NCBI GenBank assembly: GCA_040437565.1
Contig: JBDOQK010000027.1
Coordinates: forward strand, 248,001 to 312,000
DNA length: 64,000 bases
Origin: Albugo candida
Taxonomy: Eukaryota
Direction of reading: 5' to 3'
Under the pieces are notes generated by a model. The model was not told the origin of the DNA and searched no databases. It saw nothing but the letters and a program-made list of their open reading frames with translations. Numbering within the stretch: the stretch's first letter is position 1; each line of letters begins with the position of its first letter. Made by a program: the position numbers and the translations under genes. Below are positions 1-64,000 of this stretch, one piece after another.

Positions 1-1705
1 AATGTATGCCGCGTATTGAATTGCGTCTTCCCAAAATTGGAATGGCAATCCACACGCAAAAATTTTGCACCTGGCCATTATAATAACGGTTCGATGCATT
101 CTTTCAGACTTTCCGTTGCTTGCCTGATTCCTCGCCTTGCTGCGTTGCCTGGCCACACTGCAGAACAAATCAACGTTCTCATATTCTCCACCCGAATCGG
201 TTCGTAAAACATGAATTTTACAATCGAATCGTTTCTCAAAATAAACCAAAAAAATCAAAAAAAAATTCGCTGCGGCATCTTTTGTCTTGGCTAAGAAAAC
301 CTGGACGCAATTACTTTTGTAATCCACAAAAATTACCATGTACAGGTTTCCAAGTCGATCTCTCGGTGTAAGTGGGCCCTTTAAGTCAGAGCAACGACTC
401 CATCAATGCTTTCAATTGGAGAGCGCTCACTGAATCAACTTTGGCCTGTCGATTTCTGCTCTGCTTTCCTTGAGCACAGGTCAAACAGTTTTCACGACTG
501 TGATCCGTAAGCATGATTCCAGACGCAGAGTCCTTGGTTAATCGTTCGATAGCATCGTAATTAAGGTGTCCCAATCTTCTGTGAAACTCCATTAGTGATC
601 CCTTTTGAACTGCACTCGAAAAATTATTTGGATATTCGAAATTTCCATCAACGGTCGCCAAAATGACGTCACGAACTTGAGAAACTTTTCGGTGAATTTT
701 GGCCTTCACAACGAGTACATTTTTCATCAGGTCGACATCAAAAGCAACATTTTTGCCATCAGTGCTTGCGAGGACACATTTTCCGGAATGTTTCATTCAC
801 GAGTACCCTTTCTCGTCTAAAATTCCATACATGATAAAATTTTGCGTTGAGCCTTTGGCGTAATCAACGTTCGTGAGCTTCACAATCTTCTGTTCTCCCA
901 ACGCCATCACAGCCAGCATCACAGATCCTTTTTTGCTGATTTGTAAAGGCTTTCCATCTGACTGAACGCAAGTGCCGTCAGCATCTTCCAAGTCGTCTAG
1001 CCATGTTTTATCTCCAATCAGGTGTAGGCGACTAGAACCACTGTCTAAAATCCAGATTTGCTCATCACAGCTCGTACGTCCGGAATAGCCAGAGTGAGGT
1101 CCGCTTCATCCTTTTCTCGTTGATACGCTTTTGGACATTTAGCTTTCAAGTGACCCATTTCTCCGCAGATATGACATCGTCTCGTATCTTGAAACCGACG
1201 GTCTTGAATTGCGCTAACAACTTCCCTTCCCGTTCGTTTATTAACTACGCCTGACTCCCACGCTTGAGCAAAGTGTGTCAGCTCTTCCGCTTGCTGAATG
1301 TAGTCTGTTCTGCGATCATCCACCTTCGCCATTAACACGATTCTCATCTCTTGAGAAGCATATTGAACNNNNNNNNNNNNNNNNNNNNNNNNNNNNNNNN
1401 NNNNNNNNNNNNNNNNNNNNNNNNNNNNNNNNNNNNNNNNNNNNNNNNNNNNNNNNNNNNNNNNNNNNATTCTTCTAGACGATCCAAACGACCAACCAGC
1501 CCACGCATGAGCTGCAACAATTCGTCTTTGTCTTGTTTATCACCCCTATTCCTCTCCTGAAGTGTTTGGTTTGTACGCCAACATCCACCGCCGTGCTTTT
1601 TTCTTCTAGTACGTCTACTACCCTGGCTCTCTCGTGGCCAGGAGTAGTCACTGGTGACGAGGCATTATTCTCGTCAACCTCATAGCCATGAACAAAGTCC
1701 GCCAT

Positions 1706-1718
1706 GGGGCTCATAACC
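1706..1718 (-). promoter_or_regulatory. Copia-type primer binding site
   Basis: Minus strand reads ...TTAACA|GGTTATGAGCCCC, resembling the GGTTATGGGCCC PBS of copia elements primed by an internal tRNA-iMet fragment. Confidence 0.6.
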
Positions 1719-1925
1719 TGTTAAACCCTGGTGCTGTTATGATAGACACGACACAGGAGAGCGAACTAGAACACGCTCTTTAGTTTCCAATCGAAAAGTG
1801 GTATTGATTTATCACTATTCTTCAGCTAAATACGAAACGCCTCGCTACAATACAAAAATGTTATGTAGTCCACGCATTTCCACATAGCTTCGTCATCATT
1901 TCTTCAACATATTCTACTTTCAACA
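1719..1925 (-). repeat. Putative 5' LTR of the copia element
   Basis: TGTT at 1719 abuts the PBS-like sequence. Candidate opposite ends (AACA) lie at ~1909 and ~1925. The second LTR is outside the window, so the boundary is unconfirmed. Confidence 0.45.
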
Positions 1926-2321
1926 TATCGAGTATTCAATTTGCCACTTGCTGAGTACTACGCATCTTCTAATAGAATGTAGCCTTCGAAATCGCTGAAG
2001 GCGCTCTTTATCCGAGCAAGTGCATCTTAAAGATTGAAGGAATTCATCTCTCTATCGGAACTACACTACACTAAATATCATATATAAGCGACATATTAGT
2101 ATGTAAAGGTTATAAAAACTAGGCTCGGTCCAAGCACCACACGTGTCGTGCGGTCGCTTTGTTTTTCTTTAACGCACACACGTTTTATTTTCTTCTCTTT
2201 CGGTTCTTGTCGTCGAATCAGTTCGACCATTGCTGCACTTGAAGATACCTCGATAACGTGTTAGCCTCTCCAGAATATCTACACATCTCAGCTTGTTGAT
2301 TGATTACCATATCTTATCACC

Positions 2322-3941
2322 ATGAGCGCTCCTTCCAGCCCACAAAAAGAGACGGAAGTCGCCGATTTAACTGAGACGCCCGTCATCAATGCATCCACTG
2401 TCATTGAAAAGCTGCTTAAACCCGATAAAGCTGAACACGATGCGCAAATCGCCGCACTAAATGCTGATATCAAGAATTTACGAGATCGAACTGTACGTTA
2501 CCGCATATTACAATTTGCACTCCGATGTATTCAATTACTCAATTCATAGACCGCTATCCGAGCTGTATTGGATGGAATTCAAAATGGACGCACGGGTTAT
2601 GGCGATCAAATCCAAGCGGCAAAGAACAAGTACGCGGAACTACGTGCGGAGAAAGACAAATTGCTGTTAGAACGCAATGAGCTCAACGCCAAATCACGGC
2701 AAGCGCACGATAAGAAAGACAAATTGGTCTCATCGCAACGCTCATTGCGATCCAATTTGAAATTCACTACGAGAGAAGAGATCGATGAGGAGATCTCTAG
2801 ACTTCGTCATCAGCAGGAGACACGGTCCATGACGCTTATGGAAGAGAAAAGGCTCATCAAAGAGATCGAAGCCCTACAGCAGTCAAAAGATCATGCTCAC
2901 AAATACTCACAGGAGCGTGATACTATCGAAAGACAGAATGGCCTTTTGAAGGATTTCAAAGCAGAGCTTACAGCAAAGAACAAAGAGATTGATGGAGTTC
3001 AAGAGAAAATGAATGGATCAAAGGAGGAGTTAGATAAATTGTACGCATTGAATGCCGCTGAACAACAGCAAGGAAAATACAGTGAGCTCATGAATGAGCG
3101 TAAAGAAATATGGGCTGAATTGGATGCAAAATATCAAACTATTAGAGAGCTCAGAGACGCTTTCAAGGAAGCGAACGACAAGTATTACGAGAATGTTCGA
3201 GCTATTCGTGAAAAGAAACGGCTTGCACGTCAAGAAGAGGAAGATCGCCAAAAGCAAGAGTACGAAGTCAAACTCGCCGAATACGAAAAAGAAGTTGCAA
3301 AGTTACATCCATTTCAGAATCAACTGGACATTTGTGACGCTCTGGTCACATACTTTGAGAAGAATTTCTCAAAAGATTTGAACAACGGCGAAACGAATTC
3401 TGACGACTCGAATTCGAATCCATTGCCGGAATTAGACGGAATGAAGCCTCTGCAACGCAAAACGGAAGATTACATGGCTCCTACTCGCGACGATGGAAGA
3501 AAGAAAGGAAAGCGGGGCGGTGGGAAGAAGGGCAAAAAAGACCAAAAAATGTCACTTCCAATCGTTCAGTTGGAATCACTCGGCACCATTGGCTTACTAC
3601 CGCCATCAAAAGTATCTGCCGTTCAGGCTACCATCGATGCAATCAAAGAAAAGAAAGAGTGGTATCAAAAGCAAACTTTAAAAGATTCGGATCCCACCAC
3701 CAGCGATGAAGCAGCAAAGATCACGAAAACTCCCTCAGCAGAGAGCAGCGTGGTGTCAAGAAAGCAAAATCGACGTGAATTCAAATCGAGTGACGAGCGC
3801 GCATTTCCGACTCTCGGAGCTTCAGCCGGAGACACAGGAGACAGCTCATCATGGGGACCATCAGCATCAGTGGAATCTCCAGATGCCATCGCTTCTCTAT
3901 CTCCAACCACTGAAGTTGTTATCGCCGATTTGGAAGCTTAG
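2322..3941 (+). CDS. Coiled-coil protein, BFR1 / proton-pump-interactor-like (2 exons)
   Basis: GT-AG intron 2493-2549 joins ORF 2322 in frame to ORF 2568-3941. Long E/K/R heptads, motif [20 protein letters not shown] and a Lys-rich patch. Confidence 0.7.
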
Positions 3942-4067
3942 TGTTAAGAAACGTATTGCTTTCTCGCATAGAAAATAAGCACAAAATGATTTTCTTCGAG
4001 TCGAATCTCGATTGGCTTAAATTTTGTATTGAAGTCGGAAAATTCATATCGTTGCCATTTCGAATAA

Positions 4068-6044
4068 ATGTCAGAGCAAAAGCGCGTGTTCATTCCGACC
4101 AATTCGTTGGTGTCACCAATGCTGACCGATCTGTACCAGATCACAATGTACGTCTGCTCACTCTCATTGATCTCTCCACGCTGCTAAAAGCTCGTAATCG
4201 GCTGTATTACAGGGTGTATGCGTATTGGAAAGAAAAGCGTCATAATGATATCGCTGTATTCGATCTATTTTTCCGCAAAAATCCATTTAACGGAGAATAC
4301 ACCGTCTTCGCTGGCTTGGAGGAGGTATCATGCGCGAATAGATACGTACAAAATGGCGAAATCACTTTTGTGTCTTAGGCGCTCGCGCTTATTGAGAATT
4401 TCAAATTCTCAGAAAGCGACATTGCATACTTGCAAGGATTATTTCCACGGATAGAGATTGAGTTTTTCGACTGGTTGGCGACGCTCGATTGCTCAGGAAT
4501 CAAAGTTTGCGCTGTGAAGGTACTTTTCTATCAATGGCTTGATGGTTGTTCATTTACATTGTTGAGTAGGAAGGAACGATTGTGTTCCCACGTGTGCCTG
4601 TGATTCGGGTTGAAGGAGATCTGGCTGTTGGACAACTGTTGGAGACGCCGCTGCTTAATTTACTGAATTACGCAAGTCTTGTGACAACTAATGCAACCCG
4701 ATTTCTCAAAGCGGCAGGACCGAATGTAGAGCTGATCGAGTTTGGTTTGAGACGAGCACAAGGTCCAGACGGAGGGCTTAGTGCTTCGCGATATGCATAC
4801 ATGGCTGGATTTGCTGGAACAAGCAATGTTTTAGCTGGAAAGTTGCATAATATCCCAGTCAAAGGAACCAATGCCCATGCTTTTATTCAAGCGCATATGA
4901 GTTTAGATCAAGTGGAGGTGCTTCCATTGCAAGCACAAACGTTCAACGCTGAAAGTTTGTTCCGAGGTAGGAGGCAATGGTCGACGGGACGAAGATCACT
5001 GGAATAGTTTTGAAATACCGGCGCGAGCTGGAGTATATGAGGACGAACAATGTAAAGATCACTTCGACTTTATCGATTTGACTTGTTATTCCTGATTTTC
5101 CAGGGCGAGCTTGCAGCATTCATTTCCTATGCAGTAGCCTTTCCAAATGCATTTCTAACCTTAGTCGATACGTACGACACGATGGCGGTACGGCTTCAAG
5201 AAGAGAAGCGCCGAAAGATTGAGATCTGTTTTGTAGTCTGGCATTCCAAACTTCATTTGCGTGGCGCTGGCGCTGCATGAACTTGGGTACCAAGCCATAG
5301 GAATTCGTCTGGACAGTGGCGATCTATCATACCTTTCTCGATGGACTCGAGCCGAATTTGTTGCAATTGGTGACCGATACGACATCTCCTACTTCAAGCA
5401 TCTAAACATAACTGCCAGCAATGATATTAACGAAGCGGTCTTGAACTCTTTGAACGAGCAGGTATTTGAAGCCTGACCATCCGATTTCCTGGTACAAACT
5501 CTTGATGTAGGGCCATGAGATCAATACATATGGCATCGGCACGCATCTAGTAACGTGTCAGGCTCAGCCAGCACTCGGGATGGTGTACAAACTGGTCGAA
5601 ATCAATGGCTCTGCTAGAATCAAACTATCCGAAGATGTAGCGAAAGTGACGATTCCCGGAGCTAAAACGGCTTTCCGCCTTCTAGGAGCAAACGGAAAAC
5701 CAATCTTGGATGTTATGGTCGGTTCCAAAGAACCTTCACCCACAGCTGGTAGAAGAATGCTATGTCGCCATCCCTTCGATGAACTCCGTCGCGCTTATGT
5801 GACACCTTCAAAGACGATTCTTCTGCATGAACTTGTTTGGGACGGAGTGAATGGAGGACTCATTGCTGACTTGCCGACGTTACAGCAGCGAAGAGAGTAC
5901 GTTTGGCAGCAATTTCAGCTGATTCGAGAAGATGTGGTGCGATCGTTAAATCCGACGCCATACAAAGTGTCTGTATCGAGTGATTTGTACGATTTTATTC
6001 ATGATATGTGGCTCCATGAGTATCCGGTCCATGACCTTCATTGA
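4068..6044 (+). CDS. NAPRT: Nicotinate phosphoribosyltransferase (multi-exon)
   Basis: Exons encode [92 protein letters not shown] and MVYKLVE, separated by short GT-AG introns. Confidence 0.95.
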
Positions 6045-7650
6045 TCAATCCATTATGTAATTTTTGGCACACTAGTAAGGAATGTTTGTTTCATCACACG
6101 ATCAAAGTCGACTTTGATCAACTACATGTAACATTTCTTCTACACAAACCAAAACCTTTATTTTTCTTCGCTGTGATCCAACGCGTTGTTGGGAACTTCA
6201 CCTGGAGTGCGTTCAATAGCGGCTCGATCCATGAATGCGGATCTCGTCAAACAGGTACAAACGACTGTGCATTATAACATTCTTTCTAGCGATTTTCAAC
6301 TGGTGTCTTGAACTCAACAAATTTGCTCTGGATAAGGTAAGCATGGACGACTCGAAAAACATTATAAAAGGTGTTCATGTATCTTGCACCGCCTCTTCTC
6401 AAAGGTCCTATTGAATCGCTACTACAAACTCTGCGATACATAAGACAGAATCTGTCTAAAAATTGACTCATATGGGACGTATGAAACAATTTCCAAAGGT
6501 GGTGCAAGATACATGCTTATCTATATTGATGTGAATGCAAACCTTTTCGCTCATTAGTGAGCTCACTTCCTTACATATCAGCCGGGTTTAGAATTTCGCA
6601 CTATATCGACTTTTGTTGCACTTGGGCAATTATTCTTGTATTCAGGTTGATGCTGTAACGATTCACAGTTTTCGTTGCATCCATCCCCATGCTAGTGTTC
6701 GAGAGCGAAGCTGACTAAGGAAGTTTGATGAATGCGCGGGCAATGGAGTGAATCGCTCATGATTATCCGCCCATATATGCCGATCGTGTCGCATTGTGCT
6801 TCTTGAAATGTCTTAGCAAAAAGAACCGAGATAGCGAGCAGTTTTTGTTGCAAGCTATCTTGTGAATGAATAGCCTTTTTCTTCTTGAGCAAATGAGAGC
6901 AACCGAAGTCATTGGAGTCGGTCCAAACCCTGTAAAAGCCGCTCAGGATCGATCATTATGTGACTGAATGAGTATAAAAGACGTACGCGACAAAAGAAGA
7001 ATGAGGCTGAAAGAGATGCAAGCGTTTTATGGATACATATAGTCAAGGAATGCGCTGAATCATATGTCTTAAATGACCCTCATCGCTCAGACCTGGAAAT
7101 AGACAAGAAGTCTAGCTCTCATGCCAAAGAAATCGGATTCTGGTAGCCTGATGCTGTCAAAAGCGCTTGCATCGATAAAGTGTCTCCTGTCAGAACAGCG
7201 TCTGATGACATACATTTACCATAACACGATCAATATATTGAAACAGAGCCTTAAAACGTTAAAGGGTGTTCGCTTCCATCCACACGCTCGTTCGCATTTG
7301 ACATGCGAGTAGTCAGCTCTGCTTGACCCCAAACGTATCTCCAAACGCTTTCGGTCATTGATTCTATAGCAATCATACGATTGTATCGATCAAATTTAAT
7401 GCAAAGGTCATTTCACTCATTTGATAAGACATGCTGTATGCATCGCTGCGCTCAACCATGCAACTCGATTCTAAAAATCATCAATGAAGCCGGATCGAAA
7501 CCGTAGCTTCACCTTACCGTACCTATACATTTAAGTACGACCGTCTCGATAGGATCTGATTATAAAGAGAACCACAACGCGACATGTTTTGAAAGCTCCC
7601 TGAAGCGACATTTCCATTTATTTCACAGTCTCTCCGTCTAAGAAAAAAAA

Positions 7651-8643
7651 ATGCCACTTCCACATGACAAGCAGTCCATTTGTGTAATCGCTGGAGGCAC
7701 ACGCGAAGAGCTGTTTTCACGCGGTCTTCAAGATTCTCTAAATTTGAGATCAGCCTCAGCGCTCGTCGATCCCAAAAAGCATTCTCTGATTCTGAACATA
7801 CATGAAGAGTATCTTTTAGCCGGCGCATCTCATCTGATAACTTGTAACTACGATGTAGTTCCCGGAAGAGGTTTCACTTCGGAAGAAATCATTCAGTACA
7901 CTCGATTGGCGGGTCGACTGGCTCTAACTGCGCGAGAAAACGCGGAAAGCAATGATGCGAATTTTCCAGCTACGGTGTGTGGATCTCTCCCACCATTATA
8001 CCCGAGTTTCCGTTACGATCGGACTTTTGACGCAGAGGACCTCAAACGGAATTATCTGCTGATTGCAGAATCACTTTGGAGTTTTTGTGACGTTTATATC
8101 GCTGAAAGTATGTCTTCGATCGCAGAAGCAAAACTGGTGTTTGAAGCTGTGGAGCATTTGGGCAAGCCCATTATCATATCATTTGCTTTAAACACTCTGG
8201 GAGGCTTACGAAGTGGCCAAGATGTAATCCGAGCATACAGAGAAATGATTGCTTTTTTCAAAAGTCGACTGGAAATGGAACGTGAGACTCCACAGCCTGA
8301 GCTAGCAGCCATATTGTTTGATTCTTCACAGCCGGAGGACATTGCCAAAGCTATCAAACGACTCTCGAAAGAAGAATCTCTTCTTGTACAAATGCGTGAG
8401 CACGGCATTCAATGGGGTGGGTATGGTGACCATATTTCGCCTACGTCTCGAGCAGGTTTTCTGGAAGAAAGGATTGCACCGGGAGCACTCAATTCCAAGC
8501 TGGATGTCGAGATTTTCAACGGATTCATGCAAAAATGGAAGCTTTTGGGGGCCCATTATGTTGGCGGTTGTTGTGGAATCAGTCCCGAGTACATCCAAGT
8601 GATGCGTCAGAATTTGAATTCGCCCACATGTATTCGTCCGTAA
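7651..8643 (+). CDS. Homocysteine S-methyltransferase family protein, divergent paralogue
   Basis: Intronless 330 aa ORF with AGASHLITCNY, VCGSLPPL, IAESMSS and VGGCCGISPEYI. The first Zn-ligand motif reads FDSS rather than FNCC. Confidence 0.85.
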   Translation: MPLPHDKQSICVIAGGTREELFSRGLQDSLNLRSASALVDPKKHSLILNIHEEYLLAGASHLITCNYDVVPGRGFTSEEIIQYTRLAGRLALTARENAESNDANFPATVCGSLPPLYPSFRYDRTFDAEDLKRNYLLIAESLWSFCDVYIAESMSSIAEAKLVFEAVEHLGKPIIISFALNTLGGLRSGQDVIRAYREMIAFFKSRLEMERETPQPELAAILFDSSQPEDIAKAIKRLSKEESLLVQMREHGIQWGGYGDHISPTSRAGFLEERIAPGALNSKLDVEIFNGFMQKWKLLGAHYVGGCCGISPEYIQVMRQNLNSPTCIRP

Positions 8644-8786
8644 TCTGATTGGTCGTTATTCTATAATATATTTTATCACACCAATCAGTTTATTTGAACG
8701 AGGATTCTTACTCAATATTACCCAATCATATGTCTCTAATCGCTAAGCAAACTGGATGGCTGTCACGAAGTAAAGCTTTGTGCACT

Positions 8787-9734
8787 ATGCCTCTCGTAGA
8801 TCTCTTGGACGGAGGAACAGGAGAAGAGCTCATCCGAAGGAAAATGCACGATGATCGTCAAATTTGGTCAGCAGGTGCCCTCGTACGAGACCAGTATCAC
8901 ACGCTGTTGGTCGACGTTCATCATTCGTTCATGAAAGCAGGCTCCAAGTATATCACATGCAACAATTATGGCGTCACGCCGGGCGTAGGATTTTCAGAGT
9001 CTGAGGTCGTAAGGTACAGCATGCTTGCAGGTAAATTAGCCGATAAAGCTCGTGCTCAATTCTACTCGGAAAATGCCGAAAAACGTGACGAGATCATGAT
9101 TTGTGGTTCTTTACCGCCATTATTGGAAAGCTACCGTCCTGATAAAATCCTATCCTTCCAAGAAGGCTCAAAATGGTACTCTCTAATAGGAGGTGCACTC
9201 ATTCCTTACATTGATATATTTTTGGCTGAGACACTTTCGACCACAGAGGAAGCCAAACAAGTTATCTCAGCTGTTGACAAGTACCGGAAGCCTCTTATGG
9301 TATCGTTCACATTGAATGAAAGAGGTCAGCTGAGAAGTGAGGAAGACGTCGTGAGTGCGATAACAACCGTGTTAGAGTACTCTAAGAATCATTTGACTCT
9401 TCTCCAAGGGTTTTTGTTCAATTGTTGTTCGCCGGAAGCGATCTCACTAGCGCTAAATCAAATTCGTAGTTCGAAAAACGCTGTTAGGATGCTGTCTGAG
9501 CATCGAATTCGGCTAGGAGCGTATGCGAATCGTCTGACTCCGATTGCAAGCGATTGGGCTCTTGCTGAAGTCTCCACACCACAAGCATTCCGAGCCGACA
9601 TCAATATCGATACATATCGAGATTTTGCTAGAATATGGATCGAGATGGGAGCCACAATCATAGGCGGATGCTGCGGTATCGATCCAGAGTATATCGCCGC
9701 TATCCGAGGCGATCTGCTCAATTCCGAAGCCTGA
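8787..9734 (+). CDS. Homocysteine S-methyltransferase family protein
   Basis: LLDGGTGEEL, WSA, AGSKYITCNNY, GSLPPL, LAETLS, FLFNCC, GAYAN and IIGGCCGI, with all three Zn cysteines. Likely start ATG 8787. Confidence 0.92.
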   Translation: MPLVDLLDGGTGEELIRRKMHDDRQIWSAGALVRDQYHTLLVDVHHSFMKAGSKYITCNNYGVTPGVGFSESEVVRYSMLAGKLADKARAQFYSENAEKRDEIMICGSLPPLLESYRPDKILSFQEGSKWYSLIGGALIPYIDIFLAETLSTTEEAKQVISAVDKYRKPLMVSFTLNERGQLRSEEDVVSAITTVLEYSKNHLTLLQGFLFNCCSPEAISLALNQIRSSKNAVRMLSEHRIRLGAYANRLTPIASDWALAEVSTPQAFRADINIDTYRDFARIWIEMGATIIGGCCGIDPEYIAAIRGDLLNSEA

Positions 9735-9789
9735 TCGACTGATGGATACAAGTTGGTATCAAGCTCTATCAGACGTAAGCGGGCACAAG

Positions 9790-12700
9790 CTAGATCCACT
9801 GTTTCAAGCAGGCAATGATGTCAGCATTGCTTTCTCCCACTTGACTCGATATCGCCAATTTCATTGCTGCATCGAAGTCGATTGAGTAACACAAGCCTTC
9901 AAGTACATCACGATAAAATGTGAGAATGGCTGCACGAATTGCTCCATTTGCTTGGATTTGCTGTCGCATGTGTGCGTCCATTAAAGCTCCGAAATCGCTC
10001 GTACACGTTCCACCTCCATAACAAGCGAGCTGGAACGGGCGTAACTCAAAATGCGTCTTATTTGTGATGATATCTTTCAGCTCAGCAGGCTTTACAGAGA
10101 TCTCTTGGGGACAAACGAGGCTTGTGTACCCGACGTCCAAAATCGTATCGATCTCAATACGATTTCTTTCTTGTCGGGTTGCATTCTTCAATGAGTCGGA
10201 ATGTCTTCCGGGAACAATAGGATGACGTACGGCCTGTGTCAGCATAGCTTCCAACATGGTGGAAACCAAATTCGGGTCATTTGCCCAAAGCCCAAAAGAC
10301 GCGTAATGCAAAGCTGTGCTCCCATACACATCCTGAATATTCGGATTTACGCCCTGGAGCCTCAGCGATCGGATTGGACCCGGTACCATAGGCTCCATTG
10401 TATCGAGATCAGACATGATGCCGAGGAAGTAAAGTACGACATCCATATGGCCATACAGAAAGGCAAGATGAAGAGGAGTCTGTCCGATCGTGTTACAAGC
10501 GTTCACGTTGGCTCGATGTTCCTCAACGATCCTTTTTATCATTTGTAAGTCGATTTTGTCTGCTCTCGAGTCATATTTAAATGAAGAAAGAGTTCCCTGC
10601 ATATTCTGTGTCACATTTGCACATGAGAGAATGCTGTGGAGTAAAGACTGGCCCTCCCGGGTCGATATATTCACGTTCATTCCTCGAGATAAGCATCGAT
10701 CGAGGAGAGCCATTTCCCCCTTTGGGGATCCCACAAGCGCACACATCCACACAGTGAGTTCGGTCTCATCCGTTTTGACAGAGTCGACATCGGCCATTCG
10801 CAAGATATCCAGCGCTTGATCTTTGTCCGCCAAGAAGCATAACATTAGACTTGTGAGTCCATCAAGATTGCTGGTATCCACATCGACTCCAGCTTCGACC
10901 AATTTGGCCAAGATCTCAAAGTTCATTGAATCTGCGGCCATCAGAATGGGTGGATAACAATGATAGCCAAGCCGTGGAATGTCCCCTGATCGATTCAAGA
11001 GCTCTATCCAGATATCAGGAGTGGCTGCAGCGTTGAACTGACTTTCTTCTGAGCTGTCCTTCATGGCAATGCTTGACGCCAAAGAGGATTGACGCTGAAC
11101 GAAAGCAATGAATCGGAGGCAGAGAGCGCTCACACTAGATTGAAAGCTCTGAAGCGGTTGAGCATTCGCTGTGTCCGAGATGTTGATGATAGAAAGAAGC
11201 TTCAGCAGACCACCGCAATTCAAGCAAACCTGAATGAATTGATCCTGATTGAAGCTGTCAACGCCTTGCTCTGTTGCGTAGACACCACAGAGCACCGAAA
11301 GTATCTCAACAACAGGCTGAATCTCACTCAGACTGGTTTTTTCAGACTCTAAGAAACGGAGGAATGGTTTCAAAATGATAAAGTAAGGCGTATTGATGCT
11401 TTCTTCACTTGTGTGCGGCCGGGAATGCGTTTGGTCATTGCTCAGTATGGGCTCACTAACATATGAAATTCCATCTTTCGCGTGTGTTAGTAGAACTGTG
11501 ATGGCTCCAGGAATCAATACAATGCCTCTAATGAGATGCAAAAGCTCAACGATGGCGACAGAATAGCAGCGTGTCTGAACATCCTCAACCAACACACAAA
11601 GCAAGTTTATGAGCTTGAGTCCGTGCCCGACTAACGCAACAGCAGCAGCTTGGGCCTTGATTCCGGTGGATTCTGATGCGTGGTTGACGGGAGACAAGTC
11701 GGTCGCCAGTAATCGCTGACGTAAATCTGGCAGAGGAATCACTTCGAGGTCTTTACATTGGCCATCAACGTTATTCCACAGCAGAAAGGCTTCCAGCCAG
11801 CCAGACAAAGCTCTCACGCATTCGATTAGAGGAATCACATCGTCACTGTCATCTCTGTCTTCATAGTTCGACTCGATGTGCTCCGTGTCAGTATCCCACT
11901 TCAAATCGAACGCGCTCCAGGTCGATTTTTCAGTGAAATAGACTTCATGTGCTTGTGAGCTGATCATATCAAGCAGCTTTGAGATACATGGACAAGTGCT
12001 ATCGGAGGAAGCATCAAAAGCTGACTCGGAAACGCTATGGATGGAGCGTAAACAACGCATCAAATACGAGCTGAATAAGCTGAGTTGAGGCAGCTCCATT
12101 GGCAAGTGTCCCGCATGGTCTCCACGGATAAAGTATGCAGCAATGTGCTGGAAAACGGCGAGGAATGTCTGACAAGCTCGCTGTCCGAGTGCTTGTGCGT
12201 TGGCTCGACTTGTTACGACGATCGCAAGCCAACGAACGAGTCGGAATGCGATATCCCAACGCGTTAACAATTCGTCGACCGCATTGGAGTCGATTAATTT
12301 GACCAAATTGAAGAATTCGAGGACTATATCGGCTACATTGGATTGATCCTCCATCGAATTTTCCTCCAGGAAGATAAAGTCGCTGTCCGGTCCAATTTGA
12401 CTGCAAAAATACATCATCTTCTCGGCCCCCTGACACAAAGCAGGGACTCGTGTTTCAAAGCACTTGAAAAGCAGCGGCAAAGGCTTCAATCGCTTGAGTA
12501 CTGGCAAACAAATAGGTTTTCTTTCGATCGTTCGACCAAGACAACGGATGATTTCTATAGCGCTACAGATCGTATATTCATGGGCTTTTGTAGATCCGCT
12601 GTTTTCATTAGCGGGGTCCTGAGTCGAGTGTAGCTTTTTCAGCGCCCGAGCTAGAAAGCTTGTCAATAGTTCCATCAAACGCTCAGCTGAGCCCTGTTCT

Positions 12701-14153
12701 ATATCTTGATCTAGACACAGCCGAGAGAAGACTTTGCAGATTGGAAGCGTATACTCCTCAGGGTGGAAATGATCGCTCTCAGTGAGTGCTTGAAGGCGAT
12801 TCAGAAGCGTAATCAGCATTCCACTAACTTCAGTATCGCCAAGCTGTTGACGTCCAACCTCTACGAAGAATACGTATCATACAAAGTAAAGGAATTAGAC
12901 GGACGTACGCGAATGGCTACACAGCTCGAAAATGCCCAACGTTGTGACCACAAGACTTTTGTTCTCAGCGGAATCAATTTGTATCAGAAGGTTGCTCAGG
13001 CAAGGAAAAGCTGGCAGGATGTCGGTTATCGTTGCCTCGAGATCGTCGCTATCTTTAATGGCTGATAGATAAGCGTGGAAACTCTCGACCGCAGCTTTCC
13101 TCAATGGCTCTGAAGTTGTGGTATCAATCACCCGAGTGAGCGAAGCCACCAGAGTCAAAGTCGGAGAAGTAAACATCGTCAAATTGCCAGTCTTGCGCAG
13201 CAGCAAATGGAGCAATTCCAGCGCCAGACTCTTGGAATCTGAGATGAGAAACCTCGACATTCGTCTCGAGACTCGTACCTGTACGTCTACTGGGATTTTC
13301 ACATTCAGAAGATTAACAATCAGATCGCCTCCTTTCCAATTCCCATCCGATGCAGCACATCGTGAAAGCAGTAACGAAGCTGACGGACACAAGTGAGAAG
13401 AGTCTAAGATCTATCAATTGCTACAAAGCCTCACCATTGCAGTCACAGGAATCAGCGGTCGAATTCTCTTTGCGCTCGGTCACAAAGCTGATGAGGAGAT
13501 CTAAGGCCGCTTTGATGAGGTCTGGGGTCTACACCACTCAATCAAGAATGCTCCATCCGCACGAAATCGTACATACTTTGACTTGAGCAATAAAACTCAT
13601 CAANNNNNNNNNNNNNNNNNNNNNNNNNNNNNNNNNNNNNNNNNNNNNNNNNNNNNNNNNNNNNNNNNNNNNNNNNNNNNNNNNNNNNNNNNNNNNNNNN
13701 NNNACAATCAGATCGCCTCCTTTCCAATTCCCATCCGATGCAGCACATCGTGAAAGCAGTAACGAAGCTGACGGACACAAGTGAGAAGAGTCTAAGATCT
13801 ATCAATTGCTACAAAGCCTCACCATTGCAGTCACAGGAATCAGCGGTCGAATTCTCTTTGCGCTCGGTCACAAAGCTGATGAGGAGATCTAAGGCCGCTT
13901 TGATGAGGTCTGGGGTCTACACCACTCAATCAAGAATGCTCCATCCGCACGAAATCGTACATACTTTGACTTGAGCAATAAAACTCATCAAAAGGGGAAC
14001 CACTTGCTCCTCCTCACGCACGAAATACGAATTCTCGAGACAATAGTCGATCCCCAAGCGCTTCTTCTTCACATCTTTGGACTTGAGGTTTTTGATCTGT
14101 TTTTTCGCTTGGGCTTTTTCTTTAGCGCTCTGTTGTGTGACATCTTTACTCAT
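9790..14153 (-). CDS. Large helical (ARM/HEAT-like) protein with C-terminal ankyrin repeats; multi-exon, interrupted by a gap with duplicated flanks
   Basis: ORFs 13926-14153, 12895-13392 and 9790-12819 are collinear. Ankyrin motifs GLTSLM, GQSLLH, GQTPLHLAFLYGHMDVV and GSTALHYA. Exon boundaries are approximate. Confidence 0.7.
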
Positions 14154-14165
14154 TTACAGTCTCCG

Positions 14166-14792
14166 ATGACCAAAGTCGAAACGACGTTTATTTCGAGTCA
14201 AATGAGCGCTTCTGTCGATCGATTTGAGGAATCAGAGACGAGTGAGCACGTGGATGTGGCATTCCGAACACGACGCGATATGCGTCGTGTTATATTTGAG
14301 CAATTCTCAGAGCGAGAAAATCAGCAAATTTTGGATGATGAGCCAGAAATTATTGTGATTCCAACGCGACAAGCAGAAAGTCATATAATTTCGGGTGGGA
14401 ACAAGCAAAAATGGCGACAAGATCGCAGTCATCGTCGTGTGCGTTTTGGTCAGACATCAGCTCCGGTTGTTCCGGTCGACCGCGAGGTTGAGATGTCGAT
14501 TGGTAAAGAAGCTTCAGAGCCCGAAGACCCAAACAGCTCTTTTGATCGATATTCCTCGAAATGTGAATCGGATGGGAGTTCGGAACAGGACGATGAAACA
14601 CACGCTGATATGTTGCATCCACGGTATCGTATCATCAAACAGAATGAATGCAAGTACACAGCAAAGCTTCTCATTCCTGCAAGTAATCCATTATACCTTG
14701 GTCGATTCAAGACTGAAAGTGCAGCACTTGATGCGTGCAAAAGCGCGCTCAATCGGGTAACACCGCGACAGGAGGTAGATCACCGACTGTAG
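14166..14792 (+). CDS. Acidic protein with a C-terminal AP2/ERF-like motif
   Basis: ORF 13971-14792, with ATGs at 14166 and 14202. C-terminus KYTAKLLIPASNPLYLGRFKTESAALDAC resembles the AP2 'YLG-F-T-E-AA-A' signature. Confidence 0.5.
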   Translation: MTKVETTFISSQMSASVDRFEESETSEHVDVAFRTRRDMRRVIFEQFSERENQQILDDEPEIIVIPTRQAESHIISGGNKQKWRQDRSHRRVRFGQTSAPVVPVDREVEMSIGKEASEPEDPNSSFDRYSSKCESDGSSEQDDETHADMLHPRYRIIKQNECKYTAKLLIPASNPLYLGRFKTESAALDACKSALNRVTPRQEVDHRL

Positions 14793-14868
14793 GAATAGAC
14801 ATTGCATAGATGCGATCGCTATATCGGCAAAAAGTGTTGTGAAAATGGAATGTGTTTTATCTTTGATC

Positions 14869-15675
14869 TTAGACTACGATTTGTGAGGCTCTCGGAGACG
14901 CTGGGCCTGATGAATTGGAGTATGTTATTTGTGGCATAGGCTCCGAATCGTTCATTTCCTCTACGTGTGTCATTTGTGCTTGATATGCCGGATGCTACAA
15001 CGGCAATCACTCAGGGGATACCGCGTATATACACTAAATTGGGACTTACGCGGTAAATTAGGAAGAAATTGATGGACGCGAGGCTTAAGAATGCGACTCC
15101 GATCAAAATACCAACCAAGCCTAACGAGAATGCCAGAAATGCAATTCTAGAAACACAAAATTGGTGAGATGGGAAGAAGCATATCGGTGCAAATAGCTCA
15201 CGTACGAAACAATATAACAAGCTCGTCCAGGTGCGGTGAACATGAATCCAAAATTGACTTTTACTTTCTCCGCGAATCGCGGGAATCGATCATGATTCTC
15301 AATGAAAACCAATCCTGCTGCCAAAAACCTGCATCTCGTATCAGTCAAAGCCGCAAATAGTGTGTCATCGTACATGATATAAGTGTACACAAGGAATTGC
15401 TCATAATCGTGCACTCGGAACAACGCGATGAAAGAAGCGAGTTCTAAAATGCCAGCTCCGACCAAATTAGCTAATCGGAGATACCCATTGATACGCGTAA
15501 TGTCAGTATTAGCGATCTTCTCCCTGATCGTGTCTGCCTTCTCTCGTATCGAGTCTGGAACTCGTATTCCCGAGCCCAAATGACCTGTCGAGGAGGATTG
15601 CCCTGATGCCGCCGCTAGAGGCACAGGAGGCGGAGATTTGGCTGGAGCGGATCTTGCGCTGTTCGGTTCCATCAT
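14869..15675 (-). CDS. COPI-associated / TVP15-like Golgi membrane protein (4 exons)
   Basis: Several hydrophobic helices and the motif NFGFMFTAPGRACYIV. Last exon HPAYQAQM...QIVV* ends at 14869. Confidence 0.7.
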
Positions 15676-16049
15676 GTCGTACCGCTCACTTTCTTTCTAT
15701 TCGCGTTATTGAGATCTCTGGCGACCTTAGAATTGAATCAAAGAAAAAAATCTGTTATTTCTTTGTCGCACAGATCTTACGCGAAATTCCGAGGGGACGG
15801 CTANNNNNNNNNNNNNNNNNNNNNNNNNNNNNNNNNNNNNNNNNNNNNNNNNNNNNNNNNNNNNNNNNNNNNNNNNNNNNNNNNNNNNNNNNNNNNNNNN
15901 NNNCGCGAAATTCCGAGGGGACGGCTATTTTTTACCAGGAAGGCTCCTATACAAATTCTCAGTGACTGTCTTTACTATCAAACACTCATTACATTACTTT
16001 ATCGAATCTCATGGGGAAAATCAAAAAATCGATCTCTTCATCGCGGGCA

Positions 16050-19000
16050 TCACATTAACGCACACACATTGGCATTATCCTCTTCGTCTTCACGATACGA
16101 ATCCTTATCAGCGCTCTGTGACTGCTCTGTGAACGAGCACGCAAACGCAAAATTCCGCTTCAGGTATCCTTGCAAGAGGCGATGTTCTTTTTTCAGCAGG
16201 TCATAAGTGCTTTGGACTATCTCCAATTCCTGCTGCACGTTCATCGGGCCTTTGGAAGCTTCCAGTTGTTGGGCATTCATTACACGTTCACATCCAACTT
16301 GGAGTCTGAAAGCGACTTTCGACACGCGTAATGCCGCAACATAAGCCGATGAACCTTTGAGGGAATGGGCTTCTCGACGCATTGTTGTGATATCGCGAGA
16401 TTGATAACAGGTGTCAATGCGGGATACGATTTGATCACAACTCACTGCGAATTTCTTCAGCAAACTCACGAAAAGCTCTTCGTGACCACCACATTGATCA
16501 ACTCCAAGTCCAAAATTGATCGGATCACCCTCCGGAATCGCAATGTCCATGGGATTGGTGCTCATTATCGACGAAGGTGGATCGACTGGAGTGGCTAGTT
16601 GTACCTTGGCCACAATCGGCTGCGGGATTCTGTTGTTGACAGCCAGAATCGTATCCGCAAGATCATGGGCTCGTTCGGGAAGAGATAGTTTGGGAATTGT
16701 CTGTTCTCGAGCATTTAAAGCAACTCGTTTCTCATCGCTGCGTTGACTTTGACTTCCAAAATCGGTTCCTGATCCCATTCCACACATTTTCGACCTTCGA
16801 TTACGCGATCGTATGCTTTTCTTTCCAGGGAATGGGGGATGACTCCATAGAGTTGGATTCCCTTTTGGATACGTGCCACTGTGTATCTGTCGCCTTCGTC
16901 GTCGTGATTTTCTACAGCCACGATCAAAAGTACCGCTCCTTTCAAGACTTCGTACCCCACTGATGCGTTCTCGACCGGGAAGATCGGATCGTTCGGATGA
17001 TCGAGTGAGCAAAGAGCAGAGTGATGCCTCTCTGTCGTCATCTTTCACTTCTTCATCACTATCCTCTTCTTCAAATCCATCATGGAAACTCGCAGGAAGA
17101 GTTGCAGAAATAATGGATGCTCGACTCTGCTTCCATGTCAATTGCAAGGATGTGTTGCCCAATGATGAACGCAAGGACGATGACTGATGAGCTGAAGATC
17201 CAGCGCTGAAGATGCTATTCACAGGCGCACCGGGCCGAAACGAGTACGCGGCTTGATGGTATCGATTCGCTGCCATCGGATTATCCAACTCCAAATTTGA
17301 TATCGCATTCGCCAAATCCAACTGTTGCATATGACGTGATGCTGGCATGAGTCTTGGTGCAAAACATGATGGTGACGAGCCTGTGCGCATAGAATTCGTT
17401 TTCTCGCTCTCCTGTTTGGGCGCCATTCTCTCTGAGCGCGGAGATCGTTCCTTTGTTGGTGATACTATACGTTCCATCAATCGTGGGGAAGTCGCCGGGT
17501 ACAAAGTCGTTGTGGTCGTTGTGACCTTGAGCGGGTCAGAAGTTGGTTTCGACGACAGTTTGGTCGTTGTTGTGGTCGTTGTAGTCATCGTCAGTGTCGT
17601 CGGTCCCGAGCCAGGATTCGAATTCAGTCCGGTAGAGTTGGTAGGGCCTTTGATACCAAGATACTTGACCCGCATCCATTGCCGGATTGCTTTCCGTAAC
17701 GTGACTTTGGAAATCGGCTTGACAATGAATTCATCCATTCCTGCATCCAAACATTTCTGTCGATCTCCACTCATCGCGTACGCTGTCAATCCAAGAATCG
17801 GCATGTGGGAAAGATTGTGTTGTGCTTCGAATTGGCGGATCGTTCGTGTAGCGGTGTATCCGTCCATGACAGGCATCTCACAGTCCATAAACACCATATC
17901 GAATTCCTCATGGTGTCCCACATACGCGTCGACTGCCCGACGTCCATTGACTTCCCATTGCAGCATATGATCGTCTTCCTGGAGGTAGCATTTGACAACT
18001 TCCCAATTGAATTCATTATCTTCGACCACAAGAATACGAGCTTGGCTTGGAATCACTGTGAACGACAACGGACCTGGCATATTCGAGCTGATGATGGCAT
18101 TCTTATCGCTCATTGCGTCTGTGTACGTTGTCTTGGTCTCCAAGGGAGCTGCAAACGTATCTGTGACCACGACATCATCCGAAGCGTACAGAGCGTCATC
18201 GTTCTGATGCAGCATTATCTGCTCTTCATCGAGTAAGCGAACCACCACGGTGAAGTAGAAATTGGATCCTTGGTTCAATTCGCTGTCCACATCGATTTCT
18301 CCATCCATTAGCTGCACCAACTGCTTACAAATCGCCAAGCCAAGTCCCGAGCCTGTTGGATTATTCTGTCGAGTGCGTTCGAGTTTCGTGAAGAGTGAGA
18401 ACAATCTTGAGCGCTCTTCTGCATCCATACCGACGCCCGTATCAATCACTTGGAATAAAAGCTTTTTAAACTGCGGAGGAAGAGAAGGCTCAAGCACGAC
18501 ATTGCATGTGACCGTGATCGAGCCTTCCGATGTGAATTTAATGGCATTGGAAAGCAAATTCAAAAGGATCTGACGTAAGCGTACAACATCGCCAATTACC
18601 ATTTTGGGGACATCTTTACCGCATTTTTGCTCCAAAATGATATTTCGCTCGCGAGCTTTGAATTTGAAGATCTCAATCGAGTAATCCAACAAGTCGTGCA
18701 TGTGGAATGGAGCCGCTGTGATTTCCATATGACCCGCTTCGATTTTCGACAGATCGAGAATATCGTTGATCAAATTGAGCAATAACGAGCCAGAAACATA
18801 CGCCATATGAACGTGTCGTTCCGAATTCTTGTCGAGATTCTTCTTTTCTTTAAGAAGTTCCAGCATACCGAGAACACTGTTGAGAGGTGTTCGAAGCTCG
18901 TGGCTGAATGACGCGAGGAAATTTACTTTGGCAGCTTCCATCTGCTTACGTGCAGTGTAGTCCTGTCCGACTCCGATGGCGCCTCGAATATTCCCGTGCA

Positions 19001-22000
19001 TATCCTTCTTACTCGAAGCATTGACCAGCAGCAATAAGAACAGCCCTTGCTTGGTGGTCATCGGCAGCTCCATTTCGCCCACATCGACTCCAATCAGCGC
19101 CTGATTGAGCAATTGACGCACTTGCTGACGACTTTCGGGGATGATGAACGTGTTGACGAGTGATAGTCCCAATACAGTTGCCTTGGAATATCCCGTGATT
19201 TCTTCAATCTTTTGATTCCACTCGTTGATATTCCCAATGGTATCAACGCCAAAAATTGGAGCATTCGCAGTGTCAATCAGTCTGAAATACTCGTGTTCCT
19301 GGGCAATACGATCCGTGATATCTTGTCCGATGCCTACGACCCCCACAATCGTTCCATTCGAATCCATTCGCGGTGTCGCATTTAAAAGGATCTCAATACG
19401 AGTTCCAGGACGAGTGATCAGCGGAAATTCGAAATTGGCGGTCTGAATACCTTTCAAAGCTTTAGAGAGCACATCCGCGACAATCGGCCGATATTCAGGA
19501 GATATAAATGTCTCGACAAGATTTTCGCCCATGACTTCAGCAATCGAGTAACTGGTGATTTGAGCTGCCTTCTTGTTCCAAATGTTGACACACATATTTG
19601 CATCGACACCGAAAATGGGAGCGTTGGCAGTGTCAATAAGACGCGAGTATTCTTGCTCCTGCGCAATCCGATCCGTGATATCTTGACCGATCCCCACCAT
19701 TCCCATGACCTTTCCATGTTCGTTGAAGCGGGATGTTGCATTCAAAAGGATTTCCACACGACGACCCATTTTCGTGATCAGAGGAAATTCAAAGTTTGCA
19801 GTTTCAATGCCATCGAGAGCTTTTGCAAGCACGGATCGCACGGCGTCTTTGTAATCATCTGTGATGAATTTCTCGACGAGATTTTCCCCCATCACATCCG
19901 AAGGAGTGTACTGTGTGATCTCAGCGGCTTTCTTGTTCCAAATATTGACACATCCATTGTTATCGACACCAAAGATGGGCGCGTTGGCCGTGTCGATGAG
20001 TCTTGTATACTCTTGTTCTTGAGCGATACGCTCGGTGATATCCTGTCCGATACCGACGACACCGACGATTCCCCCGTGCTGATCAAATCTCGCAGTTGCA
20101 TTCAGCAGAATGTTTACATGTCGTCCTGTCTTCGTGACGAGCGGTACTTCGAAATTTGCACCTTCATCGCCCTTTAGCGCATCGCTAAATACTTCAGCGA
20201 CAGCAGCACGATAATCTTCTGGGATGAATGTGTCCACAAGCTTCTCCCCAAGTACTTCCTCGGTGGAATACTGAGTGATCTCAACCGCTTTTCGATTCCA
20301 AATATTCACACAGCCATTCACATCGACACCGAAAATCGGAGCACTCGCTTTATCGATAAGTCGCGAGTATTCTTGCTCTTGCGCGATACGATCGGTGATA
20401 TCCTGACCGATGCCAACCATTCCCATCACTTTGCCATACTCATTGAAACGCGGTGTCGCATTCAGTAGGATTTCAACACGACGACCCGTTTTGGTGATCA
20501 GAGGGAACTCGAAATTCGCAGTTTCTGTGCCATGTAATGCTTTCTGAAGCACAAATCCCACTGCTTGCTTGTAATCGGTCGTGATAAACTCTTCCACGAG
20601 ATTCTCTCCCATTACGTCAGACTGTGTGTATTGTGTGATCTCTGNNNNNNNNNNNNNNNNNNNNNNNNNNNNNNNNNNNNNNNNNNNNNNNNNNNNNNNN
20701 NNNNNNNNNNNNNNNNNNNNNNNNNNNNNNNNNNNNNNNNNNNNAAACGTGCGTATTCCTGTTCTTGAGCGATTCGATCGGTGATATCTTGTCCGATACC
20801 AACGACGCCGACAATATGTCCGAGCTGATTGTATCGAGGAGTAGCGTTGAGTAATATCTCCACTCGTCGACCCGCTTTTGTAATCAGTGGAAAGTTGAAA
20901 TTCGCTCTTTGTACTCCTTGTCGAGCCTGTGTCATAACGAGACCCACAGCTGAGCGATACTCTTCCGAGATGAATTGCTCGACTAAATCTTTCCCCATAA
21001 CGTCGTCAGGTGAGTACTGTGTGATCTCCGCGGCTTTCTTGTTCCAAATATTGACCAAGCCTTTCATATCGACACCAAATATCGGAGCATTGGCAGTATC
21101 AATCAAACGAGAATACTCTTGCTCCTGAGCGATCCGATCAGTAATATCCTGCCCAATACCAACCATTCCCATCACTTTTCCATGCTCATTGAATCGCGGT
21201 GTGGCATTCAATAAAATTTCCACTCGACGGCCATCTTTTGTGATAAGTGGAAATTCAAAATTCGCCGTCTCCGTGCCATTTAACGCTTTCTGAAGCACAA
21301 ATCCAACCGCCTGCTTATAGTCATTTGTAATGAACTTTTCAACGAGATTCTCTCCCATGACGTCAGACTGCGTGTACTGTGTGATTTCTGCAGCCTTTTT
21401 GTTCCAAATATCCACTAATCCATTCTCATCGACTCCAAAGATGGGAGCATTCGCAGTGTCGATAAGCCGTGAATACTCTTGTTCTTGAGCAATACGAATA
21501 GTGATATCTTGTCCGATTCCAACGACGCCGATAATCACACCTTTTTCATCGTATCGCGGAGTAGCATTCAGCAGAATCTCGAGCCTTCGCCCTGCTCGAG
21601 TGATCAGAGGAAATTCGAAATTCGCTGTTTCCGTCCCCTGTAATGCGCGAAGAAGAACCCCGCCAACATCTTCCTTGTATTCATCTGGGATAAACTCATC
21701 GACCAAACTAGCTCCAAGAACATCGAGCACAGAGTATTCCGTGATTTGTGCGGCTTTCCTGTTCCATATGTTCACACGACAGTCTTTATCGACGCCAAAT
21801 ATCGGAGCATTGGCTGTATCAATGAGCCTAGTGTACTCTTGCTCTTGAATTCTGCGGTCTGTGATGTCTTGACCGATCCCAACAACCCCGCTGATATTTC
21901 CCAAGTGATCGTACTTGGGTGTTGCATTCAGCAAGATATCCAAACGCCTACCGGATTTCGTCTTGAGTCCAATCTCAAAAATCGCTGTCTCGAGCCCATT

Positions 22001-23805
22001 CAAAGCCTTTGCCAGGACCTCACTTACGGCCTCTCTAAAGTCCGATGAGACAAAATTCAAAACATTCTGACCCATCGTGTCTTCGTTTGTGTATTGAGTG
22101 ATAGTAGCAGCTTTTTTATTCCAAATAATAATTCGGTAATCGCGATCAACACCAAAGATTGGTGCATTAGCGGTATCAATCAGCCGAGAGTACTCTTGCT
22201 CCTGAATGATCCGATCCGTGATGTCTTGTCCAATTGTAATTACACCAGCAATCTTACCTGTGCAATCGTATGTTGGAGTTGCATTCAGCAGTATTTCAGC
22301 TTTACGTCCCTGTTTTGTTACGAATGAGACTTCACAATTGGCCGACTCGATTCCTTGTAATGCTTTATTGATCACTGTCTCCACAGCAATTCGATCATCT
22401 TTTGCTATAAAAGTCTCCACTAATTTCTGACCCATGACTTCTGATGGGATGTATTCAGTGGTTGCTTCTGCTTTCTTGTTGAAAATGACGATACGACCGC
22501 TTGTATCGACACCAATGATCGGTGCATTCGCCGAGTGAAGTAGCTTCTCATGCTCCACTTCCTTGGCATTTTTCTCAGTGACATCTTGCCCAATAGCTAC
22601 CACACTTATCACCGAGCCTTTGCGGTCGAAACGGGGAGTAAAACACACAGCAATCTCGACCAATCCTCCCGTTGCATTGATTAATCGGAGCGTTGAACTC
22701 ACTCCAGCGATCCCAAAAATTGACGCTTGTTGAATACTTTGTGCTACCAATTGTCTTGATTTGTCTTCCACGAGCGGTAAAATAGACATACCAATCACAT
22801 CGGCAGCCTTATAACCCGTCAAAGAAGCTGTTTTCGCATTCCAAGCAGTGATATTCGCGTCCTTATCCAATTNNNNNNNNNNNNNNNNNNNNNNNNNNNN
22901 NNNNNNNNNNNNNNNNNNNNNNNNNNNNNNNNNNNNNNNNNNNNNNNNNNNNNNNNNNNNNNNNNNNNNNNNGGAGTAAAACACACAGCAATCTCGACCA
23001 ATCCTCCCGTTGCATTGATTAATCGGAGCGTTGAACTCACTCCAGCGATCCCAAAAATTGACGCTTGTTGAATACTTTGTGCTACCAATTGTCTTGATTT
23101 GTCTTCCACGAGCGGTAAAATAGACATACCAATCACATCGGCAGCCTTATAACCCGTCAAAGAAGCTGTTTTCGCATTCCAAGCAGTGATATTCGCGTCC
23201 TTATCCAATTCCACAATTGGAGCTTTCGCTTGCATCATCACATGAGCATATTGTCGTTCCTGAACTTGGCGTTCTGTCGCATCATTACCAATTCCGTACA
23301 ACCCAGCCACTTTATTTGTCATAGGATCCAACACCGGTGTAAGGCTGGTCGCGATGTATACCAGCTGGTTGCAGTTTGTTAGAATTCCAAGCCGGATATT
23401 CTTCTTGGATTTATCTTCTCTTACAACACTTTCCAGTACTTGTTGGACCTCTTCTGCAGTAGATACTGTGCATATAATATCGACCAAAGGCTTTCCAATT
23501 ACTTCGACTGATTTCCATCCAGTGAGGCTTTCCAGTCTTGCGTTCCAAAACCGGATTCTAAAGCTTGTGTCGGTTCCAAAGACTGGAGCGAATGCTTCCA
23601 TCAAAATTCGGGAAAAAAAAGCCGGAAAGGGAGTGGAGCCCTCTTCAGTGAGAATATTTCGCTTATTTGATGGTTCATGGAGCGATTCAGCGTCAAGCTC
23701 GAGGATTCGGGTCGAAATCGAGTCTGAGTCTTGCTCCAAGTTTTCATCCTTTTTTCGACTATTTTTTCTGCTTTTTCCGGTGTTTGGTGCGTGTCGACGA
23801 GACAT
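16050..23805 (-). CDS. Hybrid (unorthodox) sensor histidine kinase: at least 12 PAS, HisKA, HATPase_c, REC, HPt
   Basis: Three ORFs split only by N gaps. PAS repeats ANAPIFGVD...WNKKA...GIGQDIT; H-box SHELRTPL; N/G boxes QILLNLLSNAIKFT, DTGVGM and GSGLGLAI; receiver VVEDN...FMDCEMPVMDG...KP; HPt AHSLKGSS. Confidence 0.96.
18950..23610 (-). repeat. Tandem ~360-nt (120 aa) PAS-coding repeats
   Basis: Equivalent E-Y-x-R codons recur at 19285, 19645, 20005 and 20365 (exact 360-nt spacing) and continue upstream. Confidence 0.9.
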
Positions 23806-24291
23806 CCAATAGCGGATTTATGTAGGCAGTCTTTTTGTTGTTGTTATAGATAGCTGCCGCTTGCGTATCGAGAGATAGCAAAGTCGGTCGATCCAGCGAT
23901 GCTTAAGGAGATACTTTCTAAATTATGAGGTAGGAAGCGGTTATTTTCGAAAATATTAAGAAAAAGTGAGAATGTTTTAATGACAGCACGAGAGAATATG
24001 TCAAGTGTCAAGTTTTTTCTAAGGATTAGGTTCTATTTACACCGAATGTAATCAATTTTCAGCTTCATTTCCGACAGATAACAGTCGCGCTCTTGAACCG
24101 GTAGAGGCATGTCTAATTGCAGCGTCATATTTGGTGCGACTCGGATCATAGAGTCGATCCGTTCACTAGCGATCATGTACATAAAAGGCTTTAAACGTCA
24201 TTCAGATTCTTGTATTTACTAGGTGTAGGGAATGCTAGTTTTATTTTAAACGAATTAAAGAACGTTTCATATAGATCGATAACTTGATTGG

Positions 24292-26022
24292 ATGATACGT
24301 ACTCTACCAATGCTACTGAGCCAAATGCGTATGTCTTTGCATCAGACGTATAGAAATGCGAGGCTTCACGCGTATGTGTATGAGAATATTCGAATATTGC
24401 ACACTAAATCGCATGGTAAAAAGAAAGAGAAGGAAGAGAAAGCCAGAATAGCCACTGAACGGGAACAGAATTGGCAAGAAATGCGAAAGCGGATGGCAGA
24501 AGCTCAGTTTGCTGCAATGACTCAGAATGCGACAAGTAAGGAGAGTAAAATACGAGCTAGAGATCAGATGCGAATGAAAAGATTGGGATTATATCCGGAG
24601 AAAGATACGTCAAACGGCCTGAATGACGATTTTTCGTCGCAACTGCATGATCAAAAATCAATACCAAAACGACGTGCTACGTCGGAAGAAAAGAAGAGAT
24701 TCACAAATCTTCAAGATGCACCAGATGCCGTGTTACAACGTGAGTTCACTGAGCCAGATGAACCTGAAGACTCGAAGGCATTGGAAGTTGCTGTGATAGG
24801 TCGACCCAATGCTGGAAAGTCATCAATCATCAATTTTCTACTACGAAGCAATGTACGTTTACTATGCGAATTCGCGGCTAGCATTGATAGATTGTATACT
24901 TAGGTATCAGCAGTCTCTCAAAAGTACAACACGACACGTGAACGAGTGCTCGGAGTTTTGACCGAGAAAAATACTCAGATCACATTTCATGACACGCCTG
25001 GACTCATCAAGCCTCAGTATGAATGCTTATCTCCATCACTTTTATTGTTGACGGAATACGCTCTTTCTAGGGAAAATCATCTTTATGTGCGATCGTTGGT
25101 GACAACTGCAGCCGATACCGTTGAAAGCGTTGATTTGTCTCTCTTGGTGGTCGATGCGGTTAAAAGATTGGATGATGCAGCATTGCAAGCGATCGAGAAA
25201 GTTCTTATAGGATCCGCTCAAGTAGGCGCTCCCACCATGCTAATCATGAACAAGGTTTGGTAGGGGCCTTCTTTCAATCAAATGTACTAAGACTCTTTGG
25301 TGTCTCAGTATGATCTTGTTCGAGAGCACGATTTGAAAAGCGTCGATATTCGGATAGGAGTACTTTCAACCATGATTGAAGAAATCTATCAAAAGCACCA
25401 TAATTCAAAAGCTGAAATGCTCTTTGCCAATCCAGCTCAATACACTGGACCTAGCTGCTTCAAAACATCTGCTCTTCAAGGACGAGGCTTACGAAAATTA
25501 AGGTCCCGGTTGTTAACACACGCAGTAGAGCGTCCATGGTATTTATCAGACGGTGCTCCATCTGCTTCTGACTCAAAGTTGACAGGAATTTCCATTCATC
25601 CGTAAAGTCGACACAGTCCGATCTCGAAATGGTGACGGAAATCATTCGCGCGCAATTATTCACTCGATACAATCAAGAGCTACCATACAATATTCTGCAG
25701 GAGAACGTGTACGCAATCGGATTGAATACGGTACTCGCAGCTGACTTCGGAATGATTGCGTAGAGGCTGGACTCGTTTCAAGGACGGGAGCATCCGAATC
25801 GATCAAGATATATTTGTACGAATACATTACGTGATCACGCACACATAGCCGCTAACCGCATTCTTATTCGCAAAGGTGCCCAGAGCACGTCATGTTCGAA
25901 TCATTATTGGCCAGAATGGCGATGCAATTCGTCAAGTTGGTGTTCAAGCTCGAGCAGAGATCGAAAAGCTATTAGAGAAACGCGTTCACCTTTATCTCAA
26001 CGTGAGAGTCAAGTCTGGCTAG
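24292..26022 (+). CDS. era: Era-family GTPase (ERAL1-like, probably mitochondrial), multi-exon
   Basis: G1 GRPNAGKS, VSAVSQKYNTTRERV, DTPG, NK|YD, EIIRAQLF...QELPY, and KH-like IIIGQNGDAIRQVG...VHLYLNVRV. The N-terminus is basic and presequence-like. Confidence 0.9.
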
Positions 26023-26512
26023 AATGTTACTCTCTTCAAGCGCTGAATATCAGCGTCTTATCAAATAGACTGCAGNNNNNNNNNNNNNNNNNNNNNNNNN
26101 NNNNNNNNNNNNNNNNNNNNNNNNNNNNNNNNNNNNNNNNNNNNNNNNNNNNNNNNNNNNNNNNNNNNNNNNNNNGGCTAGAATGTTACTCTCTTCAAGC
26201 GCTGAATATCAGCGTCTTATCAAATAGACTGCAGCCATAATTTCCAAGACAAACATTCCTAGGTTCGTTTACATCTTAAATGTGCTTCTGTCAGCACACT
26301 TGTTACCTATATATACACATCGCCGTTGAGACTATTAAAAGTATCGATTATTCTCCTAATCCACGACGCCAGCGGTCGTGAAGCGGTTACTATAGTATCG
26401 TTATTCTTTCGCCAATTCAACGAAATAAATTTCAGAACTGACGAAAGCCGCAACTGATTTAAAAACGAAACAGTCGACGTGCGGCTGTATGTCGATCACA
26501 CTAAAGTTCTTG

Positions 26513-26527
26513 TCAGTCTTCAATTTG
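26513..26527 (+). promoter_or_regulatory. Oomycete INR+FPR-like core promoter
   Basis: TCAGTCTTCAATTTG ends 22 nt before the WrbA ATG and resembles the oomycete initiator/flanking consensus TCA(T/G)TYYNCAWTTT. Confidence 0.55.
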
Positions 26528-26549
26528 AGATTGAGATCAACGAGTTCTC

Positions 26550-27152
26550 ATGGTCAAGATTGCAATTATCTATTACTCTACCTATGGACACGTTGCACGC
26601 CTGGCGGAAACCGTAAAAGAAGGCTGCGAGCTGGTCACAGGCGTTTCAGCTGATATTTATCAAGTCGCTGAAACACTTACAGATGATGTTTTGTCAAAGA
26701 TGCATGCTCCACCCAAGAAGGAGTACCCGATCGCCACTATGGACGTGCTCAAGGATGCGGATGGAGTTCTGTTTGGATTTCCCACCCGTTTTGGTCTAGT
26801 TCCCGCACAAATGAAAGCTTATTTCGATATGGCTGGACAATTATGGCAGAGTGGATGCACTATTGGAAAGCCTGCCGGTCTTTTTTTCAGTACTGGAACG
26901 CCTGGAGGTGGACAAGAGACCACTGCTTTCACCTGCATACCATTTCTCACCCATCTAGGCATGGTATTTGTCCCTCTTGGATATCGCTCCCCGCTTCTTG
27001 GCAATCTTGACGAAGTTCACGGCGGAAGTGCATGGGGCGCGGGGACATTGGCCGGGCCAGATGGAAGTCGTCAACCATCCAAATTGGAGCTTGACGTAGC
27101 CAAAGTACAAGGCGAAAGTTTCGCTGCAGTAACACGCAAACTCGCGGCGTAG
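26550..27152 (+). CDS. wrbA: NAD(P)H:quinone oxidoreductase, WrbA/PST2 flavodoxin-like
   Basis: IIYYSTYGHV, FGFPTRFG, FFSTGTPGGGQET and EVHGGSAWGAGTLAGPDGSRQPS; intronless, 200 aa. Confidence 0.95.
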   Translation: MVKIAIIYYSTYGHVARLAETVKEGCELVTGVSADIYQVAETLTDDVLSKMHAPPKKEYPIATMDVLKDADGVLFGFPTRFGLVPAQMKAYFDMAGQLWQSGCTIGKPAGLFFSTGTPGGGQETTAFTCIPFLTHLGMVFVPLGYRSPLLGNLDEVHGGSAWGAGTLAGPDGSRQPSKLELDVAKVQGESFAAVTRKLAA

Positions 27153-27223
27153 TTTGGAAAGAAAAGAGACGCTGTTGTCAATATAACACGATTTCTTTCG
27201 GTAACTTTGATTTGACTTTATTG

Positions 27224-29845
27224 CTACGGGGCTGAGTAGCGATTGTAGTGCGCAGTTGCAATGCGACGCGACCGTCTCACGTGCGTCGACATACTGAGTG
27301 GTCTCACCGCTGCATGCACGGGTGCACGTGCAGGAATAAACTCCAATACGTCATCGTCCTCTGTTCTCAGTATTGCCGAATCACTCATTCGCTTCTGCCA
27401 TCGTTTTGCGTGTAATGCTTGTCGTTTACGTGACAATGTCTGCCGGTGTCGAAGGTAGAGAAACAAAAAGATGCTCAAGCTGAATAATGAGAATGCCGAA
27501 ACTCTTTTGAGCGTTTTCTGTGTCATGTGTGTAGACACCAGCGTATCGGACGAGAAACGGGTATCGATAGAAATATCGGGAATAATCCGTTGTTCATGCG
27601 TTTTAATAAAGTGCTGGACTTGTGTGCAGTGTTGCATATTGGCCTGATCGCTGCCACCAAGACCGCAAATCGACTTTGCTGTTTTACCATTTGTACCAAT
27701 TTCGGAATTGGCTCGACCAAGCGACGGATTAATCGTCAGTTCTGCATTTATACCGTGACTGTTTCCAAACAGACCACGAAAAGTTTCGAGCTGAGAACAT
27801 TGCTCGTGATGGACTTGCCTGGCTGCAGCTGGGCTCTCGTAACTTTGTTCACGTCCCTGCTTTCTGCTCCGAATGATATCAATTTCTTTCTGCAATAAAG
27901 ACGTATGTGTACTCACGATATCCTCATATTCGGAGACCTCTTTCAAGACATTTGAGTACAGCATGTGATCGCCACTAGTTTTGAGTTGCTTCATTACTTC
28001 AAATGATGCGAATTTGGTATCATTGCAACTCTTTTCTAAAACCATTTGGGTTTCCAATAGAACCGACTCCAGAACATCCTCAAGCAAAATTCGTCGAGAT
28101 TTGATCTTCTCCATCTCCTTTGTAATCCAAACGTATTCCGAGCGAGAAGTGGAGTTGGCACTTGTTGTATTCCTATGAACACTACTCGTTTGCCTGGATA
28201 GATTTGCAACAAAATGCTCGCTAAGATTGTAAGCGGGGTCAAACCATGACGACACAGCTTGCAAAACATTCTCTACAAATTTCAGCACAAACAAATTCAG
28301 TCCATCGTCGAGCTTCTGGAATGTCGTCGCAAGATAGCGAATGAGATCACGCAGGCCTAGTTCAACAATTGGATACCCCCGACAAAGTACTGAGTAGAGA
28401 AACTCAAGCGCCGCATATAAACCATGAGATACTCCACAAACATACGCTCGTATCCACTGTATCCACTCATTGGAAAAAACATTACTAAAAGTTGCTGACC
28501 TCAGCCAGTTCGCACATTTGTGTAGCATGTTGAAAGTGCAAACGAATGTATATGTCTTGATCGCGTGTAGTCTTTCAGCAAATGTAATTAAGCAGGTACA
28601 CAGTGTCAGAAGAGTAACTGTGACGCAAAAAATAACCTTCCACTCAGAAAGTACTGATGTGACTCTTCTCATCACAGTTTGCACGCTTTCCTTTGATTGA
28701 TATACGGAAGCCATTGTCGAATCAGACGTATTTTGTATTTGCTCTTCTGTGTAAAAGTCTTCATCGATTGCGGATTCAACGTCGATTTCATCCCAGAACG
28801 CTCCACTGTTTTCGATCCCGTCAAACGTCGTTTCCGCTGGAAGAGAATACATGAAATCAATAGTCTCCTTACTAGATGTTTCGCACGGGAAATTCTCATC
28901 ACGCTTTGGCCTCGTACCAATTTCAATATCCGAAAAGATTTCTGCGTGCTCGACGCCAATCTCTGTGGTACTGATATCACCTTCTCGTAGTTCTGTATTG
29001 GCCTCCTTCTCGAAAAAACCAACGACGTCAGACTCTCGAAAGAAGCTTTCATCACTCGCATGACCATCTTCCAAACCCATTTCAAAATTTGATCTCTCAT
29101 CAAAGTAGCCAGGGTCATCATGTGACTTCTGATCAGCGATTTTGTTATGTTTAACATCATCACACCACAAATCATGGCCTAATTCACATAATTCGTCTGC
29201 AAAGCCATATTGTTGATTAATGCCTGTGCCCTCAAGTTCAAAAGGAAAATTAGAATCATTAAATGTCCAAGTTGTGTCCACGGCTTGATGTATCTCAGAC
29301 AACACATTTGCTCCTCTATCTTGTTCCATACAATTATTGGATCTTGCCAGTTGATGTAAGCGCTCTCGCGTTCTACTACGCGAAATTTGAGAATGTGAAA
29401 TCTGCCAATCCGAAGATGCAGGAGGAGATGTGGTCCGAGGTTCTGAACTAGTACAGCTGCTACTGCTGCCAACTTCCATCATTGGAATCTCACTCTCCGG
29501 GTCCATTTGATTATCATTTACATCAGCATTTTCTTCATCCAAATTCGATAGTTTCCGATGCATGCAATATTTCTCGCAAGTTGACTTGGTTTCGCCAAAG
29601 GTCTCGTTCTTCAGTACAAATGCATCGGCCATTTCATCCGTTTTGTTAGCCGAAGATATCGACGGTATCTCTCTAGTGTAGTTATTGTCGTGCATCTTTC
29701 GCGAATAGATAGAAGGGACAGGTATACGTGAAGGGCACATGCGACTTGTGTCATTTCTTCGCTCTTTTTTTTTTGAAGCCTTTCCACGCCGCCACTCAAC
29801 ATCCTGCTCACCATCAGCCATGATTGTGGCCTTTCGTGTATGCAC
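27224..29845 (-). CDS. Hypothetical membrane protein (873 aa)
   Basis: Long uninterrupted ORF with an acidic disordered N-half, hydrophobic segments VIFCVTVTLLTLCTCLITF and AFSLFSLSIFLFLYL, and a basic tail. Confidence 0.7.
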   Translation of the reverse strand: MHTRKATIMADGEQDVEWRRGKASKKKERRNDTSRMCPSRIPVPSIYSRKMHDNNYTREIPSISSANKTDEMADAFVLKNETFGETKSTCEKYCMHRKLSNLDEENADVNDNQMDPESEIPMMEVGSSSSCTSSEPRTTSPPASSDWQISHSQISRSRTRERLHQLARSNNCMEQDRGANVLSEIHQAVDTTWTFNDSNFPFELEGTGINQQYGFADELCELGHDLWCDDVKHNKIADQKSHDDPGYFDERSNFEMGLEDGHASDESFFRESDVVGFFEKEANTELREGDISTTEIGVEHAEIFSDIEIGTRPKRDENFPCETSSKETIDFMYSLPAETTFDGIENSGAFWDEIDVESAIDEDFYTEEQIQNTSDSTMASVYQSKESVQTVMRRVTSVLSEWKVIFCVTVTLLTLCTCLITFAERLHAIKTYTFVCTFNMLHKCANWLRSATFSNVFSNEWIQWIRAYVCGVSHGLYAALEFLYSVLCRGYPIVELGLRDLIRYLATTFQKLDDGLNLFVLKFVENVLQAVSSWFDPAYNLSEHFVANLSRQTSSVHRNTTSANSTSRSEYVWITKEMEKIKSRRILLEDVLESVLLETQMVLEKSCNDTKFASFEVMKQLKTSGDHMLYSNVLKEVSEYEDIVSTHTSLLQKEIDIIRSRKQGREQSYESPAAARQVHHEQCSQLETFRGLFGNSHGINAELTINPSLGRANSEIGTNGKTAKSICGLGGSDQANMQHCTQVQHFIKTHEQRIIPDISIDTRFSSDTLVSTHMTQKTLKRVSAFSLFSLSIFLFLYLRHRQTLSRKRQALHAKRWQKRMSDSAILRTEDDDVLEFIPARAPVHAAVRPLSMSTHVRRSRRIATAHYNRYSAP

Positions 29846-30015
29846 AGACTGACAGCGTCACAAAGAAGATGAATTATTCAATGAAACGACGTGTCGCATT
29901 GCGCTATAAAATTAAAATTGGATGTTTTAAAGATTTGAAAAAAGAGTGATGGTTCGTAAGCGGTATCAGAGTCGTCTGATTCTGATTCTGAGACCGCATT
30001 ATTCATTGATTAGAA

Positions 30016-31067
30016 ATGATTGAACCGGAGTCAACGCCGACTTTGCTCCCATCTCGCGCGAAGAAAAATGGAAATGAAAACGACCTTCCCGTGGTACCGC
30101 TGAGAAATCCTTCTCACATAAGGAATAAGATGAAACGCGTCCAAGTAATGCAACAATATCGCAAGTCAAAGAAATTAAATAGAAAAGCACAGCAGACGCT
30201 GCGCAATCGTCAGCAAATGGAGGAGTTCGGTAAAATTATCAAGGAAGAACCACGCACTATCGATAACACTCGTGAACCAAATGTGACAATGATAAATGCA
30301 GAGGATGAGAACGAGAATGAGGAGATCTATCAGGATGAAATCGATGACGAGTTTGCTGCAATCTTTAGTAATCAAACGACACCAAAGATCATGATCACGA
30401 CTCGTCCTTTTCCTTCTGGAGAATTGTATCATTTCATTAATGAGCTACTACAACTGATACCAAATTCCTTTTATTATAAACGTGGACGATTCAGCATCAA
30501 AGAAATCTGTCAATTTGCGGCGAATAAGTTGTTCACACACTTGATTGTGTTGAGCGAGAGAAGTAAAGTATGCAATGGGTACGTGGAGACCCTACGTGCT
30601 GTTCGAGCTTGTGTGACTGATTGTGTTAAATCTCCAGAATGCTATTGAGTCGCTTACCCTCAGGTCCAACCTCTTTTTTCAAAGTGTCCAACGTAAAACT
30701 ACAAGAAGCGATCACCGATCACGGAAGACGTACAGAACATCAGCCTGAAATCATACTGAACAACTTTTCAACTCGCCTTGGACGCCGGATAGGTAGATTT
30801 CTCGGTTCTTGCTTTCGACAGCAACCTGAATTCGATGGTCGCCAAGTTGTTACGTTTCACAATCAACGAGACTTTATATTCATCCGGCATCATCGCTACA
30901 TATTCGATGAAAATGGGAAGCGAGCTCGTCTACAAGAAATTGGACCAAGCTTCACCATCAAGTTAAAATGGCTTCAGGATGGAACATTTGACACAAAGTA
31001 TGGGGAGTACGAGTGGATCGCTCGATCGTACAAGCAAAATACATCACGCAAAAGATTTTATTTATAG
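30016..31067 (+). CDS. RPF1: Ribosome production factor 1 (Brix domain), 2 exons
   Basis: PRTIDNTRE, DEFAAIF...PKIMITT, LPSGPT, PEIILNNFSTRLG, RQVVTFHNQRDFIFIRHHRY and LQEIGPSFT; intron 30580-30638. Confidence 0.93.
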
Positions 31068-31109
31068 TATCAGAAAGAATTTTGTCGCTTACAATTGTAC
31101 GTCTTTAAT

Positions 31110-31634
31110 TCATAATTCATGACTCTTCGGCTTCTTCGTTTGCCTCGAATATTCGTAGAAAAATGTGGGTAACTGCCGATACATTGAATAGTCATCTTTC
31201 TTTTGATCAATTAATGTTCGTACTTCGCGTCGTTGCTTCTTCACCTGTGACAATTCTGTTTTTCTATGACCGCCGCTTTCCTCAGCCGAACATGACTGAT
31301 TCGACGTGTACAGTTCGCTCACTTGCTTTCCATATCGATCCCATAAAATAAACAGCAAAAATACGAGAAAAAGTAGCAGGAGAATCAAGCCTCCTATTAT
31401 TTTCATCTCAGGTGACATAACTATTGCGGCAGTTTGTTTGTCCCCTACTATTTTGCTTGTACCTGCGGAACCCGTTTCTGTCTGACGATAATGGATAGGT
31501 GTAGATTCTGCAGCACTTGGATGGGATTCTGAACTCTTGAACGCTGTTTGCTCGCTTTCTATAGTATCATCAGGCGATCCCATCTGCTTTGCATTCTCGA
31601 AAGTATGATCAGTTGGAGCATCGCGCGCGGGCAT
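31110..31634 (-). CDS. Small single-pass membrane protein, hypothetical
   Basis: 174 aa ORF with one strong TM segment (IIGGLILLLLFLVFLLFILW). Confidence 0.6.
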   Translation of the reverse strand: MPARDAPTDHTFENAKQMGSPDDTIESEQTAFKSSESHPSAAESTPIHYRQTETGSAGTSKIVGDKQTAAIVMSPEMKIIGGLILLLLFLVFLLFILWDRYGKQVSELYTSNQSCSAEESGGHRKTELSQVKKQRREVRTLIDQKKDDYSMYRQLPTFFYEYSRQTKKPKSHEL

Positions 31635-32441
31635 GAATTTAGTACTTAATCATCATCTGACGGTAGTAGAAGCATGCAGTGTACTTTCAGAAACTGGAGA
31701 AGCCTCCGTGCTCACGTACACTTAATTCAACGAGTCGACTCATTCACTTCGATACGAACACTACGGGAACAAAACACACTTGATCATGTAGGCGTACTAC
31801 AAGAAAAATAAAAGCGTTCCATTTCTGCAATAAGATCAAAACAAGTACGCGTTGTTCTCAAGCGGGGTCAAAAATGGCGTGAATTGGCCATACTATGCAT
31901 AGATCAAACAAACGTAAAGCAGCTTCGCGCTTGATCAGTAATCGACGTTGACTGCCAATTTGACATAGGACCTGAGCGAATCTTAGATCGCATCATTTTG
32001 AGATAATTTTGATAGGCGATTAAGCCGCTAAGCGACATTGCATATGCTAAGAGACCACAAGACTTCATGCTACATGATTGGTTCCACGGTATGCTCAAAT
32101 AGCGCGATTAGAGAAATATTGAGCGATGCAATCTCACTCTATTTCAGGCCTGATCAATGAAGTAGCTTGCGAAGAAGAGTGTGTGAGCAAAACAATGAAA
32201 AGCGCGTATTACTACCGCACGACATAATGGAAGTGTTACACATTATATTTATTCAAGCAAAAAGGTCCAGCTTGAGGGATTCTGTGCTTCACTTTTGTAC
32301 TGCGCAATATTCAAGTGAGTGCACTATACTTAAGGATAAGCCCACAGTCGTCCTAAAGGAAACGCTATTTTAGGAATGAAGTAGATTCGGTAATCTGATC
32401 AGCTTTTTGGCACTGCGCACGATATTCATTTCGCAAAAAGG

Positions 32442-34850
32442 ATGGAGACCCATCCATCAAACGAAGATACAAATGAAGGGCACAAGACTTTCAGAAAACG
32501 TTTCGCAATATATGGTCGTCAAAACGATCATATCAGTCATATATCGTCCAATTCAGTTGATCGATTAGATTCAAGTGATCATCATTCTGACACGGATTCT
32601 AACCATGTTCAACATACATTAATGCTTCAAGAAAATGGAAAATTGGCGCATTTCTTCAACGAAGTAGATTATCTGGTTGAGGGCCTATTGAGTCCTTCAA
32701 AATTTAGATCGATACCTGCGATTGAGCATGCTCAGACTGTCTTGGAATTGATCCGAATGTTACGTGACGTTAAAGTACAAAAGTTGTTTGCATTCTCAGA
32801 TGGTCTAGAGAAATCTTCACGCGAATGTAAAATCGGGTATCGCTTACGAACCGTCGTAAACCTGCTTTCTAATTCAGATATTAGCGTGCATCATCCTCTT
32901 CAAGTCTGTCTTGCAGCCTTAGCTTATCAGATGAGCAGTTGCACAACTTTCAGTGAGATGGTGGATGACGAGATGGTCAAACTCATGATGAAGCAAATAC
33001 GACAAACTTGCCCGAAAAGGGAGATGTTTGAAGGGCATAAAAAAGGATTGGTCATGGTGGAAAATGTCACCAACAAGTCTGTGCAAAGCGGTGGCTCCGC
33101 AAAGAAAAAGAGATGTTTTCTCAAGCGAAAGTCGATGTGTAATGATGGCAAAAATGAAGAAGTAATATTCCAGGGACTTGGCAACATTTTTGGTGAAGAA
33201 ACCTTTTTCTCTCCTTACAAGAGATCAAAAACGTTTTTCGAGAATATCGCTTTATCAACAATTCTGAACTTATTGGATTACGAATGCTATAAATCGGCAG
33301 GAGAATCAACAAGTCATTTATCTGGCGAGTCATTGTATAACACGAAGCACAATCCGCTACAAATATTACAAGCAGCGCTCAGAAGCAAACAAAATAGGCG
33401 ACGGATACTGGTCCAATGTGATGGTATCTCGACTCTGGTAGATTTGCTAGATTCAAGGTATCGACTTTTGAAAGATGCCTATTTTATAGGAATACAGAGT
33501 TTCGATGACCCTGAATCGACACACTACCTCCATGATGTCCGGGTAGTACTCTGTGTTTTGTACCAGGCATCCTTTCTATGTCTTAGCGTACAACGATCAA
33601 TGGTTGGGGAAAAATCTCTGTTCGTTATATTGTTAGAGCTCCTTCGGTATCTCAGTGAAGCATGTTTCACTCCGGAAGCTTTGTCTAAGAAGAATAGCGA
33701 CACTCAATTTGATGTTGCCTTGGATGTACTACTTGCTGCACTACGCGTAATCATCAATCTTACACACAACAACGAAAAAGCAGCCATGCAGTTTGGTCGT
33801 TTACAAGGCATCCAAATTCTTTTTCTTGCATTTTGTCGGATTTGGCATCTTGTCAATCACGATAAAAACGTCGACAAAGTTGCAAAACATGAAATGGATG
33901 ATAAATTGGTTTATGATGGTTGTCTTCTGCTGTTGAGTGCAATGACCAACAACATTGAAAACAATGAGAGTAACCGGGACACACTGACGGCCGTCCAGAA
34001 TACCTTCTTGGGATCGGAATCAGTTGGCGCATTAGATGCCTGCAGCGTGATTGTGTCTTTCTTCATGAGCAAAATCAGCTCATATGTGGAGTATATTGAG
34101 GCTACCAATGGTGAGGAAGATTCCGCATCCGATATAAATGGAGAAGCCAGTCGCCTTTTAGTTCCAGAAGATGTCATTCTTGGTGGCTGCGCATCGTTAT
34201 TACTGGGCTGTCTGATGAAAGATCGTCCTGAGAATGCTTCAATGATACTACGTTATCTGCCTGATCATACGTTCATATTGCCATTGCGTGCGCTGAGCGC
34301 ATTTGTCGCACTACATTCCCAAATTGGCACGTTGACGGCTGAAGTTGGGAAATCTGTTCTGGAAGTGGAAAAAGTCTTCAAAATGTATACTGGTGTGAAT
34401 GAAGTACGAATCGTTAATAACGTGGCCTCTAAAATGTGCAAGCCCAAGGGTGGCGATCATCATGCACGTGCAAAGCCTGGAAGTAGTGAAGGCTCAGTGA
34501 GATCAACCATGAAACGCACTTTGTTAGCTGCAAAAAGTCAGGCACAATTCGAGGTTGAGTCACCACTATCGGAACGAGAATCCGGAGCTGTTATAGATAA
34601 GTGCAAAAAGAATCTTTGCGGGTCATTGTCTGAGGACTCGGACTGCGATGGGAGTCATACTGGTCCAGATAGATGTCAAAGTCAAATCAAAAGTCGGACC
34701 TGTGGTACCAAGCGACGGTCACGATTCACTCCGAAAACGCCCCTAAGATCTCGAAAAAAGCTATTGACTTCCATCAAGAATCGAGCAAAACGCGCGAGTA
34801 TTGGTATGCCATTACGCAATCTGGGTGAGGATTTTGATGCTTGTGTATGA
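32442..34850 (+). CDS. WAPL: Wings-apart-like (cohesin release factor) domain protein
   Basis: 802 aa ORF with ALRVIINLTHNN, LLLLSAMTNNIENNESNR and ASLLLGCLM, matching the helical WAPL domain pattern; basic NLS-like patches. Confidence 0.75.
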   Translation: METHPSNEDTNEGHKTFRKRFAIYGRQNDHISHISSNSVDRLDSSDHHSDTDSNHVQHTLMLQENGKLAHFFNEVDYLVEGLLSPSKFRSIPAIEHAQTVLELIRMLRDVKVQKLFAFSDGLEKSSRECKIGYRLRTVVNLLSNSDISVHHPLQVCLAALAYQMSSCTTFSEMVDDEMVKLMMKQIRQTCPKREMFEGHKKGLVMVENVTNKSVQSGGSAKKKRCFLKRKSMCNDGKNEEVIFQGLGNIFGEETFFSPYKRSKTFFENIALSTILNLLDYECYKSAGESTSHLSGESLYNTKHNPLQILQAALRSKQNRRRILVQCDGISTLVDLLDSRYRLLKDAYFIGIQSFDDPESTHYLHDVRVVLCVLYQASFLCLSVQRSMVGEKSLFVILLELLRYLSEACFTPEALSKKNSDTQFDVALDVLLAALRVIINLTHNNEKAAMQFGRLQGIQILFLAFCRIWHLVNHDKNVDKVAKHEMDDKLVYDGCLLLLSAMTNNIENNESNRDTLTAVQNTFLGSESVGALDACSVIVSFFMSKISSYVEYIEATNGEEDSASDINGEASRLLVPEDVILGGCASLLLGCLMKDRPENASMILRYLPDHTFILPLRALSAFVALHSQIGTLTAEVGKSVLEVEKVFKMYTGVNEVRIVNNVASKMCKPKGGDHHARAKPGSSEGSVRSTMKRTLLAAKSQAQFEVESPLSERESGAVIDKCKKNLCGSLSEDSDCDGSHTGPDRCQSQIKSRTCGTKRRSRFTPKTPLRSRKKLLTSIKNRAKRASIGMPLRNLGEDFDACV

Positions 34851-36154
34851 CCAGCGTGACTCTTACAAGCAACGAAGGCAACTCTTATTATGTGGCAAAT
34901 CATACAAAGAGATGTTACTTTTGGTATTATCACTAACTAATACGATGTCATGATGACGAGGCATAGCCCATTAGATCGAACGCTACGTTTTGAATGCCCT
35001 GCTGAAGAAGGTGGAAACTGTCGGTCTCCATCATTTCTTTGGGCTTGAAGTACGCTTCAGAGACTAGCTTGACCAGAAGTACGAGTGGTACAAACGGAGA
35101 TCCTGGTAGATTCTAACGGGAGCCATAGACTGATGTAGATGTATTTCGCTTGCAAGAATGGCTCGATGATAGTCGCGCAACTTCTCTCCTGTTTTCGCAA
35201 CTTTTTTATGAAACGTCATCTTGTCGCGAGGATGTTTACGCATGGTACTTTCTATTCAATTCCCTTTGTGAAGCTCATCTTCATTTGGTCTGAGGCTGAA
35301 GTTCGACCTATATATTTAATTACTTTCCTGATGTCTATCAAAGTTGCACGAAGAAAATCGGCATCTTCGGATTCGATTCACAATATGTCGCTATAGTCGT
35401 CGATGCACATGCAATGCAGGCTGATACCTCTGATCATTGTCCACCCTCTTCATGTTGGATGCTATGATGACGAAATACAGAACCTACATCCTACTGTGAT
35501 TTTTCCCTCACAAGCGACAGCGTGAGCATGTGCGGCATAAACGGATACTTCGTTGTGGCATAATAGTATCCTGACAATCACCACAATGCATAGTGTTGGA
35601 CACGTATGAATTTCAGACTACTTCGTCGATCAGCAGGCACCTCTCGGATGTTTGCGGACTTTATATAAAACGCTCCATGAGATTCAATGCATTAGGTGGC
35701 TATGCGATACTGACTAGCGGACACATTTAATTGTTATATGTGCCTTTCGCATGCATATAGGTATGAGTTTCTATATAGAGATGCATAAAATTTACAGAAG
35801 CGGTGATTGGAAGCATGCAATTTTCTCGCATACGGCGGGAAGAAACATGCCACTTTATTCATATGACCAATGTTTCGTAAAAAAGCATGCAATGATCANN
35901 NNNNNNNNNNNNNNNNNNNNNNNNNNNNNNNNNNNNNNNNNNNNNNNNNNNNNNNNNNNNNNNNNNNNNNNNNNNNNNNNNNNNNNNNNNNNNNNNNNAT
36001 TCATATGACCAATGTTTCGTAAAAAAGCATGCAATGATCAAATATGAGATATTCGTAATAATCTAGCGATTGGTTAAAAGATATTGTAATCTGATATGCT
36101 AAATTGCTACTGCATTTTGAGTGGTTAGACAATTTCTCCATTTGAATAATCAAC

Positions 36155-37848
36155 ATGCTGCTGGTTTGTATGTTGGTTGGAGTTGCGGGAAACGTGTTCT
36201 CAGTGGAAGCTGATGACCATAAAATAGTCGATACTGTGAAGGACGAGATTAAGAAGAAGAAACCCAACGCGGTAAAATGTGATGCAGATGAACTGGAGCT
36301 GTACCTCGCGAAAAGAAACGGCGTGTGGCTTACTTACGCCTCTGATGATGTCGAGTGGTTGAGTGAAGGAGAGACAACCCATGTACAAGATCTTATTGAA
36401 GGGAAGGGGCTGCCACCAGTGGAATCTATCATAGATGTATTTCATGGAATAAATGATGCCCTCCGAGTCATTCATGTACTGGTGAAACTAACTGTCCACA
36501 CATGATGCAATTGATGCGCGGTTGACGCCCCAGAAAAGAAAATGGGCTGACTTGAAAGAGTACATCGTTCCATCCGCGTTTGGGAGTTACAAAGCTCACA
36601 ACGGATTTGTAGCTACCCGCGAAAAGTATAAAGGTCAAATTCAATGTCATCGACCGGACGATTCAAATCAGCTGACAAATCTGATACCGATTGTCCTGCT
36701 TAACGAGACCTTTATTCAATTTGACTATAATTGTCAACATATCGATATTGGTAAAGCGGATTTTGATTTCGTGGCTGAACTATGTGAGATTTCATCTACT
36801 CCATCCGAAGATGAAGCTGATTCGGCAGACGAGTGAGAGGGTTGCTAGGCAATTACCTCTTGGAACCTGGGAGTAACCAAATGTTATCGATTTCGACAAG
36901 AAGAGACTCGAGAACAGATGGATCTTGTCTTTGTGGTGAATATTTGTTGTTCAATTTGGAAGTCAAACTTCATAAAGGATCAGGTTCAGGGGATGCGACT
37001 TTGCAGAATGTTGCTTATTACATAAAACATTTACCAGGTGACATTAATCGTCAACTTCCTTGCTTTTTGGTGGATATAAGTGGACCGTTGCTCAGTGTCT
37101 TTGGCATTGTCAATGTTGGAGTTCATTTCGTAATTTGTGAACCTCTGGTTCAAAGTTTTCCATTGGTTTTCTGTATAAATTTGAGATTGCTGAATGGTTT
37201 GGCAAGAGTGTGTAAAGCTCTGAAGCGTGGGGTAGGAGAGCTCTATCGGTTTTATCCTGAAACTCGCAAAATGGCACTCCTTCGGACAAGATTCCCATAC
37301 AAGAACATCACAGACATAGATGGAACAATCACCACCCTCGAATATATAAGCGTATCCACACGACACGTTTCGTTGCGAAAATGGAAGAAGGACGGCAAGT
37401 TATCGTCAAGTTTGCGACAAAATACGGCAAAAAAGTTCATGAGTTTTGTGCACTTCAAGGGTTTGCGCCAAAGTTGCTTGCATGTGAGAAATTACCTAGT
37501 GAATGGTTTTTCATCGTCATGGAAAAAGTTGATCAGTTACAACTTCTCACTGTCGTTGTGGACCAACACAGGCCTAAAATTCTCGATGACTTGAAGACAA
37601 TTAAAAAACGCTTGTGTGACGTGAAATTCGTTGATGGGGATCTTCGCGAAGGAAATGTTTTATGGGATGTCAGGTCAGAGCAAGTTGTGTTGATTGATTT
37701 TGATTGGGCTGGAAAAGAAAATAAGGGCGTATATCCTCCGTTTATGAACAACGCAATAAAATGGCCAGATGGTGCAGAATCTGAAATGCCGCTTCGTGTA
37801 GAGCATGAATATTGGTTTAAGAAGTTGGTCAAGCGTTTGGATGTATAG
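36155..37848 (+). pseudogene. CRN: Crinkler (CRN) effector pseudogene: CRN N-terminus, PD-(D/E)xK nuclease-like domain, kinase-like domain
   Basis: LVCMLVGVAGNVFSV...CDADELELYLAK...WL...IHVLVKL; then DG...LEVK...GSGD...Q...YY; then VIVKF, GFAPKL, IVME, GDLREGNV and LIDFDWAG. Frameshifts at ~36500, ~36830 and ~37350. Confidence 0.88.
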
Positions 37849-38496
37849 CACTGCAATTCGTGACGTGCAACCACTTGCGTCACTTTCATGACCCTGTATA
37901 CTTTATCGCCTCACCCGTAGGATATTAAATTCATTTTGTAAGATCCTCATTGCTTGATGATTTGAGCTGTCATTACTGACTATCAAGGATAAAGTGAAAC
38001 CAGTCGGATGTTGTTTAGAGAATAAATAAAGCGGTGCCAATGGCTCCTTTTCAATCTGACGCTATTTCCCATCGAGCAACGAAGAAGTTCAACGACTTCT
38101 TCACAGAGGCCGACTGGTCAATTCTAGCAAGAATGGTCAGTTTTGGGGTCGAGTCAACATTTAGATGAAGTAGCTCTATGGCATATAAAGCTTTTAAAGA
38201 TGGAGTCACAGTCGCTGACGAACGTGAGAAAGAAATTTAGTGCTTTGCGAGAATGTTTATATGCTTCCTATCCCTAGTATCAGTTCTAATACGTTCACTC
38301 CACACTTTCATTTTACTAATCAAACACGAAATGTGAGAAGTAGCCACCAATCCCAGCCCCAACTTGTAGTTCTGGATGCACAATAGATCAAAGTTAGACG
38401 AGTCATCAGAAGCATAAGGTCATGTGGAATCGATTTGGATTCAAAATGCGCGTTCGTGTGCTAATTACAGCGGATAAAATGATGTGGATCCCACGC

Positions 38497-39721
38497 TTAT
38501 CGAAAGCTACTCAGCTCACTTTCCCATGACCCACACAACCACAGCGGTTGGAATAGATCGACCGAAGCTTCGTCTCTTTGGTGTCTAGAAACTATATAAT
38601 CTACTTCCTCTTCCTCTATCCCTGCATCGAGCCATTGAGAAGTGTATGGTCCTCCAACAAAGAAAGGATGCGCCAAAGCCTACGCAATTAAGTCAGGTAA
38701 TAGAAAGAAAGGAGTCAAACGTACTTCCTGAGCGGAGATGCGTTTATTCGGGTCAAAGGCTAATAATCTCCCGAGCAAATCAAGAGCTACAGGCGCTCCC
38801 TCCGGCACAATTTGACGCATCAAAAGGGGCGCATACACTGGAAAACAGATTTTGTTATAGTCGGGAAGCAGCTTCACGTCCTATTGAACGAATGAGAGAG
38901 ACCAATAACGACATGGAAGACTCACCGGCCACTGCTTCTCTGGATCCCCGTAAGCTTGCACGACACGATACAACTGATCTAGATCATTTTGGCCAGGAAA
39001 TAACGGCACAGCTGTCAGCATTTCCGCAAAAATAGCTCCAATGGCCCACATGTCAATGCCGCAATCATACTGACGACTTCCGAATAGCAATTCAGGCGCC
39101 CGATACCATCTTGTAGCGACTTGATGCGAGTATGAACGTCTTTTATTTGACGGAGAGAATACCGTCGCAAGTCCAAAATCAGCAATTTTCAATTCGCCAC
39201 ATGAAGTTACAAGCAAATTGGCTGGTTTTAAATCCTAAAGCCAAATCCATCTATCAAACCGATCGAAGTCTTTGCAATCAGCGCACCCGATGGAGAATCC
39301 CACGTGTATGGCAGCAAGCAATTCCTTGAAGCATCATACGAACAAAGAAACGGACGTCTGACTCCGTCAAGCGCGCTGAACGCCTCAAAATGCGATGCAA
39401 ATCCATCTCGACGTACTCCATAATCAACATTACCGAAGGTCCATCAGGGATGAATTCGACCAATCCAATGATCTGTTTGGATAACGCGTCAGCTCGGCAA
39501 TCTATCGAGCAAAGTATTACATTCGGATGGGATAATTGACGCAATGCTTCTATTTCTTGGACGATAAAACGCGGAAGAATATCATTCTCAGAGTCGCAAT
39601 TCGTCCATCCGATGCGTTTACTGGCAAACAAATTCCCCGAAGAAAGCTCGCGGACGAGGAATACCTCTCCAAAACTTCCATTTCCGAGTCGTCGTATGGT
39701 TTCATAACGATCCCGAAACAT
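38497..39721 (-). CDS. CDK20: Cyclin-dependent kinase 20 / CCRK-like, multi-exon
   Basis: [19 protein letters not shown] (split by an intron), [29 protein letters not shown] and [12 protein letters not shown]. Confidence 0.8.
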
Positions 39722-39812
39722 GAGAGCAACACATACAAAATTCAAATGAAAGTTCAAAGTGAAAAATGGAGATATATTGACACGAAAAAGCAGGAAAAAA
39801 TCGAATGCAAAG

Positions 39813-41166
39813 CTAATGACTGTTCTTCCAGACAAGATAACGCGTATCGCCGAGTTTGCGTGGACACAGCTTGTGTTTGGCGAAAAATAAGATCGCTAAC
39901 ACCATACAAATGGAGCCGACGACCATGTATGCAATTCCCAGAAAAGGATTCCTGCCGCCAAGCCACGAGGTTGTCGAGATTACCAGCGATTTCTTCCCAT
40001 CAAAAGTCGTCACTACAAAGTCTAAAAGTGTGTCTTAGCTCAACGATCTATTCATCCGGTAGGTTTCTTACTGCTTGATACGAGAAACTCCAGCTTACTT
40101 CCAGCGGGAAGATCTGTATCGATGCGTCCGTACAATTTCCGAAAACTCGGAAGACCAGCCGTACGCATCCAAACAATAAAATGCTCATCTTGCACGCCAA
40201 AAGCTTCGGCCGATGACGTCCACGCGGTCGTATTCACGATCGGCGGTTGACCGACATATGCTGGAATGATATATCGATACTTGGGGTTCTGCCATAGATA
40301 CAAGTTGTCATCCGTTCGATCGCTCGTTGGAATGTTTTTAAATTTAGCTTTCACATCGGTCTTCCATGCGATGCTGGTTTGCTGAAGCATATTGACGACC
40401 TTCCGCTCGGCTTTAGGAAGTACGTCTTGCTGATAATATTTGACGCCGTTTGAAAGTTTAACACTGTTGACCCAAAAGATATCTACAAAGAGATGCGTGA
40501 GTAAATTGTCAGCTAATCCATACGATGACATACACACCGTTGAACAAGCTGTTTGCAATAAGGCCGCACGGATTCAGACGATACGTTTGTGGGGTTGGAT
40601 TGAGCGGAATCCGATTTGTCGAATTGTATTTGACACTGGAAACCGTTTTCAAAGGTGAACAATCACTGTCAGAGGCCGAAGCATCTCCACGAAGCTGTGC
40701 ATCGCTCCGGGATTGCACGTAGCGACGATGATTTTGATAAAAGTTATCGAGCTGATAATACACGAAAATGGGCGCTTTCATATGTTTTTGAATATCGAAT
40801 GTCACGAGACAGCCGCGTTTCGTGTAATTGAATGTATTGCCTTCGTCTTCAGTCTCCAAGTAACATCCACGCCCGAAATTTGCGATGTTTTGAGACGTGG
40901 AAGGAGTGTTTTTGCCGTCGTATTGAATTGAGTATTCCACGACCTTTTCACATAAGTGAAATGGAATCAGAATATGAGCTATGAGATATATGAGAATCAC
41001 GTACGTTTTCTGATTCTGTATGTAAAACCACACCAATTGGGATGAATATCAATCCGACGACGAAAAAGGTCCCAATCACCCAATTTGGCGTTAGAATAGG
41101 CTGCCACGCCTTCAGACGTTGCTGTTTAAAGGGTGTGTCTTCTGGTTTTCTAGATTTCTCCTCCAT
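39813..41166 (-). CDS. CDC50: CDC50/LEM3 (ALIS) P4-ATPase flippase subunit, multi-exon
   Basis: FKQQRLKAWQPILTP, YYQLDNFYQNHRRYVQSR, PCGLIANSLFN, FIVWMRTAGLPSFRKLYG and SWLGGRNPFLG. Confidence 0.95.
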
Positions 41167-41412
41167 GAAGATGCTCTTGTTTTGCTCTGAACGCTCCCGC
41201 ACAAAGGTTGTTTTCCGCGTTGACAGACTCTTTTTCGTCTTTTGTCGGTTTTCTGCACTATTATGAGTTTCCACCAATCTGATTGCGTTATGCACTCTAT
41301 CCACATCGATTGGTGTTTTGTTCAATCCATTGTTTACAGATTTACCTCCAATGATATGCATCTACATTGGCGATTTTTAGCAAGTGAGTTTCCATTTGTT
41401 ATCGGCTTTCTA

Positions 41413-42252
41413 ATGAGTGGAAAGCACCACGATCGAGACTATCGAGGGCGTCATGACGACCGCAATTCTCGTGGTGAACGGCCACGTGACTATGATAGAA
41501 ATAAAGGAAGAGATACTGATCGCACACGAAATAGAAGCCGCGATCAAAACCGACGAGAAGGACGAGAACACCATGAAGCAATTTCAAGCCGTTATTCTGA
41601 TCGAAACCCCCCCTTAAGACCGGAAGCGAGCACTAGATACCCACGAGATAGCGATAATCGATCCGATCAATCATTCAGTCACACTAGCTCGCATACGACC
41701 CGTCATAACGAGCGATTACCGCCCACGCAAGCGATTGAAGGATGGGATCCGATCAAAGAAGCAGAACAAGATCCGGCGTGGGCGAGGATCTATATCTCCA
41801 ATCTTCCTGATGACGTGACAGTAGATGAATTACAGGAAACTTTTGGAGCGATTGGGATCGTCGCTAGGGAAAAACAGAAGCGAGGCTTCAAGGATCAATG
41901 GCCTTTTAAGATCAAATTGTATACCGACGAAACTGGAAAGTTTAAAGGTGACGCTGTGTTAACGTATGAGGATGCAAATGCGGCTAGAACAGCACCATCT
42001 TTTTTTAACGGTAAAAATACTTTTAAGCATCACATTGGATAGTGTCTCACAACACATTTAGGTTCTGAGATTCGAGGCAAATCTATCAAAGTAGAGCTTG
42101 CAGGAAAGCCTGAACCTCCTGCTGGCGGATGGATTGGATCAACAGGTGGACGAAGAGGTGGAGGACGCGGTGGTGGAGGCAGAGGCGGTTATGGTGGTAG
42201 TGAGCGAGAATTTCGAGGTCGAAGTGGCGGTCATCGTCCTCGGCCTTACTAG
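41413..42252 (+). CDS. FET-family-like (FUS/EWS/TAF15) RRM protein with RGG tail and PY-NLS, 2 exons
   Basis: RIYISNLP...FGAIGIV...IKLYTDETGKFKGDAVLTYEDANAA; intron 42011-42061; exon 2 reads IKVELA...RGGGRGGGGRGG...HRPRPY*. Confidence 0.8.
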
Positions 42253-42429
42253 CAATGTTACATACAGGAGTAGTGCTTTTGTTTCTGATAAACTGATACA
42301 GCGTTCAAAAAGTGACATAATCTTCCAGCGCCTTTCTTGTTACGTAGACAGTTCTATGTTTCCGTTAACCAACTGCTTTACAAACACTCACGAAGAAGAT
42401 GCGATTTCACTATCGAATTCGGACTGAAA

Positions 42430-43535
42430 ATGGCTCCACGACGTGGTAATATCGGATATATGTATACCGTCATGGAGGAAATGCAACATTTACGCCAGCA
42501 AGTGTCGACGTTGACTGATAAGAATCGCCACTTGGCTCGTCATTTGGTGTGACGCTCTTTCCACATTGGTCCATTTGAGAATGTGACGGTAAAATGATTG
42601 TAGAATACCACGAAAGAAGAACTTTGCAAAGGTGTTTGACGATTGATTGTTTTCAATTTGCTTACTGAATCGCTATCCAGTCCGGAAGACGGCAAACTCT
42701 TCCTTTACAGCGATGTGTACGTCCCCGCTCTTTATTGGAATTGTGGTTGACTAGTTTCAATATAGTATCATCCATCATGTCGGGAAAAGAAACAGGTCTG
42801 CCAGCGAGATCGTTTCAAAGCCTTGAACTTACTCAATAAAAAGAGACCAAAGGTATTCAATGTGAAGAAATACTTCCGTCGGAAGTACGGAGCGTGCCAA
42901 GCGAAGCTATTGGTTCATCACCGATACGAATGGCAAAAGAGGTTTGCTGCAACTTCGCAAGAGAAGTGCTAATTTATGGGATGAATTAGACACTACAAAA
43001 CCTCTCACCTAAAGAGCAAAAAATGCTATCGAGTGTCAAGTGCTCCAGTCTGGATGTAAAAGAGCGGGAGAATCGCTTCTTGAAGTCAGAAGACACGACA
43101 CAAGCGAAGGTAGAGAGCCATTGTTTAAGTCTATTATTCAGACTTATTTCTAGAAACGAACTTTACGTCAACGGAAACCAATTCGCTACATCGAACCGAG
43201 CTTAAAAACAAAGCTACGACAGGTACGCGTATTCCGTCCATATCGCAAGTAAATAAGAAATGATGGGCGTTAGGGACGCTATTACGGCCTCCTTCGGCAG
43301 AGTCCACCTAGTGTGTACCGCCATAGAGCATCGAAAAAGCGGAAGTACGCGTCTGTTCAACGACAAACGTTCCGACTCATTCGCCAAAGCCGAGCGCGTG
43401 CGATATCGTACGTGGAACCCAAACTCAATACGAAACTCCGACAGGTATGCAATAAATGGCCATTGTAAGACGCTGAGAGTTTGTGGTGTAAGGGCGATCG
43501 ATTCACGTTTTCACTGTACTGATAGCAGAGTGTAA
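42430..43535 (+). CDS. Possible multi-exon small coiled-coil protein
   Basis: ATG 42430 opens MAPRRGNIGYMYTVMEEMQHLRQQVSTL; further short charged segments are bounded by GT/AG. The gene model is unresolved. Confidence 0.35.
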
Positions 43536-44130
43536 AAAAGTAAAATAACAGCTTTATGATAAATTATTGGATGCAAAATGTGCGAACGGAAGTGCAATTG
43601 AGCTCATAGGCTTACACAATCGAAATACGCGAGGTAAAGAGCCAATGGGTAGTAGGAAATGAGCAGCTTGATAGCAAAGCATCGCGAACCAAATTTTAAG
43701 TACTGTGCTCCAATTTACTGGTGCAAGTCGGCGCCGATATGATCGAGTTTTTAGAAGCGTGAGCAGCCAAAGGGTTTGAGATAGAGACGTAATTTCCATG
43801 TAGTCGATTGATAAATGAGCTCGACTTGGTACAATAAAGAATCACTGTGTTTGAACTTTATGTAAACTGTTTACGCACAGAATGTAGGCGACATCTGCTC
43901 TCTCATGTAGCGTATGTCAGCATAGGATGGGAGATCTGTAATAAATGGTACTCTCACATGCGCTTATGTTGTACGTCATGTTTCTATTTACTGACGCACC
44001 TGCGATGTAGAAGTTTGGAAGAACTGGATGTACAATATACTGCGACATGTACCCAATTTGAAACATACCCGAACTATCTGATATAGATGTTACGCTAACG
44101 GTTAGGTTGATATGGCAGCAGATCAAGCTC

Positions 44131-45641
44131 ATGGGCGCATCGAGTTCGTTCTGTTCAGCGATGATACCGTCGTCACAGGCACCTTCTGGCCGCACCGAAG
44201 ACTGTATCCACCAATCCAGTACCCCACCCAGTGCATACAAACCTCCCTACACGTCATTACAGCAGCAGGAAGCGGTCTATTTCCCTTCAAAATGCTCTGT
44301 TTCTGGCTCTAATCAAGAAAATGGGACAGAAAACGTCGATCTTTCTCGATTTATGGAAAATCAAAATACACATCAGCAGTTTATCAGACACTGTAGCGTT
44401 CTCTTAGCCGGAGGTATCGCTGGAAGCATCGGGAAGACGATCACAGCGCCACTTAGTCGACTCACTATCCTCTTCCAAGTTCATAGTATGGTGTCCTCGC
44501 GACATCGAGATCGTTTCTCAGATAGTGNNNNNNNNNNNNNNNNNNNNNNNNNNNNNNNNNNNNNNNNNNNNNNNNNNNNNNNNNNNNNNNNNNNNNNNNN
44601 NNNNNNNNNNNNNNNNNNNNNNNNNNNCAGTTTATCAGACACTGTAGCGTTCTCTTAGCCGGAGGTATCGCTGGAAGCATCGGGAAGACGATCACAGCGC
44701 CACTTAGTCGACTCACTATCCTCTTCCAAGTTCATAGTATGGTGTCCTCGCGACATCGAGATCGTTTCTCAGATAGTGTGTCCAGCGCACTGATGAAAGT
44801 TTTGAAGACAGAAGGCGTTCTAGCGCTGTGGAAGGGTAATGGAGCCAGCGTCGTCCATCGATTTCCGTATTCCGCTGTGAATTTCTTCACATTTGAGCTT
44901 CTTCGAAGCTCTATTGATCAGTGGAGACAGGAAATTGAGAGTGATACTATTGAAGAAGTAAGTTCAGTTGGTTCATGGAAGACGACGTTCTTGTCGGGGG
45001 CGATCGCTGGTGCATTTGCTACAATCGCATGCTATCCAATCGATCTGATTCGCACTCGACTGGCAACACAGCTGGACACGGAGAAAAGATACAATGGGAT
45101 TTTGCATGCCGCATTTCGCATCAGAGCCGATGAGGGATTTCGAGGATTGTATCGAGGGCTTGGAGCTACGTTGATGGTCACAGTTCCCAATTTGGCCATC
45201 AATTTCACACTTTTCGAAAGTTTGAAAGAATTCGCGATACAATATCGCTCCCATCAAACTGTAGAACTCGACTCTTTGGACACAATTTGCGGGAACGAAA
45301 ATTTGAATTTGAATTTCGACGATTATGACGAGCTTCAAGATTCAGACGAGGACGACGAAAGACTTGGTATCGCTGATACACTTCTTTGCGGCGGAGTTTC
45401 TGGAATCGCTTCTTCGCTTGTAACATTTCCTATTGATGTTGTACGCCGACGTCTCCAAATCTCAGGCATTCATTCTACGAACCCATCAGGTCTATTCACA
45501 ATTGCGTCTCAGCTGTTCAAAGAACAAGGTGTTCGTGGATTTTATCGCGGTCTTACTCCTGAGCTGATGAAAGTTATTCCGATGGTTGGAATCACTTTTG
45601 GAATGTTTGACAAGCTCAAAGGCTGGATGGATATTGATTAG
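44131..45641 (+). CDS. Mitochondrial carrier family (SLC25) protein; spans a gap with duplicated flanks
   Basis: Three repeats: LAGGIAGSIGKTITAPLSRLT, YPIDLIRTRL and FPIDVVRRRLQ, plus EG...LWKGNG, GLYRGLG and GFYRGL. The start codon is uncertain. Confidence 0.92.
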
Positions 45642-45785
45642 AAAGCTTGCTCATCCTCCGCGACTCATCTTTGACGTATGTCCGCATGTCGGTTTTCTAG
45701 AAATACACACGATATTCTGACACCAATATATCGCTTGATTTTTCCTTGTCAACATCATTCTCATGCATCTAATCCAACACTGTTG

Positions 45786-46457
45786 TTAGATAGCAACCGA
45801 TGAAGATGCGAAATTGTTTGGTAACGCTGCTCCCCATTCATTTTCAATCTGCATAAATATTCCCTCTGGCGGTGGCATGGGCACTTCCAGATTCCACGAT
45901 ATCTCATTGACCTCTTTCGCTCTCTTCCACGTGAGTAAGACTGTGTCATCCTCTTTTTTGCTCATAAGTGCATGAATCTCCCTCAATACCTGACCAAGCG
46001 TCCTATTGACTACTAAGAGGTGATTTATTGCATATAATGTGTCACCCACGCGCAATCCTCCGCTGGCTTCTCCGGGACCTTTTATCCCCTGCCACTCAGC
46101 GCCCTGCACACGATTCCGAGGCACAAGCCGATCACCATCCAGCCGATAGTAATCGATGATCACCACCTCTGCGGTTTGAGCGAATCGGTTCCCTTGAGTT
46201 TTCACCACGAGTCCGAGTCGTTTGAAGATATCGAGATGGTGAACCCGATTGGCTGTTTTGAATTCCAGTAAAGGTAACCCTCCGCGCACTCCAATTCGAA
46301 CGGTACGGTGCTGCTTCTCCGACGCCGGAAGTTTTCGATTATATGTCGGTATAAAGACCTGTGTTTGACGATCATAGCTCAGACTAGTTGCGTATACTGG
46401 ACCAGAAAGATAGCTACCTCGACCATAGCTCGGTATATGTGAAGGTGTATTTCCCAT
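45786..46457 (-). CDS. PDZ-like domain protein with possible N-myristoylation site
   Basis: MGNTPS start; LGLVVK...GPGEASGGLRVGDTLYAINHLLV...VLREI fits the PDZ pattern. Confidence 0.6.
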   Translation of the reverse strand: MGNTPSHIPSYGRGSYLSGPVYATSLSYDRQTQVFIPTYNRKLPASEKQHRTVRIGVRGGLPLLEFKTANRVHHLDIFKRLGLVVKTQGNRFAQTAEVVIIDYYRLDGDRLVPRNRVQGAEWQGIKGPGEASGGLRVGDTLYAINHLLVVNRTLGQVLREIHALMSKKEDDTVLLTWKRAKEVNEISWNLEVPMPPPEGIFMQIENEWGAALPNNFASSSVAI

Positions 46458-47484
46458 GGGTAAATGACGAGCGGAACGTATGCGTAACGGCGGAGATGAC
46501 TTGTTGATTCAGGTCAAGAGAGTTGAAATTCAACTTACGATTCTAACATCAGATTGGATATTATACAGAGCGGGGGTAACCGCATGAGTAAATACCATAC
46601 CTCAACCCGAAACCTTAGTATGGTGTACACCTGGTAAGATGAAATCATAAGGTTATTGATGTTTCATCCAATCAAATGACGCACAAAAGTTGTGAAAGTG
46701 ACTCAATCCCCCATGACGCCAGCAATGAAGTTAGAAAGTTAGATATACATTCCAATGTATCAATGTGACTCTATAGTGAGTTATTTCATTTCAAGTAGAT
46801 GGCAACATTCACTCTTGTGGCAACATCGATTGTTCACTATTCTTTCAAGCTGAGCACACTGCTACATTCCTTACATTCAGGCGACATTAAATAGTCTTCG
46901 ATATCGCGATGACTTCCTCTGACAGCTATTTGCATCGCTGTATCGCCCAAAGCATCTACTTGATTGGCATTCGCGCCGTGACGGATCAACGTCTCTACAG
47001 CCNNNNNNNNNNNNNNNNNNNNNNNNNNNNNNNNNNNNNNNNNNNNNNNNNNNNNNNNNNNNNNNNNNNNNNNNNNNNNNNNNNNNNNNNNNNNNNNNNN
47101 NNCATGGGTAAATGACGAGCGGAACGTATGCGTAACGGCGGAGATGACTTGTTGATTCAGGTCAAGAGAGTTGAAATTCAACTTACGATTCTAACATCAG
47201 ATTGGATATTATACAGAGCGGGGGTAACCGCATGAGTAAATACCATACCTCAACCCGAAACCTTAGTATGGTGTACACCTGGTAAGATGAAATCATAAGG
47301 TTATTGATGTTTCATCCAATCAAATGACGCACAAAAGTTGTGAAAGTGACTCAATCCCCCATGACGCCAGCAATGAAGTTAGAAAGTTAGATATACATTC
47401 CAATGTATCAATGTGACTCTATAGTGAGTTATTTCATTTCAAGTAGATGGCAACATTCACTCTTGTGGCAACATCGATTGTTCA

Positions 47485-48126
47485 CTATTCTTTCAAGCTG
47501 AGCACACTGCTACATTCCTTACATTCAGGCGACATTAAATAGTCTTCGATATCGCGATGACTTCCTCTGACAGCTATTTGCATCGCTGTATCGCCCAAAG
47601 CATCTACTTGATTGGCATTCGCGCCGTGACGGATCAACGTCTCTACAGCCACAAGATGACCAGCATTACATGCTTTCATCAGTGGCGTTTTTCTTTGACT
47701 GTTCATTGCATTGACTTGTGCTCCCGCGGAAAGCAAAGCATCTATTTGTTTAAAGATCCCTCGAGATGCTGCAAAGTGTAAGGGAGTGCTCCCACACTCA
47801 TCTTGCGTATCTGCAAGTGCACCCAATTCGAGAAGTCGTTCCGCGAGTGCAACACGACCGTGATTAACCGCGTGATGCAAAGCTCGTAAGCCCCCAAACG
47901 TGACACACTCTACATCTGCGCCTTGTGAAATGAGAAATTCCGCCACATCCAAATGCCCGTTGCGTGCAGCCCACGCCAGGCAAGTGCATCCAAAAGCGTC
48001 TCGTTGATTAATCGTCGGGAAGGAACCATCATTATGCGCTAATACAGATCGAAGCTGTCGTACATTCCCCGTCGCGGCCAGCTTAAACGGGTTTACATCG
48101 CAGTCGGGAGGCTCTTCCAACGACAT
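47485..48126 (-). CDS. Ankyrin repeat protein
   Basis: About five repeats: GCTCLAWAARNGH, GLRALHHAVNHG, GSTPLHFAASRG, KTPLMKACNAGH and GDTAMQIA. Confidence 0.92.
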   Translation of the reverse strand: MSLEEPPDCDVNPFKLAATGNVRQLRSVLAHNDGSFPTINQRDAFGCTCLAWAARNGHLDVAEFLISQGADVECVTFGGLRALHHAVNHGRVALAERLLELGALADTQDECGSTPLHFAASRGIFKQIDALLSAGAQVNAMNSQRKTPLMKACNAGHLVAVETLIRHGANANQVDALGDTAMQIAVRGSHRDIEDYLMSPECKECSSVLSLKE

Positions 48127-48207
48127 TCTCAGCAAAAGGATATTAATAACCTATAAATGCGGTGCAAACTTCTCACTCATTGATAACGCTCTAAACCTTT
48201 TCTACAC

Positions 48208-49683
48208 TCAAAATTCATATATGCTCCCAGGTTCTGATTCTGCTCCGCTCAGACCTAACGACTTGTTGGACAGCGTAGATTCTTTAGGATCTCGTTTGTG
48301 CACAGTGGGTATAGATCCCAAATTGACTTGATCCGATGCTTCCGAATTGGTGGAGGCTAGTGTAGAATGCTGAGGGTGGGGAGATAGATTGGCGTTCCTA
48401 CCCAATACTGAAATCGACAAATTCAGCCTAGAATCAGAATCTTCTTGTAATGTTTCCATGGTATGTGGACCTCCTTCTTCTCTATTCACGATATTCGGGC
48501 CCTGATTTCGTCCAGGGTAAGATGGAAAGAAGAAATCTGGCGCCGGTGCGTGCATGCCAAAAGGGACTTCGCCTGCTATTTGGTTGCTTGCATCAAAGTT
48601 TCCAAAAGAATGCGTGCGCTCAAAATCACAGGTAGATGAATCCTCAAAAGGATTGTATGTGCTTGTTTGAGCGGAAGAACGACTTTCGAGGTTCAGTGTA
48701 CCCGTTGACGCTCCAAAAGGTTTGTGATATTTATCGTTCTTATCAGACAGCATCTGATACGGTCGTCGCCCTAGTGCGTCCGGTGCTGAATGATTGCTAA
48801 GCTGTGATACATTGAGAACATCCTTATTATCGGCTGAAGTCTTGAAATTACTACCAGCCCACGGGTAATCCTGATTTTCGGCCACGCTGATTCCAAGCTT
48901 TGTGTGTGAAGATGCTGTTACCGAATGCTTCCCCTGTTGAATGGAGGTGGACATTGGACCATTGAGAAATTGATCCTCTCTTGTCTTTTGATTGCGACGT
49001 CGTCGAAAGTATCCAATCCCGACAAATAGCGCTACTAGACCAGCAAATCCTCCAATAGCGATCCCAACTAAAGCGCCAGTTGATAGACTGGAATCAGGCG
49101 GCTTCGATTGAAGTACAGTGGTGGTGGTAAATACCATAATATCATAACGTTGCATCCGAATATTTTGTCCCGCTAATATAACATGAGCAAAGACCGTGTA
49201 TTCTCCACCATGATCGAAAGAAATAGATTGGTGGAATGTGGACTCATCATTTGTGAAATTTGAAGTTTCTTGTGTGGCAACCTTTTTATCGGCGCCACTA
49301 CGAAAGATATCGCAAATGGTCGTATGCGAGCAAGAATGTATGTTGGCATGTACTATTTCGGCTGGGCGTCCAGTAAAAGGATCGCGCGCTGTATACAGCT
49401 CATCCAGATTAAATTTATTCTTTCGATTACGTTTGACCGTGAAATCGTACGGAACCAATTCCATCTTAGGAACTGGCCCTTCCATTGCTTGAGATAAGGC
49501 GATTGTTACGGGGCACTCTTCATTTTTGCCCACGTCATGAATATAAGCAGAATCTGCATTTTCGACCTGTAGGCCTTGATCCAGGAAATAACAGTACGTT
49601 GTTCGAGCATCAAACTCGTAATCTATCGCGTATATACAGGATAAGAGGGTGGCTAAAAGATTGATGCGATGATACCTTACCAT
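48208..49683 (-). CDS. Type I membrane protein (signal peptide, Cys-containing ectodomain, single TM, disordered tail)
   Basis: N-terminal hydrophobic INLLATLLSCIYA; TM ALVGIAIGGFAGLVALFVGIGYF followed by RRRR; Ser-rich tail with no kinase motifs. Confidence 0.75.
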   Translation of the reverse strand: MVRYHRINLLATLLSCIYAIDYEFDARTTYCYFLDQGLQVENADSAYIHDVGKNEECPVTIALSQAMEGPVPKMELVPYDFTVKRNRKNKFNLDELYTARDPFTGRPAEIVHANIHSCSHTTICDIFRSGADKKVATQETSNFTNDESTFHQSISFDHGGEYTVFAHVILAGQNIRMQRYDIMVFTTTTVLQSKPPDSSLSTGALVGIAIGGFAGLVALFVGIGYFRRRRNQKTREDQFLNGPMSTSIQQGKHSVTASSHTKLGISVAENQDYPWAGSNFKTSADNKDVLNVSQLSNHSAPDALGRRPYQMLSDKNDKYHKPFGASTGTLNLESRSSAQTSTYNPFEDSSTCDFERTHSFGNFDASNQIAGEVPFGMHAPAPDFFFPSYPGRNQGPNIVNREEGGPHTMETLQEDSDSRLNLSISVLGRNANLSPHPQHSTLASTNSEASDQVNLGSIPTVHKRDPKESTLSNKSLGLSGAESEPGSIYEF

Positions 49684-50410
49684 ATAAAAGATTATTGGAA
49701 TCGACTGTCGCGAGGAAGGATACAGTCAGCACATATGATAGAACTATTCTTGAGAACCTTATGTGACCAGATGCGCTCATATTCTCTCGGTAAATAGCGT
49801 TCGACGATTGCCAAAACGATTTGTATAGAGTCCGGGAAGCGGATGTGGATTTAGATCAAATGTTGTAAGAAAAGACACGGTTATCCTGTAACAATGTAGA
49901 AATTTGGCTGCTCCGTCTTTTTCATTTATATAGAGTTCAGAGCGCATTTTCTCCCATGAGCGTGATTAGGTAGATTACTTGCGAAATAAGCGAACATAAT
50001 GAGCGACAGGAATAGCGTAAAGACGATTTGGGCGGCAAGGTTAAAAGCTACAGCCCAGCCGATCGTTAGTCACTGAGAAGTTACACTCGCTTCTATGTCT
50101 CTCTTCACCCGTAAGTTGACCGAATGTTGGCCGAAAGGAAGCCTTCTAAAATTTCGTGACGGAAGTGTGATACATCACGACCTTAACATGGGTATCCTTG
50201 CACAAATGAGAAGTTGCTGACTCTATGTCATCGACCCTGTAAGATGTATCCCCAGAAAACGATCCCACTTCTCCAATTTCGCGTCGTATACCCCGTAAAT
50301 GCTAAAACTAAACAATCAACCTCCTATGACGTGGACAGTTCGGTTCGCTATGAACGACTTTTACTAATCATCAACTGATTTGAAGATCAGTTTCGAAAAT
50401 TTATACAGAA

Positions 50411-51826
50411 ATGCGAGTAGTAGCGGTCTTTTTGTTGTCGAACTTCATACTGAGCGCTTGCGCTTGCGGGCATCATCAACGTGTCTGGGCGCAAGATCGA
50501 TCTTCACGCTCACTTTCCACTTTGACAGATTCAGCAGAACCAGGAAGCAAATGTCCTTCATGTGGAATGTCTACACTGGAAATGGGCTACGATAATCACA
50601 ATTATGTTGAATTTATGAATGGCCAACGGATTTATACTTGCGGTATGGAACCCAGATCATTTGAGGCATACACATTTCAAGTGACAGACACTGCGTACAT
50701 TGCAGCCAATGTGGTATGTTAATGCACTTATATGTTTATCTATGTACTTATTTTATGATTACAGGCCGAATTCATCAGCAAAGATCCCAGCGATTGTACT
50801 AATGATTGTACACTGTGCGCTTCAAACAGTTTACGAGATCCCATCGATGGAAAAGTCGTCGCATCCAACGCTTTTTACTTTGTGTGTCTCAATAAAGGAC
50901 AAAAAGTATTTTTCGCTTCTGAGGCGAATAAAGCAAAGTATCTCGAAAATGTCAACAAAGATGTTCGATATCTTGTTACAAACACGATATGTAGTTTGGT
51001 CGTTTGTCAAGATGCGATGAAAATCACAGTTTTGAGTCCCGCAGCGAAAGCGTTCACGCCGAAATCACAATTGAAAACTTCGTCGTCAAATAAAAACGCC
51101 CAAACAGATCAATCCGGCAACTCTGGTAATTTAGTGAAAACTTCTTTGGCGAATAGACATCACGATGCTGCACGATTTTGCACTGGAGAGGGAACCGTAA
51201 TGTTCAACGGATTTCAGTTGACCGCGAATGGATCATGTGTTCGACTCTTTTTTACCTCTTGGGTTCTCAACAGTGGATTCAAGTACGCTTTGGGGTTTAT
51301 TGGTATCTTCTTGATCGCAGTGTTCAATGAGTTTTTAGCAACATTCCGGGAACAATTTCGTCAAAGATTGAGAGAAATACCTCCTTCAACTCGTTATGCT
51401 CAATTTGGAAAGAAAGGAATGCTGGTCTCATTATACATGCTCCAGATGACCATCGCGTACTTTGCAATGTTAGTGGTCATGATATACGAGACTGGGCTCT
51501 TCATTGCGCTCATCTTAGGCTTCTCCACGGGTTTTTTGCTTTTCAAAAACTTGGATCAAGATGTGACGCACGAGCGCGGAAATTGGCGTTACACGGACCC
51601 ATCGACAGTGTGTTTACATGTTGAAGGGATGAATTGCATGAAGAACTGCGGTTATACAATCGAAAATGCATTACGAAAAGTGAATGGAGTCACTCGCGCC
51701 GTTGTTGATTTTAACGAGAAGAAAGCGTACGTGGCAGGTACAGCGGATTTCAATGATATTTTGGCTTGCATTGAAGCGATCGGATACTCTGCTCGCATTG
51801 AAGCCGGAAATACGCTCGGCCCATGA
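50411..51826 (+). CDS. Ctr copper transporter with signal peptide, Cys-rich YHS/TRASH-like ectodomain and C-terminal HMA domain (2 exons, ~454 aa)
   Basis: Intron 50714-50764 joins the ORFs in frame. Ctr motifs MFNGF, LFFTSW and AYFAMLVVMIYETGLFIALILGFSTG (MxxxM, GxxxG); HMA LHVEGMNCMKNCGYTIENALRKVNGV. Confidence 0.88.
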
Positions 51827-52034
51827 TATGGATAGCCACAATGTCGTAGAGCCAGGCTGTTGCGAGTGCGATGATTGCATGCTCGACAATCATTTTTCGA
51901 ATAATTTGATGTATATACTTTACTGAATAATATAGACCTTCCAGAATGAATGATTCGAAAATATACGAATCAAATTCTCGCGATCTTTTCTTCCAACAGA
52001 TCTTTGATTCATTATTATTCTACGCTTTGATTTT

Positions 52035-55000
52035 ATGTCACAAAGCACAGAAACCGATCTATTTGATACTCATAAAGCTGCAGATATGTCTGATAAGGAT
52101 GCAAACTCCACTAATGAAGGTGGGAAGTCTGTGCCTCAATCCCCTCTCACCGTATCGACCGCAAATACGCCTCCAACGACAACAAACACAGTTTCCTCAC
52201 CAAGAAATGAATTTTACGTGTCACAACGCATGACCCCCGACTTCGAATCCAATCGTATCAACTCACTTTCCGTTGAGGAGCAAGAAATCCTCGCAAACAT
52301 TCAGGACTTACAGCTCCAACTCATGAAGGTAAGATTCTTCAGTGAATTGTTACAATTATATGACTTGCAGACCTCAATTCACTTGCACTTGCTAATGTTG
52401 AACTTGCGCAGTTGCGCGCTGAACATGACGAAGACAGCGAGGATGAAGAACACTCGCGTTTTGGACCAACGGCTCTTTCTTCGTCCATGTTGAACAACAT
52501 CAATCCTCTTCCCTCCAGCCAGCTGATTATTGTGTCCAACACACTGCCTATCGTCTTGGAGCGAGTTCCACAAACAGGAAGATGGAGAGCGATCAAAACC
52601 ACTGGTGGATGGGATAAATTAATGTGCCTTACAGACGTCAAAAACAACCTACAATTTATTTGGATCGGACACGTCGGTCAGCACATACCGAAACACGAGC
52701 AGGATGAAGTGAGGCGGCTACTGAAGAAACATAATTTCGTACCGGTATTTTTCTCATCGGAAAGTGTTACAAATCGGTACAATATTTTCTCTTCGGAAGT
52801 GCTTTGGTCCCTTTTTCATTATGTGGCGGAACCAGTGGCGACATCCACATTTTCAGCGCATGGAAATGGAGCTTGTGCCTCGCAATTTTATGCATCGAAA
52901 AGATTTAATAAACAAGACTGGAGAGCCTATGAAGCAGCCAATGAGAGTTTTGCGGATACAATTGCTGAAGTTTACAATGAAGGAGACTCGATCTGGATTC
53001 ACGATTATCATTTGATGCTACTGCCAGAATTATTGCGTCTACGGATTCCATCGTGTTATATTGGATGGTTTCTGCACTCACCTTTTCCAACATCCGATGT
53101 TTACACTCGAATCCCTGTGCGATCGCAATTACTGACTGGTGTTTTGCAAGCGGATTTGGTCGGATTTCAGACGTTTGATTATGAACGACACTTTTTATCA
53201 GCATGCAAACAATTACTCGGTGTCGAGTGCTCTTACCAGGTGATTCGCTCTCCGTTGGCAGATCGAGACCACTTTACCTCTATCGGGGTTTTCCCTATTG
53301 GCATCAGTATCGAACCGTTTGCAAAAGCGGCTGCTAGTGTATCGACACTGCATCGCGTTGATGAATTGCACCGTAAATTTGGTGACAAACGTATCATTTT
53401 GGGCGTTGACCGCTTNNNNNNNNNNNNNNNNNNNNNNNNNNNNNNNNNNNNNNNNNNNNNNNNNNNNNNNNNNNNNNNNNNNNNNNNNNNNNNNNNNNNN
53501 NNNNNNNNNNNNNNNCTGACTGGTGTTTTGCAAGCGGATTTGGTCGGATTTCAGACGTTTGATTATGAACGACACTTTTTATCAGCATGCAAACAATTAC
53601 TCGGTGTCGAGTGCTCTTACCAGGTGATTCGCTCTCCGTTGGCAGATCGAGACCACTTTACCTCTATCGGGGTTTTCCCTATTGGCATCAGTATCGAACC
53701 GTTTGCAAAAGCGGCTGCTAGTGTATCGACACTGCATCGCGTTGATGAATTGCACCGTAAATTTGGTGACAAACGTATCATTTTGGGCGTTGACCGCTTA
53801 GACAATGTGAAAGGTATCCCTCACAAGTTGTTGGCAATGGAATGCTTGCTGGAAAAGTTTCCAGAATGGCAGAACAATGTCGTTCTGGTACAGATTGGAA
53901 TCACATCGCGGTCCGGTGGAGCAGCGAATGACACGGGCATCATGGAAAACACCGCTTCAGACACTTGCTCGAGTACTAAAGAAGGGAACGAGTCTGTTTC
54001 TGGAACGGAAGCATCCGCATCGGAAGAAACAAGAAACTTGTCCAAAGGCGAGTCTGATGGGATACACTCTACAAAGAAAAGCTCACTGCAACCGTCTACC
54101 AGTGAGCTACAACAGGAGATGAGCTCGAATAGCTATCGCAATTTGCTGTCACACGTCAATCAACTTGTTGGTCGTATCAACGGGACATTCGGTGGCTTGC
54201 ACTATGCACCTATCCATTTCCTACACCAAACATCCACTTCACACGAAGAACTCTGTGCTCTGTACGACCTGGCGGATGTATGTTTGGTTACGTCGACAAG
54301 AGATGGCATGAATCTCGTTTCACACGAATTTATCGTCTGTCAGCAACATTTCACGAGGCGGAAAGATCATCGTCATAATTTTGAAGCTTCCCCAAAGAAG
54401 GATATATCGTCACAAAAGGCAAATGATTCCCCATCTTCGTCAAGTTGTCAAAATCCCAAACCAGGCGACCCAACGTCTATAGCCGTCTCACCGACAAACA
54501 TCCTGACGCAATGGGACGGAGAAGAGGGAGGCCCAGGTGTGCTAGTTCTCAGTGAATTCGCTGGATGCTCGCATTCTCTCAGTGGAGCCATTGTTGTCAA
54601 CCCTTGGAATACCGAGAATGTAGCTCTGACTGTTCACCAAGCGCTGGGTATGTGTCGAACCGAACGTGAATTGAGGCAACAAAAGCTTTACCGTTATGTT
54701 TCCACCAACACAGCAAAAGCTTGGGGACTTCAATTCCTGAATGCATTGAGTAATGCGGCTAACAAAAATCGTGGCGATACCAGACAATTACCCAAATTGG
54801 ATCAAAAAGCCATTATGGAATCGTACCGAAACTCTGAAAATCGCGTGATCATCCTAGACTACGATCGGTCTCTATGCCCCCAACACTCTTCGCTGCTCCC
54901 CCTTGCGGCTGTCGGGCCCAATTTCAAATCCCTTTTGGATGCACTAAGCGCGGATCCTCGCAACACTGTCTTTATCGTGAGTGGACGAGAAAGAAAGTTT

Positions 55001-57302
55001 NNNNNNNNNNNNNNNNNNNNNNNNNNNNNNNNNNNNNNNNNNNNNNNNNNNNNNNNNNNNNNNNNNNNNNNNNNNNNNNNNNNNNNNNNNNNNNNNNNNN
55101 GAAGAAACAAGAAACTTGTCCAAAGGCGAGTCTGATGGGATACACTCTACAAAGAAAAGCTCACTGCAACCGTCTACCAGTGAGCTACAACAGGAGATGA
55201 GCTCGAATAGCTATCGCAATTTGCTGTCACACGTCAATCAACTTGTTGGTCGTATCAACGGGACATTCGGTGGCTTGCACTATGCACCTATCCATTTCCT
55301 ACACCAAACATCCACTTCACACGAAGAACTCTGTGCTCTGTACGACCTGGCGGATGTATGTTTGGTTACGTCGACAAGAGATGGCATGAATCTCGTTTCA
55401 CACGAATTTATCGTCTGTCAGCAACATTTCACGAGGCGGAAAGATCATCGTCATAATTTTGAAGCTTCCCCAAAGAAGGATATATCGTCACAAAAGGCAA
55501 ATGATTCCCCATCTTCGTCAAGTTGTCAAAATCCCAAACCAGGCGACCCAACGTCTATAGCCGTCTCACCGACAAACATCCTGACGCAATGGGACGGAGA
55601 AGAGGGAGGCCCAGGTGTGCTAGTTCTCAGTGAATTCGCTGGATGCTCGCATTCTCTCAGTGGAGCCATTGTTGTCAACCCTTGGAATACCGAGAATGTA
55701 GCTCTGACTGTTCACCAAGCGCTGGGTATGTGTCGAACCGAACGTGAATTGAGGCAACAAAAGCTTTACCGTTATGTTTCCACCAACACAGCAAAAGCTT
55801 GGGGACTTCAATTCCTGAATGCATTGAGTAATGCGGCTAACAAAAATCGTGGCGATACCAGACAATTACCCAAATTGGATCAAAAAGCCATTATGGAATC
55901 GTACCGAAACTCTGAAAATCGCGTGATCATCCTAGACTACGATCGGTCTCTATGCCCCCAACACTCTTCGCTGCTCCCCCTTGCGGCTGTCGGGCCCAAT
56001 TTCAAATCCCTTTTGGATGCACTAAGCGCGGATCCTCGCAACACTGTCTTTATCGTGAGTGGACGAGAAAGAAAGTTTATCGAAACTTGGCTCAACGGTG
56101 TTCGCGTTGGTGTCGCAGCTGAAGACGGATTTTTTTATCGCATGAATCTGCAGAATTCACGCGAGCGCTGGAAGACAATGAGCAAATTCCAATACGACGT
56201 CGCAAGCAGTCGTGTGTATGGCAGTAGCTCTGCCAGCACAGTTGGACCACTCCATTCAGGCGATTCTGGAGTAGAGAACACGCGAAAGAACAGAAGTATG
56301 AGCGTTGGAAGTGGCAGTATCCGTAGCCGAACATCTATGAGTCATCAGGGAAGTGCAGCGAGTCCTACATCGGCTACTACTCGATACCCACCATCCACGA
56401 CAGGTTTATCGGATGCAGACGAATCTGAACTCGCGGGAGCGACAAGCGGAGGAGTTGAGTATTTAGATGTTTTCCAAGAGTGGTCTCGCCCTGAGGATGA
56501 AGACAATATGTCGTGGAAGAACTTGGTGCTACCTACGATGGAATTGTTCACCGACAGAACACCTGGTAGCTACATCGAAGAGAAAGAGAGCTCCTTGACG
56601 TGGCACTATTGCGACGCTGACTCTCAGTTTGGCAGTTGGCAAGCAAAAGATCTGCAAATCATGCTCGAACGCCAATTGATTGGTACTGCGCTGGATGTTT
56701 ATCAAGGCCAATTCTTTGTGAGCGTGGAGCATGAAGGATGCACAAAAGCCAAGGTTGTGGAGGGAGTCTTGAAATATTTATCGCTGCCACAGCAACTCGC
56801 GGCGAAAAATATGAAGGAAGTGGATTTCGTATTATGCGTCTGCGATGACGTATCCGATGATCAAATGTTCCAGACGCTGCATACGTTATTCCTCGAATGT
56901 CGAGAACGTCATGAACGGCGAAGTCGCGAGGAACGTGATGCAATGACTCGGCCTAAAGAATCGGCAAACAGCAAGATTGATGGAAACTCAAGCTTGAAAG
57001 TGTCGCCTTTAGAAACGCTCGAGAAGAAGAAGAAATCGTTGACTGCGACTGCAACCACAGAAGAAGAGAAAGAATTGGAATGTTTCGAAGACCAAGATCC
57101 CGATAATATGGTGACGTTCAGTCGACTGCACAAAGTTCCCGTCCGTATGTCAAATGCTGCCTCTATATTCACCGTCGTCGTTGGTAGTGATGTGCGTCAT
57201 AGCGGAAGCTCCAGTCGGCATCAACGTGCGTGTGTGGTGGATTCTCTGGTCGATGTGCGGAAGGTTCTGCGCGAATTTGTAGATATCAGCGCATCTCAAT
57301 GA
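52035..57302 (+). CDS. TPS: Bifunctional trehalose-6-phosphate synthase/phosphatase (GT20 + HAD); two artefactual internal duplications
   Basis: VSNTLP, WIHDYHL, FLHSPFP, LGVDRLDNVKGI, RDGMNLV and LSEFAG; TPP part LDYDRSL, VSGR, RTPGSYIEEKE and CDDVSDDQMF. Intron ~52329-52411. Confidence 0.93.
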
Positions 57303-57452
57303 GTTTGATCGCTTGTCGGATTTCGGATCAACTTTGATCGATACCATCTTTGTGTTTCTAATTTCGCCATCAATCAACAGCTTTGTTTCATTGATCGTGT
57401 TCTTATCTCTCTGCTCTCATACCATCTCCATAGGTCAAGCAGTCACATGCGA

Positions 57453-58874
57453 TCAAAGCAGCTCGTAGAAATACTCGAGACCTATGATGATATCCATGTC
57501 AATCAGGAGCAAAGTACACGGAAGGCCTCAAGTACCTTGTCCAAGCTCCCAAATAGCGACTCCAGCGCAAGACCGCTCCTGAATGAGCACAAATCGATCG
57601 CGTAGGAATTCAAGACAAGGATAGTATACGCGGTGAAGATGGTCGTGCTCCTTGTATTTGAAGAAGCATTCCTGTGACCCAAAGTGAGTTTCGAATGAGT
57701 GGAATTGCAGTGGACATACGTGAGCATTGGAATCCCATTGCAGTGAGCCATTCGGGTCGGTTGCCTGAGCAGAACGCAATACTGAAAGGTAGGAAGATCC
57801 AATGATGGCGTCTACATCTTCCGACGTTTAGCAACACACTTTGAAAGTACACAGGCCGCCACCATTGTTATCGTAGCCGTAAAATGGGATTCCAATCAAC
57901 AGCTTGGAACGATGCCTGGCGGAAATACGATCCAGCGTCTTTGATATCCAATAAAGCGGTGCGTTAGGCCCCGGAGCCTGATAGTCGTACGCATTCATTG
58001 AGAAGCGATGGACCACTGAAGCGAGACGATCCAACATCTCGGACGTAATCGCTGGCGTTCCCTTCCGATAAAGCATCAGAAACAACTCCATCGCGACTCA
58101 AACTCACATTTGCTTGACTCTTCCCAATAACAAGAATGAGGATTTTCTTTGCGTCTTTAAGAGATTCTCCAAGCGATATGATGAAATTCAGAACAAGCGC
58201 ATGTAATGGAATCTATACATATCACAAGTGAGCGTCGTATCGCTATTTCCCAAAGCCAAACCTCGAGAGTGATCCCATCGAATTGGTGCTTTACCACCTC
58301 GTCGATAATTGTGTCAACCACATCAGAAACATGAGCTTCGTCCCACGTTTGACGTTCGTAGATCACTCGTGGGACAATTTTCGCATCGGTTTGAGTTCTT
58401 CTCATCCAATCTTGATCGACATCATGGGATCCTGTCAAGATGAATCCGTTGGATACATGGTCACGAATCTACAAATGAGATCAGCCTTTTGACCGACAAG
58501 GAGGTGGCTTAGGCTCACCTGATACCAAACCGGGACGATATATGTCAGTGTTTTACGAAACCGTTCAGCCATGTCATAGCCTTGACCGTTCCATGGTGTC
58601 ACGTATCCCAAAGTCTCCAGCGGAAATTTCTTTTCATGCTCAAAACGTGAAGAGGACGTTAACGACCGGGTGATGATTTCAGTGAAACTTCGCGTAAGTT
58701 TTGTATCGGTATTTCCTTTGCACTGCTCTGATTCATCGATACTGCAGGTCTCCGTATCGGCATTCGTCTATGCAAAGAGTGGTAAATCAGATGGAAGGCT
58801 GAGGATACGTCACAGACACTTTGGAAGCGAGAAAGAGGTTGAAGCAGACAGATGCAAAGCAGAGAGTATTTCAT
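57453..58874 (-). CDS. CHID1: Chitinase domain-containing protein 1-like (GH18, probably inactive), secreted, multi-exon
   Basis: Signal-like [46 protein letters not shown]...[23 protein letters not shown] and YFYELL*. Confidence 0.85.
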
Positions 58875-58938
58875 TCGAAGAAGACTTCTATTTAGACAGA
58901 TAATATCGACATACCCGACAATTACGACTTATTCGACA

Positions 58939-60231
58939 TTATGGAAATGATGGAATATTGACCCAAATTAGTGCGATTGCTACGAGCATGTACGCAGTGA
59001 TAAGCATGGATCCTTCGAGCCAATTGGATTTTCCATCGGCAATGATGGCGTACGCGATGATCACCGACATCATGTAGATCAATATCTCAAACTCTGGAAA
59101 CGCTAATGTCATGGGTTGACCCATGATCCAACCAGCGATGACGACCACGGGTACAACAAAGAGAGAAACTTGAGTCGCGGAACCCACAGCCACACCCATC
59201 GCAAGTTCCATTTTACCATTTCGTGCAACACGTATAGCGGTTACATGTTCCACTGCGTTTCCGATAATTGGTAATAATATGATACCCACAAATGATTTGC
59301 TCAGATTCATATTGGTTGTAAATCCATCGATGGAAGATACCAGAAACTCGGAAAATATGGACACGATTATGGTTGCCCCTAACAAAACGACCGCACTCGC
59401 TCGTTTCGATAGTTCCACTTGCTCTTGCGTCCCTTCTTCTCCTTGAAATATATGTGAATGAGTATGTAGCTGAAAAATCAATAGTTGTGCATACATAAAC
59501 AATAGAAATAATGCAGCGATTCGAGACAACGCCAATGTTCTTTTCATTTTCTCGTCCTGTGTCTCATGATCCGAGAAGTAATAAATGTACGATGGAAGAA
59601 GCATTGCGAAGCTTGCCAGCATCAACAGAGAGGAATTCGCACTGGCACCCACCGCATTAAATACATTCTCAGTAGTTGACATCCCACCAGCGATAAAACT
59701 GCATCCGAGTACAAGCAGTAGATTTGACAAAACTGAGCCAATTAATGAAGACTGCACGACCGCGATTTCTCCCTTACTGAGCGCGAGCACAGCCACAACC
59801 ACTTCCACCGCGTTTCCAAATGTCGCGTTTACCAAGCCACCGATAGTTTCACCAGTGTGAATAGCCAGCGCTTCCGTTGCTTCACCCAGAACATTTGCCA
59901 GTGGTATCATTACAATGAAATTGAGTGTGAAAATCCATGTATCGTTCCAATGCGCCACGTACGACCAGATAGCGAACGGCGCAAAGAATAGCAAGATATT
60001 CAGTCTGGATCCAAATAATAGATTTTTTATAGCTGTTAAATCCGCTCTCCAGGACTGATGTATACTACTTCCCGATTCATAAGACGAACGCAACAAAGAG
60101 ATGCGTTCCCGAGAATTTTTTGCAAAACCGTGTAGATTCGACAATTCCGGTACGCTGCTTTCGTCCGCGCTGTTAGAACTTTGCTGCTGTCGAGCCTTAC
60201 GAATTGACGCATTCGCTTGTCGTGTGTGCAT
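58939..60231 (-). CDS. CAX: Ca2+/H+ exchanger (CAX/VCX1 family)
   Basis: Alpha-repeats GGLVNATFGNAVE and LLPIIGNAVEH, plus GSVLSNLLLVLG, GSATQV and DGKSNWLEG; about 11 TMs. Confidence 0.95.
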   Translation of the reverse strand: MHTRQANASIRKARQQQSSNSADESSVPELSNLHGFAKNSRERISLLRSSYESGSSIHQSWRADLTAIKNLLFGSRLNILLFFAPFAIWSYVAHWNDTWIFTLNFIVMIPLANVLGEATEALAIHTGETIGGLVNATFGNAVEVVVAVLALSKGEIAVVQSSLIGSVLSNLLLVLGCSFIAGGMSTTENVFNAVGASANSSLLMLASFAMLLPSYIYYFSDHETQDEKMKRTLALSRIAALFLLFMYAQLLIFQLHTHSHIFQGEEGTQEQVELSKRASAVVLLGATIIVSIFSEFLVSSIDGFTTNMNLSKSFVGIILLPIIGNAVEHVTAIRVARNGKMELAMGVAVGSATQVSLFVVPVVVIAGWIMGQPMTLAFPEFEILIYMMSVIIAYAIIADGKSNWLEGSMLITAYMLVAIALIWVNIPSFP

Positions 60232-60591
60232 TCTCAGCGACTCACGAAAGTGACTATTTCAAGCGAATGCGAAACAGTTCAGCGACAAGTGCGTATAGTA
60301 TACACTCGCATGTCTTTTTGTCACCTTCCAATCGCTAAAAGCTGATTGAGGACTCGACATCAATAACATGAAATATTACGTTAGAGCACTGATAACAAGT
60401 ATCAAATGGAATCATTGCAAACGGTTCCGATGCTGTGATGCGACCACTCCTGTCGGTCGCAGTACGACATGGCCTCAGCTCTAGATCCTACNNNNNNNNN
60501 NNNNNNNNNNNNNNNNNNNNNNNNNNNNNNNNNNNNNNNNNNNNNNNNNNNNNNNNNNNNNNNNNNNNNNNNNNNNNNNNNNNNNNNNNNN

Positions 60592-63075
60592 ATGGACCAC
60601 TGAAGCGAGACGATCCAACATCTCGGACGTAATCGCTGGCGTTCCCTTCCGATAAAGCATCAGAAACAACTCCATCGCGACTCAAACTCACATTTGCTTG
60701 ACTCTTCCCAATAACAAGAATGAGGATTTTCTTTGCGTCTTTAAGAGATTCTCCAAGCGATATGATGAAATTCAGAACAAGCGCATGTAATGGAATCTAT
60801 ACATATCACAAGTGAGCGTCGTATCGCTATTTCCCAAAGCCAAACCTCGAGAGTGATCCCATCGAATTGGTGCTTTACCACCTCGTCGATAATTGTGTCA
60901 ACCACATCAGAAACATGAGCTTCGTCCCACGTTTGACGTTCGTAGATCACTCGTGGGACAATTTTCGCATCGGTTTGAGTTCTTCTCATCCAATCTTGAT
61001 CGACATCATGGGATCCTGTCAAGATGAATCCGTTGGATACATGGTCACGAATCTACAAATGAGATCAGCCTTTTGACCGACAAGGAGGTGGCTTAGGCTC
61101 ACCTGATACCAAACCGGGACGATATATGTCAGTGTTTTACGAAACCGTTCAGCCATGTCATAGCCTTGACCGTTCCATGGTGTCACGTATCCCAAAGTCT
61201 CCAGCGGAAATTTCTTTTCATGCTCAAAACGTGAAGAGGACGTTAACGACCGGGTGATGATTTCAGTGAAACTTCGCGTAAGTTTTGTATCGGTATTTCC
61301 TTTGCACTGCTCTGATTCATCGATACTGCAGGTCTCCGTATCGGCATTCGTCTATGCAAAGAGTGGTAAATCAGATGGAAGGCTGAGGATACGTCACAGA
61401 CACTTTGGAAGCGAGAAAGAGGTTGAAGCAGACAGATGCAAAGCAGAGAGTATTTCATTCGAAGAAGACTTCTATTTAGACAGATAATATCGACATACCC
61501 GACAATTACGACTTATTCGACATTATGGAAATGATGGAATATTGACCCAAATTAGTGCGATTGCTACGAGCATGTACGCAGTGATAAGCATGGATCCTTC
61601 GAGCCAATTGGATTTTCCATCGGCAATGATGGCGTACGCGATGATCACCGACATCATGTAGATCAATATCTCAAACTCTGGAAACGCTAATGTCATGGGT
61701 TGACCCATGATCCAACCAGCGATGACGACCACGGGTACAACAAAGAGAGAAACTTGAGTCGCGGAACCCACAGCCACACCCATCGCAAGTTCCATTTTAC
61801 CATTTCGTGCAACACGTATAGCGGTTACATGTTCCACTGCGTTTCCGATAATTGGTAATAATATGATACCCACAAATGATTTGCTCAGATTCATATTGGT
61901 TGTAAATCCATCGATGGAAGATACCAGAAACTCGGAAAATATGGACACGATTATGGTTGCCCCTAACAAAACGACCGCACTCGCTCGTTTCGATAGTTCC
62001 ACTTGCTCTTGCGTCCCTTCTTCTCCTTGAAATATATGTGAATGAGTATGTAGCTGAAAAATCAATAGTTGTGCATACATAAACAATAGAAATAATGCAG
62101 CGATTCGAGACAACGCCAATGTTCTTTTCATTTTCTCGTCCTGTGTCTCATGATCCGAGAAGTAATAAATGTACGATGGAAGAAGCATTGCGAAGCTTGC
62201 CAGCATCAACAGAGAGGAATTCGCACTGGCACCCACCGCATTAAATACATTCTCAGTAGTTGACATCCCACCAGCGATAAAACTGCATCCGAGTACAAGC
62301 AGTAGATTTGACAAAACTGAGCCAATTAATGAAGACTGCACGACCGCGATTTCTCCCTTACTGAGCGCGAGCACAGCCACAACCACTTCCACCGCGTTTC
62401 CAAATGTCGCGTTTACCAAGCCACCGATAGTTTCACCAGTGTGAATAGCCAGCGCTTCCGTTGCTTCACCCAGAACATTTGCCAGTGGTATCATTACAAT
62501 GAAATTGAGTGTGAAAATCCATGTATCGTTCCAATGCGCCACGTACGACCAGATAGCGAACGGCGCAAAGAATAGCAAGATATTCAGTCTGGATCCAAAT
62601 AATAGATTTTTTATAGCTGTTAAATCCGCTCTCCAGGACTGATGTATACTACTTCCCGATTCATAAGACGAACGCAACAAAGAGATGCGTTCCCGAGAAT
62701 TTTTTGCAAAACCGTGTAGATTCGACAATTCCGGTACGCTGCTTTCGTCCGCGCTGTTAGAACTTTGCTGCTGTCGAGCCTTACGAATTGACGCATTCGC
62801 TTGTCGTGTGTGCATTCTCAGCGACTCACGAAAGTGACTATTTCAAGCGAATGCGAAACAGTTCAGCGACAAGTGCGTATAGTATACACTCGCATGTCTT
62901 TTTGTCACCTTCCAATCGCTAAAAGCTGATTGAGGACTCGACATCAATAACATGAAATATTACGTTAGAGCACTGATAACAAGTATCAAATGGAATCATT
63001 GCAAACGGTTCCGATGCTGTGATGCGACCACTCCTGTCGGTCGCAGTACGACATGGCCTCAGCTCTAGATCCTAC
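60592..63075. repeat. Direct copy of 58008-60491 (5' part of CHID1 plus whole CAX) across an N gap; probable assembly artefact
   Basis: Offset 2584 nt; the ORF translations are identical in both copies, and the copies end and begin exactly at the gap edges. Confidence 0.9.
61523..62815 (-). CDS. CAX: CAX exchanger, second (probably artefactual) copy
   Basis: Identical 430 aa translation to 58939-60231. Confidence 0.5.
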   Translation of the reverse strand: MHTRQANASIRKARQQQSSNSADESSVPELSNLHGFAKNSRERISLLRSSYESGSSIHQSWRADLTAIKNLLFGSRLNILLFFAPFAIWSYVAHWNDTWIFTLNFIVMIPLANVLGEATEALAIHTGETIGGLVNATFGNAVEVVVAVLALSKGEIAVVQSSLIGSVLSNLLLVLGCSFIAGGMSTTENVFNAVGASANSSLLMLASFAMLLPSYIYYFSDHETQDEKMKRTLALSRIAALFLLFMYAQLLIFQLHTHSHIFQGEEGTQEQVELSKRASAVVLLGATIIVSIFSEFLVSSIDGFTTNMNLSKSFVGIILLPIIGNAVEHVTAIRVARNGKMELAMGVAVGSATQVSLFVVPVVVIAGWIMGQPMTLAFPEFEILIYMMSVIIAYAIIADGKSNWLEGSMLITAYMLVAIALIWVNIPSFP

Positions 63076-63604
63076 AGTCAAATTGGACGATACAAACTCA
63101 GAGAAACAACCTAACGTTTGTATAGGATTTTTTGCATTCCCTGATGGATCGCGTTACGGTTTGCACGCAATTTTGTATACGATCAGGTCCTCAACCTTGT
63201 ATGTATTTGATTAGAGGGCGAGTATATCGATGAGGATGAACGGATCTGCCGACACGGCAAAGGTACGTATGTAGTCGGACCAGAATCGTACGAAGGATAT
63301 TGGGAAAATGATGAAATGCATGGAATCGGAACTTATACTTTTGCAACGGGAGCGAGATATGAGGGAGAATTTCAACGAAACGAGTTTCTGGGAAATGGAT
63401 CCTATTACTGGCCCGATGGTGCCACATATCACGGCGCTTGGAACCATAACAGGTATGAGTACATGCATTTCCTATCGCATTGGCTCACTGTCCGATAGAA
63501 TGGATGGAAGCGGTGCATACAAAGATAAAGACGGGGTCGAATGGCGCGGCCAATTTGTTAATGGGAAATACAACAATGGAAGAATCTGTCATGTTTTACG
63601 ATGA
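63053..63604 (+). CDS. MORN-repeat protein (MORN2-like), 3 exons
   Basis: FPDGSRY|EGEY...RHGKGTY, YEGYWENDEMHGIGTYTFATGARYEGEF and YYWPDGATYHGAWNHNR|MDGSG; GT-AG introns near 63159-63213 and 63453-63498. Confidence 0.85.
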
Positions 63605-64000
63605 AAGTCGCTGGTTTCGATATACACAGGAAACTTCTTTGATTGACCTTTGCCAGGTGATGAGAGACTACTTGAATGCACTGATTTTTCCAATCTTTCC
63701 TTCTTCTGGCTGTTCCCCTCTCTTAAATCCTGGCGAGATCAGACAATCCGTCTCTTATAATAAATATGGGCTACTCCTGCAGTAATGACTGACTTTTTCC
63801 CCATTCTTATTACACCTTGCGCCATACCAAGATCACTTTGCAATAGCGAAATGCCCAATGAACCCGACAAGATCCTCAAAGCGTGAGAGCAGTTAAGTAC
63901 AATCATAGTAAGCGGTGTTGACAGCTAGTCGTCTCATATCAAACACAGTGCGTCACTTTACACTCTCCTTATTGTTCGACGTCGAATGTCTTTATGCTTG

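What the first reader, a model, noticed from the sequence alone, without database searches (positions are those of the whole stretch)
50411..51826. Ctr copper channel fused to an extracellular YHS/TRASH-like module and a cytosolic HMA domain
Seen: after splicing, one ~454 aa protein carries a signal-peptide-like start, CACGHH, two related modules (CPSCGM...NGQRIYTCG and DPIDGK...KGQKVFFASEANKAKYL), further Cys motifs (CTNDCTLC, CSLVVC), RHHD, a Ctr core with MLVVM and GxxxG, and a C-terminal HMA fold. Known: canonical Ctr/SLC31 proteins have no cleavable signal peptide, use Met/His-rich ectodomains and pass Cu(I) to separate Atx1/CopZ chaperones; YHS/TRASH domains usually accompany P1B-ATPases. 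Inference: a capture-channel-chaperone copper uptake unit in one chain. I know of no characterisation of this architecture but cannot exclude one.
Basis: partly seen in the sequence, partly recalled or inferred. Interest (0 to 1): 0.8.

Follow-up and report, generated by a model that had tools for sequence, protein, structure and literature searches.

The report
Oomycete copper channel with tethered domains
This is a real water-mould copper-uptake channel that carries a paired metal-finger domain outside the cell and a chaperone-like domain inside; the layout was already mentioned in print but never tested, and the outer domain can now be assigned to a known metal-binding fold.

Summary
One spliced gene (50411-50713 + 50765-51826, 454 aa) is confirmed by spliced, RNA-like contigs that skip exactly 50714-50764 and span the whole gene. 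It encodes a Ctr copper channel (Pfam above cut-off; MxxxM, GxxxG; trimer modelled with methionine triads) and a C-terminal HMA domain. The layout is pan-oomycete: 57 of 63 homologues carry both domains. It is already noted in print: Strenkert et al. 2023 list protist CTRs with a C-terminal HMA and an 'unannotated' N-terminal domain, citing Albugo candida.

Added here: (1) that domain is a compact tandem pair of YHS/TRASH-like modules, linked to Pfam-YHS-positive proteins, although it misses the Pfam cut-off itself; (2) module 1 keeps an invariant CxxCxM-x23-CxM set spaced like the NosL Zn/Cu site, but the NosL match is weak; (3) free, GPI-tail-like copies exist in downy mildews; (4) the HMA has a CxxxC loop shared with this genome's P1B-ATPase domains. 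RHHD and CAC are not conserved. Capture and chaperone roles remain inferred.

The parts
50411..50713 (+). Exon 1 (aa 1-101)
50714..50764 (+). Intron, 51 nt, GT..AG
   Evidence: skipped in contigs of X1/X11 and X3, kept in X9; the own-genome paralogue has its intron at the same place
50765..51826 (+). Exon 2 (aa 102-454 and stop)
50411..50464 (+). Hydrophobic leader, probable signal peptide (cleavage after aa 16 or 18; no SignalP available)
   Evidence: hydropathy; crude -3,-1 rule; inferred
50465..50545 (+). Short His-containing leader (His/Met-rich in orthologues), with R-S-L at aa 33-35
50546..50713 (+). Module 1, YHS/TRASH-like, with invariant C48, C51, M53, C77, M79 (candidate Zn/Cu site)
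   Evidence: spacing against NosL
50795..50818 (+). CxxxCxxC (C112, C116, C119), probably disulfide-forming
   Evidence: conserved; role inferred
50831..50956 (+). Module 2, ligand-poor YHS/TRASH-like repeat (DP...GQK.F.S) with C142
50990..51007 (+). C177 and C182, closing the folded ectodomain
51047..51175 (+). Variable Ser/Thr/Asn-rich linker; contains the non-conserved RHHD (51155-51166)
51176..51274 (+). Pore vestibule: C240, M247 (conserved pre-TM1 Met), C259
   Evidence: M247 and C259 in 22 of 22 rows; M247 lies in the modelled trimer interface
51275..51547 (+). Ctr core: TM1, TM2 with M336xxxM340 (51467-51481), TM3 with G353xxxG357 (51518-51532)
51602..51802 (+). Cytosolic HMA domain with M390xC392xxxC396 loop (51629-51649)

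Best explanation
A homotrimeric Ctr-family Cu(I) importer of oomycetes that carries its own donor and acceptor domains. (1) Shown by sequence and model: three TM helices per chain form the pore, gated by M336/M340 triads, with M247 at the entrance. (2) Shown by conservation and fold: outside the membrane, after a signal peptide and a His/Met leader, sits a compact tandem pair of YHS/TRASH-like modules on a flexible linker. (3) Inferred: module 1 (C48, C51, M53, C77, M79) binds Cu(I), possibly beside a structural Zn as in NosL. Module 2 and the six other Cys are a disulfide-stabilised scaffold. The domain scavenges copper and passes it to the Met vestibule. (4) Inferred: the tethered CxxxC HMA receives Cu(I) at the pore exit, buffers it and passes it on, most plausibly to the CxxxC metal-binding domains of the organism's P1B-ATPases. 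Likelihoods: Ctr Cu(I) channel about 0.93; TRASH-like fold about 0.85; ectodomain binds copper in uptake about 0.65; HMA as forward acceptor rather than pure regulator about 0.5.
For: Channel: Pfam Ctr and HMA above cut-off. M247, E290, M329, M336, M340, G353 and G357 are present in 22 of 22 aligned rows. The trimer model scores 0.72 against a best control of 0.00, with 69% contact agreement and pLDDT at least 69; M336-M336 and M340-M340 touch across chains. The mark was reached by 20 of 30 solved homo-pairs and 1 of 23 monomers, and the pass may reflect memory of solved Ctr trimers.

Ectodomain: an orthologous ectodomain folds as one unit, pLDDT 90.4, pTM 0.85. The five candidate ligands are invariant or nearly so: C48 63/63, C51 61/61, M53 63/64, C77 66/66, M79 66/66 of rows with a residue. 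Distant relatives pass Pfam YHS (P0082 55 bits, P0093 46.8, cut-off 30.3; 2 of 13 proteins given), and P0082 from Diphylleia is itself a YHS-repeat Ctr. Repeats from 18 YHS-labelled proteins match modules 1 and 2 at HHalign 97.9% and 97.6%. Four of the five Ctr genes found in this genome carry a module pair. Free secreted forms with a Ser/Thr linker and a hydrophobic tail occur (P0066, P0068, P0069), as for the GPI-anchored Ctr1 partner Cbi1/Bim1 (PMC9258870 passage). The free algal relative named by Strenkert et al. is a CRR1 target.

HMA: the fold matches CopZ/Atx1/ATPase domains at rmsd about 1 A. The best non-Ctr match in the genome is a P1B-ATPase N-terminal domain (49%, E 5e-10, same MxCMKNCG loop). 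No stand-alone Atx1-like gene appeared among 11 HMA matches (a lower bound).
Confidence: 0.6

Rival explanations
1. The channel is an ordinary Ctr. The ectodomain is a structural, disulfide- or Zn-stabilised cap, and copper capture is done by the His/Met leader and the Met vestibule.
For: Most full-length orthologues keep a His/Met leader. Module 2 has no ligand set. YHS domains can be metal-free, as in toluene-4-hydroxylase (PMC4626032 passage). Loss of the free CTRA protein CTR3 had no phenotype in Chlamydomonas (abstract).
Against: Two invariant Met (M53, M79) beside three Cys suit soft Cu(I) rather than a purely structural site. The window protein has lost most of the His/Met leader but keeps these five residues. 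Free secreted copies exist.
Confidence: 0.25
2. The HMA is a cytosolic copper sensor or buffer that closes or internalises the channel when copper is high, not a forward chaperone.
For: It is tethered about 20 residues after TM3 and makes no confident contact in the modelled trimer interface. Ctr C-terminal Cys/His motifs are regulatory in other systems (recalled). The protein lacks a C-terminal HCH/CC motif, so the HMA may simply replace it.
Against: Its CxxxC loop matches the ATPase N-terminal domains of the same genome, and no free Atx1 was seen among 11 HMA matches.
Confidence: 0.4
3. The protein is an intracellular (vacuolar or lysosome-like) Ctr that mobilises stored copper, with the TRASH pair in the lumen.
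For: The same topology fits both locations, and the genome has five Ctr genes to share the roles. No localisation data were obtained.
Against: The signal peptide, His-rich leader, Ser/Thr linker and GPI-tail-like free copies of the same domain point to the cell surface.
Confidence: 0.15
4. The ectodomain is a true NosL homologue acquired from bacteria.
Against: Profile comparison with 8 NosL sequences gives 6% probability (score 22.7; maximum of 100 shuffles 19.2), over module 1 only. The Asp92 and second-repeat Met145 ligands have no counterpart in sequence. Module order is reversed in other oomycete Ctrs, which suggests independent tandem pairing of YHS units.
Confidence: 0.12

Closest known systems
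Protist-cluster CTR fusions of Strenkert et al. 2023 (bioRxiv 10.1101/2023.10.19.563170), example from Albugo candida; free form Cre05.g236039
   Same: C-terminal HMA, and an N-terminal domain that also occurs as a stand-alone secreted Cys/Met/His protein. This gene very likely belongs to that cluster; its nearest named relative is an Albugo laibachii protein, 85% identical over the HMA region.
   Different: The text I read calls the domain unannotated and gives no fold, ligand set or experiment. I did not see Supplemental Figure 5, so I cannot say whether the example is this gene or a paralogue, or whether YHS is listed there.
Ctr/SLC31 copper transporters (PF04145; human CTR1, yeast Ctr1/3)
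   Same: Three TM helices, MxxxM, GxxxG, pre-TM1 Met, modelled trimer with Met triads; His/Met leader in orthologues.
   Different: Probable signal peptide, folded TRASH-pair ectodomain, Cys-bracketed vestibule loop, and a fused HMA instead of a short C-terminal Cys/His tail.
Chlamydomonas CTRA-CTR (CTR1, CTR2) and secreted CTR3
   Same: Cys-rich folded ectodomains in tandem, and a free secreted copy of the ectodomain.
   Different: The authors state that the protist domain is unrelated to CTRA; no HMA is described for CTR1/2.
YHS/TRASH domains (PF04945; eL24; Cu-ATPase-associated)
   Same: [C/D]PxxG...GQ.[Y/F].[C/S] pattern and a roughly 40-residue fold match to ribosomal chains at rmsd about 2 A.
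   Different: Extracytoplasmic, paired, fourth ligand replaced, extra Cys; below the Pfam cut-off. YHS is described as cytosolic.
NosL Zn/Cu(I) chaperone (PDB 7og7)
   Same: Extracytoplasmic tandem TRASH with a ligand-rich first repeat (CxxCxM-x23-C) and a ligand-poor second repeat.
   Different: No significant sequence match; no counterpart for Asp92 or Met145; fused to a channel rather than lipid-anchored.
Cryptococcus Cbi1/Bim1 with Ctr1
   Same: A surface copper-binding protein feeding a Ctr, found both free (GPI-anchored) and, per Strenkert et al., fused to fungal CTRs.
   Different: Unrelated LPMO-like fold with a histidine brace.
HMA domains: CopZ/Atx1 and P1B-ATPase metal-binding domains (PF00403)
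   Same: Same fold, rmsd about 1 A.
   Different: CxxxC loop in 59 of 63 homologues and canonical GMxCxxC in 0 of 63; tethered to the importer.

Membership tests
Ctr/SLC31 | Pfam PF04145 above cut-off | tested here: met
   51.7 bits against 25.3
Ctr/SLC31 | Three TM helices | tested here: met
   hydropathy; three long helices in the model
Ctr/SLC31 | MxxxM in TM2 and GxxxG in TM3 | tested here: met
   M336/M340 and G353/G357 in 22 of 22 rows; 62 of 63 homologues
Ctr/SLC31 | Conserved Met about 20 residues before TM1 | tested here: met
   M247 in 22 of 22 rows, about 25 residues before TM1 owing to a Cys-bracketed insert
Ctr/SLC31 | Homotrimer with Met triads | tested here: met
   Model only: 0.72 against control 0.00; may be from memory of solved trimers
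Ctr/SLC31 | Cu(I) transport | not testable with these tools
   needs complementation or an uptake assay
YHS domain (PF04945) | Pfam gathering score | tested here: not met
   17.1 against 30.3 for module 2; module 1 not listed; met only by distant relatives P0082 and P0093
YHS/TRASH treble clef | Four ligands C/D, C, C, C | tested here: not met
   Module 1 has three (C48, C51, C77; the fourth position is P81, with invariant M79 nearby); module 2 has only D126
YHS/TRASH treble clef | Homology to YHS-labelled repeats | tested here: met
   HHalign 97.9% and 97.6%; HMM iE 0.006 and 0.003 among 2009 ORFs, best unrelated 0.96; partly circular
YHS/TRASH treble clef | TRASH fold | tested here: inconclusive
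NosL | CxxCxM-x23-C spacing | tested here: met
NosL | Family sequence profile, Asp92-type Zn ligand and second-repeat GxMG Met | tested here: not met
   HHalign 6%; motifs absent in alignments; no NosL row in Pfam scans
NosL | NosL/MerB fold | tested here: inconclusive
HMA (PF00403) | Pfam cut-off and ferredoxin-like fold | tested here: met
Atx1/CopZ chaperones | MxCxxC loop | tested here: not met
   CxxxC in 59 of 63, CxxC in 0 of 63
Atx1/CopZ chaperones | Cu transfer to a P1B-ATPase | not testable with these tools
   needs atx1 complementation or a transfer assay
CTRA-CTR | CTRA domain | not tested
   no CTRA sequence fetched; the authors state the domains are unrelated

The most novel reading that the evidence does not exclude
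Oomycetes and scattered protists use an undescribed extracellular copper-scavenging module: a tandem TRASH pair that builds a NosL-type Zn/Cu(I) site. It is deployed both fused to Ctr and as free GPI-anchored or secreted proteins. In oomycetes it is completed by a CxxxC HMA, recruited from the Cu-ATPase, that hands copper directly from importer to exporter and makes a soluble Atx1 unnecessary.
Probability: 0.25. Interest if true: 0.8.

Novelty: new variant of a known kind. Interest (0 to 1): 0.5.

Why it matters
How Ctr channels take copper from outside ligands and hand it to cytosolic acceptors is usually studied with transient partners. Here donor, channel and acceptor are in one chain with small, well-defined candidate sites, so both hand-over steps can be tested by deletion in yeast and by biochemistry on two small domains. 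It would give the first function for eukaryotic extracellular YHS/TRASH domains and name the fold of a domain flagged as unannotated in algal copper work. It would also describe how oomycetes, including obligate plant parasites, obtain copper. Interest is tempered because the fusion itself has already been listed in print.

Tried and rejected
- Separate genes for exon 1 or the HMA: rejected, one contig spans all.
- Fusion with the downstream trehalose-phosphate synthase, as in the A. laibachii model P0102: rejected for this genome; contigs end at 51875/51938 and the next begin at 51974/52043.
- RHHD and CAC as conserved metal sites: rejected.
- PDB sequence search with the ectodomain profile: only weak zinc-finger and unrelated rows, best E 0.012.
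- ESM Atlas: no usable hit for the Phytophthora ectodomain. For P0093 all listed named clusters were YHS/TRASH but scored 0.84 or less, so a lead only.
- No listed run is on record as RNA.
- NosL membership: not supported by profile comparison. No MerB or T4MO-YHS chain was listed in the fold searches, which excludes nothing.
- Two of the 33 profile hits (P0079, P0088) look like repeat-driven noise and were dropped.
- Cre05.g236039 could not be recognised among the hits; no Chlamydomonas name appeared.
- A longer-protein search with the HMA returned only 2 proteins, so the spread of CxxxC ATPase domains outside this genome is not established.
- An N-terminal X-X-His (ATCUN-like) motif after signal cleavage: 20 of 37 leaders by a crude rule that is biased towards His/Cys, and ambiguous for this gene; not relied on.
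- Literature searches, 10 in all; those on this architecture were. Among the listed papers only Strenkert 2023 mentions it, and none listed links YHS to CTR. Only the top 20 of 166 and of 490 were listed. The journal version and its supplement are not held.
- Earlier scan notes: none.

Full report
Observation. Removing 50714-50764 (51 nt, GT..AG) joins 50411-50713 to 50765-51826 into a 454-aa frame with all quoted motifs. No listed run is on record as RNA. However, contigs of X1, X11 (identical records, counted once) and X3 skip exactly these 51 nt and cover the whole coding region in one piece, while X9 keeps the intron. The next gene starts on separate contigs, so exon 1, the channel and the HMA belong to one transcript unit. 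The genome is 36.6 Mb. The closest named relative is an Albugo laibachii protein, 85% identical over the HMA region and syntenic with the downstream trehalose-phosphate synthase. The window is therefore an Albugo, probably A. candida (inference).

Channel. Pfam Ctr and HMA pass their cut-offs; YHS does not. M247, E290, M329, M336, M340, G353 and G357 are present in 22 of 22 aligned rows. A three-copy model of residues 236-447 scores 0.72 against 0.00 for the best of three controls (contact agreement 69%, pLDDT at least 69), with M336 and M340 touching their copies. The mark was reached by 20 of 30 solved homo-pairs and 1 of 23 monomers, and the pass may come from memory of solved Ctr trimers. 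Such Met triads form the CTR1 selectivity filter (PMC10392627 passages).

Distribution. Of 63 homologues between 194 and 618 aa, 57 carry both Ctr and HMA labels, and all those named to an organism are oomycetes, from Saprolegniales to downy mildews. Most full-length ones begin with a hydrophobic leader followed by a His/Met-rich stretch, which is much reduced in this gene. RHHD and the two Cys of CACGHH are not conserved. This genome has five Ctr genes: two long ones with HMA and three short ones, and four of the five carry a pair of the N-terminal modules.

Candidate metal site. YHS/TRASH domains use four ligands, C/D-C-C-C (PMC4626032 passages). Module 1 keeps C48, C51 and C77, lacks the fourth, and adds M53 and M79; all five are invariant or nearly so. 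NosL binds Zn and Cu(I) through C59, C62, M64, C88, D92 and M145 (PMC8457098, parts 1-2 of 3 read). The first four have the same spacing here, and the 29-residue offset holds in 43 of 52 homologues. But the profile comparison with 8 NosL sequences gives only 6% probability, and D92 and M145 have no counterpart. So the domain may work like NosL but is not filed as NosL. Module 2 has no ligand set; six further conserved Cys (112, 116, 119, 142, 177, 182) are most simply three disulfides (inference).

HMA. The fold matches CopZ, Atx1 and ATPase domains at rmsd about 1 A. The loop is CxxxC in 59 of 63 homologues and canonical in none. The best non-Ctr match in the genome is the first N-terminal domain of a P1B-type ATPase with the same MxCMKNCG loop: 49% by tblastn, and 29 of 66 identities against 16-21 for three canonical domains. 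The tree joins all CxxxC domains at 97/69, short of the starred level, and has only three outgroup rows. No free Atx1-like gene appeared among 11 HMA matches, a lower bound.

Mechanism. Most likely a surface Cu(I) importer: the leader and module 1 capture copper, the linker lets it reach M247 and the Met triads, and the tethered HMA accepts it at the exit and passes it to CxxxC domains of the ATPase (0.6 overall). The main rivals are a regulatory HMA (0.4, compatible with the rest), a structural ectodomain (0.25), an intracellular location (0.15) and true NosL ancestry (0.12). The channel identity is shown by sequence and model; both hand-over steps are inferred.

Known or new. Strenkert et al. 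2023 (abstract, section 6 in full, a passage of the conclusions) already report C-terminal HMA domains in a protist CTR cluster and an unannotated N-terminal domain, exemplified by an Albugo candida CTR, whose free Chlamydomonas form is a CRR1 target. Their Supplemental Figure 5 was not seen and may bear on whether YHS was recognised. Signal peptides are predicted on Plasmodium Ctr proteins, and free-plus-fused surface donors are known for CTRA and Cbi1/Bim1. In searches I found no functional study of this protein and no paper naming the domain as YHS/TRASH; subscription literature is largely outside the library.

Verdict. A real, expressed-looking, pan-oomycete Ctr variant; architecture noted before, uncharacterised. 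The new content is the tandem YHS/TRASH assignment, the NosL-spaced ligand set, the GPI-tail-like free forms and the ATPase-type CxxxC HMA. Novelty: new variant of a known kind. Interest 0.5.

Noticed in passing
window 50507-50515 and homologues: An RxL/M motif lies 10-20 aa before the first module in 40 of 52 homologues (shuffled mean 7.3, maximum 15; rows are related). RXLR motifs are cleaved after the Leu in Phytophthora (PMC11754927 abstract), so the His/Met leader may be a cleaved propeptide.
   Followed up: partly
P0066, P0068, P0069, P0075: Stand-alone oomycete proteins: signal peptide, the same module pair, a Ser/Thr linker and a hydrophobic C-terminal tail resembling a GPI signal (P0075 is a C-terminal fragment only). 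None was found in this genome.
   Followed up: partly
G000 C12:276979-279592 (L002): The long paralogue sits head-to-head with a shorter Ctr gene that carries two Cys/His-type modules; two more Ctr genes sit head-to-head on C59. Four of five carry module pairs, in different orders.
   Followed up: yes
G000 C12:117073 and C13:63454 (L003, L021): Two P1B-type ATPase genes (type inferred from sequence) have N-terminal HMA domains with CxxxC loops, followed by canonical CxxC domains nearer the membrane.
   Followed up: partly
P0116, P0118 and others: The YHS module pair also occurs fused to a PF13883 domain in 8 of 38 hits; the two read (one a Bigelowiella model) begin with a signal-peptide-like stretch.
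   Followed up: no
P0102 (UniRef F0WPX5): The A. laibachii gene model fuses this Ctr gene with the downstream trehalose-phosphate synthase/phosphatase; probably an annotation artefact, but it shows synteny.
   Followed up: yes
window 44377-44778, 46455-47650, 53132-53799, 54023-56078, 58008-63075 and three more: Eight exact tandem duplications each flank a 100-N gap (8 of 12 gaps): scaffolding artefacts that duplicate parts of genes.
   Followed up: yes
window 51633: All four laid runs read C where the window has A, giving Thr instead of Asn in the HMA loop, as in many homologues; strain variant or assembly error.
   Followed up: partly
window 48208-49725 (-): The upstream divergent gene encodes a single-pass membrane-protein-like ORF with no Pfam match at E <= 0.001.
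   Followed up: no
G000 C6662 (L020): A 329-bp contig with two tandem canonical CxxC-type HMA pieces whose composition differs from the rest; possibly an ATPase fragment or a contaminant.
   Followed up: no
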